Virus record (IMG/VR): IMGVR_UViG_3300000295_000002 | Location: 19,700 to 83,699 of that record | Origin: a virus | Strand: one strand, 5' to 3' | DNA length: 64,000 bases | Shown here: positions 1 through 64,000 of the stretch, piece by piece | Layout of the letters: every line of letters begins with the position of its first letter | Position numbering within the stretch: position 1 is the first letter of the stretch | Translations under genes and position numbers: made by a program | The notes under the pieces: generated by a model | The model's input: only the letters and a program-made list of their open reading frames with translations | The model's database searches: none | Told to the model about the DNA's origin: nothing

Positions 1-136
1 CTCTTGTGCAATTATCCTTGATTTGAACCGTTATAGATTTGCCGTCCTCGCCTACATCAACCCTTGCCAAGAATCTTAGTTTTTGGAGCTGTTTCAGGTT
101 GTCTCGGTGAACCTTTATGCTATATATTACTTTCAT
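1..136 (-). CDS. hypothetical protein, truncated by the left window edge
   Basis: Minus-strand ATG at 136. The open frame MKVIYSIKVHRDNLKQLQKLRF... runs to position 1. It lies just downstream of the 151-195 terminator. Confidence 0.3.
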   Translation of the reverse strand, partial: MKVIYSIKVHRDNLKQLQKLRFLARVDVGEDGKSITVQIKDNCTR

Positions 137-150
137 CTTTCTTTTTTTTG

Positions 151-195
151 TTAAAACCTTGGCGGCAGACTAACTTAATAATCTGACCGCCAAGG
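151..195 (-). terminator. intrinsic terminator downstream of the tRNA cluster
   Basis: CCTTGGCGG (157-165) pairs with CCGCCAAGG (187-195), with an inner CAGA/TCTG extension. On the minus strand the hairpin is followed by TTTTAA. Confidence 0.5.
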
Positions 196-249
196 GAAAA
201 CAGTTTAATTTTAAAATTTAATCATTTCTATACGACAAAGTAAAAAATG

Positions 250-340
250 CGCCCTTAGATGGTATCGAGCCATCTTCTCTACATACTGGTCGGAGCATTA
301 AATATGCGTATGTAGCGCATTACCTAATTGCTTTAAGGGC
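250..340 (-). tRNA. non-canonical tRNA-like gene (enlarged anticodon region, isotype undetermined)
   Basis: Minus strand: acceptor GCCCTTA/TAAGGGC (7 bp), D arm GCA-ATTAGGTAA-TGC, T arm GATGG-CTCGATA-CCATC. The anticodon position is an 8-bp stem (CTACATAC/GTATGTAG) enclosing 21 nt. No 5-bp stem with a 7-nt loop can be drawn. About 91 nt. Confidence 0.45.
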
Positions 341-496
341 AAAACTCAACGACTTATCCCAAGCAGTTGAGAAAAAAATAAATTATTTAAGTAAAACAAA
401 ACACTTAAAAAGTGTCGATTCCAAATAAAGTACAACTACTTTCACAAGCTGTCATACAAGTATGAAAGATAATTAATAATTAAAAAATGTATTGAG

Positions 497-567
497 TAGT
501 TCCAGACTGAATCGAACAATCTCTAAGAGAACCAAAATCTCTTGTGCTACCGTTACACCATAGAACC
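497..567 (-). tRNA. tRNA-Gln (anticodon TTG)
   Basis: 71-nt cloverleaf on the minus strand: acceptor GGTTCTA/TGGAACT (two G-U pairs), D arm GTGT-AACGGTA-GCAC, anticodon arm AGAGA-TTTTGGT-TCTCT, T arm GATTG-TTCGATT-CAGTC. Confidence 0.8.
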
Positions 568-660
568 ATGAAGCATCATATTCTCACGAACTTGATGCTA
601 AGATTTAAAAAGCTAATTAAGCACTTTACCTTATAACCTTATAACCAAAAAAATGAGTGT

Positions 661-731
661 TGCAGAGTGCAGGATTCGAACCTGCGACCTCTAGGACATG
701 AAACTAGCGAGCTACCACTGCTCCAACCTGC
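661..731 (-). tRNA. tRNA with CAT anticodon (Met or lysidine-Ile), slightly atypical acceptor
   Basis: Minus strand: D arm GAGC-AGTGGTA-GCTC, anticodon arm CTAGT-TTCATGT-CCTAG, T arm GCAGG-TTCGAAT-CCTGC. The acceptor GCAGGTT/ACTCTGC pairs at 6 of 7 positions and the acceptor-to-D junction is short. Confidence 0.6.
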
Positions 732-864
732 GATTTGTGCAGCCTATCTTCACAGACAGACTGCATTGCCATCATTGTCAAATTCAAATTCAAATTTTGT
801 TAATTAAAATATAAACAAACAAGTAATCAAATAAAATATTTATGCAAAAACATTTAGAACTTTG

Positions 865-954
865 GAGATATTGTCGGATTCGAACCAACACTTCCATACG
901 ATAAGAACGGTATCTTCAAGTTGTATGACGTGCTTCCGTTTACACTAAATATCT
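865..954 (-). tRNA. non-canonical tRNA-like gene (enlarged anticodon region, isotype undetermined)
   Basis: Minus strand: acceptor AGATATT/AATATCT, D arm GTGT-AAACGGAA-GCAC, T arm GTTGG-TTCGAAT-CCGAC. The anticodon position is a 6-bp stem (TCATAC/GTATGG) enclosing 23 nt (AACTTGAA plus hairpin GATA-CCGTTCT-TATC). Confidence 0.5.
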
Positions 955-1109
955 CTTTGTTGTTATTTAATTAAAGTATTGAGAAGTAATCTCTACTTTA
1001 AGTAGTGTTTAAGTCTCATTCTTTGACTTAACTCTGTTCAGAGTTAGCTAGACTTCTATATTCGTAATAAACGTTGTACTATCTAATAATAATAATAATT
1101 GAAAATTTG

Positions 1110-1209
1110 TGCAGGGAGGCGGAATCGAACCGCCACTATCTCACACGATAAGAAGAGGTATTATCTATTGTGCGAGGTGTGCAAGAATACCACTTACACC
1201 ATACCCTGC
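1110..1209 (-). tRNA. non-canonical tRNA-like gene (enlarged D loop and anticodon region)
   Basis: Minus strand: acceptor GCAGGGT/TCCCTGC, D arm GTGTA-AGTGGTATTCT-TGCAC, T arm GGCGG-TTCGATT-CCGCC. The anticodon position is a 7-bp stem (CTCGCAC/GTGTGAG) enclosing 23 nt (AATA plus hairpin GATAA-TACCTCTTC-TTATC). About 100 nt. Confidence 0.5.
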
Positions 1210-1644
1210 TGTTTTATGTACCTAAAACCATGGAACTTTCTGTCGTTTGTGAATGCCACGATATTAATCGTTTCCGTATTCCCGATACAGCTAGCATTGA
1301 CGTTCCGTATGACACTCCATACATATTATAAATATCTTACACGTAAGATGGCAATAATACATACTTCGACTAGAATACTACATAGCAAACGATACAGACC
1401 TATATTATGCCCTTTGCTTGTGCTGATGTTTCAGCATAGTTCATCGGTATAGTCTATGTAATATCTGTTACTGACTAGTTTTTCGTATGTCGTGCGTCCT
1501 TTTCGCCAGGTCACGGCATCCATTGATGCTCTCCGGCTACTTCTTTTCCACGCATACTATATTCTGTGCGTCAATATGTCAAAGAACTCTTCTCTAGCTT
1601 TCAGTTTCATCACTTATAGTGATAATCTGATTCTAAAAGAATTG

Positions 1645-1718
1645 CGGTTTCAGCAGGATTCGAACCTACGACCTATCGGTTAACAGCCGACCGCTCTAAC
1701 CATCTGAGCTATGAAACC
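1645..1718 (-). tRNA. tRNA-Asn (anticodon GTT)
   Basis: Canonical 74-nt cloverleaf: acceptor GGTTTCA/TGAAACC, D arm GCTC-AGATGGTTA-GAGC, anticodon arm GTCGG-CTGTTAA-CCGAT, T arm GTAGG-TTCGAAT-CCTGC. Confidence 0.9.
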
Positions 1719-1797
1719 ATATTGGGCGAGTTAAAATATGTGCGAAAGTAAAAAACTCGCCCATCCACCACACTTGGTGATATTAAACAACAGAACT

Positions 1798-2007
1798 CTA
1801 ATATATACGATGGCTTTCAAGCAGATTATCTATATCGCTTGCGAGGAAGAATGCAGAATGACCTATCATGCAGTGTGGTAGCTTTCCGCTCTTTCTCAAC
1901 TCAACTATGAACGACTTTCCCATACCTATGTATGATGCAGCTTCATCAGTTGATAGCCATTTCTTAGCAATCTTTTCGACCACTACTTTCTTCTTCGGTG
2001 TTGCCAT
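1798..2007 (-). CDS. excisionase-like / MerR-type helix-turn-helix DNA-binding protein
   Basis: 69-aa ORF. WLSTDEAASYIGMGKSFIVELRKSGKLPH is a typical short Xis/AlpA-like HTH. It sits beside the integrase module. Confidence 0.6.
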   Translation of the reverse strand: MATPKKKVVVEKIAKKWLSTDEAASYIGMGKSFIVELRKSGKLPHCMIGHSAFFLASDIDNLLESHRIY

Positions 2008-2022
2008 TTTATTATTCTCCTA

Positions 2023-2373
2023 TTACTTTTCAAGCATCCTTTGCAGAAATGCTTTTTCGTTTTCTAGGCATTGTACTCGTTCTTCAAGTCTTGCCTTTTC
2101 GATTCGTAATTGTGTTGCGTCATCTATCTGACCTATCATTACAGGTGCATCACCTTTTCCGTAGGCGAGCCATTGTAAATCAACCTTTAGGTTAGAGCAA
2201 ATAGCCATCATAGCTGCCTTGGTAAAATTCTGCTTACCTCTTAGCATCTTTGATAGGTTAGAGCAATCGAGACCAACATCAACCGAAAACGACCTTGTGG
2301 ACTTGTAGTTGCCCAACTCTATAACCTTTGCAACCCTCTGACGAACCTCTTCCTGATTATATTCTATCTTCAT
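2023..2373 (-). CDS. XRE/CI-like HTH transcriptional regulator
   Basis: ORF 2023..2403, with the start probably at MKIEYNQ (2373). HTH-like segment SFSVDVGLDCSNLSKMLRGK, WLAYGKG motif and a C-terminal coiled coil. Divergent from 2650..3099. Confidence 0.55.
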   Translation of the reverse strand: MKIEYNQEEVRQRVAKVIELGNYKSTRSFSVDVGLDCSNLSKMLRGKQNFTKAAMMAICSNLKVDLQWLAYGKGDAPVMIGQIDDATQLRIEKARLEERVQCLENEKAFLQRMLEK

Positions 2374-2432
2374 TATTTTCTTAAAATAACTATATTTAAC
2401 CAAAAAAGTTTGGTGGAATGAAGTTAAATAAC

Positions 2433-2440
2433 TATCTTTG
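2433..2440 (+). promoter_or_regulatory. Bacteroidota -7 promoter box (TATCTTTG), rightward
   Basis: Matches the TAnnTTTG consensus. Points toward 2650..3099. Confidence 0.4.
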
Positions 2441-2521
2441 CAGTGGATAAATAGCTTAGACGGTGTTTTAAACTCCGTCCCACCTTTTTCGTCTATCAGT
2501 GTTGTAACTGATTAACGATTG

Positions 2522-2529
2522 CAAAGGTA
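2522..2529 (-). promoter_or_regulatory. Bacteroidota -7 promoter box (TACCTTTG), leftward
   Basis: The reverse complement of caaaggta matches TAnnTTTG. Points toward 2023..2373. It lies to the right of the rightward box, so the two transcripts would overlap. Confidence 0.4.
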
Positions 2530-2649
2530 CGGAAATAACCTCAAATAACCAAACTTTTCGAAGAGAAAGTTTTGTTATTCTTGGTTATTTAACCTTTGTT
2601 TACGAAAGGTGGCGCATAATGTGTAATTTCTAAACAGATTTTAAGAATT

Positions 2650-3099
2650 ATGAATGATATTGCGAAGAACTTAAAGTTTTGCTTCGACATAAGTAAATTC
2701 AAGTCGATGTCTCAGTTTTGCAAGGTAATAGGTATAGACCAAGCTAATCTCAGCAAGAAGATGAGCGAAAGTAATACCAAGTATTCTTTCAACAAGAATG
2801 ATATTCAAAAGATTTGCTACAATCTAGGTCTGAGAAAAGAATGGCTAGTAAATTCTGATGGCGATATGTTTGATGATAAAGCTGCCGTTAGTCCAAGTGA
2901 CTGGGTTTTTGGTAAAGATAGAACACCTAATATAAATATGGTGAACGAAGAAAACGCCCACCACAACAAACAGATAATTGGAGACTTCTCAGAGAGCGAA
3001 ATCAATCTGTTGCGTGAGCAGGTGGCAGACCTGCGCAAGCAAGTAGAGAGCAAGGATGCTCAAATCAAGCAGCTAATGGATTTGCTTGCAAAGAAGTAG
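2650..3099 (+). CDS. HTH transcriptional regulator (Cro/CI-like partner)
   Basis: 149 aa. SMSQFCKVIGIDQANLSKKM is HTH-like, with a WLVNSDG motif paralleling its divergent neighbour. C-terminal coiled coil LREQVADLRKQVESKDAQIKQLMDLL. Confidence 0.55.
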   Translation: MNDIAKNLKFCFDISKFKSMSQFCKVIGIDQANLSKKMSESNTKYSFNKNDIQKICYNLGLRKEWLVNSDGDMFDDKAAVSPSDWVFGKDRTPNINMVNEENAHHNKQIIGDFSESEINLLREQVADLRKQVESKDAQIKQLMDLLAKK

Positions 3100-3101
3100 G
3101 A

Positions 3102-3124
3102 ATGCAAGTAATATGCAAGTAAGG
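3102..3124 (+). repeat. tandem ATGCAAGTAA boxes (copy set 1)
   Basis: atgcaagtaat-atgcaagtaag. The 16-mer GCAAGTAATATGCAAG recurs at 3341-3356. Confidence 0.6.
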
Positions 3125-3338
3125 TATAATTTTAACACAATATGAAAACAAAGAAACTATCAGTAAACACTATATGTGTGAGGGGTGGATATACCCCAAA
3201 AAATGGTGAGCCTATTGAGCTTCACTTAACGCGATAAGCATTCACACTGAGTATCAATACGTTACGAGATTTAACGAGTAAAATATAAAGTAAAAAATGC
3301 CCGAAAAGCCCCGTAAATATGATAAAAACTGATAGACT

Positions 3339-3360
3339 TTGCAAGTAATATGCAAGCTAA
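3339..3360 (+). repeat. tandem (A/T)TGCAAG boxes (copy set 2) just upstream of int
   Basis: ttgcaagtaat-atgcaagctaa. Same 16-mer as at 3103-3118. Confidence 0.6.
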
Positions 3361-3374
3361 TAGGAGATAGAATT

Positions 3375-4541
3375 ATGAAGGTTTACGTTGAAGACAAGAC
3401 ATATAAGGTGTATTTCTCCATCACTCATAAGTGTAAGAGATTCTATATATACACAGGATTGCAATCGACAGAGAAGTTTGATGGTATGGTATTTCCTCGT
3501 TCAGACAAGTCTGCAAAGGCAAAAACTAAGCGACTGGCAGAGCTATATTCAAGCGTGGAAGACTATATACTGCTGCACAAGGGTGAGGACGTTCCGATGC
3601 TAAAAAGCCATCTGAAAGAGATTATAAAGGGTGGCAAGGTAGCTGAGAAGAATTTCCTCGACTATATGCAGATGTGTGCAGATTTCAAGAATTTGAAAGC
3701 TGGCACGAAGAGAGTATATGATGTGACCATCATCAGAATTAGAAATTTTGATGCTAAGTGTACATTTGATACCATCACTAGAGACTGGCTCGATAAGTTT
3801 GTGAAGCATGAATATGAAAGAGGACGGATGCCTAACGGAGTTCATATTGATTTGAGAAATATCAAGGCAACATTCAATTGGGCAATTGATAATGAGATAA
3901 CAACCCTATTCCCATTCCGTAAGTACGTACTTCCACATGAGGAAACAAGAAAGCGTTGTTTATCTCTAGAACAGATGAGACAGTTGCGTGATGCAGAGTT
4001 CCACACTAACCCTCAACGTGAATCAAGGGATTTGTTCATGCTAGGTTTCTATTTGATTGGTATCAATATATCAGACCTTCTCGATTTGAAGCAAACAGAC
4101 CTTCGTGGTGGCAGAATATGCTACAAGCGCAACAAGACGGGACGATTGTATGATATAAAGGTAGAACCAGAGGCGTTGGAGATTATAAAGCGATACAAAG
4201 GAAATAAATACCTTTTAAAGTATAAGGACAGCAGTAAGTTCAACCTCAAACACTTTGAGAGCAATTTGAATTTCAGACTTAAAAGGTTAGGTAAATTCAG
4301 AGAATATAGTAAAGAACCGATGTTCCCTTATCTTTCCACCTACTATAATCGCCATACGTGGGCAACGCTAGCAAGCGAGATTGATATACCGATGGAAGTT
4401 ATAGGCAGGGCATTAGGTCATGCGATGTGGGATAATGCGGTAACATCAACCTACATTAAATATGATACAAAGAAGATTGATGAAGCCAACAGAAAGGTTA
4501 TTGATTACCTTAACAAAGATTTAGAAGATACAGATTTATAA
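3375..4541 (+). CDS. int: tyrosine recombinase / phage integrase
   Basis: ORF 3339..4541, with a likely start at MKVYVED (3375). The C-terminal catalytic region has R..HTWATLA, LGH and a terminal Y (TSTYIKY), typical of Bacteroidota phage integrases. Confidence 0.9.
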   Translation: MKVYVEDKTYKVYFSITHKCKRFYIYTGLQSTEKFDGMVFPRSDKSAKAKTKRLAELYSSVEDYILLHKGEDVPMLKSHLKEIIKGGKVAEKNFLDYMQMCADFKNLKAGTKRVYDVTIIRIRNFDAKCTFDTITRDWLDKFVKHEYERGRMPNGVHIDLRNIKATFNWAIDNEITTLFPFRKYVLPHEETRKRCLSLEQMRQLRDAEFHTNPQRESRDLFMLGFYLIGINISDLLDLKQTDLRGGRICYKRNKTGRLYDIKVEPEALEIIKRYKGNKYLLKYKDSSKFNLKHFESNLNFRLKRLGKFREYSKEPMFPYLSTYYNRHTWATLASEIDIPMEVIGRALGHAMWDNAVTSTYIKYDTKKIDEANRKVIDYLNKDLEDTDL

Positions 4542-4569
4542 TTATTACAATTAAAAGAGCAAATAAAAA

Positions 4570-4594
4570 GGGAGGCTACGAACCTCCCTTTCTT
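4570..4594. terminator. bidirectional hairpin terminator
   Basis: GGGAGG-ctacgaa-CCTCCC, flanked by an A-run upstream and TTTCTT downstream. Lies between convergent genes. Confidence 0.6.
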
Positions 4595-4595
4595 G

Positions 4596-4889
4596 CTATT
4601 TATCCGATAGAATAGTTTCTATCTTCTTACGGTAATCAACAGAGCCGTCAATGAATGCGTGCATAAACAGAATACTATCGCTTATTGGTAAGCTGATAGG
4701 CTCGTTGATGAAGTCCTTTGTGACTTCCGAGTTATTCACCAATGCGGCAACAAGACGTTTCTTTTCGTAATTAAAACCTTGTGTAAATCCTGCGGCGAAT
4801 GGTGTAAGCGAGTGAAAGAATGGTGTTGGTTCTTCACTCAGATTTTGCAGTCTCTGTTTCAGAGTCATTTCCTTTGTCTTTTCCATCAT
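4596..4889 (-). CDS. hypothetical protein
   Basis: ORF 4596..4958. An internal start (MMEKTKEM) is more compatible with the upstream gene ending at 4834. Confidence 0.5.
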   Translation of the reverse strand: MMEKTKEMTLKQRLQNLSEEPTPFFHSLTPFAAGFTQGFNYEKKRLVAALVNNSEVTKDFINEPISLPISDSILFMHAFIDGSVDYRKKIETILSDK

Positions 4890-5346
4890 TATTTTTCTTT
4901 TTAATTTCTTCCTCCATTTTATGTAAGCGTTCAACCTCTTGCTCATAGATGTTGTCAATCGCGTCAGAATACTTTAGGTATTGTGTAAGGCTCTTCTTGC
5001 GCTGCATAAACTCAGCCTTATTCTTATACTTCATACCTTGTAATGCGGTCAGTCTGTGACGCTGCATTTCAAGTTGCAGCTCATCGCAAAACCACACCAT
5101 ATTCTGCACAGCTTTTTTCTCCTTACTCTGTATTTCCCTTGAGAGGTTAACAAGAGCTTTGTATCTTCTGTTCTCCACGCTTATTATCAGTTTGAATATT
5201 ACCCAACTGAATACGAATGCAATCCAAACAAATGCAACACCAAAATTGCCAATACAAGCGTAGAATATTGCAAACGTAACACCCAATAACATTTCTGCAT
5301 AGTAAATATCGAACCATCCGAAACGCTTCTTAATCATTTTCTTCAT
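4834..5346 (-). CDS. membrane protein (two predicted TM helices) with coiled-coil tail
   Basis: ORF 4834..5505. Start taken at MKKMIKKRFGW (5346), next to the stop of 5330..6253. Hydrophobic stretches LLGVTFAIFYACIGNFGVAFVWIAFVFSWVIF. Confidence 0.55.
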   Translation of the reverse strand: MKKMIKKRFGWFDIYYAEMLLGVTFAIFYACIGNFGVAFVWIAFVFSWVIFKLIISVENRRYKALVNLSREIQSKEKKAVQNMVWFCDELQLEMQRHRLTALQGMKYKNKAEFMQRKKSLTQYLKYSDAIDNIYEQEVERLHKMEEEIKKKNNDGKDKGNDSETETAKSE

Positions 5347-6253
5347 GTCTTTTGTTTGATAAATTATTGTTGAGACGAATATAGAAATCCTCATCACTCT
5401 CTCCATTCTGCTTAAAGCTAAGATTGTTCTCTTCGATAAAGTCAAGAATAATCCATATACTCTTTTTGCCGAGATTCCTAATCTTATCCAAATCAGACTT
5501 ACCATGGAATTTGCGGAGTAAATCGCCTACGGTATATACGTCGCACCATCTGAACATATTCAGAATACGAACAGGAAAGCCACAGTCGTTTACATCTTTA
5601 CCAAGTATTAATGGTGGAAGTATCGTTCCACCGATAGGAGTATCACCTTTTGCACGTCTGTATTCATCATAACTAGCTTGTGTTGCTTTTAGTTTCTTCT
5701 TTAAACCATCAATCACGATTCTCAAATCTTGATTTGTAGCAATCTCGGCAATGGCGGCATCCTCGTTGTACGTCAGCTTATTGCACGTCTTCTCTACAAT
5801 CTGTCTGATTCTAGTTGCTGATACGCCATACTTGAGTGACAACTCATCATAGGTCATTCCGTTAATTATGTCCTTTAGCAACTTAGATTCACGATAACTG
5901 AGTTTTGGAGTGATGCCAAGATACGACATAGCGTTTATTACGCCAAAAAGCATACCAACAGCGTTGGCAGCCAGTTTGCCGTTTGCGGTTGCTCTGTTTC
6001 TCAACTCGGTAAGTTCAACGTTTATTGCACGCTTGTGCGCTTCAACTTCTTTGAGCTTATCATCTATCATCTTTTCGTTGGCTGCAAGCATCTTGTACTT
6101 CTGGGCGTATTTTTCAACGTCCTCGCTGTTTACATACAAGATACCATGCTCGCCTACACAACTACCAATGAGACCTTGCTCGATGTAGTTACTAATAGTC
6201 TGTCTAGATAAGCCAAGTATCTCGGCAGCTTTGTTTCTTGTGATTCTAGCCAT
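5330..6253 (-). CDS. multi-HTH DNA-binding protein (Xis/MerR-like N-term, LuxR/sigma-70 region-4-like middle, RpoA alpha-CTD-like C-term)
   Basis: N-term ITRNKAAEILGLSRQTISNYIEQG. Middle LSYRESKLLKDIINGMTYDELSLKYGVSATRIRQIVEK. C-term FPVRILNMFRWCDVYTVGDLL...IRNLGKKSIWIILDFI, a helix-hairpin-helix as in the RNAP alpha CTD. Confidence 0.7.
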   Translation of the reverse strand: MARITRNKAAEILGLSRQTISNYIEQGLIGSCVGEHGILYVNSEDVEKYAQKYKMLAANEKMIDDKLKEVEAHKRAINVELTELRNRATANGKLAANAVGMLFGVINAMSYLGITPKLSYRESKLLKDIINGMTYDELSLKYGVSATRIRQIVEKTCNKLTYNEDAAIAEIATNQDLRIVIDGLKKKLKATQASYDEYRRAKGDTPIGGTILPPLILGKDVNDCGFPVRILNMFRWCDVYTVGDLLRKFHGKSDLDKIRNLGKKSIWIILDFIEENNLSFKQNGESDEDFYIRLNNNLSNKRHEEND

Positions 6254-6269
6254 ATAACCAACTCTTTTA

Positions 6270-6410
6270 TTATTTCAGATTTGAATCTGCTAATCTCAGC
6301 TCTAACTGTTGTATAATGTTGTCGATTGTCTTTCCCTTATAGTCAATGGCAATCTTCTTCAATGTTGCAATCTGAGCCATAATATTAATTTTATCCCCTG
6401 CTGTCATCAT
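6270..6410 (-). CDS. small hypothetical protein
   Basis: ORF 6270..6479. Start taken at MMTAGDK (6410), after the stop of 6427..6777. Confidence 0.35.
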   Translation of the reverse strand: MMTAGDKINIMAQIATLKKIAIDYKGKTIDNIIQQLELRLADSNLK

Positions 6411-6426
6411 AATCAATATTTGTTTA

Positions 6427-6777
6427 TTAAGATGCGGTGCTTGCAAAGTTGTAGTGTACAACATAAACATAACCGCCATACATTTTTCCGTAAGTAACCT
6501 CTATGAAGTCAAAGATAATATCTCCACAATCCTTGTATGGAATCAAAGGTTCAGTAGGGAATGCTTTATATTTCGTATAATAACTACTTACTTCTTGTGA
6601 AAGCAACTGCTTAAAAATATCCACTTCTCCATACTTTGTGAATACACCTTTGAACTCGTTTTCATTGTCTATAGCAACAACTACTCCAAGTTCTTTCTTG
6701 ATACGTACACCCTCATATTCGTTGCGAACGCCGTTAAATATTGTTGATGTAGTAAGAATCCCTTTAATCTCTTCCAT
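6427..6777 (-). CDS. hypothetical protein
   Basis: 116-aa ORF in the operon frame, tightly packed with its neighbours. Confidence 0.6.
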   Translation of the reverse strand: MEEIKGILTTSTIFNGVRNEYEGVRIKKELGVVVAIDNENEFKGVFTKYGEVDIFKQLLSQEVSSYYTKYKAFPTEPLIPYKDCGDIIFDFIEVTYGKMYGGYVYVVHYNFASTAS

Positions 6778-6780
6778 ATA

Positions 6781-6903
6781 TCAATTTCTTAAAATGTGAA
6801 CACTAACAGCCTTGTTTACTGCATTAGGCTGCGACTCATTAAAACTCTTGATAAAGTTACGTTCCATTTCTTCAGGAAACATAGCTTTTTTCGGTTTCGG
6901 CAT
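6781..6903 (-). CDS. small hypothetical protein (40 aa)
   Basis: Hand-translated: MPKPKKAMFPEEMERNFIKSFNESQPNAVNKAVSVHILRN. Its stop lies 3 nt before the ATG at 6777. Confidence 0.25.
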   Translation of the reverse strand: MPKPKKAMFPEEMERNFIKSFNESQPNAVNKAVSVHILRN

Positions 6904-7012
6904 TGATAACGTGCCTACTACTTTGTACCCACCCGTAGTGTAATCACACACTTACGAGTGATTGTCTCTTCTCCAAACATATTATTCTGTTTTATATTTA
7001 ATTATTTAACGT

Positions 7013-7696
7013 TCAAACTAATTGCAAGTACTTCTCAGAATATTTCTTTCTAAGATACTCTAATACGTGGTTATATGATTTAAGAAAACCATCATTAATA
7101 AGCATAGCTACTTGTCTCTCCATATTAAACAATTCGTATTGTTTAACTTCTTCTCCTTGTTTGTTTCTCATTTCGTGTTCATGCTTTCCGAACACAACGC
7201 AATTTATTGCTTTTGCTATTTTGCACATAGCTGCTGACATAAACTTCTTACTAACAATTTTACTGATAGCAGAACCAAGCTCTTTGTACGCATCGCCTGC
7301 ATCGTTTCTATATTTCAACATTTGGTCGTACACAAACTTTATAACTTGAACCTCAAATCGTGGATTGAGCCACATTGCGAATTTAACAAAGAGAATAGGG
7401 TGCATCCAAGTACCTCCACCTCTATCAGACCTTGCTTTCGATTTTACATACACAGAATTTTGGGTATGTAGATTTTCTTCCTCCATCAAAGCATTGATGA
7501 ACTCCTTGATTCCTTTGTTATTGAAGAAATCATCAAGGTCTTTCTTTACATACCCAACTTTTTGGGTATCATCATTATGCTCAACAAACTCATTCCATTG
7601 TTTGAGCAAGTTTGTAGCATTGAACATACTATCTTTTGTTCTTTGCTCGACCAAAAAATTACCCATTGGTCTCTTCATTACTTGATTTGTAATCAT
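7013..7696 (-). CDS. KilA-N domain protein
   Basis: ORF 7013..7840, with the start probably at MITNQVMK (7696). GTWMHPILFVKFAMWLNPRFEVQVIKFV is the characteristic KilA-N core. Confidence 0.8.
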   Translation of the reverse strand: MITNQVMKRPMGNFLVEQRTKDSMFNATNLLKQWNEFVEHNDDTQKVGYVKKDLDDFFNNKGIKEFINALMEEENLHTQNSVYVKSKARSDRGGGTWMHPILFVKFAMWLNPRFEVQVIKFVYDQMLKYRNDAGDAYKELGSAISKIVSKKFMSAAMCKIAKAINCVVFGKHEHEMRNKQGEEVKQYELFNMERQVAMLINDGFLKSYNHVLEYLRKKYSEKYLQLV

Positions 7697-7849
7697 CTTC
7701 CCTATATTTAATGATTTATAATTAATATTGTTCCTTATAAAAAGGTTATATGAAACAGGCAATAGACCTCTGAGAGAGTGGTTCTCCCCCTTACCCCCAT
7801 CATTCATTGAAACGATGAGAGTTTGGAAGGAATATTCCACTCGAAGTTA

Positions 7850-8160
7850 CATGAACCCAGTATAATGAGCCCCTTCGGTCGGGTCAGTTGCCAAATCGTA
7901 CAGCACTTAACCTAAGCAGCTTTCGGGGTACGCCCCGCCCTGCCCGCCTTCTGCCTTCAGTTCCTGCGGTGTCACCATGCACCTCTTGTGACGTGGGTTT
8001 AAAGTCTGTGTAGCCGAGTGTATTTAGCCGACAAGCCACCAAGACTACTTGTTTACTCTCGAAAAAGAATAGGGAAAGTGAAAACCCTATCCTTTGTTCG
8101 TGTTGCGCTCCGAACTCCGGATAGGGTTTCGTATAGGGAAGTGAATAATCACTCAAATAT
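7850..8160 (-). ncRNA. candidate structured RNA (G+C-rich, ORF-free); strand tentative
   Basis: G+C-rich island (40/60 G+C at 7921-7980) in an AT-rich genome. Contains a 13-bp helix (about 8080-8092 with 8119-8131), a GGGG-CGTA-CCCC hairpin and several further helices. A leftward TACTTTTG promoter box lies at 8205-8212. The only ORFs are low-complexity artefacts. Confidence 0.4.
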
Positions 8161-8204
8161 ACTTAAATGTCCGCTGTTTAGTGCGCAACTACTAACAAGC
8201 ACTG

Positions 8205-8212
8205 CAAAAGTA
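8205..8212 (-). promoter_or_regulatory. -7 promoter box (TACTTTTG), leftward
   Basis: The reverse complement of caaaagta matches TAnnTTTG. Lies about 45 nt upstream of the structured element. Confidence 0.4.
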
Positions 8213-8485
8213 CGCAATTCCTTGCAAACCACCAAATTAGCTGATTTTTCATTAACTTGCTTTATTGTGGATAAATATGGATAATATATATTTAATAGGC
8301 TTTTCGGGGATTTATGACTTTAACCTTTATAAGTTTAATTAACACAAAAATGCCCCACACCACCAAAAAATGATGATGCAGGGCGATATGATAGGTATAA
8401 AAGAAATGCGAAAGTAAAGCCCCACCATTGAGCACCAACGGCAGGGCTGAGATAGACATATGAGTTCCAAAGAATAATTGCTTTG

Positions 8486-8493
8486 CAAAGATA
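8486..8493 (-). promoter_or_regulatory. -7 promoter box (TATCTTTG), leftward
   Basis: Reverse complement of caaagata, inside the palindrome CTTTGCAAAG. Confidence 0.3.
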
Positions 8494-8603
8494 AGTAAAA
8501 TATCTGAGAACTCAAAGAGATAGTGAAAATTTCTTCTGTAAGCGGTTAAAATAGTCTATTGGTATGATTTATCGGTTCGATAGTTTAAACGTCTTGTATG
8601 CTA

Positions 8604-8643
8604 CATAAAACAAATCCTCGCCTACCACAATAGGTAAGCGAGG
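8604..8643 (-). terminator. intrinsic terminator after 8664..8921
   Basis: CCTCGCCTACC / GGTAAGCGAGG hairpin (one mismatch). On the minus strand it is followed by ATTTGTTTTA. Confidence 0.55.
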
Positions 8644-8663
8644 AACTATATATGCACGATTAC

Positions 8664-8921
8664 TTAGTCCTTAATAGCCTCATTGACCTCGTAATCCATA
8701 ATCTTTGCCAAAGTGTTGCTGATTAACGTGCTCATTACGTTGTACTGGCTGGTAAACTTATCGTCTATTCTGTCATTCACAAGCACACCATACTCTTCCT
8801 TGGCTCTATCGACCTCGCTCATAAAGTCCACGTACACCTCACGTAACTTGATGAGGGTCTTAGCCAACTTTGGCTGCTCCACGTTCTGCAACAATGTTGC
8901 ATTGATATTCTGTCCGTTCAT
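8664..8921 (-). CDS. hypothetical protein
   Basis: 85-aa ORF directly downstream of the antirepressor gene. Confidence 0.6.
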   Translation of the reverse strand: MNGQNINATLLQNVEQPKLAKTLIKLREVYVDFMSEVDRAKEEYGVLVNDRIDDKFTSQYNVMSTLISNTLAKIMDYEVNEAIKD

Positions 8922-8935
8922 ATTCTAATCTCCTA

Positions 8936-9778
8936 TTAATTTAAATTGAGTGATGTCTGGCTGTTCAAGCCAACAATGGTGAGCAATTCCATAAATGTAG
9001 CATCATACCAACGTATCTGTGTCTGCTGCTGAAATTTAGGGTCTTGCTGATTCTGTCCGTACTTATCAAAGGCTGGAGTGATAACATACCAGCTATGCAC
9101 CTTTCCTCGTTTTCCTGGGCGAGTGGCGTGCTTCACTACTCCTTTGAGTTCAAGCATACGATTGAATGCTTGTGCTGAGATACCAACGTTGTGCGACTTC
9201 AATAAATCGGTGGCAGCGTGCGTAATCGGCTTTTCCGTTCCTGCGTTTACAGACTGAGGAAGAGCATCATCCAAGCCTACCATCTTACCAATCTTCTGAG
9301 CGATGCCCAATTTGCTTGCGTCATTCAGGTTGAGGAACTTTGCGCTCCAATCGGCAAATGCTAACTTAGCTTGTATCTGTTCCTGCAAAGATGGCTGCTG
9401 CTGAACTTGAGCAACTGCGTGATGGAACACTCTACGATAAACCTCGAACACTGGGCGAACCTTGCGAGCGATAAAGTACTCTAAGCATGCGGAAGTGAGA
9501 TAGTAATCTATCTTGTTGCTGCCACCCCAATCTTGCTTGCCACTATGGGCATGCAAGTTTTCGCCATTTTTGGCAATCGGTAAAAAGTCCACATTCTCAA
9601 TGAAGTTTGCTTTCAATGCTCTCACAGCCTTACCTCTTTCTGAGTAAGCCAACTGCCAAACATCATCAAGGTTAACTGAAAACACTTTGTCTTGTTGGTC
9701 TAATGCCAACACACCGCGGAAGTAGCGTTCAATATCCGATGGAACACTATCCTTCGTTAAAATTAAATTTTCGTTCAT
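8936..9778 (-). CDS. phage antirepressor (AntA-like N-terminal and KilAC-like C-terminal domains)
   Basis: ORF 8936..9877, with a likely start at MNENLIL (9778). DYYLTSACLEYFIARKVRPVFEVYRRVFH resembles AntA/AntB. The C-terminal ...ISAQAFNRMLELKGVVKH... resembles KilAC. Confidence 0.7.
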   Translation of the reverse strand: MNENLILTKDSVPSDIERYFRGVLALDQQDKVFSVNLDDVWQLAYSERGKAVRALKANFIENVDFLPIAKNGENLHAHSGKQDWGGSNKIDYYLTSACLEYFIARKVRPVFEVYRRVFHHAVAQVQQQPSLQEQIQAKLAFADWSAKFLNLNDASKLGIAQKIGKMVGLDDALPQSVNAGTEKPITHAATDLLKSHNVGISAQAFNRMLELKGVVKHATRPGKRGKVHSWYVITPAFDKYGQNQQDPKFQQQTQIRWYDATFMELLTIVGLNSQTSLNLN

Positions 9779-10021
9779 TTCGATATATTTTTGAACGTTA
9801 AACAAATGTTGGGTTGATACACAAAAAGGGTGTACCGCTACCCTTTGTTCAATGCCTATATCGGAAAGCACGCACACACCATTACGATATGTGCAAGGGG
9901 CGATACACCTATATCTTTGATATGGATATATCAGTCTCGTAAGATTAAGAGCATAAAAAATGCTCCACCGAATTGACGGAAGAGCTTCCTATTTCTCTCC
10001 CGATATATTTATTGAACGCTG

Positions 10022-10029
10022 CAAAGATA
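10022..10029 (-). promoter_or_regulatory. -7 promoter box (TATCTTTG), leftward
   Basis: Reverse complement of caaagata. Upstream of the antirepressor gene. Confidence 0.4.
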
Positions 10030-10264
10030 CGAAAAATATTCCTATCTGCGTGTCTTAGAAGCAACCTTTAACCAAACTTTAACATTTGGCAGTTATTAAT
10101 TTATTCGATTAATTTGTTTTTCACACCATATTCCACAAAATAGGCTGACCCAAATAAATGAGCCAGCCAACTTTTTACTTGCCCTTGAAGAGGCAATAAG
10201 CCCCATAAAACATGAGCAAAATCATAAGTTTTAAAAACATGATGTTATATATGTTGGTGAATAA

Positions 10265-10843
10265 TTACCAATCATTATTTGTGTCTTTGGTATTACCTAA
10301 TCCTAATAATGTTTTGTATATACTATTTATCCTCTGTTCTGCATAATGCTTCCAGATAACACGATTTCCTTTTAATCTACCTTTCTTATCAAAGAAATCA
10401 GATAATATATTCTCTGCGGTTTTTGTACGATTGATTGTTTCCGATTGCCCTGTTTGCATTCCGAATGAAGGCGCATTTATTTTAACTCGTCCGTCTTTTA
10501 TTTCAATTAAAAGGTTATATGTTCCTTCATAAAAGAACTTAATACCAAGGTATGACTTTTGGTAAAGAATATCGTCTGCAAAAGCATGAATGGCTACCGA
10601 TGAGTTATCCACGGTACTCATTATACTTTGTGGCGAGTTATATACCTTTGATACATTAGAGCAAATCAAAGTATATATATCCTTTGCGGATTTTCCATCG
10701 AACTGATAAATAATATAGTCTTTGCCATCAGCAGCACGATAGTGACCATCGGCAGATATTGTAAAACCATTAAATTCTGCTTGTGCATTTGCTTGCACGA
10801 CAACGGCAATCATAATTGCCATAAGCATTAAAATCTTTTTCAT
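10265..10843 (-). CDS. secreted protein (DUF4468-like, recalled from memory)
   Basis: N-terminal signal peptide MKKILMLMAIMIAVVVQANAQ. Beta-rich body (YEGTYNLLIEIKDGRVKINAP). Confidence 0.6.
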   Translation of the reverse strand: MKKILMLMAIMIAVVVQANAQAEFNGFTISADGHYRAADGKDYIIYQFDGKSAKDIYTLICSNVSKVYNSPQSIMSTVDNSSVAIHAFADDILYQKSYLGIKFFYEGTYNLLIEIKDGRVKINAPSFGMQTGQSETINRTKTAENILSDFFDKKGRLKGNRVIWKHYAEQRINSIYKTLLGLGNTKDTNNDW

Positions 10844-10852
10844 TTATAGTGA

Positions 10853-10877
10853 CTTAACCGTGATGTCGAGGGCTGAA
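10853..10877 (-). repeat. conserved intercistronic repeat, copy 1
   Basis: cttaaccgtgatgtcgagggctgaa. Fills the spacer between 10843 and 10891. Confidence 0.7.
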
Positions 10878-10890
10878 GGGTTGTTTTACA

Positions 10891-11199
10891 TCAGATTTCC
10901 GTTGCTTTTATCGTGTAGACGAATTTTAAAAGACCATGAGGGTTGTATTGGATAAGTCTTACCGACACTGCGGTCTCATCAGCGAGGAAGGCAATAGCTT
11001 CTCCTGCAACGGTCTTCTGTATCTCAAGACTACCATCGGGGTTCAATATTTCTTTTGCCTTTTTCATGTCACTTGCAACAATCAGACCTGTTTCGCTAAG
11101 GATGCCTCTCTCAATAGCGTTCTTCAGTTCTTCGATACTGTTGTTATTGAAATTTTCCTTTGCAACAACCCGGTTGAATTTAATATTAGTTGTTATCAT
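10891..11199 (-). CDS. hypothetical protein
   Basis: 102-aa ORF bounded on both sides by the conserved repeat. Confidence 0.6.
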   Translation of the reverse strand: MITTNIKFNRVVAKENFNNNSIEELKNAIERGILSETGLIVASDMKKAKEILNPDGSLEIQKTVAGEAIAFLADETAVSVRLIQYNPHGLLKFVYTIKATEI

Positions 11200-11206
11200 A
11201 AGATTG

Positions 11207-11232
11207 CTTTGACCGTGATAGCGAGGGCTGAA
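11207..11232 (-). repeat. conserved intercistronic repeat, copy 2
   Basis: ctttgaccgtgatagcgagggctgaa. Fills the spacer between 11199 and 11236. Confidence 0.7.
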
Positions 11233-11235
11233 TAA

Positions 11236-11547
11236 TTAATCTGTTACTGCAATAAACTCAAATTCATCTTCAATCACATCATTCTTCCAATAAATAGCCT
11301 TAACTTCATTTAAGGTCTTATTCCAATCATCAACAGAGAAAATAAACTCTATGATTTCGTTATTTTTCTCCATTTCATCATTGATGTATGAGATAGACCA
11401 TTCATTGCTATCTACTTCATTGATGCAAAACGCTTTCTCGCTTGCCTTGCTCAACTGTTCAAGGTCACTTGAAATAGTGAATGTCAAACTTTTCTTTTTT
11501 CCGATTATCGGAGAATTATCTTTGCGTTTAATTTTGATTTTCTTCAT
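11236..11547 (-). CDS. hypothetical protein
   Basis: ORF 11236..11661, with the start at MKKIKIKRKD (11547), just after repeat copy 3. Confidence 0.6.
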   Translation of the reverse strand: MKKIKIKRKDNSPIIGKKKSLTFTISSDLEQLSKASEKAFCINEVDSNEWSISYINDEMEKNNEIIEFIFSVDDWNKTLNEVKAIYWKNDVIEDEFEFIAVTD

Positions 11548-11556
11548 AATTGATGG

Positions 11557-11581
11557 CTTAACCGTGATGGCGAGGGCTAAA
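11557..11581 (-). repeat. conserved intercistronic repeat, copy 3
   Basis: cttaaccgtgatggcgagggctaaa. Fills the spacer between 11547 and 11592. Confidence 0.7.
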
Positions 11582-11591
11582 TGATTTTTTA

Positions 11592-11828
11592 TTAAGAGAT
11601 TGTGCCATCGTGAGCAACAACAATATTTCTGCTTTTGATAATATCGTCTGTTAGTTGACAACCATCATAGAATCCGTTACCAACTCTTACTCTTTCGTCT
11701 CTTTCAATGAAGAAACGTTTATTTAGCTTTCCGTATTGCTTCTCTAACTTCTCGATAGATTTTTTCATTTTGCTTGAAATCTTCAAGCCATCTACCTCGA
11801 AAATTACTTCACTATTAAACTCTTTCAT
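11592..11828 (-). CDS. hypothetical protein
   Basis: 78-aa ORF bounded by repeat copies 3 and 4. Confidence 0.6.
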   Translation of the reverse strand: MKEFNSEVIFEVDGLKISSKMKKSIEKLEKQYGKLNKRFFIERDERVRVGNGFYDGCQLTDDIIKSRNIVVAHDGTIS

Positions 11829-11838
11829 AACTTATTCG

Positions 11839-11863
11839 CTTATCCGTGCTGCGTAGGGCTGTT
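11839..11863 (-). repeat. conserved intercistronic repeat, copy 4 (diverged)
   Basis: cttatccgtgctgcgtagggctgtt. Same register upstream of the ATG at 11828. Confidence 0.5.
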
Positions 11864-12015
11864 TGATATTTATATTATTTTCAAAAGATAACGCTATATT
11901 CGTCATTATATTGTGTGTAGGGCAGAAAAATTAATCTTTATTTCTGCCCATGGCGCAATCGAACAATGTGCCGATTAGCCAAATTGCTATTAAGAATGCC
12001 ATAACTTTTTCCGTT

Positions 12016-12387
12016 TTATGAGTAAATACCAATCTTATGAAACTCCAACGTTGTGTGGTTATAAGGGTAACTACAATCCTCGAACATAACCCAATAACCC
12101 TGCTTGTCTAAAAATATCTGACCAATCGAGCTTATAAAGTCTTTTTGCTCGCCTGCCAATCTATTGTATATTACCTTAGTCAAGTTTTTATAAGGTTGAT
12201 GTTGTTCGTCTATGATACGGAAAGAATATATATTCTTATCTCTTCCAGTAATCGTCAGTGTGGTTATTAAACCTTCAATCGTTCCGACTCTCTTGTACGT
12301 ATCACCCTTGCACACCAAAGACTCGCCATTATCAAACAATCGTCTTGCAAGAAATGTTGTTGTATTGTTACAAATAATCTCCGACAT
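12016..12387 (-). CDS. hypothetical protein
   Basis: 123-aa ORF. Its start is 3 nt after the recombinase stop. Confidence 0.6.
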   Translation of the reverse strand: MSEIICNNTTTFLARRLFDNGESLVCKGDTYKRVGTIEGLITTLTITGRDKNIYSFRIIDEQHQPYKNLTKVIYNRLAGEQKDFISSIGQIFLDKQGYWVMFEDCSYPYNHTTLEFHKIGIYS

Positions 12388-12389
12388 AA

Positions 12390-13451
12390 TTATTCCTCCT
12401 CTGTATTATTGTTGTTGTTATTCAGTTCCTTGTAATACTGCTGAATCTCCTCATCAGTCATACCCTTTTCTCGCATTACACGATAGTTTGCAGAACCACG
12501 TCTGAAATAAACCTGACTGCCATAGACTGAGCGTAGATTGTAATACGCACTTCTTACTAGTTCTTTGGTTAATACCTTGCCAGTGGACGAATAAACACCC
12601 ATCTGCTGCAACATCATAGCTGCATCGGCAAAGTTAGGTGTAGTCAATTCAGTGAAGTCATTGGTACACTTCTTAACCACATTCCATATAGCTTTGTTGC
12701 AAGGTTTCTCAGCAGCCTCTTTCTTGCGCTTTTCCGATGCCGCCTTCTGTGCGTTTGATAAATCGCATTTTCTAGGTCTGCCCAACTTCTTTACGACCTT
12801 ACCTGACTTTGAGATAAATTCTCCGTCTTTTGCCAACTTCTGTTTGCGTACTTCCAATGCGCTCTGTGTTCGTTCCTGTATGAGTTCACGCTCCATCTGT
12901 GCCGAAAATGAGAATGCGAATAGTAGCATTTCGTCAATCGCTTTCAGATGGCTACAATCAAGGTCAATGCCCATCTGAACGATAACCAAGCGCACGCCAC
13001 GTGGTTTCAGTTCGTCATTTACAAACTTGTTGATGTCGCTCATAGAACGACCGATACGGCTGACCTCTGACACGATAAGTATATCACCTTTATCAAGCAT
13101 CGGTAGCACTACCTTACCAAGGTTTCTATCCTTATAAGATACCTTACCCGATACTCCTTCCTCCTTCACTTCGTGAGTAGCTTTGAGATTGTGACAATTC
13201 AACCATTCGTTGATTGTTCTTTCTTGCTGCTCCAATGTCTGCTTTTCAGTAGAGACACGACTGTATATTATTACTTTCTGCTTTGGCTCATCATCATCGG
13301 TCATGTTTGCCTTTGCGTTGCAGCTTTTGTCAGAACGGCAAAGGTAGTGACCTTCTGTCATCATGCAATAAGGGCAATCCTTACAGCCGATGTTCACGAT
13401 GTCGTATTTTACAGATGCGCCACCTTCATTCTTGATTTCTATTGTCTTCAT
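12390..13451 (-). CDS. serine recombinase (resolvase/invertase family) with Cys-rich N-terminal extension
   Basis: Catalytic core KVIIYSRVSTEKQTLEQQ ... VSEVSRIGRS ... QMERELIQERTQ. The N-terminal ~55 aa carry CKDCPYC...C...C. The basic C-terminal tail has no obvious classical HTH. Confidence 0.85.
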   Translation of the reverse strand: MKTIEIKNEGGASVKYDIVNIGCKDCPYCMMTEGHYLCRSDKSCNAKANMTDDDEPKQKVIIYSRVSTEKQTLEQQERTINEWLNCHNLKATHEVKEEGVSGKVSYKDRNLGKVVLPMLDKGDILIVSEVSRIGRSMSDINKFVNDELKPRGVRLVIVQMGIDLDCSHLKAIDEMLLFAFSFSAQMERELIQERTQSALEVRKQKLAKDGEFISKSGKVVKKLGRPRKCDLSNAQKAASEKRKKEAAEKPCNKAIWNVVKKCTNDFTELTTPNFADAAMMLQQMGVYSSTGKVLTKELVRSAYYNLRSVYGSQVYFRRGSANYRVMREKGMTDEEIQQYYKELNNNNNNTEEE

Positions 13452-13463
13452 TTCTCCTATCTC

Positions 13464-13697
13464 CTATCCTATCTTTGTTAGCAAATCATACTCTTTTTGG
13501 TTATAGCAAGATGCAAGATAATCGTGATTGGTTATTAAATCATACGCAAATTCTATCTGTATATCGGTTAATGTTGCAGATACAACATAATCGTCAAACC
13601 AAATATTACTCTGAATTACGTCATAGACAACTCCAATACACTCCAAATATTTAATGAGTATATTTCTTGCAGTTGTAACAAAATACACTTTCTTCAT
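13464..13697 (-). CDS. hypothetical protein
   Basis: 77-aa ORF preceded by GGAGATAGGAGAA, an SD-like sequence. Confidence 0.55.
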   Translation of the reverse strand: MKKVYFVTTARNILIKYLECIGVVYDVIQSNIWFDDYVVSATLTDIQIEFAYDLITNHDYLASCYNQKEYDLLTKIG

Positions 13698-13748
13698 TTC
13701 TCCTATCTCCTATCTCTTATTACTTAAAACGTTACTTTCTGTTATTTA

Positions 13749-14108
13749 TTATCCACGATAATAGAATGATACATGAAAATCTCTACTTTTACGCTCTCGG
13801 TCATTCTCAATAACTCCAAACATATAAGTATCAATTACGTAATCTACATCATTGTCCTTATCGTGTTCAATTCTCTTTACCCATTCCTCAACAACATCAG
13901 GACACCAAGCATCGCGAAGGAATCTAACTAGCAATTTATTATCGGTTTCCTGTCGTACCAATATTGGCTCGTTGCCGACAAATCCAATCATTTCTGTATT
14001 GTCTTTGTTCCAAGTGTATTGTTCGTCATTGAACAAATCTCTTACCAACTCATCAAGACAAAGGTCTTTGTCATTGATAGGGCAATGAGCAGCATTCTTA
14101 ATCTCCAT
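13749..14108 (-). CDS. hypothetical protein
   Basis: ORF 13749..14186. Start taken at MEIKNAAHC (14108), after the stop of 14122..14346. Confidence 0.55.
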   Translation of the reverse strand: MEIKNAAHCPINDKDLCLDELVRDLFNDEQYTWNKDNTEMIGFVGNEPILVRQETDNKLLVRFLRDAWCPDVVEEWVKRIEHDKDNDVDYVIDTYMFGVIENDRERKSRDFHVSFYYRG

Positions 14109-14121
14109 AGTCTTTAATATA

Positions 14122-14346
14122 TTAATAAACATTACAATAAGCGTCATATATTGGCAATGATGTGAACTTGCGTAAATAAGATGCAATCTGTTTCACTCTC
14201 AGCATATTTACAAAGCTGCTCATAAATGAGTTCCAATTGATACAGATGTATTTATCTGTAATCTCTACCCATACATCTTCGTTGTCAATACACTTATATT
14301 TGAGATATAATGTATCAATCACTTCTTTGATAGTCTTTTTCTTCAT
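14122..14346 (-). CDS. hypothetical protein
   Basis: 74-aa ORF in the operon. Confidence 0.55.
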   Translation of the reverse strand: MKKKTIKEVIDTLYLKYKCIDNEDVWVEITDKYICINWNSFMSSFVNMLRVKQIASYLRKFTSLPIYDAYCNVY

Positions 14347-14402
14347 AGTCGTATTACTTTTAATTGTTATATTTGTGAGTTTTATTTTCTGACCGATACA
14401 TA

Positions 14403-14648
14403 TTACTTCTTACCGAAGTTGAAGATTTTAACGAACTGATAGAATTGTTTCTTGTCGCAAAGATGGAAGAGGTCTTCCATAATGTATTCCTTACATTCCT
14501 TCGTGCATTCTCTATATGCATTCTGTATTGTGGTGGCTGGTAAGTTTCCGCAATCAAACCAGTAAATAAACATTTCTCCTAGGCTCTCGTAAGCATTTGT
14601 ACCATCATAGAACTTCTTCTGCTGCTCGTAAGTCTTATTCTTTCTCAT
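14403..14648 (-). CDS. hypothetical protein
   Basis: 81-aa ORF, preferred over the overlapping 14360..14557 frame. Confidence 0.5.
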   Translation of the reverse strand: MRKNKTYEQQKKFYDGTNAYESLGEMFIYWFDCGNLPATTIQNAYRECTKECKEYIMEDLFHLCDKKQFYQFVKIFNFGKK

Positions 14649-14659
14649 GATAGCTTTTC

Positions 14660-15067
14660 TTAACCCTCTACTTTGATAATTCCACGTCTTACCAATTCCT
14701 TCACGAAGTCTTCTAGACTTAACTCAGACTTATCACCACCACACATAGAATAGTTCCAATTGATTTTGAGCGGCATATCTATATGGTATCTAGTGATGCT
14801 TTTGCGCTTATTGATACTTCTATCATACTCAAAAGCCAATGCAACCTCAATTGTTCCGTGACCATTTGTATAGATGAGGAATGCGCCATATGAGCGACTT
14901 CCTTCAAGACGGCATTTATAGTTTTCCAAAAAACTTAATTTGTCCATCGTTTCTGTTGCCCAATTGCAGGCTCTGTCGTATTCACATTGCTGCTCATCTT
15001 TAATCAACTCATCATCAATAGCATTCTTCTTTGATTCTGCTATCATTAACTTTTCCAATTCGTTCAT
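14660..15067 (-). CDS. hypothetical protein
   Basis: 135-aa ORF in the operon. Confidence 0.6.
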   Translation of the reverse strand: MNELEKLMIAESKKNAIDDELIKDEQQCEYDRACNWATETMDKLSFLENYKCRLEGSRSYGAFLIYTNGHGTIEVALAFEYDRSINKRKSITRYHIDMPLKINWNYSMCGGDKSELSLEDFVKELVRRGIIKVEG

Positions 15068-15086
15068 AACTTTACCCTTTCTGTTA

Positions 15087-15209
15087 TTAAATTACACCGA
15101 TAATATTAATCGGCTCTTCAATACTCGCTACCAATGCAGCATTATTATTCTCTGTAGTAAGGTTATCAACATCTAAGTAAATAACCTCTGGTAATGAAGT
15201 CTGTTTCAT
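15087..15209 (-). CDS. small acidic hypothetical protein (~40 aa)
   Basis: Hand-translated: MKQTSLPEVIYLDVDNLTTENNNAALVASIEEPINIIGVI. ATGA start/stop overlap with 15206..15445. Confidence 0.25.
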   Translation of the reverse strand: MKQTSLPEVIYLDVDNLTTENNNAALVASIEEPINIIGVI

Positions 15210-15445
15210 ATTGTCTTATAACATTTAGTCAATTTATCAAACTCTTCTTGTTCTTTCTTATTATGGCACATAGACGCAAAACTAGTATTGCCTGTATGCG
15301 TTCTAAAGTCCATAAGATAATCACTCCAACTATCCAATCGGCAAACTTTAGAAGGAAACACACCATGCCAATCAGGTATCAAGATAAAATGTTCGCTGTG
15401 CTGATATTTATCTTTCAGTTTATGTAAGAATAATGATGTCTCCAT
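15206..15445 (-). CDS. hypothetical protein
   Basis: ORF 15206..15556. Start taken at METSLFLHK (15445), abutting the stop of 15447..15641. Confidence 0.5.
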   Translation of the reverse strand: METSLFLHKLKDKYQHSEHFILIPDWHGVFPSKVCRLDSWSDYLMDFRTHTGNTSFASMCHNKKEQEEFDKLTKCYKTI

Positions 15446-15446
15446 A

Positions 15447-15641
15447 TTATGAATTATAAAAATTAATAGGCTTATAATCTCTATCTCTGCAATCGTTTCC
15501 TTCCTCATGATAAGGGCATTTATTATCTTTCTTATAGTAACTGCCAAGGCGGTCATTCATGCCCATACTAGATACTACAAGTCGATTGCATTTGCCATTT
15601 CTGAATGCAAATCTGCAAGATAAACAAATATTCTTTTCCAT
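15447..15641 (-). CDS. small Cys-rich (zinc-ribbon-like) protein
   Basis: 64 aa containing CLSC...C...C and C..H....C. Confidence 0.45.
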   Translation of the reverse strand: MEKNICLSCRFAFRNGKCNRLVVSSMGMNDRLGSYYKKDNKCPYHEEGNDCRDRDYKPINFYNS

Positions 15642-17734
15642 TTCTGTTTCTTTATTAATTGATTTACTTTTGTTATTTTACTCATTCTTTTGCTCCGTGG
15701 AGGTGGCAAAGGTAGCGTATGTACTACTTTGCCAACACCACATAAGCAATCGCCTACAGCCGCATTTAACGGCTTATTTGCTGCAATATCCAACCGTATA
15801 TTGTTATGTGGAATATCCAAGCATACCGGAACATATATAGAGATAGACACAACCTTTGCGGTTGATGCCGTTTCTTTGCGTTCTGAGACGTTTTCATTTG
15901 TAGGTGGTGTAATTGTCCGCTCGGTGCATTTCTCGCTCGCTTGATGCTCATTTGGTACATCATTCAAATATGTATGAATCACATCCATTATGGTATTCTC
16001 ATCTGTATATTCAATAACCATACAATGAGAAATCATTTCCTCAAACTCGCTTTTTTCTGCTCCACCATGCCAAAGGGAACTACCATCGGCTCTAATCTCT
16101 GTATATAAGTAATGAGGGTATTTAATCGTATTGTACCCAGCAACTTTATATGCCAACTTGTTTTTGAAGTCGATAAATACCTTTCCTAACCAATCAATCG
16201 GCTCGCTCGGTGTATCATCAGGTACGGCTGCAATCTCTTCTTTGCTTACCAATGATTTCTTCTGCTGCTCCTTAAATAGCTTTTCCGATTTAACGCCATC
16301 CTTAAAGAAGAAAGCGCACCCACGATAGGTGTTACTCTTTGTTCGCTTATCATCGGGCATGAACTCTTTGCAGAATCCAGACAATGTAAACAGTACACCA
16401 CAAAATGATACCTTATTGTCTTCTGCTGCAATAACCTTTGTGCCATCAATAAAGGTTAATTCATCGCCTACATTTACACCGATAGCCGCAAAGCTAAACT
16501 TATTGCTAGGCTTATCCAATGATACTACCTTTGCAGATTTATTCGTTTGTTCAGTTTTCTTCTCTGTAGCGCACTCTTTTTCCTCAGTTGTAACATTATC
16601 CACCTTTGCAGTAATAACGTCTTCTATAGGCTCATTTGTGCGCTCATTTGCACGCTCTTTCAATACGTCAATATCAAATGGTACGTATCTAGTATCTACT
16701 GAATAGCCTCTACCCTCATATACGGCTGGCATAAGCAAATAGATATTACCAACACTATTTGTGGCAACTGCTGTATGAGAAGAAGACATACCGAGATATA
16801 ATGTATCAACACTATCGAAAGCAACAATAGACTTAATCATAAATGATACGACTTCAAATGTATGCTGCAATTTGTTTTCGATAGCCAAATCACGCTTGCA
16901 ATCATCATAAGATAAGGTAATCTTACTTTCTCCAGATAAGCCGTGCAAACTAATAGTATTTGCACCATCTTTCTTTGCAACCTTACAGAATTTCTTTATC
17001 TCATTCCAATCGTTTTTACCAAAGTGCAAAGCGAGTTCATTTGATACCTTTGGGAAAACACTTTTCCAATTTGGGTATCTGCCAATGTAGCCGATATTGG
17101 AAACAATACCATCGAACTCTAATTTGTTGCATTCCTTACCATTCACGCTTTCCTTTGTGGCTGTAACATTATAGATTTCTCCTTTCTTCATTTTCTTGCA
17201 CATCAAAGCAAATTTCTTTGGGTTGATATAGAAGTTTGATAAATCTCCCGAATGTTCCAATACCTTTGCAGGAAAAGAAAGCAATTTCTTTCCATCGCTT
17301 GCAACCAAACAATTGTTAGCTGCATCCAATATGATATAGTTCATAACAGGGCGCAACTCATCATCGGCAACAAATTTGCAAAGCTCGCTCATTCCTTTGC
17401 TTACTTCAAAGGTAGCCTTTCCCAATAATTCGCCCGATTCTTCAAATACAAATTGTTTGGCATTTCTGCCAACACTCGCTAGCTTTTCAAAGACTGAAAC
17501 AAAATAGAAGATATTCTTCAAAGGAAAACTGCAAGTATATGTACCAACACTAACAGTCGTTTTTTCGTCTTCATTTTGCTCATTACTGAAACAAAATTCT
17601 TTATTTACCTTATTAGCTATCTCGCTTGCAGTATATGAGCCGTAATCGGCTACCTTTGCCATTTTCTCCCATACTGCAAAGGCTATCTCATACAACTTGT
17701 TTAAGATAGCCAAATTCATTTCTTTGTCACTCAT
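15575..17734 (-). CDS. large multidomain protein with beta-clamp (DnaN)-like central region
   Basis: ORF 15575..17791, with a likely start at MSDKEMNL (17734). DELRPVMNYIILDAANNCLVASDGKKL and IGRYPNWKSVFP resemble DnaN signatures. Downstream there is a DUF4357-like segment FSFAAIGVNVGDELTF...VSFCGVLFTLSGFC. The C-terminus is Cys/Pro-rich. Confidence 0.65.
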   Translation of the reverse strand: MSDKEMNLAILNKLYEIAFAVWEKMAKVADYGSYTASEIANKVNKEFCFSNEQNEDEKTTVSVGTYTCSFPLKNIFYFVSVFEKLASVGRNAKQFVFEESGELLGKATFEVSKGMSELCKFVADDELRPVMNYIILDAANNCLVASDGKKLLSFPAKVLEHSGDLSNFYINPKKFALMCKKMKKGEIYNVTATKESVNGKECNKLEFDGIVSNIGYIGRYPNWKSVFPKVSNELALHFGKNDWNEIKKFCKVAKKDGANTISLHGLSGESKITLSYDDCKRDLAIENKLQHTFEVVSFMIKSIVAFDSVDTLYLGMSSSHTAVATNSVGNIYLLMPAVYEGRGYSVDTRYVPFDIDVLKERANERTNEPIEDVITAKVDNVTTEEKECATEKKTEQTNKSAKVVSLDKPSNKFSFAAIGVNVGDELTFIDGTKVIAAEDNKVSFCGVLFTLSGFCKEFMPDDKRTKSNTYRGCAFFFKDGVKSEKLFKEQQKKSLVSKEEIAAVPDDTPSEPIDWLGKVFIDFKNKLAYKVAGYNTIKYPHYLYTEIRADGSSLWHGGAEKSEFEEMISHCMVIEYTDENTIMDVIHTYLNDVPNEHQASEKCTERTITPPTNENVSERKETASTAKVVSISIYVPVCLDIPHNNIRLDIAANKPLNAAVGDCLCGVGKVVHTLPLPPPRSKRMSKITKVNQLIKKQKWKRIFVYLADLHSEMANAIDL

Positions 17735-17745
17735 ATTAGTTACTA

Positions 17746-17985
17746 TTAAATATACATATCCAATTCCTTTTCCAATTCTTCTTTGTTGCATTCAGGAAAC
17801 CAACTGCAAATGGTATCAATTGCCCACATATAGGAATTTACTCCATCATCAAACAATATCCAAAACATTTCAGCGTATTTGCTAAAATTACGATTAATAT
17901 TGTGCTCTTTGTACCATTTAATGGTACGTTCATATTCGGCTACCAATTCATTTTTGGTAAGCATTCTAATTTCTTCTGAAGTCAT
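17746..17985 (-). CDS. hypothetical protein
   Basis: 79-aa ORF in the operon. Confidence 0.55.
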   Translation of the reverse strand: MTSEEIRMLTKNELVAEYERTIKWYKEHNINRNFSKYAEMFWILFDDGVNSYMWAIDTICSWFPECNKEELEKELDMYI

Positions 17986-18048
17986 ATATCCAATTATTAA
18001 AAGTTACACATTTAACGGCTCTAAGATTGATATACAATCATTCCCGAT

Positions 18049-18240
18049 TTAATGATGTTGCTTGTACCGTACCAATGTATCAATAACTCGCTTATCATCT
18101 ACAATATTCTTTCCAGAGTGGAGGGTATTATCTGTAATACTCTCGCCAACTTCAAAAAGACTACCTACTGCAATATGGTTATTAATGCAGACTATTTGAT
18201 TCTGTGGCATATTTGCCAAAGTTACAATATACTTTTTCAT
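18049..18240 (-). CDS. hypothetical protein
   Basis: 63-aa ORF preceded by an SD-like AGGAGAAAAGAG. Confidence 0.5.
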   Translation of the reverse strand: MKKYIVTLANMPQNQIVCINNHIAVGSLFEVGESITDNTLHSGKNIVDDKRVIDTLVRYKQHH

Positions 18241-18257
18241 TCTCTTTTCTCCTATCT

Positions 18258-18485
18258 TTAATCGTTGTTAGTTATTTCTATATTCCATCGCCAGCCGTAA
18301 ACTTTCAAAGTCCACACCTTATAATTTTTATATCCTTTTTCTTTTGCCAATTTGTCGGCAAATTCAGATACCTCTTTTTCTGCTGCCAAATATTCCTTTG
18401 CCTTTGGACAATAAAACGTACTAATATCTGATATTTCATACATAAGTAAATCTCCTATCTTTAAATTTGTGCCGTGCCAAATCAT
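18258..18485 (-). CDS. hypothetical protein
   Basis: 75-aa ORF in the operon. Confidence 0.55.
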   Translation of the reverse strand: MIWHGTNLKIGDLLMYEISDISTFYCPKAKEYLAAEKEVSEFADKLAKEKGYKNYKVWTLKVYGWRWNIEITNND

Positions 18486-18521
18486 TACTCACGGCTATAG
18501 TAACTTTTAAGCAATATTTTG

Positions 18522-18570
18522 TGGTGCAAACGGAATCGAACCGTAAACAGATACCGACTATCTTTGCACC
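18522..18570 (-). ncRNA. 49-nt mini tRNA-like element (acceptor stem plus T arm plus one hairpin)
   Basis: Minus strand: GGTGCAA-AGATA-GTCGG-TATCT-GTTT-ACGG-TTCGATT-CCGT-TTGCACC-A. It has a 7-bp acceptor stem, a canonical GGTTCGATTCC T arm and a single 5-bp hairpin in place of the D and anticodon arms. It lies in the 18486-18583 intergenic gap. Confidence 0.4.
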
Positions 18571-18583
18571 TATCCAATATGTT

Positions 18584-18889
18584 TTATGATATTGTCTTTT
18601 TGCCGTAATAACGCAAATTAAGCATTTCCTTTTGGCTAGTAAGTTTGCAGCCACACAATTTATTATTTGTGCTGTAGTCTGCACCAAGCGCACGCAAACG
18701 GCTGCTAGTTGTAACCGTATTAAAACCACCATCGGAAAAATACACCTTGCCACGTACTTTTGCATATATATATGTATCATACAAGCGTACAAATACATTT
18801 GCACCCTTAATAATTACTTCTGTATTGCTTTCTCTGTAGTTAACCTTATTTTTAATAGCGTTAACCATTCTTTGCTCTATCTTTCTCAT
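18584..18889 (-). CDS. hypothetical protein
   Basis: 101-aa ORF, preferred over the overlapping 18436..18804 frame. Confidence 0.55.
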   Translation of the reverse strand: MRKIEQRMVNAIKNKVNYRESNTEVIIKGANVFVRLYDTYIYAKVRGKVYFSDGGFNTVTTSSRLRALGADYSTNNKLCGCKLTSQKEMLNLRYYGKKTIS

Positions 18890-18913
18890 TTTATTTGCGT
18901 TTTAAAAGGTTAT

Positions 18914-19006
18914 TTACTCTTTTACGTATTTGTTCCAATTGCGCCCTACAATAATGCCTAATACGTAAGATATAAGGGCGAAAACGAAAGGTATTGTTAT
19001 ATCCAT
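18914..19006 (-). CDS. small hydrophobic peptide (30 aa)
   Basis: Hand-translated: MDITIPFVFALISYVLGIIVGRNWNKYVKE. Same start context (AATTGGATATATG) as neighbouring genes. Confidence 0.3.
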   Translation of the reverse strand: MDITIPFVFALISYVLGIIVGRNWNKYVKE

Positions 19007-19014
19007 ATATCCAA

Positions 19015-19296
19015 TTAGTTTAAAAGAAAATCGAAGTACTTTGCAGCACGCAATTCATATTCATTTGCCCACATTTGACCGTAAGGCATACCAAGTAAAT
19101 CTATAAATTTACGTGCTTTTGCCTTAAATACAATGTAATCGGCAAACAGGGCTTTAGTCTCCTTTGCTATTTTGTGAAAATTTGGCTTTTCGTCTTCTTG
19201 TTGTGCCGTGGCTGCTAAAACTGATACACGATTTGCAATATCACTCAATTTGCTAGTATAGAAGTCTATCAAAATGTTTATTCTTATCTTTTTCAT
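19015..19296 (-). CDS. hypothetical protein
   Basis: 93-aa ORF in the operon. Confidence 0.55.
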   Translation of the reverse strand: MKKIRINILIDFYTSKLSDIANRVSVLAATAQQEDEKPNFHKIAKETKALFADYIVFKAKARKFIDLLGMPYGQMWANEYELRAAKYFDFLLN

Positions 19297-19352
19297 ATCT
19301 TATATTATTTGTACCTTTGCACCCACATAAGCGAGTGCAAAAGTAATTGTTA

Positions 19353-19661
19353 TTACTTGTTTACTATCTCATCAATTTTGTTTGCCGTATCAATCAAAGA
19401 ATAAGATTGCCCAACAAAACCGCCTCCGTACCAATTGGCACGATAAACGGAAAAGCCCAAATCATTTGCACGCTTTTTGGCAATTGCATACAATTGGTTT
19501 TGGCTTAAATTGTCGTTTCTCATTTCTTCGTCAGTAGCAAAAGCGAGAAAATGAACTACATATCGGGGATTTCCGTTTATATCATTATTCACACGGCAAA
19601 AGCCGATACCATTAACCACTTTATAGCTGTTTCTGTAGCTTTCAATTTCTTTATTTGTCAT
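19353..19661 (-). CDS. hypothetical protein
   Basis: 102-aa ORF in the operon. Confidence 0.6.
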   Translation of the reverse strand: MTNKEIESYRNSYKVVNGIGFCRVNNDINGNPRYVVHFLAFATDEEMRNDNLSQNQLYAIAKKRANDLGFSVYRANWYGGGFVGQSYSLIDTANKIDEIVNK

Positions 19662-19685
19662 ATATAGCCCTCCAATTAGTTTAAA

Positions 19686-20033
19686 TTACTTCTTTTCTCC
19701 TAATTCTCTTTTTGCCAATTCATTTGTAGTTTCCCATTCCACATAGTCCCAACTTGTACCGAAATGGTCTACACAAAGAATATATTTATCCAATAAGTCC
19801 GAATAAGTGAAAAGCAAGCCAAATGTCTTTTCCAGATACTCTACATCGTCATAGGTGCAATCTGTAATAAACCACTGATAAATGTCTTTTTGTGTGCCGT
19901 CTTCTTCATCGAACAGTTCAAAGCGCATATTATCATAAATAGATGGGTCTATCTCTGTAATATTGTTGCAGAGGATAAGCGCATTATTACACCAATTTAC
20001 AGCTACAGAATAATTTGTTTTATAAGTCTTCAT
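19686..20033 (-). CDS. acidic hypothetical protein
   Basis: 115-aa ORF rich in D/E and aromatic residues. Confidence 0.6.
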   Translation of the reverse strand: MKTYKTNYSVAVNWCNNALILCNNITEIDPSIYDNMRFELFDEEDGTQKDIYQWFITDCTYDDVEYLEKTFGLLFTYSDLLDKYILCVDHFGTSWDYVEWETTNELAKRELGEKK

Positions 20034-20086
20034 ACCTAAAATATTTAAAAGTTACTAATTAATTTGCTTATATCTGAAAAAACTAA

Positions 20087-20177
20087 TAACTTTGCAACCG
20101 CTTAGAAGTAATCATAAGTTATTAGTTTTTCTTTTAACTTGATTCGCCCACTACTTTTTTAAGGTAGTGGGTTTTTT
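20087..20177 (+). ncRNA. candidate small RNA (promoter box to intrinsic terminator), antisense to the leftward operon
   Basis: TAACTTTG box at 20087-20094. Hairpin CCCACTAC (20147-20154) / GTAGTGGG (20164-20171) followed by TTTTTT. No ORF. Predicted about 70-75 nt. Confidence 0.35.
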
Positions 20178-20180
20178 GTT

Positions 20181-20423
20181 TTAGATAGTTACCTCTTCAA
20201 TTGTGAATGTAAAATCTAAAATCACACCGTTATATTCTGTATGCTCATATAATGTTGTATCATTAATGCGCACATAACTAACGTTTTCTTTTTTCATTTT
20301 GGTTTCTGCATCATCTAGCAATTTAACCAAATCTTTCTTTAATACCTCAGTCCAGAAAGGCTCTTTTACTACTTTATTCTCAATATAAGAATAATAAGTC
20401 TTGAATAATTTAAATGCTTTCAT
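20181..20423 (-). CDS. hypothetical protein (first gene of the leftward block)
   Basis: 80-aa ORF. Confidence 0.55.
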   Translation of the reverse strand: MKAFKLFKTYYSYIENKVVKEPFWTEVLKKDLVKLLDDAETKMKKENVSYVRINDTTLYEHTEYNGVILDFTFTIEEVTI

Positions 20424-20983
20424 TTTCTTTTGCTTTTTAGTTACTAATTTGTGGCTATCAATTAACCCGCCTAATTGCCAACGGCTGAGGTTTTCGCCTA
20501 CATATAACAGTTACTTATTATTGTATTTGGTTTTCATTTATCATTCAATTTATTTCGGTACTCTAACTTTTCTCTACTCACTTCTGAATGTTTCAACGCT
20601 GGGAATAATAAGTAATAATGTAGCTACCTTCCGTATAATAGCCAAACCATTTTAAATTGTTACTACTGCAATAAGCATGCAGCCGCTTTTCCGTTTTTTA
20701 ACCTTGACGGAAAACAACAAACCTAATAATCGATACACTATATAGCATCATCAACATATCACTCGATACGCTTTGTTAGCCTTTTCCGTATACCTTATAT
20801 TTTGGTATTGTTGTTATCTAATATGTTGTATTACACGTAATACGTTATATGATAAGATAGCAGCGCACAAATATATAAGATAGATTTTATTACGCTAAAT
20901 GTAAATAAGCCAAAGAACACACAATATAGATATAACAGGATTTCTCTGCTTAGAAGTAATCTCATTGTTTCTTGATTGCGATG

Positions 20984-20991
20984 CAAAGGTA
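20984..20991 (-). promoter_or_regulatory. -7 promoter box (TACCTTTG), leftward
   Basis: Reverse complement of caaaggta. Candidate early-left promoter. Confidence 0.4.
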
Positions 20992-21158
20992 CGGCTTTTT
21001 TCTGAATCTGCAAAACTTTTAAGCAAAAAATTACGCCTTTTCTCGCTTTTTTCTTGTAAATAATTGCTTTTTCTTAAATCTTTACACAAATTGTAATCTC
21101 TACTTTACAATATGATAGGTTAAATAGGGGGTATTGTGTATTTATATATGATTAAGCC

Positions 21159-21166
21159 TATCTTTG
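21159..21166 (+). promoter_or_regulatory. -7 promoter box (TATCTTTG), rightward
   Basis: Matches TAnnTTTG. Confidence 0.35.
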
Positions 21167-21324
21167 CACCTTTGCAGCATCAAAAACCACCTTGCAGCCG
21201 TTTTCTTATAATGTAGTGGGCGCGCGTACCTTATATATAGGGAAAACGCCTAAAAGCGTATTATTTGATGTTCGCAGGCTTTTTCTCGCTTACTAGATAG
21301 AAAGTACTTACTTTGTCGTTTGAG

Positions 21325-21332
21325 TATCTTTG
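21325..21332 (+). promoter_or_regulatory. -7 promoter box (TATCTTTG), rightward
   Basis: Matches TAnnTTTG. Confidence 0.35.
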
Positions 21333-22345
21333 CAGCCGTTTTATTTTCCGTTTTCGTTTTCACTCGCTTTTTGTTTCACGAAATTTGTGTGTGAAACATT
21401 ATGCAAGTTTCTGTATTTTTATGCAAGTTTAAGATGTATGTTTATGCAAAATATTATGGTAAATAGAAAACTTTTTGGGAATTTCGAGTTTTCTTGCACA
21501 TTTGCAGAAACGTTCTATCTTTTTACTTTTTGTTTCTTTGCTTTTTCTCTTATTTTGGATAATTTACAGAAAACGAAAACAGAAACGGAAAAGTTGCTTT
21601 TTGGTGTGTTTTTGCCGTAATATGTCCGTTTTTGTCGCAAATAAAGTATTGATTTTTAGAGATTTACGCCTATATAGGGCAAACCACACCCCACCCCCCG
21701 CTTTTGGCACTCGCAGGGTGGGTCAGCTCTCTTCCGAAAATTTTTTATTTTTTTATTTTTATTTTTTTGTAAAATACTATGATTTCGCCAATTCAGCTTT
21801 TCTACCGAATTTTGAGCATTTTTGAGAATATCATATCTACTTTTTCTTTTGCATAAAGTTTCATAGTATCTACTTTTAGCTATTTCTGTGCGTCAGGTAG
21901 CGTTTTATGCAGATTCGCGTTATAGTTTACCACCAGAGTATTTTAAACGTCTTAGAACTCAATTATCGAGCTTTTTACATCAATTTTCATTTTTTTGCGG
22001 AAAAGTAAGGTCGTTTTCGGGTTTAATGTATGTTTTTGCTATTTATAGATTGCAGTTTTCACTAGACTATCATTAGGGGTTGTTTGCGAAGCATTCTTCT
22101 TAGGGGATGAGTATATAGTTTACTATATACAGGGGTTGACATCCCCTACTACGGCTGCGCGCGAGAGTACAATGGTTTATTTACGTGTTATTATTATATG
22201 GGGATTGTGTGAAATGTTAAATTTTCAATATGAAAAATCAGATTTATGCGGATAACATATATTTAATTGGGGATATGGGGAAAATGGTACAAATTTGCAA
22301 TTTGTTAAACTATGTAAAGTTCGTTTTTGGCTTGTTTTTTTGGCG

Positions 22346-22353
22346 TATATTTG
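22346..22353 (+). promoter_or_regulatory. -7 promoter box (TATATTTG), rightward
   Basis: Matches TAnnTTTG, about 40 nt before the ATG at 22394. Confidence 0.45.
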
Positions 22354-22393
22354 CAGCATAAATGTTTGATTTACGAATTACCGACTTTGAAAT

Positions 22394-22948
22394 ATGGCAG
22401 AAAAGAAATTCTACATACAGCGTTACTTGAAGTCCGAGCAGGGAGCTTGGAAGGCAGACGGAGTACGTAAGAGTCTGGAGGATGATTTCGGCGGCGGTTC
22501 TGTCCGCTACAAGTCATTGGACGGATTGAACTCAAAGGGTAAGCAGAAGGGTGTATATACCGAAAGCTATCCTGAGAGTGATGCGTTGAGAGTGTTTGTT
22601 GACCCGAATGCTAGGCATGAGAGCACCAACGCCACGTTGTCAGTCTGCGTGTTCGGGTATGATGTTGATGAAACTACAGAGCTTTCCGTTACTGAGCAGA
22701 TAAAAGCTGCCGAGAAAGCATGGGATAGTCTGTATTCCTACTTGGAGGGTGCGCTTATCCTGTGGTATGACGATTACAGACAGAAGAAAGCGTTGTTTTT
22801 GGTACAGGATGCTACAGAGCCATCAACGGATAACATCAAGAACATTCCGTATCTGCTCTGTTCGGTCAAGTTGGTAAACGTCTTCGGTCAGTCGTTTGAT
22901 GGTGACAGTACCACGATTGAAGATTGGTTGAAGAATGGCGGAAAATAG
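22394..22948 (+). CDS. hypothetical protein (weak resemblance to distal tail proteins)
   Basis: 184-aa ORF, first gene of the rightward block. The function call is uncertain. Confidence 0.6.
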   Translation: MAEKKFYIQRYLKSEQGAWKADGVRKSLEDDFGGGSVRYKSLDGLNSKGKQKGVYTESYPESDALRVFVDPNARHESTNATLSVCVFGYDVDETTELSVTEQIKAAEKAWDSLYSYLEGALILWYDDYRQKKALFLVQDATEPSTDNIKNIPYLLCSVKLVNVFGQSFDGDSTTIEDWLKNGGK

Positions 22949-22956
22949 AAACGACA

Positions 22957-23045
22957 GCATCCGCAAGCCGGTAGGACGTATCTCTTAGATACAAGTCTAG
23001 GCAAACAGAAGGTTCGAGTTCCTTCTACGGTCGGTGGATGCTTTT
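22957..23045 (+). other. structured element with degenerate tRNA-like T arm; may act as a terminator
   Basis: Outer stem GCATCCG (22957-22963) / TGGATGC (23035-23041) followed by TTTT. Inner hairpins GAC-GTATC-TCTTA-GATAC-AA-GTC and GAAGG-TTCGAGTT-CCTTC (8-nt loop). Confidence 0.35.
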
Positions 23046-23061
23046 AAACAGTTGAGAATGT

Positions 23062-24069
23062 ATGCGAATAAAGGAAGAATCACTTGACAGGGCGTTGGAA
23101 GCGGCATCGTTGCAGACGAAGGGATTGCCGAAACGCTACACGGATGGTAAAGACCCATTCTGGATAATGGCTGTTGTGCTTGTTCAGAAGCGCAATTTGG
23201 AGGAATGCTACTGCATTTATCAGCAGAATGCGGACAAATATATGAAGCTTTTGCAAGACTTCGGTACGCCGAGTCCTATCATGTCTATCAAGAGCATTCA
23301 TCCTTATATGTATCTTGACGAGGCTCAGTTTTTGCCGAGCGGATGCATCGAAGCAAAGAAGAACTTTCTGAAAAACGAGCTTGGTGAAGACCCTAGGGCT
23401 TATGAGGTCGATGAAATGACGGAATCGGACGTTAATCACGCGTTATTGGAGATTGCCATTGACAAACAGATGAGAGCTGATGAGGAAAACAAGAAAATCA
23501 ACGTACTCAATGAGGGAAGCGATTTGGACGGAACGAGATTTGAGGACGTTGAACGTCAGAAGTTCGAGTTTGAGTTGGCTGAAATGAGAAAAGATGGATG
23601 CTCTAAGAATGAAATTAAAGAGTTCATTGACGAGTATAATGCCAGTCATAAGCAGAAAGCTGACGATGAGCCATACATTTCAGAGGAAGACCGCATTCAT
23701 CAGAAAATGGAATCAAAGGACGTTGAGAAAACTCCCGAATGCAGTATTGAAGGTGAGTTTGATGCACCTGAGATAGACTACGATAAGCTTCATGAGGAAT
23801 CAGAGGCGTTCAAGAAAGAACAGTTGAAGGTTGCCAAGCGCAAGTGGAAGCGCGCCTATGATGCCGATTCAGAGAAGCGTGAAGGAAGAGAGTTTGAGAA
23901 TGAATTTGGCGAAGACGAGGAATGTGAGACGTTGCAGTTACCGAATAAAGAGGCCGTTCCTGTAAAGCGTAAACCAGGCAGACCAAAGAAATCGTCATTG
24001 GATTACACTGCTAGCAAGCGCGATACGACAAAGAAACGTGGTCGCAAAAAATCATCAACTAAAAAGTAA
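23062..24069 (+). CDS. acidic protein with basic AT-hook-like C-terminus
   Basis: 335 aa. Long D/E-rich middle region. C-terminal KRKPGRPKK and KKRGRKK motifs. Confidence 0.65.
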   Translation: MRIKEESLDRALEAASLQTKGLPKRYTDGKDPFWIMAVVLVQKRNLEECYCIYQQNADKYMKLLQDFGTPSPIMSIKSIHPYMYLDEAQFLPSGCIEAKKNFLKNELGEDPRAYEVDEMTESDVNHALLEIAIDKQMRADEENKKINVLNEGSDLDGTRFEDVERQKFEFELAEMRKDGCSKNEIKEFIDEYNASHKQKADDEPYISEEDRIHQKMESKDVEKTPECSIEGEFDAPEIDYDKLHEESEAFKKEQLKVAKRKWKRAYDADSEKREGREFENEFGEDEECETLQLPNKEAVPVKRKPGRPKKSSLDYTASKRDTTKKRGRKKSSTKK

Positions 24070-24075
24070 CAGATT

Positions 24076-24384
24076 ATGACTAAATCAGAGCTTTTGAATA
24101 ACGTGTTCTTTGAGAATGCAAAAGGTGATTTGCCTATCATATATATAACATCAGATGATGATGTGGTAAAGGTCGGCAGTATCGTCAATGCACCTATGGT
24201 TGGCAGAATTTATTTTAGTGAGGTTAAGAAAACCATTACGAAGGATGAATTGCTTGCCAACAAAGAGTTCATTTGCGCAAGTGATGATTCTGAAATTCTT
24301 ATTGATTTCGGTGGCTACAGACGTGAGACACTTGGTTGCTATGTCACAGTTGACGATAGTTGCATTAATATCATTGAGCTATGA
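24076..24384 (+). CDS. hypothetical protein
   Basis: 102-aa ORF in the operon. Confidence 0.55.
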   Translation: MTKSELLNNVFFENAKGDLPIIYITSDDDVVKVGSIVNAPMVGRIYFSEVKKTITKDELLANKEFICASDDSEILIDFGGYRRETLGCYVTVDDSCINIIEL

Positions 24385-24605
24385 GGAATAACCATCACAA
24401 TCCTAATAAAGTACCGCCGTTCAAACCAGCCCCAGAACATTGGACTAAAAAAGTTCATTCATGGAAGGCGAAGGTCGCATACGAGACAGAGGATGATGCT
24501 TGGGAGTTTCTGAATCAGAATCCGAAATTAAAGTCTCTTGGTTATACTTGCTACCTGTGCAAGGTGTGCTCTAGGTATCATATAGGTAGATTACATCATA
24601 AATAG
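24381..24605 (+). CDS. small protein with C-terminal CxxCxxC cluster
   Basis: 74 aa. CYLCKVCSRYH. ATGA overlap with the upstream gene. Confidence 0.55.
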   Translation: MRNNHHNPNKVPPFKPAPEHWTKKVHSWKAKVAYETEDDAWEFLNQNPKLKSLGYTCYLCKVCSRYHIGRLHHK

Positions 24606-24612
24606 TTGAGAT

Positions 24613-24978
24613 ATGGATTATTGGAGTGCAAATTTCTATAAAGCAAATAATGAAAGAACGGCTGCTATTCTTGATAAAGTGAAAAAGGGTGTATGGCTGT
24701 TTTTGAAAGACGAAGATGTTGTGAGGAAAGATAATTGTTTCCTACATAAATTTGGTGTTCTGTCGGAAAGCCGTTATAAGAATCCTACACCTTTTCTTGC
24801 AGAAGTTGGAGAAGAAGAAACCATTTTGAAACCTGCTTTCGATGTTCAAGGAATGTATGATATATGTAATGTTGATGTTGGTGGAAAATGTGGTTTGTTT
24901 AAAACAAACAAAGACCATGACTGCATAATCGTGAACACGCGATTTTTTCTATTAGGTCTTGAATTAAAAGATGTTTAA
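24613..24978 (+). CDS. hypothetical protein
   Basis: 121-aa ORF. Confidence 0.55.
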   Translation: MDYWSANFYKANNERTAAILDKVKKGVWLFLKDEDVVRKDNCFLHKFGVLSESRYKNPTPFLAEVGEEETILKPAFDVQGMYDICNVDVGGKCGLFKTNKDHDCIIVNTRFFLLGLELKDV

Positions 24979-24995
24979 CATAAATAGTTGAAAAT

Positions 24996-25349
24996 ATGAA
25001 GAAGTTTTTATTAGTTGCATTAATTGCAGTGGTGTCGCTATTGGCATCATGTAGCAGAAATCAGAGATTCCAAGAAGGCAATCGTGAGTTGTATGACACT
25101 ATTACGGTGTACTCTGTTGACAAAATCGTAGAAACGTCTGGCAGTAAAGACAGAATCAGGACAGATACTTATTATCTTGTTGCTACAGACAAGGGAGCGT
25201 ATCGTATAGATTTGTACGGAATATGGGGTAATCCTCAACTTGTTGGAGTTATAAAACAGAATAGAACATATATTGTTGAAACAAAATGGTTCGATGCTCC
25301 AATTCTTAAGGAATACAAACGTATAACTAAACTGATTCGTGAATTATGA
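24996..25349 (+). CDS. lipoprotein
   Basis: Signal peptide with lipobox MKKFLLVALIAVVSLLASC. Confidence 0.65.
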   Translation: MKKFLLVALIAVVSLLASCSRNQRFQEGNRELYDTITVYSVDKIVETSGSKDRIRTDTYYLVATDKGAYRIDLYGIWGNPQLVGVIKQNRTYIVETKWFDAPILKEYKRITKLIREL

Positions 25350-25750
25350 AGAAGAAAGGATATTACGAATACGACCCTGTTATCTATCCGAGATTGTTAT
25401 GTGTCGCTATTGGCATGAGCCAAGAAGATGCTAATAAGTGTTTCGAAGGTAGAAATGGCGAGGTTTTGAAGGTTGATTTCTCTAATTATGACGCAATAAC
25501 CTACGATATAGTTAGAGAAAAGGAGAATAAGAGGCTTTGTTCATTTATTAATTTTGCAAGCAAGGATTCTATGAAGATGGGGGTTTGTTGCCATGAAGCT
25601 TCTCATGCCTGCGATGACATCGAGGATGATATTGGTATGGAACATGGCGGCGAGCCTTCTGCCTACTTGATTGGCTGGATTGCGTCTTGCATCAACAAGG
25701 CTCGTTTGGGCATTGGAGATTTCGTAGAAATTAAAGATAAGGAGGAATAG
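25346..25750 (+). CDS. hypothetical protein with HExxH motif
   Basis: 134 aa. CCHEASHACDD is a possible zinc-binding site. Confidence 0.5.
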   Translation: MKKKGYYEYDPVIYPRLLCVAIGMSQEDANKCFEGRNGEVLKVDFSNYDAITYDIVREKENKRLCSFINFASKDSMKMGVCCHEASHACDDIEDDIGMEHGGEPSAYLIGWIASCINKARLGIGDFVEIKDKEE

Positions 25751-25753
25751 CTT

Positions 25754-26140
25754 ATGAGAAATTATTGCTATAAGGTTTCAAAGAATGGATGGAGAAGTCA
25801 CGATAAGATAGATACCATTACTGGTATTCACGTGTACGAACTTAACAAAACAAAGCATGACACAGAGCTTTGTGAAAAAGGCGTGATGTGCGAGGTGTAC
25901 GAGGAAGGAACGTTCTACGATGAGCATGATGAGTTTTATTTCCAAGCAAAGAATACTGTCAAGGCTTCAAAAATCGGATTCTCGCATTATATCAACCGAG
26001 ACTTACAGAAGCTCGGTGATAAGAATGTTAGGTTGTTCTTGATGGATAATAGTATTTCCTTTGATGATGCTATGGCGTTATCGGAATCGGATGCTTACAA
26101 AAAGTGTAAGGAGTATTACAAACGTTTAACAGAGAAATAG
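25754..26140 (+). CDS. hypothetical protein
   Basis: 128-aa ORF. TAGCTTATG junction. Confidence 0.55.
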   Translation: MRNYCYKVSKNGWRSHDKIDTITGIHVYELNKTKHDTELCEKGVMCEVYEEGTFYDEHDEFYFQAKNTVKASKIGFSHYINRDLQKLGDKNVRLFLMDNSISFDDAMALSESDAYKKCKEYYKRLTEK

Positions 26141-26143
26141 CTT

Positions 26144-26470
26144 ATGGATAAAAACGAGAAATTAAAACTTGGTGACATTTTTCTTGCGCCAAAAGAGTTT
26201 TTTCTAAATAATTCCGATGGAAAGCTAAAGCAGAAAATAGAAAGTTATGCGGAAGTAAGAAAAGATGGCAGGGTTATGTGCGCGGTTGTTGAGGATGTAA
26301 ATTCAGTTTTCCCCAATGAATCATTATATACAATCGCTGTGAAACAAAAACAATTTGCACCTCCAATTAGGGTTTGTGTCAGTAAGGATTATAACCTTGA
26401 TTGTTTTGAATTGCTTTCTGAAAAAGAGATGAAAGTTGCTGGTTTACTTTGGTTTTGTTATGGTGTTTAA
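26144..26470 (+). CDS. hypothetical protein
   Basis: 108-aa ORF. TAGCTTATG junction. Confidence 0.55.
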   Translation: MDKNEKLKLGDIFLAPKEFFLNNSDGKLKQKIESYAEVRKDGRVMCAVVEDVNSVFPNESLYTIAVKQKQFAPPIRVCVSKDYNLDCFELLSEKEMKVAGLLWFCYGV

Positions 26471-26488
26471 TATAGAAGGAAATAGCTT

Positions 26489-26980
26489 ATGATTAAGATT
26501 GAAGATATTAAGATTGGCTCTATCTTGCAGATTAGGAAGGTAGATTTGGAAGATATTACTAGTTCTGTGTTTATCGAGATTATAGACCCTAACAATATAT
26601 ATGACTCATTTGCCATTGAAGTCATTGATATGGCTGATGGAGTGTGTGTAATATCATGTACTAAAAGAAATAAATCCATTGGTGTGGATGCGGATAAATT
26701 AGCGAAGGTTTCCGTCTTCGCAAACGAATCTGCAAACAAAAAGACGGAGCAAGTATCTCATCCATCCCATTATGCGTGGTTGAATGATTTGTGCGGTGTT
26801 GAGCCTTTGGATATTTGCAGACATCTTGACTTCAATACAGGGAACGCTATCAAGTATCTCTTGCGCAAGGATAAGGTGGATGGCAACAAAACAAAGACCG
26901 AGAAGCGCATTGAGGACTTGCGTAAGGCGGTGTTTTATATCCAAGACGAAATAAAATTATTGGAGCATGGCACAGACTAA
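26489..26980 (+). CDS. DUF3310-like protein
   Basis: The C-terminal HPSHYAW...EPLDICRHLDFNTGNAIKYLLRKDK...EDLRKAVFYI matches my recollection of the DUF3310 signature. Confidence 0.65.
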   Translation: MIKIEDIKIGSILQIRKVDLEDITSSVFIEIIDPNNIYDSFAIEVIDMADGVCVISCTKRNKSIGVDADKLAKVSVFANESANKKTEQVSHPSHYAWLNDLCGVEPLDICRHLDFNTGNAIKYLLRKDKVDGNKTKTEKRIEDLRKAVFYIQDEIKLLEHGTD

Positions 26981-27236
26981 ATACACTTGTAAGGATTGCG
27001 TATTGTTGAATGATGAAGATTCTGAGTTCCCATATTGCTTGGGCAAAGACTTATATACATACACAAATCCTGACGATGATGCTTGCGGAGACATTATTCC
27101 GCTGGTATATACGTGCAAGGATTGTTTCTTCTTCAAGGATGGGGTTTGCAATGACCCTAATGAGATTAGGTTTACTTCTGAGGAGAATCCATCTTGCACA
27201 GGTTTCGAGTACAAAACGATTGTAGAACAAAAATAA
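26967..27236 (+). CDS. Cys-rich small protein (two YTCKDC repeats)
   Basis: 89 aa. YTCKDCVLL...C and YTCKDCFFFKDGVC. Confidence 0.55.
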   Translation: MAQTKYTCKDCVLLNDEDSEFPYCLGKDLYTYTNPDDDACGDIIPLVYTCKDCFFFKDGVCNDPNEIRFTSEENPSCTGFEYKTIVEQK

Positions 27237-27246
27237 ATATATAGTT

Positions 27247-27822
27247 ATGGCTAGAATTGCAAAAAAGAAGACTGTTGACAACAATGCAGGTTTGCTTAAA
27301 GTTGTTGACGGAATCAACAAGAAAGATGTTGAAAGCGTTACCGACTTCGGTCATTTCTTCATCGTAATTTTGAAGGATTGTGCTATTTTCCACACACATA
27401 TTGGATTTGAAGCACGTTTTAAGCGTTGGGGCGGTGTTGATATGGAAGGACACGCGCTTACCACTACAACATTCGCGTGGCTTGAAAATCTTGTTGCGAT
27501 GAAGAAAGAAGTAAAGGGGAAAGAGAATGATATTTTCCCTGAGACAGATGTTACTTATCAGGATATGCTTGATAGTATGGTTATCATCACAGAAGCCAAC
27601 ATTACTCATCCGATTACAGCGTTCACTGATGCAGATGATGCAGCAAAATTTGCAAAAGAAAAACTTGATTACATCGGTCGTATGCAGAAAGAGTTGGAAA
27701 CTGTAATGAACACTCAAGTTTCCGAAGAGACAGAGGAAGACTTGAAGAAGAACTTTGAGCACGGTCAGAAAGCAATATTGGCAGAGCAAGCAGCCGAGGC
27801 TCTTAATCAAGGAAAGGAATAG
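27247..27822 (+). CDS. hypothetical protein
   Basis: 191-aa ORF. Confidence 0.6.
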   Translation: MARIAKKKTVDNNAGLLKVVDGINKKDVESVTDFGHFFIVILKDCAIFHTHIGFEARFKRWGGVDMEGHALTTTTFAWLENLVAMKKEVKGKENDIFPETDVTYQDMLDSMVIITEANITHPITAFTDADDAAKFAKEKLDYIGRMQKELETVMNTQVSEETEEDLKKNFEHGQKAILAEQAAEALNQGKE

Positions 27823-27825
27823 CTT

Positions 27826-28158
27826 ATGTATAATGAATGGTATATAGAACTGAAATACGGACTATTCCGAGATTACAGGATTGTAAGGATGTGTGATGCT
27901 AACGGAGTGAAACGAGACGGTATCTTTATACCATTCATTCAGAACGGAATCAAATGGGATGGTGTAAAGGTTAAGAATCCTGTTCAGTATCTAAAGCCGA
28001 TTTGGGCTGCCGCCGATGGTTCTAGATTACACAAGTTAGTTCCCATGGTTTCTGTGGATTTTAGACAGAAAATGGAAGATGCAGGTGTTTTATCACCAGA
28101 TGATAAATATCCTTGTGATACGGTAGGTTACGTTTATAAAGATAAAAATAAGATATAA
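27826..28158 (+). CDS. hypothetical protein
   Basis: 110-aa ORF. TAGCTTATG junction. Confidence 0.55.
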   Translation: MYNEWYIELKYGLFRDYRIVRMCDANGVKRDGIFIPFIQNGIKWDGVKVKNPVQYLKPIWAAADGSRLHKLVPMVSVDFRQKMEDAGVLSPDDKYPCDTVGYVYKDKNKI

Positions 28159-28163
28159 CGGCT

Positions 28164-28511
28164 ATGATATACTTAGGTAATGATACAATGGATAAGGTAG
28201 AGCGGATGGTTTGCGAACAAGTGAACACGGCTATGAGTACTGAGGAAAAGGAAGGAGTGAATGCAGATGATTTATATGTCGGCAACACTAATATTCCTTT
28301 TGCGAGAGCGGTAGCAAGAAACTTTGTTCTTGACGTTCTTCACAATCGGTATGGTTTTTCCTATGCCGTTATCGCACAGCGCGCGGACATCAATGAGAAA
28401 TCTGCTATGCGATGTGTCCGCAAGTGCCACGAGCTTGTCGGGTACGATAAAACCTATGCGTATGTGAACACTTTAATTAACGATAGATTGAGAGAATGGT
28501 ATGGGGAATAG
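28164..28511 (+). CDS. DnaA C-terminal-domain-like HTH protein
   Basis: ARAVARNFVLDVLHNRYGFSYAVIAQRADINEKSAMRCVRKCHEL resembles DnaA domain IV. Confidence 0.45.
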   Translation: MIYLGNDTMDKVERMVCEQVNTAMSTEEKEGVNADDLYVGNTNIPFARAVARNFVLDVLHNRYGFSYAVIAQRADINEKSAMRCVRKCHELVGYDKTYAYVNTLINDRLREWYGE

Positions 28512-29034
28512 CAATGAATTATTGACGTTGAAGCGCAATGCCCTAAGATTGGGATTGTGCGGAGAATATAAAGGGAAATGGGATTCTGCCGCGAGTAAGC
28601 GAGAATTGGTAAATATGGCTCTTGATTCAAACGGAATTGAGTTTATGGCTGATTCTATTGCTTTCGGATGGGGATTGTCAAAAGAGTACCTTTTGAAAGA
28701 GTTTGGTGAGTTTGCCAATGGATTCTACCAATGTAACGAGCACGGATATACTAGCGAAATGTATATAGGTGCTCATGGAGTTATCAAGGCGCGCTCTACG
28801 ATTATTCTTGTCGCATACTGCAAGGATTTGGAAATTGAAGTTCCTGAGAATATGGTTACTCGCATATATGTGTGCGGAAAGAGTGAAGTTCGCATCGAAT
28901 GCAAAGGAAAATGTGACCTTGTAGAGTACGGAGAGGATAATGATGTTAAAATCATTGGCTACGATGACGTAAATATGACGTTAGGGCACGTTTACACATC
29001 AGAGTGGAATAGTTGTAAGGACGAGCAGAAATAA
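28501..29034 (+). CDS. hypothetical protein
   Basis: 177-aa ORF, last gene of the rightward block. Confidence 0.55.
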   Translation: MGNSNELLTLKRNALRLGLCGEYKGKWDSAASKRELVNMALDSNGIEFMADSIAFGWGLSKEYLLKEFGEFANGFYQCNEHGYTSEMYIGAHGVIKARSTIILVAYCKDLEIEVPENMVTRIYVCGKSEVRIECKGKCDLVEYGEDNDVKIIGYDDVNMTLGHVYTSEWNSCKDEQK

Positions 29035-29177
29035 CGTCTTACGGCTCATTTAAATAGCAAAGTTTGGTAAAAATATTTATATTATTTTCTTGTTTACAGA
29101 GTGTACGGCGGTACACACAGACATAAAGTGTAATTTTACTTTTTATATTAGTTAAGGTTTAGTTAGATTTATGTTGA

Positions 29178-29217
29178 TTAAAAAGGGCAAGTTCAGTTGT
29201 GAAACCGAGCTTGCCCT
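29178..29217 (-). terminator. intrinsic terminator of the head/tail operon
   Basis: 11-bp stem AGGGCAAGTTC / GAGCTTGCCCT. On the minus strand it is followed by TTTTTAATC. Confidence 0.65.
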
Positions 29218-29242
29218 AATTTTATATATAGAACACTGAAAA

Positions 29243-32200
29243 CTAATTCATAAACACCTTGATACCATTTCTTCCTTGCTTGTGACCGCCCTTTACACAG
29301 CTGGTCAGAGTGTCGCGAATATCAGTAAGTATTGTTGTCTGCAATCTCAACTCAATGAGTACAGGACTGCTTGATGTATCTTGTGTTATCGCGCTGATAC
29401 TATTGCCGAGCTTCTCTAACAGAGTGTCGCGGATGATACGAATGTCTGCTTGTTGAGTAGCTACATAAAACCTGAGAGAATTGAGTATCGATTCCAACGC
29501 CTGTGCGGTTGATTCTGTATCAGACTGAATACCTTGCTGCAAAGCAGAGATATTTGAACTGCCTTTTGGTTTATATCCTAATCCATCAACGAATGATTTC
29601 AACATATCAGAAACACCTTTCAGTTTATCCTTACCGGTTGTCATAATATTATCCAATTCAGCTTTAACCAAATTCAATCCATTATTTCCACCATCGCTTC
29701 CTTGTTCGACCGCATTGTCAATCTTTTTAAACAACGGCTCTAGCATCTTACCAACAATACGTTGTGTAGCTTGCTTAACTATGAGGTTCTGTATATACTC
29801 ATCGAATTTATCATTAAGTGCTTCGAGAGCATCGCTTCCTTCGTTGTAAGCATCAACCCAAGTCTTTGCAAACTCCTCTGCTGCCGACTTATAGTTAGCC
29901 TTTGTCCCGAATCCGCCAAGTTGTTCTGTAAGACTTTGTTCTGCCTTCTCGATAGCCTTGTTGTTGGCTTCGATTTGTTTGCGGTACTCTTCAATCTTAT
30001 CATTATCGGTCTTCTTCTTGTCCTGCTCTGCTTTTATCATTGATTCAAGGTTGGCATTCTGAGTTTTGAGATTCTTAACCATCTCATCATTGTATTGTGC
30101 CAAACGTTCAATATCAAAAGCATTATCCATAGCATCTTTGAGTTCGCTGTATCTCTCTCGCAGTTTTTCAATCGCCTTTTGGTGATTTTCAATCTGCTTT
30201 TGCAGTTTTTTATCTTTTGTTCCCCATCCGAAGATGCCGCCAAGAGTTTTTCCGATGCCTCCGATAACACCTATCGTACCTTTGACAACAGAGAATGGTC
30301 TAGTAATATCAATACCTTCAAGAGAAGAACCAATCTTACTGATTCCATCTACAACCTCTGATAAATCGTCAGACATTTCGATGTTAGCACCCCAGTCATT
30401 CAATGCGCTAAAAAGTTCTGTAACGGAACTAGCTGCATCAGAGAAGTTTTGCCCGATATTCTGAACTTGCTGTTGTAAAGTCTTCTGCAACTTCTGTCCG
30501 TTTCGTATCTGCTCTGCTTGCTTTTCTGTTATCTTTCCTTGCGCTACAAGCTGGTCTGTTATTACACGAAGTCTTTCCTTGTCAATATCCCAAAGGATTC
30601 TTGCCTGAATGGCTTCTTTTGAAGCAACACCATATTTTATTACTGCATTATTGTAAGCAATCTCTGCATTTTTGACATCCTTATTCGCATTGCTTTGGTC
30701 GTTTTTCAATATCTGCTCTTTTTGGGTAGCATCAATATACTCTTCCTCTAGCTTTTTGCGCTGCTTGGCAAATTTCAGGTATTCCTTGAAATTCTTGCCA
30801 ATGTTACTATAAGGATTTCTCTCAACAAGTAAAGCATCTATCTTATTAATCTGCTCAACTATCTGTTTTAATTGCTCTGGAGTGAGATTTTTCATCGAAG
30901 AACGTAATCCTTCAAGTCTCGCTTTCATTGCAGTAAGCACGCGGTTTGATGTGTGGTCTAGATTCTCAAAGATAGAAATATACATATCGCTATTCTGAAA
31001 ATCTTTCCAAGAATTAGTATCTGTCTTTGAAGCATATTGCTTATCAAGGTTATCTTGAAGCTGCTTCTGCAAATCTTTGTTCTTGGATATATTCGCATTG
31101 CTTTGGATTTTCTGCTTTTCCTCAATGTACCACTTATCCAACTGTAACTGGTCGGAAAGTTGCTGCTTGTATGCCTTAATCAGCTCTTGTGCTTGATTAA
31201 TTTGGTCTTGATAGACTTCCTTATCAAGTTTCTGCATTTGTGACGCGTATTCCTTTGCAACATCATCACCCCACTTATTTTGGTCTTTACCCCATTTTGC
31301 CTCGAAATCATCTGTAATAGACTTTCGCACATCATCGAATGAAGAGGTTAAGTCACCGAACATGCTTTTGATGATGCTATCAGAAAGACCTTCACCTTTG
31401 AGTTTCTTAAACAAATCGAGCTGTGAGAATGCTTCTTGCGCATTGTTCTTCGCATCGTCAAGTTGTTGCTTGAAATACTCCTCATCAATATCAAGACGGA
31501 TTTCGGTAGCGTTGCGTAATGCGCTGCCACGCTTTCCGAGTTCCTTATATAGGCTTGCAAGATATTCTATCTTCTTTGCAATAGTCTGGCGGTCTGGGAT
31601 AAAGTTGTTTATATTCATACCAACATTCTTTGCCGCCAACGCAAAGTGCTTACGAACATCGGCTGTGGCTTGCTCTTCGCCTTCGTATTTAATGAGTTTC
31701 TGATATTCAGAACTCATATCCTTCAACAGAGAAATGCGCTCGTTGATAATATCACGCTGTACCCTATCGTGTTTAGTGGTATTTTTTCTGATTTTATTGT
31801 ACCCCATAATACGGTCGGCAGCTTCCTTGTAACCTTGCCCCAACTGAGAAATATCCTTGTATAGGTCGTTTATCTCCCTTGTGGTTGCAGCCTCATTATA
31901 CCCAGCCAACTTCATTGTGCCACCTTTGAGATTGTGTCGCTTAGTCACAAGTTCTTGCAGCTTTTTAAGTTGTTCTTGTGCCTCTGCATCAAACTCTCCG
32001 TATGCGCTTTTAGGGTCTAGTTTGATAGGGTCGTAAGTAAAGGTGATATGATAAGTGTTATTAGCAAACGCCTTATCCATCTGTGCCTTAATGGACGCAA
32101 TATCATTCTTCGCTTGTGTTGTATCAAGTCTTGCTGTAACTTTAAAATACTCCTTCGCGTGTTTTTTAGACCAACTATTCCATCCTTCCTCTGCTGCTAC

Positions 32201-34864
32201 AGTATCAAGAATGAGTTCTACGGTTTTCTTGTCGGCAATTCTATTAAGATATCCAAGCGAAGTTTCAAGCTCTTTATCAAACTCTTCTGCTTTACTTGTA
32301 ATATCAGCAAAGAGACCGCTGTATAATTTTTGCAATGGAACAAGCTGTTCCCAAATACCACTGCCTTCTCCTGATAATAGTATTACTTTGCGGATTGCCT
32401 CTTGCATAGCTTTGTAATATTCAAGTTCATCCGCATAGTCTTCTTTGTTTTGCTTAACAGAATGAAGGTATTCCTTTGCCGTGCCATTTAAAGACTGATA
32501 ATTTATCTTTAATATGTTTACAGCTTGGTCTATCTTTTCTGTATTGGAAAGCATTTCGTCGATTGCATCATTGTACTGATTTGCATCTTTCGTTATTCCG
32601 TCAGAAATAAATCCATCAGGGTTTTCGGCAATTTTTCTTCTTGCCTTTACAACCAAGTCTTGGAATTGCAGTAGTTTAACTTGCAGGTTTCTGAACGTTT
32701 TATCAAGTTCAGCTTCGTTAAGACCTAAAACGTTTAATTTTATATCAAAGCCCTTATCGTTTAGAGATTTAATGAGCTTTTCAATAATTGCGCGCTTTTT
32801 CTCGATTGCATCATTTCTTGAATAACTTTGTTCTTTGTTGTTTGCACCATCAATAGCATTTCCAAGTTCAGCGTATTGCCTTGCGAGGTCAAAGACTTCT
32901 GCTTTTTCCTTTACGTGTTCCGCATTTATTTTTTCAATCTGCTCATTATAATCAGAGTATAAAGAATACAATTTATATAAAGCAGAAAAAACTGCCGCAA
33001 TAGCAATAGTGTAAATGTTTGACGCAAGAGCATATTTAAGGTTTTTGCCAAAAGTCAATGCAGCAGCACCAGCAGACTTTATACCGCTAGTAAGCAGTTT
33101 CCAAGTTGTTAAATTCTTTGTTGCGTTTGCAGCCACATTTGAAGTAAACATCGCACTGAAAGCAACGCCAGTCTTTACCGATTGGAGATACATAATCGAC
33201 AATACGGAAGCAAGGGCGATACCTACATTCTTTATAGCCTCCCAATGCTTTAGTAATTCTGTTGCGGTAGAAATCATTCCCTTAAACAAGCCATCGTTAG
33301 CCTTGCCAATATCATTGAGCATCACATCGAAAGCATCCTTCAAGTTGGAAATCTTACCTTGGAGAGTTTCAGCCTGTATCTCTTGCATATTGTAGAATGT
33401 TCCACCCTTATCGGTAATGCGTTGGAATATTGCCTCAACATCCTCAAATGTAACCTTGCGCTTGGAAATCATATCAACAATCTGTGCAGTCGTGTACGCT
33501 TCTCCCTTAACTTCCTTGAAGTATTGTTGCAACTCACCATACATATTGATACCAGCCTCAGTAAACTGACGAACCTCAGAACCGCGAAGGTATGCAGCAG
33601 CCTTGACTTGTCCGTATGCAAGGATAAGTCTTCCCATATCAACGCCAAGACCTGCTGAAACATCGGCAAGTCGCTTGGTTGTATCATAAAGTTTATCAGA
33701 CTCAATTCGGTAAGCGGAAAGTTGTCGTGTGTAATCCACCAAGTCCTTGATACGGAAAGGTGATTTAACGGCAAGTTCTACTGTTTTGTTGAAAATCTCG
33801 TCTGCCTTTGGCTTGTTCTGCAAGATAGCTTCGAGTGAACGCTCTGAAAGTTCAAACTGACCTCTGACTGATGCAATCTGCTCGACAAAATTCTTGACAG
33901 AACCCACTGAGAATGCAAATGCCATACGCTGTGCCCAACGTGACATATATCCAGCCATATATGATGTTTGTTCGGTCAACGCGCGAGAATTAACACCAGC
34001 CTCTTTCAGGTTTTTGTTATGTTGCTCAATGGCAGCATTGAGAATATCCAATTTTCGCTTATAATCAGCATCTGTTTGAGACAACTTCATACGAGCCTCT
34101 TTCAGATATTCAATAGCGCGTACTTGGCGATTGAGTGTATTTGCAGTAGCAGAGAAATCCAATGCTCCTTGATAAGTTGTATTGGATTTGTAGTTTTTGT
34201 TTTGATAGTCTTTTGCCCTATCGGAATAAAGCTTTCTCTGTTTGTTGTTGTATGATTGTTCTGCGCTAACCAATCTGTCAAGAGCCTTCTGAAAAGCAAC
34301 AACACGTTCATTATACATCTGTTGCTGATATTTCAGTTCGTCTTGAAGCGATTTCTTGCGCTTTATGAGCGCATCTTGGTCTGCCTTGGTGAGGTTATTG
34401 CTTGTATCTCTAAGCATTCTTTCAATCCCACCAATTTCTTGCTTTAACTCAGCAATATTCATACCGCTAGCACCATTTGCCGATTCCTGTAATCTCTGAA
34501 ATGCAAGTGCCGCTTGCATAATACCACTAGTGCCAGAACCATTCATCTTAGATAGCTGTGCTACCATATTTTGAATGTTCTGTGCTGCTGACGTAATATT
34601 ATTGTTCGTGTTACCTACATTTGAGATGCCATTGCTTGCATTTGCAGCAGATGCATTGATTGTTGCGAGTTTTGCTATAACTTGGTCTAAAGAATCAAGG
34701 AACGGCTTAGTACCAACAGACATATCCTTGAAAGATTGTGTTACACTAGACGCGGTATTTTTAGCCGTATCTTGTATGTCTTTCAATTTCTTGTCTGCTT
34801 GTTCTATAGCATCTAACGCACTTTTAGGAATGGTTAGAGCTGCTCCTAATGATGAATCTGCCAT
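29243..34864 (-). CDS. tail tape measure protein (1873 aa)
   Basis: Very long coiled-coil-rich ORF with internal hydrophobic segments and the conserved TMP core ...GLGVDMGRLILAYGQVKAAAYLRGSEVRQFTEAGINMYGEL... Sits downstream of the major tail and chaperone genes. Confidence 0.9.
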   Translation of the reverse strand: MADSSLGAALTIPKSALDAIEQADKKLKDIQDTAKNTASSVTQSFKDMSVGTKPFLDSLDQVIAKLATINASAANASNGISNVGNTNNNITSAAQNIQNMVAQLSKMNGSGTSGIMQAALAFQRLQESANGASGMNIAELKQEIGGIERMLRDTSNNLTKADQDALIKRKKSLQDELKYQQQMYNERVVAFQKALDRLVSAEQSYNNKQRKLYSDRAKDYQNKNYKSNTTYQGALDFSATANTLNRQVRAIEYLKEARMKLSQTDADYKRKLDILNAAIEQHNKNLKEAGVNSRALTEQTSYMAGYMSRWAQRMAFAFSVGSVKNFVEQIASVRGQFELSERSLEAILQNKPKADEIFNKTVELAVKSPFRIKDLVDYTRQLSAYRIESDKLYDTTKRLADVSAGLGVDMGRLILAYGQVKAAAYLRGSEVRQFTEAGINMYGELQQYFKEVKGEAYTTAQIVDMISKRKVTFEDVEAIFQRITDKGGTFYNMQEIQAETLQGKISNLKDAFDVMLNDIGKANDGLFKGMISTATELLKHWEAIKNVGIALASVLSIMYLQSVKTGVAFSAMFTSNVAANATKNLTTWKLLTSGIKSAGAAALTFGKNLKYALASNIYTIAIAAVFSALYKLYSLYSDYNEQIEKINAEHVKEKAEVFDLARQYAELGNAIDGANNKEQSYSRNDAIEKKRAIIEKLIKSLNDKGFDIKLNVLGLNEAELDKTFRNLQVKLLQFQDLVVKARRKIAENPDGFISDGITKDANQYNDAIDEMLSNTEKIDQAVNILKINYQSLNGTAKEYLHSVKQNKEDYADELEYYKAMQEAIRKVILLSGEGSGIWEQLVPLQKLYSGLFADITSKAEEFDKELETSLGYLNRIADKKTVELILDTVAAEEGWNSWSKKHAKEYFKVTARLDTTQAKNDIASIKAQMDKAFANNTYHITFTYDPIKLDPKSAYGEFDAEAQEQLKKLQELVTKRHNLKGGTMKLAGYNEAATTREINDLYKDISQLGQGYKEAADRIMGYNKIRKNTTKHDRVQRDIINERISLLKDMSSEYQKLIKYEGEEQATADVRKHFALAAKNVGMNINNFIPDRQTIAKKIEYLASLYKELGKRGSALRNATEIRLDIDEEYFKQQLDDAKNNAQEAFSQLDLFKKLKGEGLSDSIIKSMFGDLTSSFDDVRKSITDDFEAKWGKDQNKWGDDVAKEYASQMQKLDKEVYQDQINQAQELIKAYKQQLSDQLQLDKWYIEEKQKIQSNANISKNKDLQKQLQDNLDKQYASKTDTNSWKDFQNSDMYISIFENLDHTSNRVLTAMKARLEGLRSSMKNLTPEQLKQIVEQINKIDALLVERNPYSNIGKNFKEYLKFAKQRKKLEEEYIDATQKEQILKNDQSNANKDVKNAEIAYNNAVIKYGVASKEAIQARILWDIDKERLRVITDQLVAQGKITEKQAEQIRNGQKLQKTLQQQVQNIGQNFSDAASSVTELFSALNDWGANIEMSDDLSEVVDGISKIGSSLEGIDITRPFSVVKGTIGVIGGIGKTLGGIFGWGTKDKKLQKQIENHQKAIEKLRERYSELKDAMDNAFDIERLAQYNDEMVKNLKTQNANLESMIKAEQDKKKTDNDKIEEYRKQIEANNKAIEKAEQSLTEQLGGFGTKANYKSAAEEFAKTWVDAYNEGSDALEALNDKFDEYIQNLIVKQATQRIVGKMLEPLFKKIDNAVEQGSDGGNNGLNLVKAELDNIMTTGKDKLKGVSDMLKSFVDGLGYKPKGSSNISALQQGIQSDTESTAQALESILNSLRFYVATQQADIRIIRDTLLEKLGNSISAITQDTSSSPVLIELRLQTTILTDIRDTLTSCVKGGHKQGRNGIKVFMN

Positions 34865-34883
34865 AATTCAAAAGTTTAAGAGT

Positions 34884-35108
34884 TTATAAAATAGGTATTC
34901 CAAGGTCATTGAGATTTCGTAAATCCTCTGCACCATTGATTACCTTTGCATTCTTTAATTTGTCGTTCTTCTGATTTTTGTCTTTGTCTGACGAAATATA
35001 TTCAATATGAGTAAAATCCATAGACGCAAGGCGAATCTGCGGAACGGTCATTCTCCACTTATATTCTTCTTGCGAGCACCATGTGTTGGCACGTAAGAAA
35101 TCTATCAT
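34884..35108 (-). CDS. hypothetical protein (tail assembly region)
   Basis: 74 aa. ATGA overlap with the upstream gene. Confidence 0.5.
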   Translation of the reverse strand: MIDFLRANTWCSQEEYKWRMTVPQIRLASMDFTHIEYISSDKDKNQKNDKLKNAKVINGAEDLRNLNDLGIPIL

Positions 35109-35662
35109 TTGTCCGTATTCTGTTCGTGATGGGATAATTCGGTTGCTTGCTTCTTCCTCATCAGAGCTTGATTGCGGACGGTCTGAATCACATTGGTACT
35201 CGCGAAGAAAAAATCCACATCTAGCAAATTGAGAATTTCAACGAGTAATGTTGCCCAATCCTTGATGTCATAGTCTCCCCAAAGCAACTGGTCGTAAACT
35301 TGTTGGTATTCCTCAGAATCAATGCGTTTTTTGTCATTGAGCAAGGATAGTGTGATTACTCTTGCCACCGATGGAATATTGATAGCAAACTCCTTGATAA
35401 CGTCACCCATTGATAAGTTTTCGCCCTTGACTATCTTGCAAGCTTCCTCTGCAATCATCCATTGAGTGCCTGGTTTCAATGCTCTTATCTCCCACTCTGT
35501 ACCTTGTAGTTTTACAATTGTAGGAGAATCATTCATAATTTGCGCCAGACGTTCCATTGCAGCATCAGACAAAGGAGAACTAGGTAACACCTTATTCTCG
35601 TCTTCTATAGCTTGTTTCTTAGCCTTATTCGGGTCTTTTTGTGCTCTATATACTTTTCCCAT
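35105..35662 (-). CDS. putative tail assembly chaperone
   Basis: Called on position only: it lies between the major tail protein and the tape measure. 185 aa, acidic. Confidence 0.4.
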   Translation of the reverse strand: MGKVYRAQKDPNKAKKQAIEDENKVLPSSPLSDAAMERLAQIMNDSPTIVKLQGTEWEIRALKPGTQWMIAEEACKIVKGENLSMGDVIKEFAINIPSVARVITLSLLNDKKRIDSEEYQQVYDQLLWGDYDIKDWATLLVEILNLLDVDFFFASTNVIQTVRNQALMRKKQATELSHHEQNTDK

Positions 35663-35671
35663 ATATATGAA

Positions 35672-36121
35672 TTACTTTCTAATCACACTTACTGTTCCAT
35701 TATACTTCTTGGATAGGTTTTGTAGCTTTTGAAACGACATTGAAATAACTCTGTAAGATTGTTTCAGATTACCACCGCCATCTTCCAATATCTTAGCGTA
35801 TGGCATAGTCGCAACAACTGCCAAATCAATTACTCCACTAGGGGAATAATCGTTTTTGAGATATTCGTTTATCGCCTCACGACCTTTAATTTCTTCTCCA
35901 TACCAATTCTTGCCTTTGGATGCTTTTGGTGAGGACGATAAGTAACCTATCTTCTCAAGCTTGCCTTCGACATAAATGCCATATCCGTAAGAATCATAGA
36001 GGTTGTATGTTCGATGTGTGTACGTAATCTCTTGAATACATTCTCTTAACACATTCTTTGCATCCTTGTCTAATTCCTTCGTAATAAGCTTTAATGCTTT
36101 TTGGTATAATGTTTCAGCCAT
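35672..36121 (-). CDS. HK97 gp10-like tail/neck component
   Basis: VVATMPYAKILEDGGGN resembles the gp10-family motif. Supported by its position in the tail module. Confidence 0.4.
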   Translation of the reverse strand: MAETLYQKALKLITKELDKDAKNVLRECIQEITYTHRTYNLYDSYGYGIYVEGKLEKIGYLSSSPKASKGKNWYGEEIKGREAINEYLKNDYSPSGVIDLAVVATMPYAKILEDGGGNLKQSYRVISMSFQKLQNLSKKYNGTVSVIRK

Positions 36122-36203
36122 AAATGATAAAACTTAAAAAGGAGCGGACAGCATTAAAGCCGCCGCCCCTTGTATATAGTCGAGAATTGTTGAAGAACCT
36201 ACA

Positions 36204-36794
36204 TTATTCACCAGAAGTTGGCAATGAATAGTTGTGGTCGACATAGAATGGTGTGCGAACAGTCTTAGCACCAACGGTAAGCGCAATATCCTTGGCAGTA
36301 CCAGCCAATGCAATACGAGCCAAGTTTGAATTGAGAGATTCAATAGTCAACTTAGAATTGAGCTGAACCTTTGGGAGAACGTAAGCCTCCATTGTAGTTC
36401 CATTAGGTTGAACCTGTACAACATCAATCTTTGCATACTTTGCTTTGTAAATCGAAGGTGCAAGAGTCTTCTTTCCTGTTGCATCGTCTGTAAAGTCACA
36501 CAATGCAGTCAAAAGTTCCTTCTGCGTATCTCCAATCTCTGCTGCAAACTGCCACTTACCAAGCTTAACAATGGAAATGATAGGAGAGTCAGAAGTCTCA
36601 CACTCAATATCGGTGGTATCGTTATCATCTTGTGAAATAGATGTCGTGTCCTCAATAACATCCTCGAGAATGTAAGAATCACCCTTTGGAGCAGATTCGT
36701 CACTCTCTGTGCCATCGAACAATGTGGCAACAATATAATCTGGCTTGATGAACTTGACAGCTCCCGCACCAGTATTTATAACCTTTTTCGCCAT
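36204..36794 (-). CDS. major tail protein
   Basis: 196 aa, beta-rich. Its position upstream of the chaperones and the TMP fits. Confidence 0.6.
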   Translation of the reverse strand: MAKKVINTGAGAVKFIKPDYIVATLFDGTESDESAPKGDSYILEDVIEDTTSISQDDNDTTDIECETSDSPIISIVKLGKWQFAAEIGDTQKELLTALCDFTDDATGKKTLAPSIYKAKYAKIDVVQVQPNGTTMEAYVLPKVQLNSKLTIESLNSNLARIALAGTAKDIALTVGAKTVRTPFYVDHNYSLPTSGE

Positions 36795-36838
36795 AATATA
36801 ATGAGTTTTAAATGTTACATTTAATAGATTTTATATAT

Positions 36839-37237
36839 TTATCTTGCGATAACTGAAACAGAAATCATCTGAAAATGGAACTGGCGGTTTGAATCATATC
36901 CGCTATCACGGTAAAGAACTTGAATTGTATAGTCCTTATTATTAGAGTGTTTAATCACATCGTCAAGGATTCCTTCCATCTTATCCAGTAACTTTACATT
37001 CTTTCTAAGTGGAGTTCCCTTTGGTCTTGCATAGAGATAAATGTTAGCATAGCCAGAGGAATAACCGCCATAATCTCTTTGCTGACCAACGTCCACATTG
37101 ACAAAATCATCCCAGTTCTTACTAGTTGTAGGTGGTAATTCTCCGACAAATATGTTGTCTGAGATTTTTCCCTTAGTAAGAAGCATCGAAAAGAAATTCT
37201 CAATTCGAGACAATCTGCGATTAATCCTCTGTGCCAT
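36839..37237 (-). CDS. head-tail joining / tail completion protein
   Basis: Called on position and size (132 aa). Confidence 0.45.
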   Translation of the reverse strand: MAQRINRRLSRIENFFSMLLTKGKISDNIFVGELPPTTSKNWDDFVNVDVGQQRDYGGYSSGYANIYLYARPKGTPLRKNVKLLDKMEGILDDVIKHSNNKDYTIQVLYRDSGYDSNRQFHFQMISVSVIAR

Positions 37238-37278
37238 ACCTTGTTATCCTAAATACATTTTACCTTATGATGAAAAAA

Positions 37279-37710
37279 CTAAATATCAGTACCCTTGATG
37301 TAAGCTACACATCCGTGCATCTGTGTCGGATAAACGCCGATAACCATTCCGTCAACGTCCATTCCGTACATTTTTCCACGGAAACGAATGCCAGCATTTA
37401 AACATTCTGGAATATATTCTTCATCTTTTCCGTCTTCTCCTTCTTTCGTTGGCATCGGAAAATAGATTGTATATCCTAGCGTAACAACACCCGAATTAAA
37501 GAGTTTGTTTGTTTCCTGAATATCGCAATCAGTTTCAAAAATGATAGTTTCTACATTTTTTGTTTCTGACTCACCTGCACTAGTATCAGTATCACCTAAC
37601 ATATCCCCATCGCTTCCGATAAGGTCTCCATCTTCTTTCGGTTTTTGTTCCGAGCGGTAGAACACGCCATGATAGGCATATTCATCCAAAGCATTTCTGT
37701 CAGTGTACAT
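37279..37710 (-). CDS. head closure / neck protein
   Basis: Called on position and size (143 aa). Confidence 0.45.
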   Translation of the reverse strand: MYTDRNALDEYAYHGVFYRSEQKPKEDGDLIGSDGDMLGDTDTSAGESETKNVETIIFETDCDIQETNKLFNSGVVTLGYTIYFPMPTKEGEDGKDEEYIPECLNAGIRFRGKMYGMDVDGMVIGVYPTQMHGCVAYIKGTDI

Positions 37711-37713
37711 AGC

Positions 37714-38100
37714 TTACCAATCTGTTTCTTCAATCCATTTAACCTCTCCATCGGTTTCATTGAGAGCATCAAGTTTCTCATCCTCTCCATACTTCTTGTA
37801 AAGTCTTTTGAGTTCTGATTTGATACTCAGCAATGCCGCCGACGTGATGGTCTGAGCACCTACTGTAAGAGTATATGCGCCATGTTGGTTTGTGGTTGAT
37901 GCTGTCTGATAGACACCGAATACAATCTTTTCCAAGAGTGCAATCTTACATCTGTCTTTCTGTTCTTCTGTCAAGTCCAAATAAGACTCAACATCAGAAA
38001 CGCCGCAATCCAAAGCGACATTGTTTAGTGCCGACTTGTCAAAGACAAAGTTAGTCATGCCGCTCAAATAGTCCAATATATCAAACTTCGATGCTGCCAT
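37714..38100 (-). CDS. head-tail connector protein
   Basis: Directly downstream of the capsid gene (128 aa). Confidence 0.45.
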   Translation of the reverse strand: MAASKFDILDYLSGMTNFVFDKSALNNVALDCGVSDVESYLDLTEEQKDRCKIALLEKIVFGVYQTASTTNQHGAYTLTVGAQTITSAALLSIKSELKRLYKKYGEDEKLDALNETDGEVKWIEETDW

Positions 38101-38151
38101 TGAGAGATAAATGAATTAAATGTTATCGTATATTGTGAGTGAACCACACCA

Positions 38152-39333
38152 TTAACTACCTGCTGTTGAGGTATCAATGATTACGTGGTTCATAAAGTCG
38201 AGAAGTGCAGGGCAAGCCGACATCATGACCTTAGTCTGCCATTCGCGGAACTGACCGTTATCCATTGCGTAGTTTCCTACGGTAACGAGTCCGTCAGCGA
38301 TTGAAGCCCAAGAAACATCAATGTTCTTTGCGCCATACTTCTGTTGAAGTGTCTGGTCGTAGATAGGAGTCCACTTGAACTCAACGCTATCACCGGTAGG
38401 GCAAAGTACAACAATCTTATCATCCCAACCTTGCACGAATGTGTCAGTTGTAACAGTCTTGTTGCGCTCCTTCTCAACTACAATCTCGATAGGTGAAAGA
38501 CCTGTCATGTCTGAAAGTGATTTCTTGAAGTCTTCGTCCAAAATCTGCATGTTAGCAGTATATGCGCGGTCGTGAGCCTTGCACCAGTTGATGTACCACT
38601 CCTTAACTTCCTTGTTCTGCAAGAATACATCGCGGTACATCTTGCGAGTCATCTTCCATACGAGAGAAATCTCAGTACCGCCACGCTCATCGCGATAATC
38701 GTCTTCAATCTTTCTCATCTGTGAGATAAGGTTGCAGTCTGGGTCAGTCCAAGTTTTCGCACCAGCTTTCTTGCGGTTCTCTGTTGGGAATGGCTCAACC
38801 TTCTGCAAGAACTGCTGCAAACCTTCACCCTTGCCCTTCCAACTCATCTTTGCAGTTGTCATAATCTGTGCTGTCAAGTTAGAGAGTGTTGCCTCTGCTG
38901 AGTTCTTACCTACCTGAACAACATCGCGCACCCAAGCAGCCATAAGGTCTGCATCGTTTCCGAACTGCTCAAAGAGTTTTTCCTTATACTCGCGTTGTCT
39001 TGCGTTTTCAGACCACTTGTAACCGATGAAGTCTGGAATTGTACCTGTGTACATCTCCAAGCCCTCGTTGTCCATTTCTGGAGCATCGCCAAGTGGAGCG
39101 CGAAGGTGCATCAAAGGAGCTGCCTCTGCCTTGCGAGACTTGATGCTGAATGAAGCCACGCCATCGTAGTCTGTAGGTGTAGGCATAGAAGCTCTACGAC
39201 CTTGTGTGAGATACCATCCATAGTTGGTATAGAGCAACCCCTTGGTGTTCAAGAAGGTTCTCAGAAAGTTGATGTTATCCTTAGAAGAGAACAACTTGGC
39301 GTATCTCGAATTGTTAAAATCAAATTGTTGCAT
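38152..39333 (-). CDS. major capsid protein (lambda gpE-like placement)
   Basis: 393 aa. Follows the scaffold and a decoration-like gene, precedes the connectors, and has a strong coding signal. Confidence 0.7.
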   Translation of the reverse strand: MQQFDFNNSRYAKLFSSKDNINFLRTFLNTKGLLYTNYGWYLTQGRRASMPTPTDYDGVASFSIKSRKAEAAPLMHLRAPLGDAPEMDNEGLEMYTGTIPDFIGYKWSENARQREYKEKLFEQFGNDADLMAAWVRDVVQVGKNSAEATLSNLTAQIMTTAKMSWKGKGEGLQQFLQKVEPFPTENRKKAGAKTWTDPDCNLISQMRKIEDDYRDERGGTEISLVWKMTRKMYRDVFLQNKEVKEWYINWCKAHDRAYTANMQILDEDFKKSLSDMTGLSPIEIVVEKERNKTVTTDTFVQGWDDKIVVLCPTGDSVEFKWTPIYDQTLQQKYGAKNIDVSWASIADGLVTVGNYAMDNGQFREWQTKVMMSACPALLDFMNHVIIDTSTAGS

Positions 39334-39393
39334 ATCCTGAATACTTAAATTAATGATATGTTATCATATTATTATCCTATTGAATTGGAGCGG

Positions 39394-40164
39394 TTAGAAT
39401 CCGAACCATCCGTTCTCTGTTCTTGTGTTCATCGCAAGTACGGCTGGTGGAAGCTTGTTGCACTTTGCCAAGTTCAAGATTACTCTTGAATCCTTAATCA
39501 ATGCTGGAGCGTAAGAGTACTGAGCACCCTCGCCATCCTCAACATTGCTTGATAAGTTAGGGTCATAGAAGAAGTCGTTATCGCGGTCGAAGTAAGCGTT
39601 AGGATTTGTAACCATAGGAGCTACGGATGAGCCTTTCTTTTCTGCCTCTACGAGAATATCGCCAACATTCAATACAACTGCAAGAGTTGCTGAAAGAGTG
39701 AGCTTCCAAACATCCTTGCCACCTTCGGTTGCTTTCTCTACAGCTGTAACGGTAACACCCAAAGACTTCTTCGTAAAGTCTGACTGTGCCACCATGATAT
39801 TATCACCTGCAAAAGGAGTGTGATGATAGCCATCATTGACAACCAAAATATCAGTATCGGTGATTGTAGCTGCCTTTGCCAACTCGTAATACTTCAAAAT
39901 CTTGACGGTCTGACCGCCATTCTTGCCGTAAGTGTCTGGGTCATATTCGCAAAAATCACCTGCGTAAATCTTAGCGCGACCCTTGAACGGATTTTTGATA
40001 ACACCACCAAAAGGAGGGTAAACGAATGCGTCCTTGTTGCCGCTTACGAGGTTAATGAAAACGCTTCTATGACCGCCAATCTTACCATGTGCTTGGATAA
40101 GTGTACGACCGCCAAAGTGACCGCCATATCCATGCTTCAAATAGAAATCATCTGCTGCTGCCAT
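39394..40164 (-). CDS. capsid accessory / decoration-like protein
   Basis: 256 aa, between the scaffold and major capsid genes, as lambda D sits before E. Confidence 0.4.
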   Translation of the reverse strand: MAAADDFYLKHGYGGHFGGRTLIQAHGKIGGHRSVFINLVSGNKDAFVYPPFGGVIKNPFKGRAKIYAGDFCEYDPDTYGKNGGQTVKILKYYELAKAATITDTDILVVNDGYHHTPFAGDNIMVAQSDFTKKSLGVTVTAVEKATEGGKDVWKLTLSATLAVVLNVGDILVEAEKKGSSVAPMVTNPNAYFDRDNDFFYDPNLSSNVEDGEGAQYSYAPALIKDSRVILNLAKCNKLPPAVLAMNTRTENGWFGF

Positions 40165-40199
40165 AATTTGTAAATTTGTTAAATAGTGAATGAATAATG

Positions 40200-40829
40200 T
40201 TATTCGCCTGCGTCAGGGTTCACGATACCCACAACATCAGAGAAATCGTCAGCCTTATCGTTGTCACCACCGCCAGCACTACCTGGAGTGTTGTTGTTTG
40301 ACTTCGAATGAGAGAGATTGTAGAACTCCTCTGCATCCGTAAATTCCTGTTCGATGTCAGAATCCTTGGTGAGGTTCAACTTGCTCATGTACTTGTCAAT
40401 CCACTTACTATCGTTGATACCTTTCTCCTTGAACTTGGCGAGAAGTTCACTACGTTTCTGTGATACAAGCTTAGAGGCTTCGTGCTCTGCATCCTTCTTC
40501 TCTAGAGCTTCCAAGCGTTCCAAAAGCTTCTTTTCTACAGCCGAAGGCTCTTTGTTATCGTCCTTTGGATTTGGCTTAATGTCGGGATGCTCATCGTTCC
40601 ATTTCTTGATGAAGTCGGCATTGTCCTTCTCGTAGTTGCCGTTAAGGGAAACATACTGCGGCAAAATCTTCTTCACCAAATCATCTAACTCTGTATCTTC
40701 ACCAACTAAGAGGTCAAAGTGGGAATCACTCAAACTCTTGATTGTCTTTTCACTGATGGAAAGGTGTTTTCCGTTTGCAGTGAGCTTTGCTTTTAGGGTG
40801 TCTAAAAGTTGTTGTTTTGTAAACTTCAT
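40200..40829 (-). CDS. scaffolding protein
   Basis: 209 aa, acidic and helical/coiled-coil. First gene of the head operon. Confidence 0.55.
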   Translation of the reverse strand: MKFTKQQLLDTLKAKLTANGKHLSISEKTIKSLSDSHFDLLVGEDTELDDLVKKILPQYVSLNGNYEKDNADFIKKWNDEHPDIKPNPKDDNKEPSAVEKKLLERLEALEKKDAEHEASKLVSQKRSELLAKFKEKGINDSKWIDKYMSKLNLTKDSDIEQEFTDAEEFYNLSHSKSNNNTPGSAGGGDNDKADDFSDVVGIVNPDAGE

Positions 40830-40854
40830 ATTACTAATTTTTAAAATTCTGCTG

Positions 40855-40862
40855 CAAAGATA
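40855..40862 (-). promoter_or_regulatory. -7 promoter box (TATCTTTG), leftward, head/tail operon
   Basis: Reverse complement of caaagata, about 25 nt upstream of the ATG at 40829. Confidence 0.5.
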
Positions 40863-40958
40863 ATTAAATAATGTGGTGATTTTTAGGTTTTTAGAAACTC
40901 TATTTGTTACGTAACCAATATAGAATTAATTTCACTCTATTATATATTATAAATTAGG

Positions 40959-40966
40959 TATCTTTG
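40959..40966 (+). promoter_or_regulatory. -7 promoter box (TATCTTTG), rightward, terminase operon
   Basis: The box ends 4 nt before the terL ATG at 40971, implying a leaderless or near-leaderless mRNA. Confidence 0.5.
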
Positions 40967-40970
40967 CAGC

Positions 40971-43628
40971 ATGAACACGAATAAAGATATAGAAATCAGA
41001 CCACAAGAGGGCTTTCAAATGTCCTTTGCAAGTAGTAATGTCGATGTGGTTTTCGGTGGTGGAAATCTTGGAGGGGGCAAGCTACAGCCGCTTGATTCCA
41101 AGATACTTACACCATCGGGATGGCAGACTATGGGCGATATGCAAGTTGGTTCTAAGGTGATGACTCCATTTGATGGAATTGCCACCGTGATTGCTGTATT
41201 TCCACAAGGCGTGAAAGATGTGTATGAACTTACAACGCTAGATGGACGAAAGTGTGAATGCGGTCTTGAACATCTATGGACGGTACGAACTCCAAAGCAA
41301 GTGCATAAGTATCGTTCTCATAATAAGGAATGGGGATGGACTATGACTTTGCAGACAAAAGACCTTATTGATGGGTTGGAGCAAGGAAAGAAATACTTCA
41401 TCCCAAACAACAAAGCTATAGAGTTTGGTGAAAAAGAACTGCCAATACCGCCATACGTATTAGGTGTTATGCTCGGTGATGGATGCCTAACTATTTGGCG
41501 TAACGAGAAAGGTTTTAAAATTTCCAATACAGAATGGGATATAATAAATAAGGTAGCTAAATTGACGGACACAACAAGGGTGTACGAGCAACCAAGCTGC
41601 GTTACTAAATTGTTCTATACACCACACTATAAGGAGTATAAGGAATATTTAAGAGAAGAATGTTTGTTGGATTATTCCTACAACAAGTTTATTCCTGAAA
41701 AATATCTTCACTCTAGCATTGAACAAAGAAAGCAATTGCTAGCAGGTTTATTTGATACCGATGGAAGTGTAGAACCTTACGATAATAGTTATAGCTTCTC
41801 TACGACAAGTGTAAGGCTTAAAGATACATTTATTGAGCTGTGTCGTAGTCTTGGATATACATGTTCTTGCAGAGAAGACAGAAGAGAAAAATATACGAAA
41901 GGTGTTGCTTACGACATAGTAATACGCACCGACGATATTATATTCACAAGCGAGAAGCATAAGGCTAGATACAATAATGAGCGGAACAAAACAAGAAAGT
42001 ACGCTAAAGGCAACGACCATTCACGGATTGTGTCTATCAAAAAGGTAAGAAGAGCCGAGTGCCAGTGTATTTTGGTTGATGATGAAAAGCATTTGTATAT
42101 CACGGATGATTACATTACAACCCACAACTCGTATGGTCTTGTACTTGCGATGGCAGAGCCGTTAATGACTGACCCAGATTTTCGCGCAATGATTTCACGC
42201 CGTTCACTTGGTAATCAAAAAGCAGGTGGAGGATTCGTAGAGAAGTTCAAACAGATATTCGGAGCTGATTTCGTGAAAATCAGAGAGAGCGAGAATCCGC
42301 GCGTTACATTTCCGAATGGAACGTTTGTCGATTTGACGTATCTTGACGATTCCAATATGGATAAGTTGAGAGAGCGCGCGAAAGGATGGGAGTACGATTT
42401 GATTGCGATTGACGAGTTGACGGAGATGACTTGGGAAGTTTTCTCATACGTCATGACTCGAAACAGAGGTCAGAGCAAGACGTTTACAGGTAAGTTCTTT
42501 GCAACACTTAACCCGAAGCGTAGCCACTGGACGAGAATATTTCTTGATTGGTATATTGGCTCAGATGGTTTTATCATCCCAGAGCGTGATGGTGTAGTCA
42601 GATACTTCTATTGTGCAGGACCGACTGTTAAGGATGTTGTTTGGGGAATGTCTAAGCGAGAAGTCTATGAAAAATGTAAGATAGATATAGATAGAAAGCT
42701 TAAAACCATTGGCGGCAACTTTGGATATGAAGTAATGATTAAGAGTTTTGTTTTCTATCAAGGTAAACTTGGTTCAAACAAGAAGATGCTTGAAAACAAC
42801 TCTGGCTATTTAGGTTCTGTAGCGGCATCGGGAGGTAGGATGGCACAAGCTCTTATGGAGGGTAACTTCAATGTTGACCCAGAAGAGGAAGAGGATATTC
42901 CGATTCCTAGCCAAGCGGCAAGAGATTGCTTCGTAAAAGACCCTGCTGTGAATGGTGACAAGTGGATAACAATCGACTTGGCAGACTACGGTAAGGATAA
43001 CACTCTGATGTTGTCATGGAACGGATTCCATATAGTCAATTACGAAATCGTGATGCATTCAACACCGCGAATTAATGCGGAAAGAGCTAGATTATTCGCG
43101 GCGAGTGAGGGAGTGGCAGAAAGCCATATTATCTATGATGCTACGGCAGGTAGGTATTTCAATGACTATATACCAGATGCTATCCCTTATATATCAGCAG
43201 CAAAGGCAATGGGAATTTATTATTTGTCTGCTATGACAATAAAAGACCTATGTTACTTGCGACTGAGCTACATGATTAAGCGAGGACAGCTTACATTCTC
43301 TGATAAGGTTGCGAATGCGGTTTATACGCATCAAAACCTCAAATACAGAGTTTCCATACAGAATGAGTTCATGGAAGAATGCGCGGTAGTTCGCTTTGAT
43401 AAGATGCAGAGTGGAAAGAAGAAGTTGCAGAGCAAGAAGGAAATGAACCGAAATCTTGGAAAAGACCGTTCTATGGATTTGCTCGACCCTTGCGCAATGA
43501 GAATGTACCCATGTTTGAATATGGAGTATGGTAGCGAGCTACAAGAAGGGTTCAGACTCGCAGCACAAGAAGTTGAAGAGAAAAATCCTAATGCTCAGAG
43601 CATTTATGATGATACGTTGTACTATTAA
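40971..43628 (+). CDS. terL: terminase large subunit, interrupted by an intein
   Basis: Walker A FGGGNLGGGK is followed after the intein by SYGLVLAM. Walker B-like DLIAIDELTEM. C-terminal nuclease-like region. 885 aa as the precursor, 536 aa without the intein. Confidence 0.9.
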   Translation: MNTNKDIEIRPQEGFQMSFASSNVDVVFGGGNLGGGKLQPLDSKILTPSGWQTMGDMQVGSKVMTPFDGIATVIAVFPQGVKDVYELTTLDGRKCECGLEHLWTVRTPKQVHKYRSHNKEWGWTMTLQTKDLIDGLEQGKKYFIPNNKAIEFGEKELPIPPYVLGVMLGDGCLTIWRNEKGFKISNTEWDIINKVAKLTDTTRVYEQPSCVTKLFYTPHYKEYKEYLREECLLDYSYNKFIPEKYLHSSIEQRKQLLAGLFDTDGSVEPYDNSYSFSTTSVRLKDTFIELCRSLGYTCSCREDRREKYTKGVAYDIVIRTDDIIFTSEKHKARYNNERNKTRKYAKGNDHSRIVSIKKVRRAECQCILVDDEKHLYITDDYITTHNSYGLVLAMAEPLMTDPDFRAMISRRSLGNQKAGGGFVEKFKQIFGADFVKIRESENPRVTFPNGTFVDLTYLDDSNMDKLRERAKGWEYDLIAIDELTEMTWEVFSYVMTRNRGQSKTFTGKFFATLNPKRSHWTRIFLDWYIGSDGFIIPERDGVVRYFYCAGPTVKDVVWGMSKREVYEKCKIDIDRKLKTIGGNFGYEVMIKSFVFYQGKLGSNKKMLENNSGYLGSVAASGGRMAQALMEGNFNVDPEEEEDIPIPSQAARDCFVKDPAVNGDKWITIDLADYGKDNTLMLSWNGFHIVNYEIVMHSTPRINAERARLFAASEGVAESHIIYDATAGRYFNDYIPDAIPYISAAKAMGIYYLSAMTIKDLCYLRLSYMIKRGQLTFSDKVANAVYTHQNLKYRVSIQNEFMEECAVVRFDKMQSGKKKLQSKKEMNRNLGKDRSMDLLDPCAMRMYPCLNMEYGSELQEGFRLAAQEVEEKNPNAQSIYDDTLYY
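41082..42128 (+). mobile_element. intein (349 aa) with LAGLIDADG homing endonuclease
   Basis: Hint N-block LQPLDSKILTPSGW, block B GLEHLW, LAGLIDADG motifs YVLGVMLGDGCL and LLAGLFDTDGSV, C-terminal CQCILVDDEKHLYITDDYITTHN followed by Ser (+1). Confidence 0.85.
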
Positions 43629-43639
43629 TTTTAGAATAT

Positions 43640-44230
43640 ATGCTGAAAAAAGAAAATATAAAAATGATTCTTGAATCCGTGCGGATTGACTGGGATAAAT
43701 GTGATGAGAAAGACATTGCATTTGCTATCCTCTGTGACGCATTGGAAGATAAGACTTTAGCGTATCGTCTTGCTTATCGTAAGAGTGAAAAGGATGCCGC
43801 GAAATTCTACGAAACTCCACGATTCAAGAAACTGCTAGATGTTCTAGAACCTTTCGGTATCGGCAATGTTAATAACAACGCTATTACCAAAGAAGAGAAC
43901 AAAAACGAGCTTCTCAAAATGCTTGACAAGATAGACCAAGCTCTTAGCGACGGAAATCTTGAACCGAAAGATGCATTGAAGATGCAGACTGATATACGTG
44001 TAAAGCTGAATGACAAATTCGAAATGGAAGAGTCACAGAAGCAGAAACGAATCATTGTAGTACCAAGTAAGCATGATATTGTTTGCCCTACTACCAATAG
44101 AGAATGTAACTACTGGCCTTCAAGAAAGGCTTGTTGCAGACACTTCGGTTTGATTGACCCACAAGAGAATAACGATTCACAAAATAACAACGATGTTGAA
44201 CCATCATTAAATAACAATAGCGATGAGTAG
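43640..44230 (+). CDS. hypothetical protein
   Basis: 196 aa, between terL and the portal. Helical N-terminus and a Cys-containing C-terminus. Confidence 0.55.
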   Translation: MLKKENIKMILESVRIDWDKCDEKDIAFAILCDALEDKTLAYRLAYRKSEKDAAKFYETPRFKKLLDVLEPFGIGNVNNNAITKEENKNELLKMLDKIDQALSDGNLEPKDALKMQTDIRVKLNDKFEMEESQKQKRIIVVPSKHDIVCPTTNRECNYWPSRKACCRHFGLIDPQENNDSQNNNDVEPSLNNNSDE

Positions 44231-45758
44231 AAAGAGACAAGACATAATCAATGATTTTTTGGAGAATCCTCAGAAATTGCTTCTGAAAAAGCCGTTTTTG
44301 AGGGGTTCGCGCTCTATTACCATCAATGATTCTTCTGATGGTTCGGATATTAAGACAAACTTCCGTAAAGAGGCACAGCTTCCGAATATCAGCAAGATAG
44401 TCGTAAGCCAAGAGCGTTTTGCAAAGGAATTAGACCCTTATTCTCACAGGGTATTGTTTGATACGAACTTACCTTCTATATGCTGCAAGCTTGATGATGG
44501 CAGTTATTGCGAGATTGAGTTTAAAAAGTTTGGCATTCCTATGCAACAGCGTATTGTTGACAAGAAATCTCTCTGTTTAGGTGGTAACAAGCGCAATCAC
44601 ATACTGCATGACAGCAATCCGACTGATAAACTCAAAAAGAACTTTGCCGATTTCAAATGGCATTGGGATGAAACGAATCAGGATGGTATCGAAATGGAAG
44701 CTATACGCATTCAGCAGAGTTATGGTGATGTAGGATTACTCGTTTACATGAATGAGGATAACGAAGTGAAATGCCGATTGTTCTCGTATGAAGATGGCTA
44801 TCAGATTATCACGCACAAAGACGATAACGGAGAACCGCTTCTTGATTGCGTGTATTATCGTACTGAGGATAATGTAAGACACATTGACGCATACGATAAG
44901 ACATATCATTATCATTTTACAGATGTATTCGTTCAGAACGTTGACACAAACGAAGTACTGAAAGGATGGTGCTTGAAAAGCAAGGAGGAGCATGGATTCT
45001 CTGAAAGTCCACTTATCACAAAACGTGGTGATGTTGCTTGGAATAACGGTCAAGACCTTATCGAGCTATTCGAGATTATCTATAATCTGTTTGCGGTCAT
45101 TCAGAAACGTCACGGATGGGGAATCCTTTACATCAAGGGCAAACTCAATGAAACCGCAAAGAAGATTGCTGGTTCTATCATCCTGAATGATACAAGCATT
45201 GAAGGAAATGGCATCGCAGAGTTTAAGACTCCACCTTCTCCACAGAACATGATTGAGTTCATGCAGTCAATTCTCGACCAATTGCAGATTGCTATAGGAT
45301 GTACATTTATCTTGCCGAAGGATATTAAGTCTAGTGGTGACATAAGTGGATTGGCAATTCAAATGACACGCTCTTTGGATATTGAGGAGGCTAACAATGC
45401 AGCTATCGAGTGGCAGAATTTCGTCAGCAAACATTCAAGACTGTTCAAGGAAGGATTGGCAAAGCAGTTGGTTGCAAGCGGCGAGAATCCTACTGCAATT
45501 ACTGAGTTTAGACAGATGAGAATCAGCACATCATTTAAGCCTTGGCAGCCATTCGATGAAAGTGCATGGAATCAGATGCTTTGTACATTGAGCGGTGCAG
45601 GTTTGATTTCTACTAAGACTGGTGTTGAAAAGAATACCGTTTCTGCACCTGACGAGGAAGTAAGATTGCAGAATCAGCAAGAAGAGGCAGATGAACGTGC
45701 CGAAAAACAAGCTGAGATTACTGCAAGGACAAAGAATACAGACAACAATAAAGAATAA
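44223..45758 (+). CDS. portal protein
   Basis: 511 aa, directly after the terminase region. The size and acidic C-terminus are typical of portals. Confidence 0.6.
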   Translation: MSRKRQDIINDFLENPQKLLLKKPFLRGSRSITINDSSDGSDIKTNFRKEAQLPNISKIVVSQERFAKELDPYSHRVLFDTNLPSICCKLDDGSYCEIEFKKFGIPMQQRIVDKKSLCLGGNKRNHILHDSNPTDKLKKNFADFKWHWDETNQDGIEMEAIRIQQSYGDVGLLVYMNEDNEVKCRLFSYEDGYQIITHKDDNGEPLLDCVYYRTEDNVRHIDAYDKTYHYHFTDVFVQNVDTNEVLKGWCLKSKEEHGFSESPLITKRGDVAWNNGQDLIELFEIIYNLFAVIQKRHGWGILYIKGKLNETAKKIAGSIILNDTSIEGNGIAEFKTPPSPQNMIEFMQSILDQLQIAIGCTFILPKDIKSSGDISGLAIQMTRSLDIEEANNAAIEWQNFVSKHSRLFKEGLAKQLVASGENPTAITEFRQMRISTSFKPWQPFDESAWNQMLCTLSGAGLISTKTGVEKNTVSAPDEEVRLQNQQEEADERAEKQAEITARTKNTDNNKE

Positions 45759-45760
45759 AC

Positions 45761-48700
45761 ATGAAGGCAGAATCATTATACATACAGAAGTTGACTTACG
45801 ATGAGAACACTGGTAATGAGATTATCGGTTTGTTTCCATCGGAGGCTACCCCTGCTATTGTATCATCATATACCTACGATGCAAAGCGTATGGGAGGTGC
45901 TCCTACCCTTACTGCTACAATATATTCTTCTGAGCCTTTGCAATGGAAGAAGGAAGAGTTCGTAGAGTACAATGGCGATAGATTCTTTGCGTCCTACACA
46001 CCAAACTCTACAAAAGATAATTCGTCTAGAATGTGGAAGAGTGAAATTACTTTCACATCTAGAAGAGAATTACTTGATAACACTCTGTTCTTTGATGTTG
46101 CCGTTGATGATGTTGATACACAGAATAAAGACAGATACCGCTCAAATCAGACAAAGTTCACGTTTGGTGGAACTATCCATGAGTTTGTTGCTCGCATCAA
46201 TAGTTCAATGGCATATTGTGGTTTGTATCGTCCCACAGATGAATACAAGGGATATTACGTTGTTGTTGACGAAGGATATGGAACAGATGAAGTTAAGGAA
46301 GTATCATTTGAAGACCAATATCTAACTGATGTTTTACAACTTGTCAATACAACTTTTGAGCTTGATTACTACTGGGATGGCAACGTTTGTCATGTCGGCA
46401 AGGTACAGCACGACTTAACCGATACACCTATAAAATATGGTTGTATTGATGCCCTTATATCTGTATCAAAGGAGAATGCGAACTATAAGATAGTTGATAT
46501 GATAACAGGTTACGGTTCATCTGATAACCTGCCATATTACTATCCTAATGATGACGAGTTTGGTGAAGCAGTATTCAATACAGAGAATATCATCAAGGAT
46601 AAAGTCAGCGTAGAGTTGTCAAAGTTTCTCAAAGATTCAAGATACAATGATACCCTTGTACTTTATAAAAGCAAGGAAGGAAAAAGCTACAATGGAAGTG
46701 TAGATGTAAGTCCACCTGCATTTTACATTCATAGTTCTACTATTCCAGAAAATTTATCACAAGCAGATAGTCAGTCTAACCCAACGGTTACGTGTAGTTT
46801 CTGGATTAACATTCCAATCAGCGCGATTAAGGGTCAGAAGATAGATTTGACGAACTTGAATTTTAGCTTTGAATTATTTAGTTACATTACGAGACCTGAC
46901 TTTATATCAAACGTTGGTAAAGCCAATAGGAGCATAAAACTGAGAAAAATAGGAGAAGAAACGTATGTGCCTATCTCTGAAGGGATGAGCTTTGGAAATG
47001 TTTCTACATACACATTTGAAGAGAATGGAGATTTCACATTAACTATAGGTGCTGACTTTTCTTACAATTGCAAGGTGTTCAATAGTGATGGCATTAGGAG
47101 TTTTTATGGCGCGAGTGTTTGGAATGTTGCTTTTGGTGGAAGTGTTGAGTTCTCATACGAGTCAAAATCGGAATACGAATGGAAGAATGGAGACAAGTAC
47201 ATTCCTTATAGTGAAGCTGGTATTAATGTAAGTGAAATCGGCGAGGCGAATTGCATTGAATACGACTATCAATTTGTAAAAGATGGTGATAGATACGGAT
47301 TCAACAAGGTTTATACCGGAACTGAGGATAATGCAGTAAAGGTAATAGTTACTGATGGAGTCTGGATTGCACCATCATCGGTACTTATGCCTTCTATATA
47401 TCGCAACACGAAAGGCGCAGAGCGTTTCTATTATGCTTTGAATAACACCCATAAATTGCCTAGTGGTAGTGGATATTATGAGTTTGTAAACTTGTATAAG
47501 AAAGGAAATCCTCACCAAGGAACGGTTACTTTTGATGATATAAAACCAACTATCAATGGAATTGTAAATGCAGAAGGACAGTTGTTTGGAGAGATTGCGG
47601 ATGTTGCTTTTGATAAAGAAGATAGTGATGTAAAGGATAGCGATGGAACAACATATATACATCAATATTTCTACATCAAACTACACAAGTTTAATGGAGA
47701 GTTTGGCTTTGATTTATTTAATCATGTCTTAGCCAAGGAATCAGCAAAGATAAATCTCATCAAGAGTAACGGATGCCCTGCTTGTTCGTTTGTGATTTAC
47801 AATCAACCGAGTGCTGACAATTCAAAGTGTTACAATTGTGTAAGTGTTGATGAAAATGGAAACTTAAAACGAGTTCGCACAGATAAGAATGACTACATAT
47901 TTGCTAACGCTAGCGATGCTTACGAAGATAAGCTAAACCAAGATTCAACTCAGAAAGAGTTATGGATTGCGGTTCAAAAGGACACATCAACACTAGGCAT
48001 TGTGATGCCAAACGCAAGTGCTGGATTTAAACCGCAAAAGGGAGATTTGTTTGTTATCACAGGCATTAAACCTCCAAAAGTTCTTGTAACGGCAGCAGAG
48101 AAACGACTCGATGATGCTCTTATTAAACACATGAGTGAAAACAATACAGACCAATTCAATTACTCTGTTAAGTTTTCTCGCATATTCTTACAAGAGAATC
48201 CTGACTTTGCAAGTAAGTTGAACGAGAATGCAAAGCTTTCAATACAGATACAAGGTGATTCTGATAGCGATGGAAATCTTATCAGTCACGAAGTTTTCGT
48301 CAGCAACTACTCAGTAAAGGTTGATAACGATGAGCTGGCAGAAGTTGAGATTGAGCTTGTTAATTCGTTGGAAGTTACAAAGAGTGATGTAAAGCAGATT
48401 ATTGATGCTGTAAAGGGAGAAGCGGTTAAGTCTCTATCTAGTATGGTTGGTGGAAGTAGTACTAACAACTTTAATGCTAGTATAACCGATAAGATGTATC
48501 TCTCTAAACTGAAAGATGATATAGCTAGCGGCACAATCACCTTTCAGAAGGTGCAGAAGTTCGTGCAAGGCTTCTTCCTCGGTCACTCAAATGAGTTTAG
48601 CATAGACGGAAGTGGTAACGCTATCCTCTCTAGTGTGTTGGTGAATCTCTTGAAATCACTCGATTTTAACGAGGCAGAGCATAGTGGTTTTGCTATTAAG

Positions 48701-49870
48701 CAACGAAGCGATGGTAAGTTTCAAATGTTGCTTACGGATTTGATTGTATGGGGTAAGGCAATTTTCAACACCCTCTTGATACGTGAACTCAGCTACGTTG
48801 GAGGTAATATCGTCCTCTCCCCTGCTGCTGGTAAGATAAGCTACATCAAGGAAGTATATAGCGAGACAACGAATGAGCTGATTGGCTGGAAATGCTATCT
48901 CCTCGCTGATGATGGAACGACCGCCACTATCAACTCATTCAAGGTGGATGACCAAGTTAGGTGCAAGACGTTCAACATAGCACCTGGTGTCTATGAGAAC
49001 GTCAGCAACAAGGACTATTGGAGACTTCTCACAAAGGTATCAACCGAGAATGAAGTAATCACCGATGATGAAGGTCACGAGCTCTATGACGGAAAGAAGT
49101 TCGCTTGGATTCAGATAGCGAAGGAGAACTGCATGGAAGGCTCGGATAACCCTGCTGTAGGAGATACCATCGTCCTCATGGGTAACAGAAGTGACAAGAG
49201 CAGACAACACCTTCTGATGATGGAGACCGAAGGAGATTCCGCACCTACGTTCACCATGTACCGAGGTATCAACTCCTACTCCCTCAAAGGTAAATCCATC
49301 TTCGATGTAGGATTCAACGGCATCAACATCGTGTCAAAGTACTACCATATAACCACCGTTGACGGAGAGAAGATTTGGACTCCCGTCTATCGTGGTGATT
49401 GGAAGGAAGGTACGGAATACAGCTACTATGATGAGGTTACATGGCTTGGCACAAGATGGCTCTGTATTTCTCCAGAAGGACAGACCACGACCGAAGAACC
49501 ATCTGAGGATTCGCCTTATTGGAAGGCTACCACCAACGTGTATACACCAAAGCTATACCTCTATACGGATATAGTCAATAGCGGAATTGCTATAGGCGAG
49601 ACACACAACGTTACTTGCAAGCTAATGTTAGGCGATAAAGATGTGACGAACGGAGTAGCATCATGGAAGGTGACACGCAAGACCAATGATTCCGTAGATG
49701 ATGCTGCTTGGGCGACTAAGGATAAGGTTAAGAACTTCAATGGCTCAATAGATATTGTCTGGTCTAATGATGGAACAGAAGACGATTTGGGCAAGGGTGA
49801 TACTGCGAAATTTGTATTCACAGCAACGACCACAACAGGAAAAATTCATCAAGAATATATTAAAGTTTAA
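45761..49870 (+). CDS. tail hub / tail-associated (Tal-like) host-specificity protein
   Basis: 1369 aa. The N-terminal ~350 aa resemble the prophage-tail/Tal hub (…LQLVNTTFELDYYWDGNVCHVG…). Long beta-rich C-terminal extension. Confidence 0.55.
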   Translation: MKAESLYIQKLTYDENTGNEIIGLFPSEATPAIVSSYTYDAKRMGGAPTLTATIYSSEPLQWKKEEFVEYNGDRFFASYTPNSTKDNSSRMWKSEITFTSRRELLDNTLFFDVAVDDVDTQNKDRYRSNQTKFTFGGTIHEFVARINSSMAYCGLYRPTDEYKGYYVVVDEGYGTDEVKEVSFEDQYLTDVLQLVNTTFELDYYWDGNVCHVGKVQHDLTDTPIKYGCIDALISVSKENANYKIVDMITGYGSSDNLPYYYPNDDEFGEAVFNTENIIKDKVSVELSKFLKDSRYNDTLVLYKSKEGKSYNGSVDVSPPAFYIHSSTIPENLSQADSQSNPTVTCSFWINIPISAIKGQKIDLTNLNFSFELFSYITRPDFISNVGKANRSIKLRKIGEETYVPISEGMSFGNVSTYTFEENGDFTLTIGADFSYNCKVFNSDGIRSFYGASVWNVAFGGSVEFSYESKSEYEWKNGDKYIPYSEAGINVSEIGEANCIEYDYQFVKDGDRYGFNKVYTGTEDNAVKVIVTDGVWIAPSSVLMPSIYRNTKGAERFYYALNNTHKLPSGSGYYEFVNLYKKGNPHQGTVTFDDIKPTINGIVNAEGQLFGEIADVAFDKEDSDVKDSDGTTYIHQYFYIKLHKFNGEFGFDLFNHVLAKESAKINLIKSNGCPACSFVIYNQPSADNSKCYNCVSVDENGNLKRVRTDKNDYIFANASDAYEDKLNQDSTQKELWIAVQKDTSTLGIVMPNASAGFKPQKGDLFVITGIKPPKVLVTAAEKRLDDALIKHMSENNTDQFNYSVKFSRIFLQENPDFASKLNENAKLSIQIQGDSDSDGNLISHEVFVSNYSVKVDNDELAEVEIELVNSLEVTKSDVKQIIDAVKGEAVKSLSSMVGGSSTNNFNASITDKMYLSKLKDDIASGTITFQKVQKFVQGFFLGHSNEFSIDGSGNAILSSVLVNLLKSLDFNEAEHSGFAIKQRSDGKFQMLLTDLIVWGKAIFNTLLIRELSYVGGNIVLSPAAGKISYIKEVYSETTNELIGWKCYLLADDGTTATINSFKVDDQVRCKTFNIAPGVYENVSNKDYWRLLTKVSTENEVITDDEGHELYDGKKFAWIQIAKENCMEGSDNPAVGDTIVLMGNRSDKSRQHLLMMETEGDSAPTFTMYRGINSYSLKGKSIFDVGFNGINIVSKYYHITTVDGEKIWTPVYRGDWKEGTEYSYYDEVTWLGTRWLCISPEGQTTTEEPSEDSPYWKATTNVYTPKLYLYTDIVNSGIAIGETHNVTCKLMLGDKDVTNGVASWKVTRKTNDSVDDAAWATKDKVKNFNGSIDIVWSNDGTEDDLGKGDTAKFVFTATTTTGKIHQEYIKV

Positions 49871-49889
49871 AAAATAGGAGATTAAAAAT

Positions 49890-50969
49890 ATGGGAAAAGA
49901 AATTCATCTTTCGGCAACCGCAGCAGTCAGACGAACATTGAAGGGTGACACATTATCCCTCAGTCTGCAAACAAATGGCGTACCGCTCTTTCAGGGATTG
50001 AACCCTGATACGTTTACCGTATCGCCAAAATGGAGCGAGAGCGGAACGCATCCTATCATTACTCCATCTGTTGGCTCTGCACGTAAAAACAACGTAACAC
50101 TGACAAATCACGCATGGGCTTACAACGGAAAAAATTTAGGATTCAGCTCTAGCGGTACTGGATGGGAGACCTCGACTGTTGATAATAGATTCAAACTAAA
50201 TCATGCTAATGGTTCTCTCTCTATTATCGGAGACCTAGCATCTAAGGTCAATCAAGATTCCGATACTCTTACCTATTCGGGTGATGCCGTATTGGGAGCT
50301 AGCATATATCCAATGCAGAAAAGTATTGATATATTGGTATCTATGTTGGGCGGCTCATCTTATTTCGGAGGTGTTTCTGCTGATACTACTGTGTTAAGCA
50401 AGGGACAGACAGAAGCTACCCTCAGACCTTGGTTATTCAACTCCGCAGGTGGAGAGGTTTCTACCTATTCTATTAATCTGTATCGTGGCAGCGGAACAGA
50501 CCTTGCAGGAACTTACACAAATCCGGAAAGCGGTATCACTATACACAGAGATAAGACGGGAGATTCGGACAAACTCTATGTAGATAGTCATCAGCTCTTC
50601 GTCCTTGAGTTCGTTGTTGATGGTGCTGCCGTGTATAGAACAGGTATCAGCATTGATGATATTTCTGATATTTATCAGATTGCCCTTAATTCGGTAGGAC
50701 AGGTTGATGAAGATAGTAATCAGACGTTCAGATGTATCGTTACCAACTGCGAGACAGGACTAGTGCCGAAGAGTATAACTGGCAATGTCACCTTCGTTAT
50801 CTATACTGATAGCAATGGTAACATCGAGAATAAACGCTCGGAGACAATGACTTGGGCAAAGAACGTCAGTGATGGATTCGTTGTGAGGGATGCTGATACG
50901 ATTGACGAAAACAAAAATATCATCGGTGTATCGGTGTCAGCAGATGCTTATTTAACACTTGATGATTAG
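49890..50969 (+). CDS. tail fibre / baseplate-associated protein
   Basis: 359 aa, beta-rich and Ser/Thr/Gly/Asn-rich. Lies in the tail-tip operon. Confidence 0.45.
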   Translation: MGKEIHLSATAAVRRTLKGDTLSLSLQTNGVPLFQGLNPDTFTVSPKWSESGTHPIITPSVGSARKNNVTLTNHAWAYNGKNLGFSSSGTGWETSTVDNRFKLNHANGSLSIIGDLASKVNQDSDTLTYSGDAVLGASIYPMQKSIDILVSMLGGSSYFGGVSADTTVLSKGQTEATLRPWLFNSAGGEVSTYSINLYRGSGTDLAGTYTNPESGITIHRDKTGDSDKLYVDSHQLFVLEFVVDGAAVYRTGISIDDISDIYQIALNSVGQVDEDSNQTFRCIVTNCETGLVPKSITGNVTFVIYTDSNGNIENKRSETMTWAKNVSDGFVVRDADTIDENKNIIGVSVSADAYLTLDD

Positions 50970-50980
50970 GAGGAACGCTT

Positions 50981-52204
50981 ATGCCAATAGTTAGTAATAA
51001 GGCGAATAGAAAATTCGCCCCTTTGGACGTTTCTGTATCAGTAGTGTGCGCATCGCCTAAGTCTCCATTCATGCAGACTATGGCTGGCGATAAATTCTTC
51101 CCAGACAGAACACAGAGCGGCTTTGAGTGTATTGCCTACCCGAGTATCAATGCTACGGCAAAGGATGATTCATGGGATAGCAAGCAGTCGAATATGTCTC
51201 TTGCCAATATGGTATGGAAGGTTTCTACGGGCACGGAATGGAAGGACATATCTAAAATTAATTCTTGGAGCGGTAAGTATAGCATTGATACAAGCAATAC
51301 ATCTAATCGTGGTTCGCTTACTATCAAGAGGAATCTTTCAAGTAATGATAAGCAGCAGTTGCAATTCGAAGCTGACCTGTATGATTATAGAACGAATTCT
51401 ATATTGCATATCACCGCTGACCCTATTACTCTGTATACGGCAGATAAGGGTGCAGATACCTATGGTATGGGTATTCGGGAAGATACCGATATATCCTATA
51501 ACCCATTCCTTGATAAGCTGGCTCTCTACGAGTATAAGGTTGCTAATAACATCATATCGGCATCTACGGAAGCAAGAAACGCTTGCTTTGACGGCAATCA
51601 GTATGAATGTCACATTCCGATTGATGTATATAAGTCTAAGGATAGAATTACAAGCGGATTCTCTATTGAGCTGTATCGAGGAACGACTAAGATGTCTGCT
51701 TCTTCTGCTGCAAGCCCTAACGAGATTATATCTATCTCCACATCTGAGATTGTGCTTGACCTTAGACTTGTAGAGAAGAATAATTATACCATCAAGGCGG
51801 TAATAAACGGCAAGGCTGTTGCTCAGTTCCAATTTTCCGCTTCTAGGTTCTATCCTTCTTTCAATCAGCCTAAGTTCATGGTATGCAATGATATTGAATG
51901 GGGTAAGATATACAGAAGCAACAAGGCTATTTTGGAGTACAACGGAAGGGTTGTTGAATACCCTAACCGCATCGTAGAATTGCAATGGCATACCGAAGCT
52001 TCAAACGGAAGTGTCATAACAAAGAAGTCTTGGCAAGAGGGAAATAGCTGTACCTTCTCTATCGAAGAGAGTGGTCTTGGCGATGTTGAGAGCGATTATC
52101 TTGAAGAACAGATAGAATACAAACAGCGCCCTGCCAACGACTATCTCATTGATGAAGATAGCAATTACCTGCTTGATGAGGATGGCAATGCTTTAATTGA
52201 TTAA
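50981..52204 (+). CDS. tail fibre / baseplate-associated protein
   Basis: 407 aa with similar composition, in the same operon. Confidence 0.45.
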   Translation: MPIVSNKANRKFAPLDVSVSVVCASPKSPFMQTMAGDKFFPDRTQSGFECIAYPSINATAKDDSWDSKQSNMSLANMVWKVSTGTEWKDISKINSWSGKYSIDTSNTSNRGSLTIKRNLSSNDKQQLQFEADLYDYRTNSILHITADPITLYTADKGADTYGMGIREDTDISYNPFLDKLALYEYKVANNIISASTEARNACFDGNQYECHIPIDVYKSKDRITSGFSIELYRGTTKMSASSAASPNEIISISTSEIVLDLRLVEKNNYTIKAVINGKAVAQFQFSASRFYPSFNQPKFMVCNDIEWGKIYRSNKAILEYNGRVVEYPNRIVELQWHTEASNGSVITKKSWQEGNSCTFSIEESGLGDVESDYLEEQIEYKQRPANDYLIDEDSNYLLDEDGNALID

Positions 52205-52229
52205 TATGTATAATTAAAAAATATAAGAT

Positions 52230-53450
52230 ATGGGTGTTAAATTAACAGAAAAGAAGCTTGTTACGGCAATGAATACCGACCAAACCTTCTTGATTGTAGT
52301 AGATGGAGCTCTTCGCAGATTAAGTCTCGGAGACCTTCAGAAAATGATGGGTAACAATATTTTCTACCCATCAATTACATTGGAGCAGTCTTCTAACCCT
52401 AAATTCGCTCTGCCAACGCCTTTCATGGCTGATATGTATCAGAGAGCAATGGGTGGATATATGATGAAGGTTGTGAATGGTAAGGTGTATGCTGCTAAGC
52501 TAGACCCTAGTAATTGGGAGTTCTTTGCTGACGGAACAAAGGTGGATGATGCGGCAAAGTATGAGACGATGGTTCATGTTCCCGATTGCCACTTCAAGGC
52601 AGAAAACAAGACCTTGCAATTTGGAGGATTATTCCCTATTTCGGGCGGCAAGACATTCGATTCGCCAAACTGGGTAGGTGCATACAAGATGTATGTGGAT
52701 GTAAGCGGTGTGGGTCATTCAAGACCTAACGTTGCCCCTTCACATTCAAGGACGATGAGTGCATTTTGGGCTTGCGCACAGAAGCTTGGTTCGAACTTTG
52801 GTCTTGCAAACTATGGATTTCAATGCCTTATTGAAGCTTTGTATCAGGTAAGTTTTGGTGACCTCAATAGCCAATCCGTTATTGGTCCTGGATTCCAATC
52901 TGAAAAATTTGAAGCATGTCGTGATGTTCCTATGGGCAAGTGTATCTCGCTCGGTGACGGGAGCGGCAAAGTACTTTACAATGATGCTACTCTAGGTAAC
53001 CAATATCCCGTTAAGCTTTTTTGTTTTGAGGATTTGTGGGGCAAACTTTTGGAGTTCCGTCCAGGTATTCGTTTCTATATGGATGGCGATACGAAATATG
53101 CTGTTGTCTATAGCGGGAACCGAGTAAGCAATACTGCCGATGGTAGAAAGTTTACCATATTATCTACTGAAAACGGGTTTTACACACGAAAGGTGCTAGG
53201 TACACATTGGGATACAATTCCGCAAGCAGTTGGAGGCAGCGACAGTACGTACTACTGCGATTACTGCTGGAATTCGATAAATGGCAATCTGCTGTCCGTT
53301 GGGGGTAATTCCAACGACATATCGGGATGCGGTCTTTCGTTTATGACCTCAATCTTCGATTTCTCGTACTCGTTTAAGTTATCCGGTGCTCGCTTGGCTT
53401 ACTATGGAAACCCTACAATCGTAAGCGGTTCGGAGCTCATGGCGATGTAA
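52230..53450 (+). CDS. putative receptor-binding tail protein
   Basis: 406 aa with a Gly/Cys-containing C-terminal domain. Lies in the tail-tip operon. Confidence 0.4.
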   Translation: MGVKLTEKKLVTAMNTDQTFLIVVDGALRRLSLGDLQKMMGNNIFYPSITLEQSSNPKFALPTPFMADMYQRAMGGYMMKVVNGKVYAAKLDPSNWEFFADGTKVDDAAKYETMVHVPDCHFKAENKTLQFGGLFPISGGKTFDSPNWVGAYKMYVDVSGVGHSRPNVAPSHSRTMSAFWACAQKLGSNFGLANYGFQCLIEALYQVSFGDLNSQSVIGPGFQSEKFEACRDVPMGKCISLGDGSGKVLYNDATLGNQYPVKLFCFEDLWGKLLEFRPGIRFYMDGDTKYAVVYSGNRVSNTADGRKFTILSTENGFYTRKVLGTHWDTIPQAVGGSDSTYYCDYCWNSINGNLLSVGGNSNDISGCGLSFMTSIFDFSYSFKLSGARLAYYGNPTIVSGSELMAM

Positions 53451-53454
53451 GGAA

Positions 53455-53907
53455 ATGCCTAGCGTTATTAATAATTATAAAAGAAAGGATATTATCATGG
53501 AAATTAGAAAGTCTATATTCGATTACTCACCTAGTCTGATTGAGTATGAGGGTAATACTATTCGCATCAATTTCGATGTTGAACAGATTGAATTAGCCAA
53601 TGGTACGGGTAGCAGCGAAGGCAAAAAAACTACCCGAATGGCTTATGCCGCCCACGTTGTCCGTATCGAGCAGCCTTTGGAGCGAGGTAAGATAGTTGAT
53701 GCAATCGTCTCATCCGCTTATCCTACCGACAAGATGCAAGCTATCATCAACAACCATTTCGCCAATCTTGCCAAAATTGCGGATGGCAAGAAGCTTGATG
53801 CCGATGATAAGGAGCATGAAGCAGAGTATGAAGCTATGCAATCATGGCGCACGAAGGCGAAGGCTGTAGCTACGGATGTTATAGACAATTATATCAGCAC
53901 TCATTAA
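53455..53907 (+). CDS. hypothetical protein (start may be 53497)
   Basis: 150-aa ORF. An alternative start is MEIRKSIF. Confidence 0.5.
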   Translation: MPSVINNYKRKDIIMEIRKSIFDYSPSLIEYEGNTIRINFDVEQIELANGTGSSEGKKTTRMAYAAHVVRIEQPLERGKIVDAIVSSAYPTDKMQAIINNHFANLAKIADGKKLDADDKEHEAEYEAMQSWRTKAKAVATDVIDNYISTH

Positions 53908-53924
53908 AAGGAGGATAATAGCCT

Positions 53925-55037
53925 ATGAAAAAGGTAGTACATCTTTTTGCCTCGCAGCGTGTCAACCGAAAGGCACGTACTGACAATGAAGAGGTGTTCA
54001 GGGAGAAAGTTACGCTCATTACCAACAAGCAGATGAGTATCGGTCAGCTTGCAGACTTTTCTCAGTTGGTTAAGGATATGGGCAATTGCGGTATAGTGAT
54101 AGGCGATGGTAAAGTTGTGCTGAAAGGCGACCAGATAAAGGTGCTCAACGGCAATGACTTGGCGGTGATGTTTGAAGGCGGCAAGCTTAATGCTAAACTC
54201 ATCAATGCTAAAAATGTTGTAGCAGACGGCATACAGGGCAACACCATTGATGCAAAGAATGCGACAATATCTAATTTAAGAGTCAAGAACGTTCTTTTGT
54301 CAGGTTCTATGCGAAATCCATTCGTTCGTATTTATGACAGCTTCACAAACCCCTATATTGATAATATAGTTATGCAGAATGAAAATAGCACTTTTCAAGA
54401 AATGCATAGCTTACCGTGGAATGTAGAACAATCTGGTAGAAAGCTGTGCATAGTAGGTAGTTTGTGGGGTATAAATAAACCAAATACTTTTTGGGGCCCA
54501 TCAGTAATAGAAGTGCCTAAAGAAGAACAAGGATATGGCTGTCGGTTTTATGAAAACGGAATCGCAAAAACTGAGCTGCATTTTAGCGCAGAAGTCTTAG
54601 AACTCATGGCTTATGGAAATGTATCGGCTAAAACAGATGATGATCCGAAATCGAAATATATATATGGTTGGATTGTCTTAAATCGAATTGATTTAATGTC
54701 AAACCATCAATACGGCAGACAAAAGAAAGTGCTGGCTTACGGTAAGGTTACAGGTACTACAGGTGGTGTTTCTATACAATATAGAACTTTTGATGGTAGT
54801 AAAATGAGTGTAAGTCGTGGTGACAAAGGAATCAATATTCTACATATCCCCAAATGGGTATATGATGAATCAGATATTTTCGTTACACTTACTAATACGT
54901 CGTCTTATGTATCATTGGGAAGTATAAAAGCAACAAGTGATGGCTTTGATATAAACGTATTGGCAAGAGGAACTAACTCTTTCGAAGAAGGCAGTTTCAA
55001 TTTTGAAATTTCTAATTTCAACGATTTCGATACTTGA
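53925..55037 (+). CDS. tail fibre-like protein
   Basis: 370 aa. Last gene of the operon, followed by a strong terminator. Confidence 0.45.
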   Translation: MKKVVHLFASQRVNRKARTDNEEVFREKVTLITNKQMSIGQLADFSQLVKDMGNCGIVIGDGKVVLKGDQIKVLNGNDLAVMFEGGKLNAKLINAKNVVADGIQGNTIDAKNATISNLRVKNVLLSGSMRNPFVRIYDSFTNPYIDNIVMQNENSTFQEMHSLPWNVEQSGRKLCIVGSLWGINKPNTFWGPSVIEVPKEEQGYGCRFYENGIAKTELHFSAEVLELMAYGNVSAKTDDDPKSKYIYGWIVLNRIDLMSNHQYGRQKKVLAYGKVTGTTGGVSIQYRTFDGSKMSVSRGDKGINILHIPKWVYDESDIFVTLTNTSSYVSLGSIKATSDGFDINVLARGTNSFEEGSFNFEISNFNDFDT

Positions 55038-55416
55038 TAACAGATAAGGCGGTTCTCCACATGGTGACCGCCTTATTCTTTTCTCGTCCGTCAGGGGAGT
55101 GTGTTGCATCGAACTTCTCTATAGGTTCTAATATCATGTCAGCGAAATATGGAGCATCAGAGCCACCGAAAGATGGAATTAAATCACTAAGATAGCCATA
55201 TCTACCTTTCCTTCGTTCCTCCTCTGCTTGCGTTACAAGACCTTTCTGCATTCTAACAGCGAAAGGAAGTTTGTTGAAATCATAGATACCATCTATCCAG
55301 TCGTTAGGGTGCGGATTACACTTGTGCTCCAACTCTCGCTCTCCAGGAGTTGATGGCAACCTACTGCCACCTACCAGGTACATCATTTGATTTTCGTATG
55401 GTTCTAATTTTTTCAT
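55018..55416 (-). CDS. hypothetical protein (reverse-oriented, own promoter)
   Basis: 132-aa ORF. A leftward TAACTTTG box lies at 55442-55449. Confidence 0.5.
   Translation of the reverse strand: MKKLEPYENQMMYLVGGSRLPSTPGERELEHKCNPHPNDWIDGIYDFNKLPFAVRMQKGLVTQAEEERRKGRYGYLSDLIPSFGGSDAPYFADMILEPIEKFDATHSPDGREKNKAVTMWRTALSVIKYRNR
55044..55082 (+). terminator. intrinsic terminator
   Basis: 10-bp stem ATAAGGCGGT / ACCGCCTTAT followed by a T-rich run. Confidence 0.6.
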
Positions 55417-55441
55417 AATCTTAATATTTTGATTTCTGCTG

Positions 55442-55449
55442 CAAAGTTA
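55442..55449 (-). promoter_or_regulatory. -7 promoter box (TAACTTTG), leftward
   Basis: Reverse complement of caaagtta. Confidence 0.45.
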
Positions 55450-55598
55450 CGAAAATAAACTGAAAGCGCAATGTTTCTGTTACCATTTTCTTCAATTTTG
55501 GTAACAAAAAATCGGTAACAAAACTTTCAGATTATTACTTTTTTATGAAGTTTAACACAAAAATATTCTCATTTTCGTTGATTTTGCGCAAAAAAGTG

Positions 55599-55606
55599 TA
55601 TCTTTG
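55599..55606 (+). promoter_or_regulatory. -7 promoter box (TATCTTTG), rightward
   Basis: About 45 nt upstream of the ATG at 55652. Confidence 0.45.
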
Positions 55607-55651
55607 CACAATAATTTAATTTAATTTAAATCAACCTAAAAAAAAGAGATT

Positions 55652-56158
55652 ATGACTAAAGAAGACGAAGACAACCTATTAAGGTGGTTGCAAGACAAGG
55701 ACATCATTGAGGTGATGGATTTACTGATGAAGCATTGTAACAGATATTCAAGGAGGATTTTGAAGTTCTTCCGATGGTTCTGCAAGTACGTTCCGATTAC
55801 GCTTATGTTATTCCACGCTTATGGAATGTGGGATTTCTCGCAGCATCCACGAGACATGTTCATCCCATACGCAGAAAATACGCCTTGCTATCTCTACATA
55901 TATTTTATGGTGTACGTCCTACCTATGGTTCTTATACTGGCAAGCCGATTTTTCTTCTTGTGTTGGAGATACCGCATTCCCTTCTTCTACTTTGCAAGCA
56001 TCAATGCTGCTCACATCGTTGAATGGAGCTGGTATACCACCAAAGATATGATAGATTCCTGCTTCACTATCATGGTAGTAACGGCAATATTCTATCTGTA
56101 CTCTTTTGTGGATTTGTTTATAAGTCGAAGTAAGTTAGGACGTAAAATCTGTGCATAA
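55652..56158 (+). CDS. integral membrane protein
   Basis: 168 aa with about four hydrophobic helices. Confidence 0.6.
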   Translation: MTKEDEDNLLRWLQDKDIIEVMDLLMKHCNRYSRRILKFFRWFCKYVPITLMLFHAYGMWDFSQHPRDMFIPYAENTPCYLYIYFMVYVLPMVLILASRFFFLCWRYRIPFFYFASINAAHIVEWSWYTTKDMIDSCFTIMVVTAIFYLYSFVDLFISRSKLGRKICA

Positions 56159-56499
56159 TGGGAAAGATACTAAATTATAAGTTGCTCGGCACGGCTTTTA
56201 AGTCGCTGAGTGACGCTTGCTTTAAGGCAGACGAGCAACAGCGAAATGGTGAGAAAATCACCGCCTGCGGTATGAGTGATGATGACCTAGATAGATTGTG
56301 TGACATCATCCCCGATATGCTAAACCCGATGCTATCTACCGAGGAAGTCAAGGAGAAGCTTCACGTTTCTGATGCTACCCTTAACAGAATGGTGGCTAGG
56401 GGCGATTTGCCCAATGGCGAGTGCAAGAAGCGAGGTCACACCCGATATTGGAAGAAGTGGGATATACTGCACTTCATTAAGAGTAAGAGAGGTAAGTGA
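56158..56499 (+). CDS. Xis/MerR-like HTH DNA-binding protein
   Basis: LHVSDATLNRMVARGDLP...YWKKWDILHF. Confidence 0.6.
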   Translation: MGKILNYKLLGTAFKSLSDACFKADEQQRNGEKITACGMSDDDLDRLCDIIPDMLNPMLSTEEVKEKLHVSDATLNRMVARGDLPNGECKKRGHTRYWKKWDILHFIKSKRGK

Positions 56500-56515
56500 T
56501 TGCCTCTCTTTTTTA
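56486..56515 (+). terminator. intrinsic terminator
   Basis: AGAGAGG / CCTCTCT hairpin followed by TTTTTT. Confidence 0.6.
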
Positions 56516-56807
56516 TTTGGTACAATATAATAGACAAAAACACACATATTTACCAGAAAAATATACGCACTTTTTGCCTTAAATTATACATAACGATTAT
56601 ACTATTGGTGTGGTATAGGGGATTTTTGTTTTAATTCCAAATTTCGATGCTTTTTAAAATACAATATTTCGAGGAAATTATATACAATATTTCTTCAAAA
56701 ATATATATTCGTTTAAAATGACATTACCCGCTATCACCTTAAATCTCTGATAATCAACCACTAAAAGAAAGTGTGATAGAGTTATATTTGCTCTTCCCTA
56801 TTCTTCG

Positions 56808-56815
56808 TACCTTTG
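56808..56815 (+). promoter_or_regulatory. -7 promoter box (TACCTTTG), rightward
   Basis: Upstream of the ATG at 56873. A second box, TATATTTG, lies at 56783-56790. Confidence 0.45.
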
Positions 56816-56872
56816 CATCCGTAATCGATTACATAGTGTTAGTTAATATTAAGGATTTCAAAAGATTGTATT

Positions 56873-57580
56873 ATGGAAATGACAGATGCAAAAGTAGTAG
56901 AGAAGAAAATCTACGAAGATGGTAAGAAGGAGTATGCCAGCAAGGGTTTGGCAGGAACAGCCCTCGGAATTGGCATCGGTGGCTTGGCTTTAGCTTTGCT
57001 TAACGGCAATGGTCGTGGTGTATTCGGTTCTCTCGGTGGCGGCAATATGCCCGAGAACGTGAACATCAACACTTACGGAGCTAACTCAAGCTCAAATCAG
57101 CCAACCGCCTTGCAGGTAATGGAGAAGGAATGCGATGATGAGGTAAAGTTGCTTACCTACATGTTCGGTATGAAGCTCGACACCGCTAACAAGTTCTATG
57201 CTATGCGTGAGACAGATGTTGCCGAGAAATTCGGTCTTTACAAGTCGCAGGTAGATGCTATCAACGCTGAGAACCGCCGTGCAATGCAGGCTGAGTTCGG
57301 TTTGTATAAGTCTCAGATTGATGCAGACTTTGGTCTGTACAAGAATCAGAGAGACCAGTATGACGCACTACAGGCTAAGTATTGCGACCTCGACAAGAAG
57401 GTAGCCGTTATGGAAGCCCTCACTCCTTACAAGGAGAAGCTTATGATGGCTTACGTTAACGAGAAGACCTGCAATTGCTTGCGTGGTCAGTTGGTACTCC
57501 CATCTACGCCAGTAATTTCGGGCTACGGCAGTTATGGCTGTAACTGCACCGCTCCTTCCACTCCCACTACAGGAGCGTAA
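56873..57580 (+). CDS. membrane-anchored protein with FGLYK(S/N)Q repeats
   Basis: 235 aa. TM segment GLAGTALGIGIGGLALALL. Three FGLYKSQ/FGLYKNQ repeats. Cys-rich C-terminus. Confidence 0.6.
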   Translation: MEMTDAKVVEKKIYEDGKKEYASKGLAGTALGIGIGGLALALLNGNGRGVFGSLGGGNMPENVNINTYGANSSSNQPTALQVMEKECDDEVKLLTYMFGMKLDTANKFYAMRETDVAEKFGLYKSQVDAINAENRRAMQAEFGLYKSQIDADFGLYKNQRDQYDALQAKYCDLDKKVAVMEALTPYKEKLMMAYVNEKTCNCLRGQLVLPSTPVISGYGSYGCNCTAPSTPTTGA

Positions 57581-57704
57581 CAGAGCAAGAAAGTCTGTAA
57601 AAAGGACTAAAAAGAAATGAGTTGGTGAGGGGCGTTTACCCTCGTTGGTGGATGCCCTCTCACCTCTCTATAATATATCACCAACTTTAAAGATATTGAT
57701 TGTT

Positions 57705-58196
57705 ATGATGAATTTTGGAAACAGCCCATTATTGGATATGGGTACAAGTCAGCAGCAGCCGCAAATGATGGATGCTGAGCTACAGAAGATGTATGAGGCA
57801 ATACAGCAGAAGCGAGCATCTATCAATATGCAAGCGCAGCAGTCTCCAACCCCTTTGTGGGATGAGATAGATAAAATTGAAGACAATCTTACAGGCGCAC
57901 AACGTCAGTACTTGATGCAAAACCAGGAGTACGTTAATAGCTTGCAATATGTGTCTAAGCTAGTGCAAGACGAGGAATTGCGAATCATACGTCCTCGCAT
58001 TGAGAGTACTCAGCAAGGACAGGAAGCATTGAAGAAGCACTTATCTTTGATGCAAAGACTAAGAAAAGAAGTAGCGCAAGCAGAAGAACTGAAATCTGCT
58101 ATGCTCAACGATTATATGACTAACCATAGTGATAAGACTTGGCAAGAATATCTCGTTTGGTACAATAAAACACATAAAGGAGAAACTAAGAAATGA
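57705..58196 (+). CDS. Gln-rich hypothetical protein
   Basis: ORF 57645..58196. Start taken at MMNFGNSP. Confidence 0.5.
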   Translation: MMNFGNSPLLDMGTSQQQPQMMDAELQKMYEAIQQKRASINMQAQQSPTPLWDEIDKIEDNLTGAQRQYLMQNQEYVNSLQYVSKLVQDEELRIIRPRIESTQQGQEALKKHLSLMQRLRKEVAQAEELKSAMLNDYMTNHSDKTWQEYLVWYNKTHKGETKK

Positions 58197-58624
58197 ACGT
58201 AACAGAATTTAAAGAGAAACTGCTTGAATCGGTGGACGTTTGGGCAGATGCAAGAATAGACGATATGGTTAAGGCTAACCCGATGCTAGCCATACCATCA
58301 GTGTATATGAAACGTGCGGCGCATAATATCATATCCAAGAATAAGGATAAATGGGATAAATCGATAGACAACGCTACCCTATTTCTTGCTGATGAGAACG
58401 GAAACATAGATACCAACACGATATTTGAAGATATGATGCAGATGCTAAAATCCGTGGAAGATTACAAATTCGATGTAGGTTTTATTCACGGACATATCGA
58501 CAAAGGAGTTGTGTCTATTGACCTGCCAGATGGAATTGCCACCGCTATTCTCTTTGGAAGCAAGCGAAGCATCAACTTCACAGAGGAGGACTTTGTAGAG
58601 TTGAAAGATTTGATAATAGGTTAA
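58193..58624 (+). CDS. hypothetical protein
   Basis: 143-aa ORF. ATGA overlap. Confidence 0.55.
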   Translation: MNVTEFKEKLLESVDVWADARIDDMVKANPMLAIPSVYMKRAAHNIISKNKDKWDKSIDNATLFLADENGNIDTNTIFEDMMQMLKSVEDYKFDVGFIHGHIDKGVVSIDLPDGIATAILFGSKRSINFTEEDFVELKDLIIG

Positions 58625-58636
58625 AATATATAAGAT

Positions 58637-59143
58637 ATGGAAGCAAAAGAGATTATGAGTAAGTTCGATGAGCTGTATGGAATGATGGCTTCATCAACAA
58701 ACGTAAAGTATATGCACGTATTTGGAGATACGATGCGTTGTATGATGCAGGATATGGCAGCCAAACACCCAGAGTTGGCGCAAGAGTATCTTGATAAGCT
58801 TTGCGCTATCAAGTGGACAAACTATCTTACGAAGAAGGAGGCTTCTGAGATTGTAAACAGTATGAATCCATCTGCAACTTGGGATATGCAGACATGGCTC
58901 AATGCTATGACTGGTCTCGGACTTGCAACAGAGGAGAAGCCTTACTACAACGATTATGCTTTGTACGTTGTCATGAATCAGGTTGTAAGCGACCACGGAT
59001 GCACAATTGCAAAGATACTCGGCAAGGAAGATGTTAATGACATTGATACAGAACATCTTGTTAAGTATGCCAACCACCTTGCACTCGACTTGTTGAAAGA
59101 TAAGGATGGCGTGTACGACATAAGAGAATATTTCTTGAAGTAA
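58637..59143 (+). CDS. hypothetical protein
   Basis: 168-aa ORF. Confidence 0.55.
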   Translation: MEAKEIMSKFDELYGMMASSTNVKYMHVFGDTMRCMMQDMAAKHPELAQEYLDKLCAIKWTNYLTKKEASEIVNSMNPSATWDMQTWLNAMTGLGLATEEKPYYNDYALYVVMNQVVSDHGCTIAKILGKEDVNDIDTEHLVKYANHLALDLLKDKDGVYDIREYFLK

Positions 59144-59161
59144 CACTAAAAACATACGGTT

Positions 59162-59590
59162 ATGAAAAAGGTATTTGAAAACATATTGGCAAGCAACGAT
59201 ATACAGACTATTAAGAATTGTGTTGCAACAATGGCTGATTGTTGCGAAGTTGGAATGAATGACGGTGTAATGCTTGATATGATGAAGCAAGTTCAATGTG
59301 AGATTGGTGAGTGCCATTTTGATGAAGAAATGGCAGACTTACATCTTTGTCTTATCGGGCAACTTCACACTAAAGACGTTGCCAAGGATTATTGGCATGA
59401 GGTCAAGAATGACAATATTACCATAAATGACTGGTGCGTTCTTTGGGGTGAAATGGTTAAAAGGAATGACGAAAAAATCAAAAAATGGTTTCCAAAAATC
59501 AACACATACGATTATGAACATAAGATTTTCGATGAGTGCATTTCTTTCTTAAATAACGGAGAATTGCCGTATCATGATTTAAAAGTATAA
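59162..59590 (+). CDS. hypothetical protein
   Basis: 142-aa ORF. Confidence 0.55.
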   Translation: MKKVFENILASNDIQTIKNCVATMADCCEVGMNDGVMLDMMKQVQCEIGECHFDEEMADLHLCLIGQLHTKDVAKDYWHEVKNDNITINDWCVLWGEMVKRNDEKIKKWFPKINTYDYEHKIFDECISFLNNGELPYHDLKV

Positions 59591-59611
59591 AGTTTTTCGT
59601 TATTCTGAATG

Positions 59612-59657
59612 AAGTTTCGGTTTTTTTTGCTATCTTTGCATCAAGAGACCGAAACTT
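59612..59657 (+). promoter_or_regulatory. promoter box (TATCTTTG, 59631-59638) bracketed by a 9-bp inverted repeat
   Basis: AAGTTTCGG (59612-59620) and CCGAAACTT (59649-59657) flank the -7 box in front of the lysis-like cassette. Confidence 0.45.
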
Positions 59658-59688
59658 TATTTTTATTTATTATTCAGGATAACAGATT

Positions 59689-60204
59689 ATGATAGATTTA
59701 TTAGATTCATCACAGATTCGGCAGATAGTGGTTACAATTTTCTCTGCTATACTTGCCTTTGCAACGCCAACTGAAGGTTTCGTGCTGGCGCTAGTAATTG
59801 CTTTCGGCTTCAACATCTTTTGTGGTATGAGGGCTGATGGAGTTAGTGTTGTACGATGCAAAAACTTTTCGGCATCAAAGTTTGTAAACGCCATACTTGA
59901 AATGTTGCTCTATCTTACAATTGACTATGTGATATATGGTATCATGATAGGCTGTAATGACGGAAATGAGGCTTTGTTTGTAATAAAGATGCTTACATAC
60001 ATTTTCTGCTATGTGTATCTATGCAACGCGTTCAAAAACCTCATCAAGGCATACCCTAAGAATGTAGCATTCAGAGTTATTTACTACATTTTGAGATTCG
60101 AGTTTGCAAAGGCATTGCCTAGTTATTGGAAACCGATATTGGAGAGATTGAATCAGGAGTTTGATAAAAAAGAGGAGGAAAACAAAAATGGAAGTACTAA
60201 TTGA
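59689..60204 (+). CDS. holin-like membrane protein
   Basis: 171 aa with about four TM helices and a charged C-terminus. Lies immediately upstream of the lysin-like gene. Confidence 0.5.
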   Translation: MIDLLDSSQIRQIVVTIFSAILAFATPTEGFVLALVIAFGFNIFCGMRADGVSVVRCKNFSASKFVNAILEMLLYLTIDYVIYGIMIGCNDGNEALFVIKMLTYIFCYVYLCNAFKNLIKAYPKNVAFRVIYYILRFEFAKALPSYWKPILERLNQEFDKKEEENKNGSTN

Positions 60205-60622
60205 TAGAGCTTGGAAAAAAGATGGCTATACTATTAGCCGTCTTTACGTTGATGGAGAGTTGTTCGGATGCAATACTCTTGAAGATGCTGATAGAGGATT
60301 GCGCCAAGATATGCAACTTGAAGAAATCAAGAAGAAAAAGGTGTACGGGCAGACTGCAATACCACGCGGCAGTTATGAATGCGTATATACCTACTCTAAC
60401 AGATTCAAGAAGATGTTGCCATTACTTCTGAATGTCAAAGGATTTGAAGGAATACGCATACATAGCGGTAATTCTTCAAAAGACACTGAGGGGTGTATTC
60501 TTATCGGTAAAAACGATAAGAAAGGATGGGTTAGCGATTCTCGATTTTGGACAAACAAGCTCATTCAGACTATGAAGACAGCTTGGGATAAAAAGGAAAA
60601 AGTAACGATTGTAATTCAGTAG
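60188..60622 (+). CDS. putative cell-wall hydrolase / endolysin (DUF5675- or YkuD-like)
   Basis: ORF 60161..60622, with a likely start at MEVLIDR. IRIHSGNSSKDTEGCILIG resembles an L,D-transpeptidase-fold active site (H...GC). Confidence 0.5.
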   Translation: MEVLIDRAWKKDGYTISRLYVDGELFGCNTLEDADRGLRQDMQLEEIKKKKVYGQTAIPRGSYECVYTYSNRFKKMLPLLLNVKGFEGIRIHSGNSSKDTEGCILIGKNDKKGWVSDSRFWTNKLIQTMKTAWDKKEKVTIVIQ

Positions 60623-60625
60623 CTT

Positions 60626-61222
60626 ATGAAACTGATTGATAAGATAACAAGGGTTGTAATTGCCATTGCAGTAGCAATGCTGATTCTATCAATGTTCTGT
60701 AGATGTAAGGCGAAAGAACGTGTGATAGAAAAACAGTCATACATCACAGATAAACGTAACGAGGCTAAGTGGGATTCACTCTTCAACGCAAGGCTTGTAA
60801 AGGAGCTGGAATCATACAGAGCATCGCACAAGGAATCCGTGAAGTCAACTACGAAAGAGAAGACACATATCAAGGATAGTACAGCTTCGAAGTATGACGC
60901 GAACGGCAACAAGGTTGGTGAGGATAAATTTCACTACGAATATCACGAAATATCACATGAAGACGTACAGATACTGAGAGATAGTATTTCTAGTCTTAAG
61001 GAATACAAGGATAGTGCTGCGATATATCATAGCAAGTGTGACTCCTTAATCTCAACGATAAGCGAAATATCGAAAGATAAAGTATATGTAGAGAAGCAAC
61101 TATCAAAGACAGATAAAGCTTTCTTGAATATAGGTAAGATAGCGTCAGTTTGTCTTTTTATAGGTATTCTTGCATTTTTAGGTTGGATATACTGGAAGCT
61201 AAAACTACACAAACGTTCTTAG
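60626..61222 (+). CDS. spanin-like protein (N- and C-terminal hydrophobic segments)
   Basis: 198 aa. N-terminal VVIAIAVAMLILSMFC and C-terminal VCLFIGILAFLGWIYW. Position after the lysin gene fits. Confidence 0.4.
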   Translation: MKLIDKITRVVIAIAVAMLILSMFCRCKAKERVIEKQSYITDKRNEAKWDSLFNARLVKELESYRASHKESVKSTTKEKTHIKDSTASKYDANGNKVGEDKFHYEYHEISHEDVQILRDSISSLKEYKDSAAIYHSKCDSLISTISEISKDKVYVEKQLSKTDKAFLNIGKIASVCLFIGILAFLGWIYWKLKLHKRS

Positions 61223-61261
61223 TTTTTTTTCTAATGTTTTTGTTTTGTTATTAGTTGATTT

Positions 61262-61305
61262 ATAAACAAAAAAGGGGTGACCGCACGCGATGTGCAGCCA
61301 CCCCT
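61262..61305 (-). terminator. intrinsic terminator of the leftward block
   Basis: AGGGGTG...CACCCCT hairpin with inner GCAC/GTGC pairing. On the minus strand it is followed by TTTTTTG. Confidence 0.55.
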
Positions 61306-61328
61306 AAACATATAATAATGCACAGAAG

Positions 61329-61814
61329 TTATTCGTCAGCCAGAATAAAAGAGATTCCATACTTTTCAGTATAGTAATTCTCGTTTTTCACACGTATTGT
61401 TTGCGAATCGTAATATAATACAGTTTTGTCAACAGTTTCATAGAAATAACCATACTTTTGCCTAAGATGATACATTGCATTTTGTATGCGCTTTGGAGTG
61501 ATACGAACTTTATATTTTGTATTTTGTTCTAGACCACTTCTTACACGCCACGATTCCATCTTTCTTGTATGAGTAATCTTCTTGCTCAATTTAGAATAGT
61601 CGTATGATTTTCTACCAGAAGACCTTCGTTGTCTTACGTATTCATCTATTCTTTTCTGTGTTTCTTCGGTGTGCCTAAGATGATTCTTTGCAGCACACCG
61701 AATTATAGTAGTCTTGGCAAATCCTGTAATCTCTGCTATTTCCCTTGAAGACATCGTTGGATATAACTCAATTACTTTCTCTGTAAGACCTTTTACTTTA
61801 GAGTACCATACCAT
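61329..61814 (-). CDS. HTH-containing protein
   Basis: 161 aa. MSSREIAEITGFAKTTIIRCAAKN is HTH-like. Confidence 0.55.
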   Translation of the reverse strand: MVWYSKVKGLTEKVIELYPTMSSREIAEITGFAKTTIIRCAAKNHLRHTEETQKRIDEYVRQRRSSGRKSYDYSKLSKKITHTRKMESWRVRSGLEQNTKYKVRITPKRIQNAMYHLRQKYGYFYETVDKTVLYYDSQTIRVKNENYYTEKYGISFILADE

Positions 61815-61817
61815 AAA

Positions 61818-62153
61818 CTAACGGTTATCACCGCTACCATGCAACTTTCCTCTTAATTGGCGAGAGTGAAGTTTGTCATAGTTCATTTTTCCTATATCAC
61901 TAAGTTTGAATCCAATATCGCGAGAAAGTGTTGCGCAATACCATAGTACATCACCAATCTCTTTAGCAATTTCCAACTTCTTTTCATCTGTAAAAACAGA
62001 ATTGTTATCACGCAACACTTTCTTAACCTTATCGGAAACTTCACCAGCTTCACCTGTCAATCCCAATGTAGGATAAATGATAGGGTTAGGATAAATAGCA
62101 GTCTCTAGAGCTAACTGCTGATACTCGTCTAATGTTAAATTGTTATTTTCCAT
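61818..62153 (-). CDS. mazG: MazG-like nucleoside triphosphate pyrophosphohydrolase
   Basis: LGLTGEAGEVSDKVKKVLRD...EIGDVLWYCATL is the EAGE...E..DxLWY signature. Confidence 0.85.
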   Translation of the reverse strand: MENNNLTLDEYQQLALETAIYPNPIIYPTLGLTGEAGEVSDKVKKVLRDNNSVFTDEKKLEIAKEIGDVLWYCATLSRDIGFKLSDIGKMNYDKLHSRQLRGKLHGSGDNR

Positions 62154-62168
62154 TTTAATATTTAAAGT

Positions 62169-62297
62169 TTAAAATTCATGTTTCTTGCAAACCTTATCAC
62201 AAGATGTTTCGCAATCTTTTTTGTAGCACCATCCATTGCCTAAGATGTCTTCGCATCCCATCCAAAGACAGTTACCACAACATCTTTCTTCTTTCAT
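62169..62297 (-). CDS. small Cys-rich protein (42 aa)
   Basis: Hand-translated: MKEERCCGNCLWMGCEDILGNGWCYKKDCETSCDKVCKKHEF. ATGA overlap with 62294..62560. Confidence 0.4.
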   Translation of the reverse strand: MKEERCCGNCLWMGCEDILGNGWCYKKDCETSCDKVCKKHEF

Positions 62298-62560
62298 ACG
62301 CTGTACTGTTTTAATCTTTCTGCACTACGCTGAATATCTTTTAGCTTGAACGGATGCTTCTTATTGAGCTTTACCAATTCGTTAATAAGCTTACGAGCGT
62401 CCCATCGTGTTGTCAATTTTTTCGCCTTAGAGATGCGGTGGTCTAAAATAAAACCATGCCCCAAATCATGTATTTCTATTCTAGTTCTCCAATACAAGTT
62501 AGTCCAAGGAATATATGTTCTAGCTTGCTTCATTATCTTCTTTGCTAATCTAATCTTCAT
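62294..62560 (-). CDS. hypothetical basic protein
   Basis: 88-aa ORF. Confidence 0.55.
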   Translation of the reverse strand: MKIRLAKKIMKQARTYIPWTNLYWRTRIEIHDLGHGFILDHRISKAKKLTTRWDARKLINELVKLNKKHPFKLKDIQRSAERLKQYSV

Positions 62561-62742
62561 TTCTCACCTCCTTCATAAATGCTATATAAACAATATGTAT
62601 AATATCCCAAGAACAAGCCAAACAAAAAACATCTTGTCACTTCATAAACAGATGGATTAAGGATTGTTCCAACGAGAATATATCCCATCATCATGCAGGA
62701 AAAGACTATAATGAGTATCCTATATGTTCTTTTCTTCATCAT
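62557..62742 (-). CDS. small membrane protein
   Basis: ORF 62557..62808. Start taken at MMKKRTYRIL. Two hydrophobic helices. Confidence 0.45.
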   Translation of the reverse strand: MMKKRTYRILIIVFSCMMMGYILVGTILNPSVYEVTRCFLFGLFLGYYTYCLYSIYEGGEK

Positions 62743-63121
62743 TTTTCTCACCTTCCTTTCTGTCGAACTTGTTTCCACAAATACAATCATACTTACATAC
62801 GGCAACAAGATTTAAATCAAACTCATCTTCTCCTTTAATAGAAGCTTTGAATCCACAACCTTCATAGCCAACCTCATAGATTACTGAGTAATCCTTTGTT
62901 AAAAGGTCATGTTCCCATACCTCCACACCATTCTTGTCTTTCATTCCTGTGAACTGGCAGACAGTAACAGGGTCAATTTCATGAAGCGTTGCACCGCCTG
63001 CTTCTACGATACCTATAGTAGTTTTGCTAAGTGCAGGAATCTTCATTACAACAAAGCTTCCGATTATCCATTCTCCGTTGTCAAGACGTTTTGCCTTAAA
63101 CTTTATGTTTTCTGGTTTCAT
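62720..63121 (-). CDS. YopX-family protein
   Basis: NGEWIIGS...VCQFTGMKDKNGVEVWEHDLL matches the YopX signature. Confidence 0.8.
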   Translation of the reverse strand: MKPENIKFKAKRLDNGEWIIGSFVVMKIPALSKTTIGIVEAGGATLHEIDPVTVCQFTGMKDKNGVEVWEHDLLTKDYSVIYEVGYEGCGFKASIKGEDEFDLNLVAVCKYDCICGNKFDRKEGEKNDEEKNI

Positions 63122-63205
63122 ATTTATATGTTTATATAAAGTCTAAATAGACTGTTGTTTTTACTTTATTAACTTTGTTATTGTTATTGTTATTAAAATA
63201 ATCAC

Positions 63206-63337
63206 TACCTTTGCACTCGAATCATTTAGAGTATCAAACTCTGTTAAGGTAAACCTCTAGCCAAACATTAACAAATAAAACAATGGAACAGCAATGAGAT
63301 TTACAAAGCCCCTTAGTTGCCGCTTAGGGGCTTTTTC
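63206..63337 (+). ncRNA. candidate small RNA / leader (promoter box to terminator)
   Basis: TACCTTTG box at 63206-63213. Hairpin AGCCCCT (63307-63313) / AGGGGCT (63326-63332) followed by TTTTT. No ORF. Confidence 0.3.
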
Positions 63338-63408
63338 GTGTACCGCAGTTTAGAGGTTTTGCGGTATTCCAGCTATCGAATGGTAGTGAACTTAACATTG
63401 TTTGATTA

Positions 63409-63525
63409 TGACAAATGATTCAAAAACAAACGGGAAACGTCTAATCTTTCGTCCTTACGTTGTTAGGGATGGTAAGATTATCCGTCCTAAGCACGGAGGT
63501 TGTCTAGCCTTTTGGGTTGACGATT
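63409..63525 (+). CDS. small basic peptide (38 aa)
   Basis: Hand-translated: MTNDSKTNGKRLIFRPYVVRDGKIIRPKHGGCLAFWVDD. Followed by the GGGGTAG...CTACCCC hairpin and a T-run. Confidence 0.3.
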
Positions 63526-63563
63526 AAATTTCCTATTTGTGGGGTAGCGGCAACTACCCCTTT

Positions 63564-63755
63564 TTATTTTAATTCTACCGGTTCATCATCCCAAGATAAT
63601 TCCCTTCCGATGAGTTTCTTAATGCTACCACTACAAAGAGAAATCTCAGTAAATGTATCTTTCCAACCATAATAGTTATCTTCATCCGTCACTCTTATTG
63701 GCTTACACATTGAGATAAATTCTCTTCCTTGTTTTGTTACTGCTACCCATGCCAT
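63564..63755 (-). CDS. hypothetical protein
   Basis: 63-aa ORF. Confidence 0.5.
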   Translation of the reverse strand: MAWVAVTKQGREFISMCKPIRVTDEDNYYGWKDTFTEISLCSGSIKKLIGRELSWDDEPVELK

Positions 63756-63757
63756 AA

Positions 63758-64000
63758 CTATTTCTCCACTTTTACACCGAACGGAGTTCCGTCGGCAAAT
63801 AACAAATTCTTAAAGCTATTTTCAAATGTCTCATCTTCATATCCACGGAAGTGACAGCCATTAGTAACTAAGCATGTAAATGCACGATGTGTTTGATAAT
63901 TAGCAAAGTACTTATCTTTAACAACACCAAACGGCTGATGCTTTAACATTTCTTGCCAGCACTCTTCTGCATCCTTGAATGGACGGTACTTTGGTTCTGG
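63758..64000 (-). CDS. hypothetical protein, probably truncated by the right window edge
   Basis: The frame of ORF 63758..63949 stays open upstream to position 64000 (…PEPKYRPFKDAEECWQEMLKHQPFG…). Confidence 0.45.
   Translation of the reverse strand, partial: PEPKYRPFKDAEECWQEMLKHQPFGVVKDKYFANYQTHRAFTCLVTNGCHFRGYEDETFENSFKNLLFADGTPFGVKVEK

What the first reader, a model, noticed from the sequence alone, without database searches (positions are those of the whole stretch)
250..1209. Three tRNA-like genes whose anticodon arm is replaced by a long stem enclosing 21-23 nt
- **What is normal.** Three members of the same-strand tRNA cluster (250-340, 865-954, 1110-1209) have 7-bp acceptor stems, D arms and T arms. 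Two of the three carry a GGTTCGA(A/T)TCC-type T loop; the 250-340 copy has an atypical CTCGATA loop.
- **What is not.** Between the D and T arms each has a 6-8 bp stem (CTACATAC/GTATGTAG, TCATAC/GTATGG, CTCGCAC/GTGTGAG). That stem encloses 21-23 nt made of a small inner hairpin plus a 4-8 nt single strand. I scanned every register and found no 5-bp stem with a 7-nt loop.
- **Shared sequence.** Two of them share the block TTCTTATCGT(A/G)TG. Short strings shaped like an anticodon loop (CTTGAAG, CTCCGAC) sit in the single-stranded parts.
- **Context.** Canonical tRNA-Gln, tRNA-CAT and tRNA-Asn lie between them, so the cluster is probably expressed as a unit and ends at the 151-195 terminator.
- **Possible explanations.** Short insertions or introns that need processing; tRNA mimics or decoys (for example against anticodon nucleases); or decayed genes.
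Basis: seen in the sequence. Interest (0 to 1): 0.7.

Follow-up and report, generated by a model that had tools for sequence, protein, structure and literature searches.

The report
Phage tRNA look-alikes with remodelled anticodon arms
Three genes in a gut-phage tRNA cluster encode conserved, tRNA-shaped RNAs that carry 12-16 extra bases next to a Lys- or Arg-type anticodon motif, so they probably cannot read codons normally and may act as tRNA mimics in the phage-host conflict.

Summary
On the minus strand, 250-340 (A), 865-955 (B) and 1110-1209 (C) have tRNA acceptor, D and T arms. A 6-8 bp stem replaces the anticodon arm and encloses 21-23 nt.

They are not chance and not decay. B, C and A recur only in one clade of temperate phages, probably of Segatella/Prevotella. 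Across 21 distinct B sequences the enclosing stem covaries at every pair. Only 1 of 14 acceptor positions is fixed, but 18 of 23 insert positions are.

Two points are new:
- **Architecture.** The extra 12-16 nt always lie 5' of an anticodon-loop-like heptamer. This is UUCUUAU (CUU, Lys; UUU in some C copies) in B and C, and CUCCKAC (CCG or CCU, Arg) in A.
- **Acceptor end of B.** G-1 opposite C73, the tRNA-His hallmark, is invariant.

No single excision restores a standard loop in A or B, and no insert-less allele was found. Neighbouring tRNA bodies in related phages keep their arms but have hypervariable anticodon arms.

My best reading is early-expressed, non-decoding tRNA mimics, perhaps decoys for tRNA-directed defences. 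The function is inferred, not shown. The closest precedent is the "enigmatic introns" in Lak megaphage tRNAs.

The parts
250..340 (-). Element A: a tRNA-like gene. It has a 7-bp acceptor, a short D arm with GG, the T loop CUCGAUA and discriminator G.
   Evidence: There are about 30 variants plus one distant homologue (L032) in which the acceptor, T stem and outer stem all covary.
279..315 (-). Remodelled anticodon arm of A. The 8-bp stem occupies 308-315 and 279-286. It encloses 287-307, which reads as a 12-nt insertion (GCAUAUUUAAUG), the heptamer CUCCGAC (anticodon-like CCG, Arg) and CA.
   Evidence: The core AUUUAAWGCUCCKACCA is conserved. In L032 the heptamer is CUCCUAC, and deleting the 12 nt gives a perfect stem plus a 7-nt loop.
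865..955 (-). Element B: a tRNA-like gene with an 8-bp acceptor helix (G-1 at 955 pairs with C73 at 865). Its D arm (G18 G19) and T arm (UUCGAAU) are canonical.
   Evidence: Rfam tRNA model, 41.7 bits with a 24-nt insertion. G-1 and C73 are present in 35 of 35 well-parsed distinct variants.
894..928 (-). Remodelled anticodon arm of B. The covarying stem occupies 923-928 and 894-899. It encloses the 23-nt module at 900-922: AA, a 5-6 nt variable linker, GAUACC, N, the heptamer UUCUUAU (CUU, Lys) and C. GAUA can pair with UAUC.
   Evidence: All 6 stem pairs show double changes. 18 of 23 module positions are invariant.
1110..1209 (-). Element C: a paralogue of B with a different acceptor (GCAGGG(U)/(U)CCCUGC, A73), an expanded D hairpin (7 bp, 7-nt loop) and a canonical T arm.
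   Evidence: z = -4.2. It is found only in the window's own subgroup. L007 has one compensatory acceptor change, GCAUGG/CCAUGC.
1140..1176 (-). Remodelled anticodon arm of C. The 7-bp stem occupies 1170-1176 and 1140-1146. It encloses the 23-nt module at 1147-1169, AAUAGAUAAUACCUCUUCUUAUC, which is homologous to the B module.
   Evidence: Variants include UUUUUAUC, a change from CUU to UUU that is still a Lys anticodon.
496..567 (-). Canonical tRNA-Gln(UUG). Its D arm resembles those of B and C.
661..731 (-). tRNA-Met(CAU) with one mismatch in the acceptor stem and one in the anticodon stem.
1644..1718 (-). Canonical tRNA-Asn(GUU), the first gene of the cluster.
   Evidence: 72 bits.
1479..1587 (-). 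A conserved structured RNA of unknown family (core 1479-1560) with an invariant promoter-like element (1553-1587). It lies inside the cluster.
150..196 (-). Long hairpin followed by UUUU. It is the probable end of the cluster transcript.
   Evidence: -29 kcal/mol. It was not called by the simple terminator scan.
1798..2403 (-). Two small helix-turn-helix genes upstream on the same strand: one excisionase-like (HTH_17) and one cro-like. They face a cI-like gene at 2650-3099 (+) and the integrase at 3339-4541 (+).

Best explanation
A, B and C are genuine, selectively maintained genes for tRNA-shaped RNAs that do not decode in the normal way.

**Shown.**
- Each keeps the parts of a tRNA that give the L-shape and direct maturation: acceptor helix, D arm with G18 G19, and T arm.
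- In each, a covarying 5-8 bp stem carries 12-16 extra nucleotides directly 5' of a conserved anticodon-loop-like heptamer.
- The heptamer is UUCUUAU (CUU or UUU, Lys type) in B and C, and CUCCKAC (CCG or CCU, Arg type) in A.

**Inferred.**
- They are transcribed early from the leftward lytic operon, which runs cro-like gene, xis-like gene, tRNA cluster, then DUF1064 and two DNA methylases.
- They are cut out and matured like tRNAs by RNase P, 3' trimming and CCA addition. B keeps G-1.
- They accumulate as stable tRNA mimics.
- The enlarged, partly self-paired loop (GAUA with UAUC) and the over-long stem keep them out of the ribosomal decoding site, while still displaying a Lys- or Arg-type anticodon motif on a tRNA body.

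**Favoured function (not shown).** They engage proteins that read tRNA anticodon arms. The most plausible targets are host tRNA-cleaving defence nucleases, which they would meet as uncleavable decoys or inhibitors. This would be part of an arms race that has also scrambled the anticodon arms of neighbouring tRNA bodies in related phages.
For: **Real tRNA bodies.**

**Family restricted to one phage clade, with no background elsewhere.**
- Viral and genome collection scans: and 43/44.
- ARAGORN intron mode over 2.56 Mb.

**Selection on RNA structure.**
- The B/C outer stem is paired in 95.6% of cells against 67.6% in shuffles. All 6 pairs show double changes, and 0 of 500 shuffles reach the observed covariation score.
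- Nine different complementary stem sequences occur among 21 B variants.
- In the distant homologue L032, the acceptor, T stem and outer stem of A all covary.

**Selection on insert sequence.** 18 of 23 positions are invariant, against 1 of 14 acceptor positions.

**The heptamers change like anticodons.** CUU becomes UUU in C, and CCG becomes CCU in A.

**No route to a standard anticodon arm.**
- No deletion register gives one in window A or B.
- No insert-less allele or canonical tRNA-Lys appears in about 130 clade loci.

**Lineage-wide remodelling of anticodon arms.** In one neighbouring tRNA body, columns 1-26 and 47-74 are nearly invariant while columns 27-46 are hypervariable with indels.

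**Gene context.** The cluster lies in an early operon followed by orphan DNA methylases.

**Precedent.** Phage tRNAs counter tRNA-cleaving defences (PMC10264068, PMC11464382, PMC11555353).
Against: - No expression, processing or binding data exist.
- No tRNA nuclease is known or was found for the host. No tRNA-processing or defence-related partner gene appears in the window.
- A decoy would be expected to copy the target loop. Here part of the heptamer is probably paired.
- The His-type acceptor end of B does not fit a tRNA-Lys mimic.
- CGG, the codon matching the heptamer of A, is almost unused (10 of 460 Arg codons). This argues neither for decoding nor clearly for a decoy.
- Some copies have degenerate T arms (L074, L057).
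Confidence: 0.4

Rival explanations
1. They are working tRNAs (Lys for B and C, Arg for A). The extra 12-16 nt would be an intervening sequence that is removed, or a bulge that is tolerated. The result would be nuclease-resistant suppliers of tRNA-Lys(CUU) and tRNA-Arg.
For: - The heptamers have U33 and A37, and they change synonymously: CUU to UUU, and CCG to CCU.
- In L032, deleting exactly 12 nt from A gives the stem CCUUG/CAGGG with the loop CUCCUAC.
- AAG is 61% of Lys codons and 5.4% of all codons in the phage.
- GAUA pairing with UAUC resembles an anticodon-intron helix.
- Lak megaphages of Prevotella have conserved insertions in tRNA anticodon loops (PMC6784885).
Against: - For window A and B, no deletion gives a 5-bp stem with a 7-nt loop, U33 and R37. 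The best outcomes are 9-nt and 8-nt loops on 6-8 bp stems.
- Even in L032 the helix would be 8 bp.
- No insert-less allele was seen.
- To my knowledge, no bacterial machinery for protein-dependent tRNA splicing is known, and no ligase or endonuclease gene is in the window.
- B carries G-1:C73 rather than the A73 of tRNA-Lys.
- CGG is nearly unused.
Confidence: 0.2
2. They are natural tRNA scaffolds. The tRNA body would only provide processing and stability. The conserved module would be an effector, either an aptamer or a protein- or RNA-binding site, with a target unrelated to tRNA biology.
For: - The module is the most conserved part of the molecule.
- The H1 hairpin has an invariant stem sequence (GAUA/UAUC) and invariant loop ends (CC...UCU), with a variable middle and variable length. 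This is typical of a protein-binding hairpin.
- Engineered tRNA scaffolds with the anticodon arm replaced accumulate stably in bacteria (my own knowledge: Ponchon and Dardel 2007).
Against: - No complementary target of 9 nt or more exists elsewhere in the window.
- Pairing with the co-located structured RNA is no better than chance.
- The invariance of G-1:C73, and the anticodon-like substitutions in the heptamers, are not explained by a pure scaffold role.
Confidence: 0.2
3. They are remnants. They would be either decaying tRNA pseudogenes or scars and solo fragments left by a mobile insertion that targets anticodon loops. They would be kept, at most, as RNase P/Z processing signals.
For: - Some copies have degenerate T arms or acceptor mismatches (L074, L057, L032).
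- The A stem carries indels and bulges in several genomes.
- Neighbouring tRNA bodies have scrambled anticodon arms.
- Lak insertions show presence/absence polymorphism.
- A conserved insert inside divergent flanks is also the signature of a mobile element.
Against: - Compensatory changes occur in every helix.
- The module length is held at 22-25 nt by offsetting indels.
- 18 of 23 positions are invariant across deep divergence, while the intergenic spacers do not align at all.
- The module occurs nowhere outside these genes.
Confidence: 0.08

Closest known systems
'Enigmatic', highly conserved introns in tRNAs of Lak megaphages of Prevotella (Devoto et al. 2019, PMC6784885)
   Same: Both involve phages of Prevotella or Segatella. 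Both have insertions in the anticodon loop of phage tRNA genes, with insert sequences almost identical between genomes and no known removal mechanism.
   Different: - Lak inserts are 79-114 nt, sit at the canonical 37/38 site after an intact loop half, are themselves tRNA-like, and are absent from some alleles.
- Here the inserts are 12-16 nt, lie 5' of the heptamer at about position 31/32, leave no standard loop, and no insert-less allele was seen.
- The motifs GATACC and TTCTTATC are absent from the stored text of the Lak supplementary tables file, which includes Table S6 and was truncated when stored.
Phage tRNAs that escape or neutralise tRNA-cleaving defences: VapC-insensitive mycobacteriophage tRNAs (PMC10264068), T5 tRNA-Lys against PARIS (PMC11464382), and tRNA-Tyr against retron Eco7 (PMC11555353)
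   Same: In both cases phage-encoded tRNA genes have altered anticodon loops. Lys-type tRNAs are prominent. The arms-race logic fits the hypervariable anticodon arms seen here.
   Different: The known cases are point changes in otherwise canonical, decoding tRNAs. Here the loop is enlarged by 12-16 nt and decoding is unlikely. No cognate nuclease is known.
Non-decoding tRNA-like RNAs: tmRNA tRNA-like domain, bacterial YrlA (PMC4201824), gammaherpesvirus MHV68 vtRNAs, and phage T4 stable RNAs species 1 and 2 in its tRNA cluster (the last two from my own knowledge)
   Same: All have a tRNA body used for processing or protein binding without a functional anticodon. Some are encoded in viral tRNA clusters.
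   Different: There is no sequence or Rfam relationship. tmRNA and YrlA have different topology and partners. None carries this 23-nt or 21-nt module.
tRNA-His
   Same: B has G-1 opposite C73 in every variant. This is the acceptor-end signature that HisRS reads.
   Different: B has no GUG anticodon and its loop motif is CUU. The rest of the body resembles the phage tRNA-Gln D arm rather than tRNA-His.

Membership tests
Canonical elongator tRNA (Rfam RF00005) | 7-bp acceptor stem, D arm with G18 G19, and a 5-bp T stem with a U-U-C-R-A loop | tested here: met
   Deviations: A has A8 and the T loop CUCGAUA. C has a U.U mismatch and a 7-bp D hairpin.
Canonical elongator tRNA (Rfam RF00005) | 5-bp anticodon stem with a 7-nt loop, U33 and a purine at position 37 | tested here: not met
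   Default ARAGORN and Rfam at gathering thresholds miss all three. The stems are 6-8 bp and enclose 21-23 nt.
Canonical elongator tRNA (Rfam RF00005) | Score at or above the family gathering score (29 bits) | tested here: inconclusive
   B scores 41.7 bits, but only with a 24-nt insertion. A has no match. C has only a tRNA-Sec hit at 20.6 bits against a threshold of 47.
Intron-containing tRNA (archaeal/eukaryal type, or Lak-phage type) | Removing one contiguous segment restores a standard anticodon stem-loop. The canonical site is 37/38. | tested here: not met
   Every deletion of 0-30 nt was enumerated. There is no solution for window A, window B or B of L038. C has two formal solutions that B does not share. 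A of L032 gives a perfect loop, but on an 8-bp helix and at site 31/32.
Intron-containing tRNA (archaeal/eukaryal type, or Lak-phage type) | Insert-less alleles of the same gene exist in relatives | tested here: not met
   No allele lacking the insert was found among more than 35 distinct B variants, about 30 A variants and about 10 C variants.
Group I intron in a bacterial or phage tRNA | A self-splicing ribozyme core of about 200 nt or more | tested here: not met
   The inserts are 12-23 nt. There is no Rfam intron hit.
tRNA-His | G-1 paired with C73 | tested here: met
   B only: 35 of 35 well-parsed distinct variants, even though the upstream context varies. A and C lack the feature.
tRNA-His | GUG anticodon | tested here: not met
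   There is no GUG in a loop context. The heptamer is UUCUUAU.
tRNA-His | Charged by HisRS | not testable with these tools
   This needs aminoacylation assays or charged-tRNA sequencing.
tmRNA | tRNA-like domain with G3.U70 plus a tag reading frame. Detectable by ARAGORN and Rfam. | tested here: not met
   There is no tmRNA call. Position 3:70 is A-U (B, C) or C-G (A).
Anti-defence tRNA decoy (functional class) | Binds or blocks a tRNA-targeting host nuclease | not testable with these tools
   Only context supports this: an early operon followed by DNA methylases, and hypervariable anticodon arms in relatives.

The most novel reading that the evidence does not exclude
Temperate Segatella/Prevotella phages would carry a dedicated class of anticodon-disabled tRNA mimics. 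Each would be a tRNA body displaying a Lys- or Arg-type anticodon heptamer locked behind a conserved 12-16-nt insertion. One of them (B) would also have a tRNA-His acceptor end, so it could be charged or recognised independently of its loop. They would be made at the start of lytic growth to trap or blind host tRNA-cleaving immunity. The hypervariable anticodon arms on conserved tRNA bodies in sister phages, and the co-located unknown structured RNA, would be parts of the same RNA-based counter-defence locus.
Probability: 0.2. Interest if true: 0.85.

Novelty: new variant of a known kind. Interest (0 to 1): 0.66.

Why it matters
Phage tRNA genes are now seen as weapons against tRNA-cleaving defences. 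The known cases are ordinary tRNAs with point changes.

This clade adds three things:
- Conserved tRNA-shaped RNAs that keep an anticodon motif but are built so that normal decoding is unlikely.
- Sister genes whose anticodon arms alone are hypervariable.
- An unclassified structured RNA in the same operon.

If these are decoys or inhibitors, they would be an RNA-only counter-defence in an abundant human gut lineage. They would also point to undiscovered tRNA-targeting immunity in Prevotella/Segatella.

If instead the inserts are removed, that would be a new kind of tRNA intron processing in bacteria. It might also explain the enigmatic Lak megaphage tRNA introns.

Either way, annotation pipelines currently miss these genes or call them with arbitrary anticodons.

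Tried and rejected
1. **Stop-codon recoding or suppressor tRNAs.** Recoding TAG or TGA adds little ORF coverage. The CUA-like triplet in the B linker is not conserved.
It is lost in L310 and L057.
3. **The H1 loop CCGUUCU as an Asn (GUU) mimic.** The two middle bases vary: GU, AU, UU, UA, GA and AA.
4. **The inner hairpin of A.** It is not conserved.
5. **D-loop pairing with the module** (GGUAUU with AAUACC in C; ACGG with CCGU in B). It is broken in L259, L065 and others.
6. **Antisense target in the window.** There is no complementary match of 9 nt or more outside the genes themselves.
7. **Pairing of the module with the neighbouring structured RNA.** RNAduplex energies are no better than for 300 shuffles.
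8. **Similarity to the 16S rRNA 790 loop (AGAUACC), a K-turn or a T-loop.** I checked these only by eye against remembered consensus sequences. None is supported by the invariant positions.
9. **A tRNA-processing, ligase or defence partner gene.** None was found with Pfam, PHROGs or PADLOC on about 40 proteins.
10. **Literature.** I found no description of these modules. The supplement of the csRNA survey (PMC10690425) is not held.
11. **Not done.** I did not build a covariance model of the family, because regular-expression and ARAGORN searches had already enumerated the members.
Full report
**1. What is in the window**

The region 150-1720 holds a minus-strand cluster.
- Default ARAGORN and Rfam (gathering thresholds) report three tRNAs: Gln(UUG) 496-567, Met(CAU) 661-731 and Asn(GUU) 1644-1718.
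- I scanned both strands of the 64 kb for a 7-bp acceptor helix that directly follows a 5-bp/7-nt T arm. The scan found those three genes plus A (250-340), B (865-954) and C (1110-1209). Only three weaker hits (6 of 7 pairs) turned up elsewhere.
- Minimum-free-energy folds give a cloverleaf with one over-long arm for all three. The z-scores against shuffles are -2.9 for A, -0.3 for B and -4.2 for C.
- With relaxed filters, the Rfam tRNA model aligns B end to end at 41.7 bits (gathering score 29), with 24 inserted nucleotides in the anticodon loop. C reaches only 20.6 bits on the tRNA-Sec model. A matches nothing.
- ARAGORN in intron mode calls B "Ile(UAU) i(33,18)" and C "Ala(CGC) i(40,23)". 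At a lower threshold it calls A "Ala(CGC) i(38,20)". The resulting loops lack U33 or a purine at 37, so these anticodon calls are arbitrary.

The corrections are listed in the observation check.

**2. Genomic setting**

The window is a temperate tailed phage.
- It encodes an integrase (3339-4541), a cI-like gene (2650-3099, + strand) facing a cro-like gene (2023-2403) and an HTH_17 excisionase-like gene (1798-2007). It also encodes a tape measure protein, major head protein, portal and large terminase.
- The tRNA cluster follows the cro-like and xis-like genes on the same strand. It ends at a -29 kcal/mol hairpin with a U4 tail.
- In the near-identical contig L001 the operon continues with an 86-aa protein, a DUF1064 protein and two DNA methylases.
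- From this order I infer that the cluster belongs to the leftward early lytic operon. Expression was not tested.
- No tRNA ligase, kinase, nuclease or CCA-enzyme gene was found. PADLOC gave no hit to any model related to tRNA cleavage; four weak domain-level matches to other candidate defence models were not followed up.

**3. Relatives**

I fetched relatives in several ways.
- Integrase-based retrieval gave 80 IMG/VR loci. One group has 96-100% integrase identity and a second about 50%.
- Retrieval with the 86-aa protein gave 52 more loci, including an intermediate group, L310-L312.
- BLAST of the six genes against these loci aligns only the genes, not the spacers.
- B is present in both groups and in L310-L312. 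A is present in the window's group and in L032. C is present only in part of the window's group.
- Collection-wide pattern scans show that the B/C motif occurs in tRNA-like context only in this clade. Every other match was a chance hit inside a coding sequence. The same holds for the A motif.
- Among 185,579 species-representative genomes there were only two true hits. One is a Segatella copri MAG. The other is a probably mis-binned "Lachnospira" contig. The host is therefore probably Segatella/Prevotella.
- Across 2.56 Mb of fetched DNA, ARAGORN in intron mode made 101 intron-type calls, all in this clade.

**4. Evidence for selection**

For B I compared 21 distinct sequences.

| Region | Result |
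|---|---|
| Acceptor stem | 1 of 14 positions invariant |
| Stem next to the insert | 0 of 10 positions invariant; nine different, always complementary, versions (for example CAUAC/GUAUG, GCGAC/GUCGU, CCUGU/ACAGG, UCGGU/ACCGA) |
| 23-nt insert | 18 of 23 positions invariant |

- On an alignment of 15 B and C arms, all six stem pairs show double compensatory changes.
- In that alignment 95.6% of cells are paired, against 67.6% in shuffles. No shuffle out of 500 reaches the observed covariation score. Sliding the 3' partners by 1-3 columns destroys the signal.
- The insert length is held at 22-25 nt by offsetting indels.
- The distant copy of A in L032 has a different acceptor (GGUCUUU/AAAGACC), T stem and outer stem. 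All are complementary. It keeps AUUUAAAGCUCCUACCA and the unusual T loop CUCGAUA.

These patterns exclude neutral decay.

**5. Anatomy of the inserts**

B and C:
- The invariant features are AA, a variable 5-6-nt linker, GAUACC, 1-4 variable bases, then [U/A]UCUUAU and C.
- GAUA can pair with UAUC. One C-to-U change keeps a G.U pair (L007), but there is no double change. RNAalifold therefore supports only the outer stem.

All three elements share one architecture:
- The extra bases lie 5' of a heptamer that has U at position "33" and A at position "37".
- The heptamer abuts the 3' strand of the stem, separated by 1-2 nt.
- In B and C the heptamer is UUCUUAU (CUU, Lys). In A it is CUCCKAC (Arg).
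- The only substitutions inside the triplets are CUU to UUU (C of the L008 type) and CCG to CCU (A of L032). Both keep the amino-acid meaning. The chance of both doing so is roughly 1 in 9, so this is suggestive only.

I enumerated every single deletion of 0-30 nt.
- No register gives a 5-bp stem with a 7-nt loop, U33 and R37 for window A, window B or B of L038.
- For A of L032, deleting exactly 12 nt gives CCUUG/CAGGG with the loop CUCCUAC, but on an 8-bp helix.
- The same excision leaves a 9-nt loop in window A and an 8-nt loop in B and C.

**6. The acceptor end of B**

In 35 of 35 well-parsed distinct B variants the base before the acceptor is G and the discriminator is C. This makes an eighth base pair, even though the rest of the acceptor and the upstream context vary. 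G-1:C73 is the hallmark of bacterial tRNA-His and the main HisRS determinant (established knowledge). A and C lack it. This conflicts with a simple "tRNA-Lys" reading of B. It suggests that the identity of the acceptor end itself is under selection.

**7. A lineage-wide pattern**

Other tRNA bodies in these clusters also have aberrant anticodon arms.
- One body (GCYRCAUUAGCUCAGUUGGUCAGAGC...GCAGGUUCGAGUCCUGCAUGYRGCU) is almost invariant in columns 1-26 and 47-74. Columns 27-46 range from a canonical Thr(UGU) arm to AAGGUAC, AAGAUACC, UAACAUGG and UCUUUCAUUAGG, with indels.
- A Met-type body carries a 7-bp stem with a 9-nt loop in some genomes.
- Others have 6-, 8- or 9-nt loops.

Remodelling of the anticodon arm on a conserved body is thus a property of the clade. 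It fits either diversifying selection or relaxed constraint confined to that arm.

**8. Interpretation**

Shown: these are conserved, structured, tRNA-shaped RNA genes whose anticodon region cannot form a standard stem-loop.

Inferred: they mature like tRNAs and are expressed early.

I favour non-decoding mimics that present a Lys- or Arg-type motif to anticodon-arm readers, most plausibly tRNA-cleaving defence nucleases. The reasons are:
- phage tRNAs are known to counter such systems (PMC10264068, PMC11464382, PMC11555353);
- from my own knowledge, Lys and Arg tRNAs are classic targets;
- the sister genes show arms-race-like variation;
- the operon continues into anti-restriction-type methylases.

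I put this at about 0.4, because nothing functional has been shown.

The rivals are:
- removable or tolerated intervening sequences in working Lys and Arg tRNAs (0.2). AAG is 5.4% of the phage's codons, but CGG is almost unused;
- a tRNA scaffold carrying an unrelated effector module (0.2);
- remnants or scars of a mobile insertion (0.08).

**9. Comparison with what is known**

The closest precedent is the report that Lak megaphages of Prevotella encode tRNAs with "enigmatic", highly conserved introns (PMC6784885). Their Table S6 shows inserts of 79-114 nt at position 37/38 that are themselves tRNA-like, and some alleles lack them. The stored text of the supplementary tables file that includes Table S6 contains neither GATACC nor TTCTTATC; that text was truncated when stored.

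The present elements share the host genus and the conserved-insert theme. They differ in size, position, the lack of a standard loop and the lack of insert-less alleles. I found no description of these modules in the searchable literature.

I therefore file them as a new variant of a known kind, namely non-canonical phage tRNA-like genes. They are not members of any defined family.

**10. Seen in passing**

An 82-nt structured RNA (1479-1560) lies inside the cluster, preceded by an invariant promoter-like element.
- It is conserved across all phage groups at 71-90% identity, where the spacers otherwise do not align.
- RNAalifold predicts three helices, and 9 of 17 pairs show compensatory changes.
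- It has no Rfam match.
- It does not pair with the B module better than chance.

Noticed in passing
window 1479-1587 (minus strand): A conserved structured RNA of about 82 nt with no known family lies between tRNA-Asn and element C. It is preceded by the invariant element GTTCTTTGACATATTGA..ATAGTATG, which resembles a sigma-70 promoter (TTGACA, 17 nt, TAGTAT). It is present in all phage groups at 71-90% identity. It has three helices, and 9 of 17 pairs show compensatory changes. There is no Rfam hit at E<=10. Genomes with a variant form of this RNA lack element C.
   Followed up: partly
L038, L050, L053, L057, L070, L074, L077, L080, L313, L319 and others (the gene orthologous in position to window tRNA-Asn 1644-1718): One tRNA body is nearly invariant in its acceptor, D and T arms. 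Its anticodon arm (alignment columns 27-46) is hypervariable with indels. It ranges from canonical Thr(UGU) to loops with A32-A33 (AAGGUAC, AAGAUAC) and unrelated sequences.
   Followed up: partly
L031 3326-3405, L091, L118, L287; L047 784-864, L332, L336; L047 988-1059: There are further non-canonical tRNA-like genes in sister phages. One is a Met-type body with a 7-bp stem and a 9-nt loop (AAAAUAUGA). Another is an 81-nt body with a 6-bp stem and a 9-nt loop (ACCCUAUGG). Others have 6- or 8-nt loops, which ARAGORN reports as 2- or 4-base anticodons.
   Followed up: no
L032 2975-3083: A 108-nt element has a perfect 7-bp acceptor (CCCAGAG/CUCUGGG) and a T arm, but a long, G+C-rich insert between them.
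   Followed up: no
window 661-731: The tRNA-Met(CAU) has a U.C mismatch in the acceptor stem and another in the anticodon stem, and G at position 37. Relatives show variants of it. I did not determine whether it is an initiator, an elongator or an Ile2-type tRNA.
   Followed up: no
window 3100-3340; L002-L030 and L039-L071: Many IMG/VR contigs of this clade begin 100-400 nt upstream of the integrase. In the group with about 51% integrase identity, host-like tRNA-Thr(CGU) and tRNA-Gly(CCC) lie at that edge. The attachment site is therefore probably just upstream of the integrase gene. In the integrated prophage the tRNA cluster would sit at the opposite end.
   Followed up: no
L001 213-2805 (continuation of the operon beyond window position 1): Downstream of the cluster lie an 86-aa protein conserved in all groups (no Pfam family), a DUF1064 protein with a PD-(D/E)XK-like motif, and two N6/N4 DNA methylases.
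   Followed up: partly
window 40971-43628: The large terminase ORF is unusually long at 885 aa. It matches terminase profiles in two consecutive blocks (residues 33-387 and 387-640). Several of its phage homologues are annotated with inteins or homing endonucleases.
   Followed up: no

Follow-up and report, generated by a model that had tools for sequence, protein, structure and literature searches.

A conserved 25-nt motif ahead of small accessory genes of Prevotellaceae temperate phages: a putative mRNA leader and cassette boundary

The window, by which we mean the whole 64-kb stretch of viral DNA analysed, contains an array of four small minus-strand genes. Cassette gene 1 (11592..11828, 78 aa, cluster c198), cassette gene 2 (11236..11547, 103 aa, cluster c56) and cassette gene 3 (10891..11199, 102 aa, cluster c40) encode proteins of unknown function, and the product of cassette gene 4 (10265..10843, 192 aa) has a signal-peptide-like N-terminus and a match to DUF4468 (Pfam, E = 7.6e-5). 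By protein clustering the four ORFs fall into four different clusters; the genes are thus mutually unrelated, as the first-pass annotation had described them, and gene duplication does not explain the repeat between them. Two conserved neighbours lie upstream on the same strand, a 123-aa ORF (12016-12387), listed here as context only, and a serine recombinase gene (12390-13451; Pfam resolvase domain, E = 3e-27), and neither has been shown to act on the motif described below. The identities previously given to the DUF4468-like protein and the serine recombinase are both upheld by these Pfam matches. The array leader (11864..12015, minus strand), just upstream of the first motif copy, is 100% conserved in related loci. 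It includes a 23-aa ORF, likewise conserved (about 11930-12000), a hairpin of 9 bp (11920-11949) and, in an AT-rich segment, the sequence TTATCTTTTG, which nearly matches the TAnnTTTG box and whose promoter function is inferred only. No close relatives for this 4-kb region were found among GenBank phages, the nearest of which are Parabacteroides phages with 29% amino-acid identity in the terminase.

Each of the four genes is preceded by a motif, AGCCCTCGACATCACGGTTAAGTCA in gene sense, with 5-6 nt from the motif end to the ATG. The copies, all on the minus strand, are M1, the array's first (11839..11863; AGCCCTACGCAGCACGGATAAGCGA, stem CGC/GCG, 39.2 bits), with the ATG at 11828, 5 nt after its end; M2 (11557..11581; AGCCCTCGCCATCACGGTTAAGCCA, 42.4 bits); M3 (11208..11232; AGCCCTCGCTATCACGGTCAAAGCA, stem GCT/AGC, 44.2 bits); and M4 (10853..10877; identical to the motif as written above, with the commonest stem version, GAC/GTC, 48.4 bits). 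M2, M3 and M4 were retrieved by a pattern search that gave no match in the shuffled window, and the diverged copy was recovered at 11844-11860, inside M1, with the relaxed core CCGTGMTRNSNAGGGCT. A covariance model trained on 149 copies from other phages scores the four copies at 39-48 bits and the next best window site at 9.8 bits. The window holds exactly these four copies, each oriented like the minus-strand genes, and no other sequence like them. The first-pass annotation had reported four copies in the same orientation, and its coordinates stand for three of them, M3 starting at 11208 and not at 11207; the intergenic gaps (47, 36 and 44 nt) and unit spacings (about 355, 349 and 282 bp) are also as it described. 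It had further named a generic ribosome-binding context as the finding that would refute its reading. Only 4 of the ~86 window ORFs (~5% of this phage's genes) bear the motif, which therefore is not such a context, and the genes without it have a different, simpler signature. In three of the copies, positions 8-10 form a covarying 3-bp stem with positions 22-24. The middle stem pair of M2 is a C-C mismatch (GCC/GCC), and this stem looks like a chimera of two stem types.

The motif is a conserved sequence of 25 nt and is built of AGCCCU, a 3-4 bp stem and an 11-nt loop, A-N-CACGG-N-N-AA. The stem exists in at least eight covarying versions and is Watson-Crick paired in 95-98% of cells. In the first alignment, 93% of the stem cells were paired, with 95 double changes vs. 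22 in shuffles, and structures shifted by 1-3 columns reached 32% pairing at most. When copies were selected without regard to the stem, 469/480 cells were Watson-Crick, and in an independent stem-agnostic scan the ATG-linked matches, with eight stem types, were 95% Watson-Crick vs. 39% for chance matches (Fisher P = 1e-20). Compensation of this kind, as it appears in the alignments, requires selection on pairing. The criterion for a structured cis-regulatory RNA, a helix with compensatory changes, is met for one short helix only; an alternative helix proposed by the folding program, AGCC/GGUU, was rejected, as its positions 18-19 vary without keeping pairs. The stem is energetically negligible, with minimum free energies of -2 to -4 kcal/mol that are not better than those of shuffles, and no U-run follows it. 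Since G-U and A-C stem cells are equally rare (four each), the pairing pattern gives no clue as to which strand folds, or to whether RNA or single-stranded DNA does so.

First-of-array copies form a distinct subtype, to which the strongest stems belong (CGC/GCG, the typical form there, or CCGC/GCGG). Pairs of copies with the same stem are fewer within arrays than expected at random (65 vs. 83, P = 0.003), though not when adjacent pairs are taken (P = 0.17), an effect for which the first-copy subtype largely accounts. Besides the GCC/GCC of the window, rare chimeric stems (CGC/GTC, GAC/GCG and GAC/GCC) were found, which look like crossovers within the loop. A covariance-model search of Rfam (release 15) gave no credible match; four matches at E = 1.2-7.5, far under gathering scores, are to unrelated eukaryotic or archaeal families, and one of them, DPB at 11813-11895 (+), overlaps M1. 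No paper containing the motif sequence was found in a literature search.

A search beyond the window, as the first-pass annotation had recommended, found the motif in over 100 viral contigs as well as in Prevotellaceae chromosomes and one 4.6-kb circular replicon; S. copri HDE04, for instance, carries an array of five copies (L121). It is always oriented as the downstream gene is, and all copies within a locus agree. The motif ends 4-7 nt before the ATG in 182/199 copies, and with a looser pattern the stem ends 6-8 nt ahead of the ATG in 235 of 270; unlike this near-fixed distance, that from the preceding stop codon to the motif ranges from 6 to more than 140 nt. The 185 motif-preceded genes fall into 74 families without relation to one another, whose products are small, mostly acidic and of unknown function; across these families the spacing between motif and ATG stays the same while the adjacent spacer and flanks vary. 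Among 70 representatives of the cassette proteins, only 4 weak Pfam matches and 7 PHROG families were found, all without functional description. Most families carry the motif nearly always or never. In the motif-associated families, 59/261 members are without it, and the motif is therefore not needed for these genes to exist.

The position of the motif coincides with a part of the start region that matters for translation in the host phylum. The start-region signature of Bacteroidota consists of A at -3, -6, -12 and -13 (Baez et al., 2019, PMC6847099), and in Flavobacterium johnsoniae an A-tract at -14 to -11 has been shown to promote translation (PMC6847099). Non-motif genes of the same phages display an A peak at -13/-12 and SD-like sequences in just 10%, and in the motif genes, which retain AA at -12/-11, the invariant AA of the loop falls at about -13 to -11, on the start-region A-tract of the phylum. 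This region is predicted to be unstructured. The motif does not satisfy a Shine-Dalgarno test, which asks for a purine-rich, GGAGG-like core at 5-10 nt before the start codon that can pair with the 16S 3' tail; GGAG, GAGG or AGGA occurs in -20..-4 for only 4/149 motif genes. Homologues of the c56 gene have either the motif or an SD-like leader at one and the same place, the latter, ATAGGAGATA, replacing the motif in L023, L097 and L082.

The first-pass annotation had also stated that the motif is not a promoter, and this holds: the motif is without TAnnTTTG or sigma-70 hexamers, and the boxes lie 20-50 nt upstream, chiefly before first copies. A TAnnTTTG box is present at most 80 nt upstream of 12/69 first-of-array copies vs. 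5/127 inner copies, and in MT135448.1 TACCTTTG is followed after 21 nt by the motif, and this after 6 nt by the ATG. Given these boxes upstream of first copies, the motif should therefore be transcribed, which remains an inference. The same type of -7 box has been reported in Segatella copri, where a consensus ribosome-binding site is absent.

Close relatives with 97-99% identical recombinase carry, at the same place, different sets of one to four motif-preceded genes, and homology blocks between the window and other phages start and stop at all four copies. Homology with relatives of the recombinase lineage ends at M1, and the unit M1-gene-M2 is 91% identical to that of L016, whose backbone has a tyrosine recombinase. 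Blocks that the window shares with L061 and L058 begin in M2 (11580/11578) and stop in M3 (11213/11209), and those shared with L041, L016, L064, L037 and L033 begin at M3 (11233-11251). At M4, blocks of the c40 cassette stop (10836-10850) and those shared with L038 and L040 begin (10877/10885), the sharing of cassette gene 4 with these two being limited to the first ~40 nt after M4. Cassette gene 3 has 99-100% protein and 97-98% DNA identity to copies in phages of unrelated backbone. In 178 contexts, the junctions fall inside the motif, so that gene content does vary exactly at the repeat boundaries, the check that had been recommended for related genomes, and the earlier suggestion of cassette boundaries gains support. 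We infer that the exchange proceeds by homologous, not site-specific, recombination.

The serine recombinase that the first-pass annotation placed beside the array is present, but the link thereby implied is weak. A co-oriented recombinase gene within 2 kb upstream is found in 25/55 loci and none is nearby in 30/55, and it encodes a serine recombinase in one lineage and a tyrosine recombinase (Phage_integrase family) in another; an obligatory recombinase neighbour is not general. In a third lineage, the genes upstream of the arrays appear unlike recombinases, as judged by eye only, without a scan.

On balance, we lean towards the view that the motif is a portable mRNA leader, i.e., a self-contained translation-initiation module of small accessory genes in Prevotellaceae temperate phages. 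The motif would be transcribed within a 5' UTR or an intercistronic spacer, and its RNA would display AGCCCU followed by the short hairpin, the 3' AA of whose loop, placed at about -13 to -11, would act as an A-tract favouring initiation in the Shine-Dalgarno-poor Bacteroidota. A conserved trans-acting partner probably reads the motif, because so weak a hairpin would not suffice by itself and because many positions do not vary. No such partner was found: the window yielded no RNA polymerase or RNA-binding domain and no antisense partner, and complementarity to 16S rRNA, assessed with 55 Prevotella 16S genes, was no better than for shuffled motifs and pointed to no consistent site. A resemblance between the loop and the 16S helix 43 / CGGUGAA region was also discarded, as Prevotella 16S has no contiguous match, though no formal significance test was made. 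A host-encoded reader, such as the 30S subunit or an RNA-binding protein, is favoured over a phage-encoded one, because divergent phage backbones and the 4.6-kb replicon carry near-identical copies and because the window lacks detectable RNA polymerase and RNA-binding domains. The partner would set or gate ribosome loading, alike on every cassette gene. As to the sense of this action, we tentatively prefer a context-independent enhancer or insulator of initiation, which is no more than possible, over a repressor operator, which we regard as rather unlikely. Since the same 25 nt stand before all cassettes, recombination between copies in different phages or prophages would swap, add or delete whole genes, and the motif would be the physical boundary of exchangeable cassettes. 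The RNA action and the effect on translation are inferred from position alone, no expression data being at hand, and the existence of a partner is an inference as well; what can be read from comparison of the sequences comprises the anatomy, the spacing, the covariation, the exchange junctions and the upstream promoter-box matches. The translational or RNA-level element put forward by the first-pass annotation is thus backed by orientation, by the 4-7 nt spacing, by covariation and by the upstream promoter boxes, without a direct demonstration of translation control or RNA processing.

Other explanations of the same observations were weighed against a translation-initiation module. The motif may be a site of RNA processing or stability, at which a host or phage endoribonuclease cuts the polycistronic transcript at or near each copy, or where the hairpin forms a cap at the 5' end, so that every cassette ends up on its own mRNA behind a short, uniform leader, as RNase III sites do for T7 early genes. 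The position between genes of tandem arrays and within 5' UTRs, the covarying hairpin and the strong stems of first-of-array copies would all suit such a site, which was also among the earlier suggestions, but processing alone needs neither 4-7 nt to the ATG nor an AA on the -13/-11 A-tract; no nuclease domain was found in the window, the hairpin is far below the size of known RNase III or Cas6-type substrates, and we consider this explanation unlikely. It is compatible with a translation-initiation module and hard to separate from it without data. Still less probable is a site-specific recombination site analogous to the attC site of integrons, whose folded strand would be read by the neighbouring recombinase for moving single-gene cassettes, with the first copy as attI. 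The attC sites, which lie 3' of the ORF and are served by a dedicated tyrosine integrase, are imperfect inverted repeats of 57-141 bp (R''-L'' / L'-R') with a GTTRRRY core. Direct repeats that bracket single-gene cassettes, junctions inside the repeat, near-identical cassettes in unrelated backbones, pairing kept through changes of stem sequence, a distinct first copy and the co-oriented recombinase of 25/55 loci, serine or tyrosine by lineage, are what this analogy has in its favour. However, the remaining 30/55 loci have no recombinase nearby, the 4.6-kb replicon has a single copy behind an ordinary promoter, and one site for two unrelated recombinase families is not expected; dyad-symmetric half-sites are absent and the stem has 3-4 bp vs. 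the 57-141-bp structures of attC; and GTTAAGT, the GTTRRRY-like sequence of the commonest variant, is lost in the common variants GGATAA, GGTCAA and GGTGAA. Moreover, the fixed ATG distance before 74 families needs an expression role anyway. A purely translational role leaves unexplained the recombinase upstream in 25/55 loci and the distinct first-copy subtype. A combination is conceivable, if improbable, in which the motif is both leader RNA and folded-strand recombination site and, with the serine or tyrosine recombinase at the array head, makes up an integron-like platform, carried by phages, for the capture and expression of single-gene cassettes that probably serve anti-defence, the first copy being the insertion site.

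The motif may also lack any function in expression and be a recombination scar or selfish homology arm that travels with the cassettes, its ATG spacing inherited and not selected. Junctions do coincide with the motif and some family members are without it, but the spacing is constant across 74 unrelated families despite varying spacer and flanks, compensatory stem changes require selection on pairing, and the orientation is strictly gene-sense, which makes a scar very improbable. More doubtful again, and weakly refuted, is an enhancer that recruits 30S subunits by pairing of mRNA with 16S rRNA in place of Shine-Dalgarno pairing. The host phylum makes little use of SD, and a duplex of -26 kcal/mol is possible between the commonest variant and 16S nt 37-62; yet this energy lies within the shuffle range (z = -2.0), other variants choose differing sites (z between +0.2 and -1.8), and the covarying stem positions would break any fixed pairing. 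In the established secondary structure of 16S rRNA, moreover, nt 37-62 belong to helices of the 5' domain. Least credible of all is a role as promoter, recognised by a phage RNA polymerase or by an alternative sigma factor. About 25 nt conserved ahead of many genes, as in T7-like phages, and a Sigma70_r4 match in one window protein could be cited for it, but the absence of an RNA polymerase among the window proteins and the host-type boxes upstream of the motif speak against it; with a start site 0-7 nt ahead of the ATG, the mRNAs would be near-leaderless, with variable offsets, and a double-stranded DNA promoter leaves the stem covariation unexplained.

How start codons are selected and tuned without Shine-Dalgarno pairing in Bacteroidota and their phages is poorly understood, and the motif offers a compact case: it is highly conserved, has a covarying stem, keeps a fixed distance to the start codon and recurs before at least 74 gene families on many phage backbones. 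For Prevotella and Segatella, in which engineering is difficult, it could supply a portable expression part. It also marks the accessory-gene islands of abundant human-gut prophages, and a search with it retrieves hundreds of small, mostly acidic unknown proteins, the profile expected of anti-defence or host-takeover genes. Exchange exactly at a common 25-nt module, furthermore, offers a concrete, sequence-level account of phage mosaicism.

Several known systems resemble the motif in part. Like the RNase III sites of T7 early genes, it is a conserved structured element between consecutive small genes of one transcript, but the T7 sites are long double-stranded hairpins without a fixed ATG distance, and the stem of the motif has 3-4 bp. 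With integrons it shares arrays of single-gene cassettes with a repeated site, pairing kept through sequence change, a recombinase gene often at the array head and a distinct first site. Unlike in integrons, the site is of 25 nt, is tied to the start codon of the next gene, is often without a recombinase and occurs with a serine or a tyrosine enzyme. Neither the long inverted-repeat site with its GTTRRRY core nor a dedicated IntI-type recombinase is found, the enzyme being a serine recombinase in the window, Phage_integrase elsewhere and missing in 30/55 loci (the IntI-specific extra domain was left out of consideration). Crossover sites of serine recombinases (res/hix/gix type) consist of two inverted 12-bp half-sites with a central dinucleotide between them, and the motif does not conform to these either, its dyad symmetry covering no more than 3-4 bp around a loop that is asymmetric and invariant. 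In common with translational operators, i.e., the T4 RegA targets, the MS2/PP7 coat-protein hairpins and the Mu Com site, the motif would be a small sequence-specific RNA element at a fixed start-codon position; several genes share one element, as in the RegA regulon, and a weak hairpin has conserved loop bases of the kind that a protein reads. It differs from them in having no known binding protein and in being common to many unrelated phages and mobile cassettes, a distribution that hints at a reader encoded by the host. The AA of the motif and its A/T-rich spacer reproduce the Bacteroidota start-region pattern of the same phages' non-motif genes, but that generic signature is without AGCCCU, CACGG or stem. 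A further relative in organization is the PeSL (promoter-early stem-loop) cassettes of T4-type phages (Arbiol et al., 2010, PMC2839356; Comeau et al., 2014, PMC4122927). A PeSL combines a sigma-70-like promoter with a terminator stem-loop and acts on transcription, whereas the motif lies downstream of promoters and ends 4-7 nt before the ATG, its short stem closing a conserved loop of 11 nt; it contains no strong sigma-70-like early promoter and, at -2 to -4 kcal/mol and without a U-run, no stable terminator, and its bearers are temperate phages of Bacteroidota and not T4-like myoviruses. In both systems, however, copies of a short, conserved regulatory motif separate small genes that are non-essential and of unknown function within variable regions, and recombination between copies accounts for the insertion, deletion and replacement of genes between related phages. 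The motif carries the PeSL idea from T4-like phages to another phylum and to another regulatory layer.

The first-pass annotation described a conserved repeat, present four times in one orientation between small genes of the window, and this observation is confirmed. Its pattern matches three sites (10853-10877, 11208-11232 and 11557-11581) and none in shuffles, and a relaxed core pattern recovers one more, diverged copy inside 11839-11863. A covariance model built from 149 motif copies of other phages finds exactly four copies in the window, scoring 39-48 bits with the runner-up site at 9.8 bits, and a repeat scan agrees. All genes in the region are read from the minus strand, in whose sense the motif is AGCCCT-N-(3 nt)-A-N-CACGG-N-N-AA-(3 nt)-A, ending 5-6 nt before an ATG in each copy. 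No two of the ORFs 3' of the four copies (78, 103, 102 and 192 aa) share a protein cluster, consistent with the claim that these genes are unrelated; the only recognisable domains are DUF4468 in the 192-aa ORF and a resolvase domain in the serine recombinase (12390-13451). Because only four copies accompany ~86 callable ORFs, the motif is not the general start context of this phage; had it been, the earlier proposal would have been refuted.

Scanning viral contigs identified at least 120 motif loci; seven GC-rich loci among the matches listed were dismissed as chance matches and the other 113 were kept. By an iterated weight-matrix scan, these loci and the window contain at least 199 copies (149 distinct 32-mers), with none in shuffles. 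Orientation is uniform among all copies within each locus, and the ATG lies 4-7 nt past the motif end in 182 of the 199 copies, while the distance from the upstream stop codon to the motif varies from 6 to >140 nt. When a single genome of each species was scanned, the commonest variant turned up in 19 contigs, among which Prevotellaceae (Segatella copri, Prevotella spp., Leyella and Prevotellamassilia) predominate; the S. copri HDE04 chromosome has one 5-copy array.

The ORFs 3' of the motif are small (median 100 aa), and among the matches listed the 185 motif-preceded genes form 74 protein clusters. The motif tends to be nearly always or never present within a given family. Motif-associated families have 261 members, 59 of them without the motif, which makes it an optional addition and not a prerequisite. 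Searches with 70 cassette-family representatives returned only four weak Pfam matches and seven PHROG families, none functionally described. Strongly acidic proteins make up 53% of motif families vs 20% of other small families (P = 8e-6). Net charge is below -0.05 per residue in over half of the motif-preceded proteins (74 families, loci L001-L120); several have poly-D/E tails and a few are lipoprotein-like (signal peptide and Cys). Judged by sequence, the acidic cassette proteins fit the profile of DNA-mimic or anti-defence proteins.

The motif can form a short covarying stem between positions 8-10 and 22-24. Of the stem cells in the first alignment, 93% pair, and double changes in the stem number 95 vs 22 in shuffles; pairing is at most 32% for structures slid by 1-3 columns, and 469 of 480 stem cells are Watson-Crick when selection ignores the stem. 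As the first sample had been seeded with one stem type, pairing was retested by a stem-agnostic scan of viral contigs. In 87 new loci, 63 matches have an ATG at the usual spacing and comprise eight stem types, with 95% Watson-Crick cells, whereas the 23 matches without an ATG, chance matches serving as an internal control, are 39% Watson-Crick (difference, P = 1e-20). Stems of 4-5 bp also occur (CCGC/GCGG, TCGC/GCGA, GCGC/GCGC and AGCGC/GCGCT). The pairing pattern leaves either strand possible as the folded one, since G-U cells are just as rare as A-C cells. The predicted stability of the 3-bp hairpin is about nil and the entire start region is predicted to be open; because pairing is selected yet not self-sufficient, these results point to a bound state.

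A Bacteroidota -7 box (TAnnTTTG) lies within 80 nt upstream of 12 of 69 first-of-array copies vs 5 of 127 inner copies (P = 0.003). The same box type is reported at most primary start sites of S. copri, where no consensus ribosome-binding site is present (bioRxiv 10.1101/2024.04.05.588293). In GenBank MT135448.1 (locus L227), TACCTTTG is followed by 21 nt, a motif with an AAC/GTT stem, 6 nt and the ATG of a 72-aa ORF. The promoter boxes that precede it place the motif in intercistronic spacers and 5' UTRs, and, as the first-pass annotation had held, it is not itself a promoter; that it belongs to the transcript is inferred from promoter-box matches, without expression data. MT135448.1, which is circular, 4.6 kb long and annotated as Microvirus sp. 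(unverified, porcine), has one motif copy (region 1880-2165) and a canonical TACCTTTG box; no capsid-size large ORF is obvious among its ORFs of 205, 329, 72, 186 and 458 aa.

Non-motif genes of the same phages follow the Bacteroidota signature, in which A content peaks at -13/-12, and just 10% of them have SD-like sequences, while motif genes have an invariant AA at -12/-11 and almost never an SD-like sequence. In Flavobacterium johnsoniae, translation increases with adenines at positions -14 to -11, most of all with those at -12 and -13, and this part of the mRNA is predicted to be near ribosomal protein S1 (PMC6847099). In loci L023, L097 and L082, homologues of the 103-aa window gene (11236-11547) have an SD-like leader (ATAGGAGATA-N5-ATG) exactly where the motif would be; as start modules the two behave interchangeably. 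An identical 24-nt stretch, GATAGGAGATAGGAGAAATGAAGA (13441-13472 and 13687-13718), makes up the start regions of two neighbouring minus-strand genes, a 77-aa ORF and the serine recombinase. It is strongly SD-like, although SD-like sequences occur in only ~10% of genes in these phages, and is related to ATAGGAGATA; leaders of this type may be a second portable start module.

Nine loci carry a recombinase 97-99% identical to that of the window, after which, between conserved flanks, they differ in which 1-4 motif-preceded genes of a common pool they carry; in a second lineage the array comes after a Phage_integrase-family gene and a 140-aa gene. The window's homology with its recombinase-lineage relatives ends at the copy at 11839-11863. 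The unit between this copy and that at 11557-11581 is common to the window and L016, the next unit, to 11208-11232, is common to the window, L061 and L058, and the last, to 10853-10877, is 97-98% identical in five phages of the other lineage. Comparison of 178 distinct contexts gave 65 pairs with only the upstream flank in common, in which similarity breaks off mostly at motif positions 18-29 (in 44 pairs at 25-27), and 79 pairs with only the downstream flank in common, of which 67 lose it at positions 0 to -5. Gene content of relatives varies at the repeat boundaries, as the cassette-boundary reading predicts, with junctions mapping in the motif. Rare chimeric stems (CGC/GTC, GAC/GCG, GAC/GCC and, at 11557-11581, GCC/GCC) would be the expected remnants of crossovers inside the loop. 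By these alignments, the motif is also the point of cassette exchange.

Exchange at the motif could also be read as that of an integron-like site worked by the neighbouring recombinase. We keep this as a minority reading because 25 of the 55 loci with enough upstream sequence have a gene for a serine or tyrosine recombinase no more than 2 kb upstream of the first copy, and because first copies form a distinct subtype, with a CGC/GCG stem in 50 of 69 arrays vs 38 of 137 inner copies (P = 1e-9), both of which resemble an integron. It is not adopted, since the site has no half-sites with dyad symmetry, it would have to be recognised by two unrelated enzyme families, many carriers lack any recombinase (30 of the 55 loci have none upstream) and the fixed ATG distance calls for an expression role anyway. 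Homologous recombination between the shared 25 nt is the simpler account.

Upstream of the arrays, other conserved elements are found. The window's array leader (11864-12015, minus strand), between a 123-aa gene and the first motif, contains a 23-aa ORF (MAFLIAIWLIGTLFDCAMGRNKD) and a 9-bp hairpin (GGGCAGAAA..TTTCTGCCC, 11920-11949), both 95-100% conserved in ten related loci and followed by a near-TAnnTTTG box (TTATCTTTTG). In the tyrosine-recombinase lineage (L001, L033-L037, L041, L064, L074, L079 and L110), a terminator-like hairpin with a T-run, an GGAGCUUCGGCUCC hairpin (UUCG loop) and TGCAATTAATAACCA lie ~90 nt upstream of the first motif, a region that may act as a structured leader or encode a separate small RNA.

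The window is a temperate tailed phage or prophage. Its left end is probably a prophage-host junction, because tRNA-Gln, tRNA-Met and tRNA-Asn genes (496-1718, minus strand) adjoin a tyrosine integrase (3375-4541, plus strand), so that with the serine enzyme (12390-13451) the phage has two recombinases. Further right are genes for the tape measure, major head protein, portal and putatively intein-bearing large terminase. The large terminase subunit (40971-43628, plus strand; 885 aa) matches LAGLIDADG_3 and Hom_end at residues 241-327, between its ATPase and nuclease parts, which suggests an intein or homing-endonuclease insert. A 307-aa protein (5330-6253, minus strand) combines HTH_17, Sigma70 region 4 and RNA polymerase alpha-CTD-like matches, an unusual architecture for a regulator; both phage lineages have kept this protein, a few kb downstream of their arrays.

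No reader of the motif was identified, no antisense partner is present in the window, and no RNA polymerase, RNase or RNA-binding domains were detected among 67 further window ORFs. Pairing with 16S rRNA was rejected in a duplex test on Prevotella 16S genes: shuffled motifs give energies in the same range as the best duplex (-26 kcal/mol, nt 37-62), and other stem variants pick other 16S sites. The reader is probably host-encoded, putatively an RNA-binding protein or else the small ribosomal subunit, since divergent backbones and a 4.6-kb replicon carry the motif in nearly identical form. On accessory-gene cassettes the motif is a portable leader that would most likely act at the RNA level on translation initiation, a mechanism we infer in the absence of expression data. 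Both alternatives offered by the first-pass annotation, a translational or RNA element and cassette boundaries, are supported and mutually compatible.

The motif is absent from Rfam, and a literature search found no paper containing its sequence. The closest known system is the regulatory cassettes of the promoter-early stem-loop (PeSL) type in T4-type phages, where exchange by homologous recombination between PeSL copies has been shown (PMC2839356). The motif differs from PeSLs in its regulatory layer and in the phage and host group in which it is found.

Follow-up and report, generated by a model that had tools for sequence, protein, structure and literature searches.

In this study, we found that the gene for the large terminase subunit (TerL) of an uncultured tailed gut phage is interrupted, between the Lys and the Ser of the Walker A motif, by an insert that is in all likelihood a mobile class 3 (WCT) intein with a LAGLIDADG endonuclease. 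The window analysed is a stretch of 64,000 nucleotides (positions 19,700 to 83,699 of IMG/VR record IMGVR_UViG_3300000295_000002), and we put the probability of this reading, including splicing and homing as proposed below, at roughly 0.88. The original prediction, made from the same DNA, had placed a 349-aa insert in TerL, and codon reading gave exactly the same coordinates: codon 38 (cta, Leu) opens at 41082, codon 386 (aac, Asn) closes at 42128, and the tcg codon of Ser387 (42129..42131) follows directly. The sequence strings quoted there (FGGGNLGGGK/LQPLDSKILTPSGW, GLEHLW, YVLGVMLGDGCL, LLAGLFDTDGSV, ECQCILVDD and ITTHN/SYGLVLAM, with the slash marking a splice junction) are all present. 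The features are listed in Table 1.

Table 1. Features of the intein-containing terL gene (coordinates are those of the window; residue numbers in the intein rows count from Leu1 unless marked as precursor)
Feature	Coordinates	Strand	Basis and remarks
terL precursor ORF, 885 aa, stop codon included	40971..43628	+	Program-listed ORF; predicted large terminase subunit with in-frame intein
N-extein, M1-K37 (precursor)	40971..41081	+	Read from sequence; Lys37 is the -1 residue, its carbonyl the predicted site of attack
First seven Walker A residues, G31-N-L-G-G-G-K37 (precursor)	41061..41081	+	G and K invariant in alignment A1
Intein, 349 aa, Leu1-Asn349 (precursor L38-N386)	41082..42128	+	Intein-free alleles, Pfam, PDB matches, AF2/Foldseek; Hint domain split by LAGLIDADG endonuclease
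Block A (LQPLDSKILTPSGW)	41082..41123	+	Residue 1 is Leu, non-nucleophilic; aligned to class 3 Msm DnaB1
Block B, His64-Leu65-Trp66	41271..41279	+	B:10 His; B:12 Trp ('W' of WCT)
LAGLIDADG motif 1 (YVLGVMLGDGCL)	41454..41489	+	Predicted catalytic Asp D133, invariant in 81 full-length family inteins
LAGLIDADG motif 2 (LLAGLFDTDGSV)	41736..41771	+	Predicted catalytic Asp D227; family invariance, Pfam LAGLIDADG_3
Cys329, block F position 4	42066..42068	+	Predicted class 3 nucleophile ('C' of WCT)
Block G, Thr347-His348-Asn349	42120..42128	+	G:5 Thr ('T' of WCT); terminal Asn predicted to cyclise
C-extein	42129..43628	+	Begins with Ser387, predicted +1 splicing nucleophile and Walker A Ser

The 885-aa ORF is identified from sequence as a phage large terminase on the grounds of its Walker A motif, its family match and its gene neighbourhood. 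The Pfam profile Terminase_6N matched the intein-free allele P0047 with 22.0 bits (cut-off 22), and tblastn with P0047 gave 25-33% identity to annotated large terminases of Bacteroides, Parabacteroides and Phocaeicola phages. In NCBI, the intein-free form is DAG77505.1, named 'MAG TPA: terminase large subunit [Caudoviricetes sp.]'. The portal gene downstream of terL is of the SPP1 type, and major head and tape-measure genes are likewise adjacent. The intein-free TerL had no phmmer match among PDB sequences. Nor did terL have a megablast match in the INPHARED phage collection; the phage is without a close sequenced isolate. On indirect evidence, its host plausibly belongs to the Bacteroidota.

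Two intein-free alleles, of the kind that the original prediction had proposed to look for, confirmed its claim that removal of the 349 aa lying between the Lys and Ser of GNLGGGK/S restores a GGGKS Walker A motif. P0047 is 99% identical to the present protein, its 536 aa equal 885-349, and it reads ...FGGGNLGGGKSYGLVLAM..., with GNLGGGKS restored (pattern GxxxxGK[ST]); the junction is GGGK/SYGLVLAM in both P0047 and P0048. Since the intein-free alleles read GGGK/SYGL, both intein boundaries are fixed, a cyclic shift of the boundaries is impossible at the protein level, and position 1 is occupied, as had been claimed, by Leu rather than by Cys or Ser. At the DNA level, L001, which encodes P0047, runs colinear with the window except for a sole break at 41081/42129, at an identity of 93-95%; this comparison was made ungapped, and MAFFT alignment of intein-free with intein-containing genes misplaced the short N-extein. 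A profile of the family inteins detected only one copy, and no second, in the six-frame translation of the window. Removal at the RNA level, as by a group I intron, was considered and rejected, the insert being in frame, without stops and predicted to fold as a Hint domain. Nor does the codon of the -1 Lys (AAG versus AAA) tell alleles with and without the intein apart; AAG occurs in intein-free L005, and AAA in L006, which carries a mini-intein.

The insert resembles known inteins in sequence and in predicted structure. By phmmer, it matched the PDB intein chains 6riz, 6qaz, 6bs8 and 6rix, with E-values down to 1e-8 and with both the N- and C-terminal lobes covered. The AlphaFold2 (AF2) model of the intein (pLDDT 91.4, pTM 0.90) had PI-SceI as its best Foldseek match (E=4.5e-19), and TliVMA, gp41-1, the DnaB1 inteins and I-DmoI were also matched. 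The domain-profile alignment suggested with the original prediction yielded Pfam LAGLIDADG_3 (E=1.5e-9, intein residues 215-286) and Hom_end (E=2e-8), both in the C-terminal half of the endonuclease domain. Taken together, these Pfam, phmmer and Foldseek matches are far beyond chance, and they bear out the earlier reading of Hint blocks and of two LAGLIDADG motifs, while the terminal His-Asn followed by Ser can be read directly. The insert has the general marks of an intein: if it is taken out exactly, the host protein is restored, it contains blocks A, B, F and G, and its C-terminal His-Asn precedes a Ser. Each LAGLIDADG motif has a conserved Asp, and the sequence and AF2 model indicate an endonuclease fold, as in two-motif LAGLIDADG endonucleases; in motif 2, residues L219, L220, G222, L223 and D225-T-D-G228 are invariant in 81 full-length inteins. 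Conservation is alike in the endonuclease domain (68%) and the splicing domain (66%).

The residues that distinguish class 3 inteins were assigned by alignment to inteins of solved structure. In block A, each residue pairs with one of ALALDTPLPTPSGW in the Msm DnaB1 intein, which is of class 3, and Leu1 falls on Ala1; the start of the Msm intein (after 'GK') was taken from a cloning primer in PMC7664689. In the phmmer alignments, His64-Leu65-Trp66 falls on HQW of 6bs8/6rix and HLW of 6riz, Thr347-His348-Asn349 on THN of all three, and Cys329 on the F:4-column Cys of 6bs8 and 6rix (vrCvevd), which is numbered Cys118 in Msm DnaBi1 (PMC6195587) and Cys124 in MchDnaB1 (PMC7664689). It is the second cysteine of ECQC (C329) that occupies F:4; the first (C327) is Cys in only 68 of the 110 family inteins. 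The W/C/T triad of the original prediction thus aligns with 6bs8, 6rix/6riy and the WCT-grafted gp41-1 (6riz). Furthermore, H-L-W, F:4 Cys and T-H-N are present in 110/110 related TerL inteins (29-100% identity), a set extracted with a pattern that imposed H-N followed by S/T/C but not the Thr before H-N. At +1, class 3 inteins have Ser or Thr and rarely Cys. With a non-nucleophilic residue 1, Trp at B:12, Cys at F:4, Thr at G:5 and Ser at +1, the insert has all the sequence features of class 3, and its prediction as a class 3 intein is well supported. Class 1 inteins have Cys, Ser or Thr at position 1, which here is Leu1 within boundaries that cannot be shifted. In a class 2-like intein, of which Mja KlbA is an example, a residue-1 nucleophile is likewise absent, and the N-terminal junction would be attacked directly by the +1 residue and not by Cys329. 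However, class 2 comprises orthologues of KlbA, in which Ala1 is combined with Ser at G:6, Cys at +1 and Asp at F:4 (PMC4031507), whereas the present family has His at G:6, Ser or Thr at +1 and invariant Cys at F:4, Trp at B:12 and Thr at G:5, and its nearest relatives of known structure belong to class 3. We therefore regard this alternative as very unlikely.

If the insert is a class 3 intein, as we propose, the 885-aa precursor would be unable to form the ATP-binding loop. After folding, the thiol of Cys329 (F:4), for which the block B residues His64 and Trp66 would provide positioning and activation, would attack the Lys37-Leu38 peptide bond, leaving the N-extein on a branched thioester, and the hydroxyl of Ser387 (+1) would accept the N-extein as an ester. 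Cyclisation of Asn386 would then free the 349-aa intein, and an O-to-N shift would give the native 536-aa terminase with GNLGGGKS. The endonuclease of the freed intein, with Asp133 and Asp227, would cut intein-free terL alleles in co-infection, and repair of the cut allele would copy the intein in. The Cys329 thioester, the order of the steps and the endonuclease activity are what we infer from sequence. Published accounts cover both the mechanism of class 3 splicing and the WCT signature (PMC2807308, PMC4031507), and the biochemical criteria for the class are a block F branched thioester, an absolute need for the F:4 Cys, and N-cleavage without the residue-1 and +1 nucleophiles (PMC2807308). 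A WCT graft on the class 1 intein gp41-1 gave no productive splicing (PMC7664689), and thus WCT alone is insufficient proof of class 3 chemistry.

The distribution of the intein among related terminases is consistent with a mobile element. TerLs that are more than 98% identical (exteins at least 98.5% identical) either lack an insert at this site or have a full intein there, with an intein identity of 85-100%; exteins of 81% identity harbour inteins of 90% identity, and more diverged TerLs have mini-inteins or a second intein lineage at the same site. This mismatch between extein and intein identity is the pattern that would be expected from homing. The family also has 26 mini-inteins that lack just the endonuclease, and its compact class 3 mini-inteins measure 159-161 aa, with 159 aa in the allele P0044. 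In the 110 inteins, the +1 residue is Ser in 91 and Thr in 19, and position 1 is L (45), E (29), Q (13), M (10), A (6), D (3), P (2), C (1) or F (1). Leu1 is therefore one state of an unconstrained position, and the commonest in the TerL family.

TerL is essential in tailed phages, in which a dead insertion would not persist. The intein-bearing alleles are abundant, occurring in large natural clusters (e.g. 783, 633, 426 and 204 member sequences) and on phage contigs that reach 89 kb, and these phages must thus make working terminase. In addition, the reading frame of the terL ORF is intact across all 885 codons, and the catalytic positions are invariant in 110 diverged copies, even where the endonuclease is gone. 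A decayed, non-splicing insertion, in a terL pseudogene or a defective phage with the motifs as mere relics, is for these reasons hardly credible, although splicing here is predicted from sequence and pseudogenes are known among intein-like ORFs, such as Arsp-FB24 Arth_1007 (PMC3196547). As for a class 1 intein with mis-set boundaries and a true first residue of Ser, Thr or Cys, a notion that could draw on Ser6 of LQPLDS and on the one family member with Cys1 (P0088), it is refuted by the intein-free GGGK/SYGL, which delimits the segment exactly as L38..N386, and it is at odds with a residue 6 that varies among S, A, T and E and a position 1 that is non-nucleophilic in 109/110.

Among the closest known relatives of the predicted class 3 TerL intein are the class 3 inteins Msm DnaBi1 (DnaB intein 1 of Mycobacterium smegmatis, 6BS8) and M. 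chimaera DnaB1 (6RIX/6RIY), which share with it a non-nucleophilic residue 1, WCT, the THN C-terminus and a nearly identical block A (LDxxxxTPSGW). Over the superposed N-terminal splicing lobe of the AF2 model, identity to these two is 31-34% with an rmsd of 1.5-2.3 A. Like the present insert, Msm DnaBi1 follows the Walker A Gly-Lys, and the P-loop Ser doubles as the +1 nucleophile (PMC6195587). In contrast, the two DnaB1 inteins reside in a bacterial replicative helicase rather than a phage terminase, are mini-inteins of 139-146 aa without endonuclease as compared to 349 aa here, and have Ala instead of Leu as residue 1. Whole-model similarity was highest to PI-SceI (the VMA1 intein) and TliVMA / PI-PfuI (TM 0.60-0.73), in which a LAGLIDADG endonuclease with two motifs is likewise inserted into a Hint domain, but which are class 1 (Cys1), only 12-16% identical, and found in other hosts and at other sites.

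Among phage inteins, the mycobacteriophage Bethlehem DnaB intein (the class 3 prototype) and the phage TerL WCT inteins are likewise class 3, with LAGLIDADG, in phage ATPases. Tori et al. (2010, PMC2807308) reported that the large terminase subunits of phages contain WCT inteins, most of them at the P-loop, and TerL inteins were shown to splice and home (Kelley et al. 2016, PMC5050341). In the text of Kelley et al. considered here, class 3 is given for the mycobacteriophage inteins TerL1-c, -d and -e, whose sites are a helix and the Walker B motif, unlike the P-loop position here, and no class is given for the Lys/Thr P-loop site TerL1-a. The hosts of the Bethlehem, Tori et al. and Kelley et al. 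inteins are actinobacteriophage proteins of the Terminase_1 type, whereas the host protein here is a Terminase_6-like TerL from a gut phage, and the cultured phages nearest to it infect Bacteroidales. TerL inteins of crAss-like phages (Delta group) are also in terminases of Bacteroidota gut phages, and are of 'Hint-Hop type' with up to two per TerL (PMC7886860). The phage studied here encodes a tape measure protein and an SPP1-type portal and does not belong to the crAss-like phages; the TerLs nearest to its own are from LoVEphage-like and other Bacteroidales phages.

In a wider set of the 154 closest inteins from a library of 1.84 billion proteins, 144 are WCT, 100 follow 'GK' and 152 have Thr or Ser at +1. 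Metagenomic class 3 P-loop inteins, 31-54% identical over full length, occur in PhoH-like, DnaB/primase, SNF2, AAA and other terminase proteins, and some also have Leu1, such as those of the SNF2 proteins P0223 and P0271. The commonest residue 1 in this set is Ala (97/154), and Leu accounts for 5/154 as compared to 45/110 in the TerL family. Thus, the original prediction overstated the case in calling a class 3 intein in a terminase P-loop unusual, and the same applies to Leu1. The type of element at such a site is not new, being known from phage terminase P-loops since 2010, and the current understanding of inteins is unchanged.

The cysteines of the intein permit a more speculative reading. 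A CxC pair, C327-Q-C329, includes the predicted catalytic Cys, and a second, C58-E-C60 (C60 being block B:6), is on the neighbouring active-site strand. The class 3 Msm DnaBi1 intein has a reversible disulfide trap, and by analogy the TerL intein could be more than a parasite, namely a conditional switch of DNA packaging, in which oxidation or metal binding would lock the precursor. We consider this unlikely. Cys48, the redox switch partner in DnaBi1, has no obvious equivalent in the TerL intein. If there were such a switch, packaging would be tied to the reducing conditions of the anaerobic gut host, and the nine residue-1 types could also tune the splicing rate between phage lineages.

Apart from such a switch, the predicted class 3 intein has consequences for annotation, as the 885-aa ORF is TerL plus intein, and terL phylogenies and clustering of gut viromes need intein masking. 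Most descriptions of class 3 inteins concern actinobacteria and actinobacterial phages; the present data indicate that gut phages harbour them in abundance, as do the P-loops of numerous metagenomic ATPases. The TerL family also offers a natural experiment in which L, E, Q, M, A, D, P, F and C are tolerated at position 1 with a fixed -1 Lys and a +1 Ser or Thr, and this tolerance, along with the compact mini-inteins of 159-161 aa, could interest protein engineers. Furthermore, near-identical phages have terL alleles with the intein, with a mini-intein or with neither, and this mixture provides a system for studying homing dynamics in the gut virome.

The terL product was read as a single long ORF in which a 349-residue intein (41082..42128) directly follows the Walker A Lys. 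Codon-by-codon reading of the frame gave exactly the coordinates originally predicted for this intein, and all peptide strings quoted with them were found in the translated ORF, the C-extein of which also contains a weak Pfam Terminase_6N match. A search of 5.8 billion proteins yielded 2,119 relatives, and insert sizes were scored in the best 120 cluster representatives: 81 carry an insert of 347-353 aa, 26 one of 159-161 aa, and 4 one of 369-371 aa, always immediately 3' of the Walker A Lys, and 9 have none. P0047, an intein-free allele (536 aa, cluster of 1,405 sequences), shows 98.9% identity to the extein of the window and has the junction FGGGNLGGGK/SYGLVLAM, the GGGK/S join that had been claimed. 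Its DNA, locus L001, is colinear with the window on both sides (93-95% identity) with only one break, between 41081 and 42129. Because the flanking residues (K and S) and the insert termini (L and N) do not repeat, the boundaries are fixed without sliding; therefore, the intein runs from Leu to Asn, and the Walker A Ser stands at +1. Thus, the intein-free allele confirms a non-nucleophilic Leu at position 1.

Features of the window in and around terL and elsewhere
Feature	Coordinates	Strand	Remarks
tRNA Gln-TTG	496..567	-	phage-borne
tRNA Met-CAT	661..731	-	phage-borne
tRNA Asn-GTT	1644..1718	-	phage-borne
Serine recombinase-family ORF, 353 aa	12390..13451	-	PHROG DNA invertase E=4e-33, integrase 5e-27
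TATCTTTG copy, matches TAnnTTTG	40855..40862	-	faces divergent gene
TATCTTTG copy, matches TAnnTTTG	40959..40966	+	5 nt upstream of terL ATG
Long terL ORF	40971..43628	+	885 aa
Lys37 (aag)	41079-41081	+	last codon before intein, from frame reading
Leu38 (cta)	starts 41082	+	first intein codon
CxC pair C58-E-C60	41253..41261	+	just before block B His64; C58 in 64/81, C60 in 70/81 family members
CxC pair C327-Q-C329	42060..42068	+	block F
Thr-His-Asn	42120-42128	+	C-terminal end of intein
Ser (tcg)	starts 42129	+	+1 residue
Very large gene after portal	45761..49870	+	1369 aa

Inside the insert, Pfam placed LAGLIDADG_3 at E=1.5e-9 and Hom_end at E=2e-8, and comparison with PDB matched intein chains. 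The best PDB sequence match by phmmer was the WCT-grafted gp41-1 intein 6riz (1e-8). Also matched were native gp41-1 (1.5e-6), two class 3 DnaB1 inteins, Msm 6bs8 (1e-5) and Mch 6rix/6riy, and, via its endonuclease part, PI-SceI. An AlphaFold2 model built from 53 aligned relatives (mean pLDDT 91.4, pTM 0.90) had PI-SceI as its top Foldseek match in PDB (E=4.5e-19, TM 0.73), followed by TliVMA, PhoVMA, and PI-PfuI, and the splicing lobe alone matched gp41-1_WCT, Msm DnaB1, and Mch DnaB1 with rmsd of 1.5-2.3 A at 26-34% identity. These matches identify the insert as a Hint domain carrying an inserted double-motif LAGLIDADG endonuclease.

HMMER aligns residue 4 of the query with residue 4 of the 6bs8 chain, and the end of that chain is the intein terminal Asn. 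A cloning primer for Msm DnaB1 encodes G-K-A-L-A-L-D (PMC7664689), so the Msm intein starts with ALALD right after the P-loop GK, and Leu1 is therefore the counterpart of Ala1. In the same alignment, His64 and Trp66 match the B:10 and B:12 residues of HQW in the class 3 DnaB1 inteins, T-H-N matches T-H-N, and the latter of the two Cys in ECQC, Cys329, corresponds to the F:4 Cys in 'vrCvevd' (Cys118 in Msm, Cys124 in Mch). Among 110 TerL family inteins, numbered on P0001, equal in length to the window intein and different from it at one residue, H-L-W, Cys at -21, and Thr at -3 are present in all 110, and Cys at -23 in only 68. The residue at +1 is Ser in 91 and Thr in 19, and position 1 is L45, E29, Q13, M10, A6, D3, P2, F1, and C1. 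The alignment and this conservation bear out the predicted Trp, Cys, and Thr positions and support, at the level of sequence, the assignment to class 3. A class 2 identity was rejected: that class is defined by Ala1, a G:6 Ser, a +1 Cys, and an F:4 Asp (PMC4031507), a combination that does not describe this intein. The sole family member with Cys at position 1, P0088 (GGGK/CNPLST...), keeps the WCT triplet intact, like the few Ser1/Cys1 WCT inteins which Tori et al. (PMC2807308) left unclassified.

A class 3 intein in the TerL P-loop had been regarded as unusual, a view that the literature and a wider survey do not uphold. Tori et al. (PMC2807308) had already recorded WCT inteins in large subunits of phage terminases, for the most part at the P-loop. 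Scanned exhaustively with HMMER, 1.84 billion representatives gave 17,669 clusters with E<=1e-3, of which 3,146 had E<=1e-30, and 154 inteins were located in the best 148 proteins. WCT is present in 144 of these 154, and 100 lie directly after 'GK'; +1 is T118, S34, and C2, and position 1 is A97, P23, E11, S7, L5, and others. Their host proteins include PhoH-like ATPases, DnaB/primase, AAA proteins, SNF2 helicases, and other terminases, and inteins have been reported in TerL of crAss-like gut phages (PMC7886860). Thus, the terL intein belongs to a well-described and numerically large group of class 3 inteins. Leu1 is a minority state overall (5/154 in the wider set), yet the commonest in the TerL family of the window (45/110), and because position 1 varies freely, it is of no mechanistic consequence.

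Asp133 and Asp227, the catalytic residues of the two LAGLIDADG motifs, are invariant across 81 full-length inteins, and the endonuclease and splicing domains are equally conserved (mean identity to the query 68% vs 66%). Intein and extein histories are discordant: exteins at least 98.5% identical to that of the window have inteins 85-100% identical or none, and exteins merely 81-82% identical have inteins 90-91% identical. Compared with L003, the locus carrying P0008, intein nt 301-600 (41382..41681, the start of the endonuclease domain) show 70% identity inside an otherwise 92-98% match of the remaining intein (~94%) and exteins, so the intein is a recombinant mosaic. Directly 5' of the insertion site, 41036..41081 differs from the otherwise 96%-identical L001 allele (10066..10111) by 10 synonymous third-position changes in 46 nt, vs 1 difference across 51 nt on the 3' side, which is compatible with either a co-conversion tract or drift of the endonuclease target site. 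In TerLs 75-90% identical to that of the window, the same K/S site is occupied by inteins of a second lineage, 369-371 aa long (P0045, P0059, P0060, P0064, and P0131); this lineage is only ~29% identical to the window intein and likewise begins with a non-nucleophile (A/Q) and contains HLW, GRCITVD, and VTHN. Mini-inteins of 159-161 aa at this site in 26 alleles (P0044, P0046, P0049-P0058, P0104-P0120; locus L006) have a linker of ~10 residues in place of the entire endonuclease domain and retain all WCT and block residues, and represent compact class 3 inteins of natural origin.

Genes for a major head protein, an SPP1-type portal, a tape measure protein, and a tail protein near terL indicate that the phage is tailed. 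Downstream of the portal, a very large gene differs strongly in size among closely related phages (1383 aa in L003, 7800..; 1618 aa in L002, 7768..; 1830 aa in L001, 13744..19233), and the colinear match with L001 breaks within it. The serine recombinase-family ORF may point to a temperate lifestyle or to an invertible segment. The terminases closest to the spliced TerL come from Bacteroides, Parabacteroides, and Phocaeicola phages (25-33% identity), and four of five MAG-binned contigs with related terL (59-85% identical) lie in Bacteroidales bins (Tannerellaceae, Prevotella twice, and Bacteroidaceae). Furthermore, the Bacteroidota -7 promoter motif TAnnTTTG occurs at 97 sites in the window vs 70 +/- 8 expected, a count reached in 0 of 100 shuffles, and both TATCTTTG copies point outwards in the 141 nt that separate terL from the divergent gene upstream. 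The fifth contig, L005 (CAVEFV010000158.1, 22 kb), carries an 85%-identical intein-free terL in the 'Firmicutes bacterium CAG:95' MAG; this placement is probably a binning artefact, and it weakens the host inference. On TerL similarity, MAG bins, and motif enrichment, the Bacteroidota host originally named is likely but not proven.

If splicing proceeds as in the Bethlehem DnaB, Dra Snf2, and Msm DnaB1 inteins, Cys329 would attack the Lys37-Leu38 amide (precursor numbering) with the aid of His64 and Trp66 to form the block F branched thioester, the N-extein would then pass to Ser387, Asn386 would cyclise, and an O-to-N shift would regenerate GNLGGGKS. The two CxC pairs flank the predicted active site and could form a disulfide or metal site there. 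That these pairs make splicing a switch gated by redox state or metal seems quite unlikely. Like Msm DnaBi1, which lies within a P-loop and whose +1 residue doubles as the Walker A Ser (PMC6195587), the terL intein has a P-loop site and the Walker A Ser at +1, and therefore the precursor should be incapable of ATP binding. DNA packaging should thus depend on splicing of the TerL precursor, as Kelley et al. (PMC5050341) also argue for mycobacteriophage TerL inteins.
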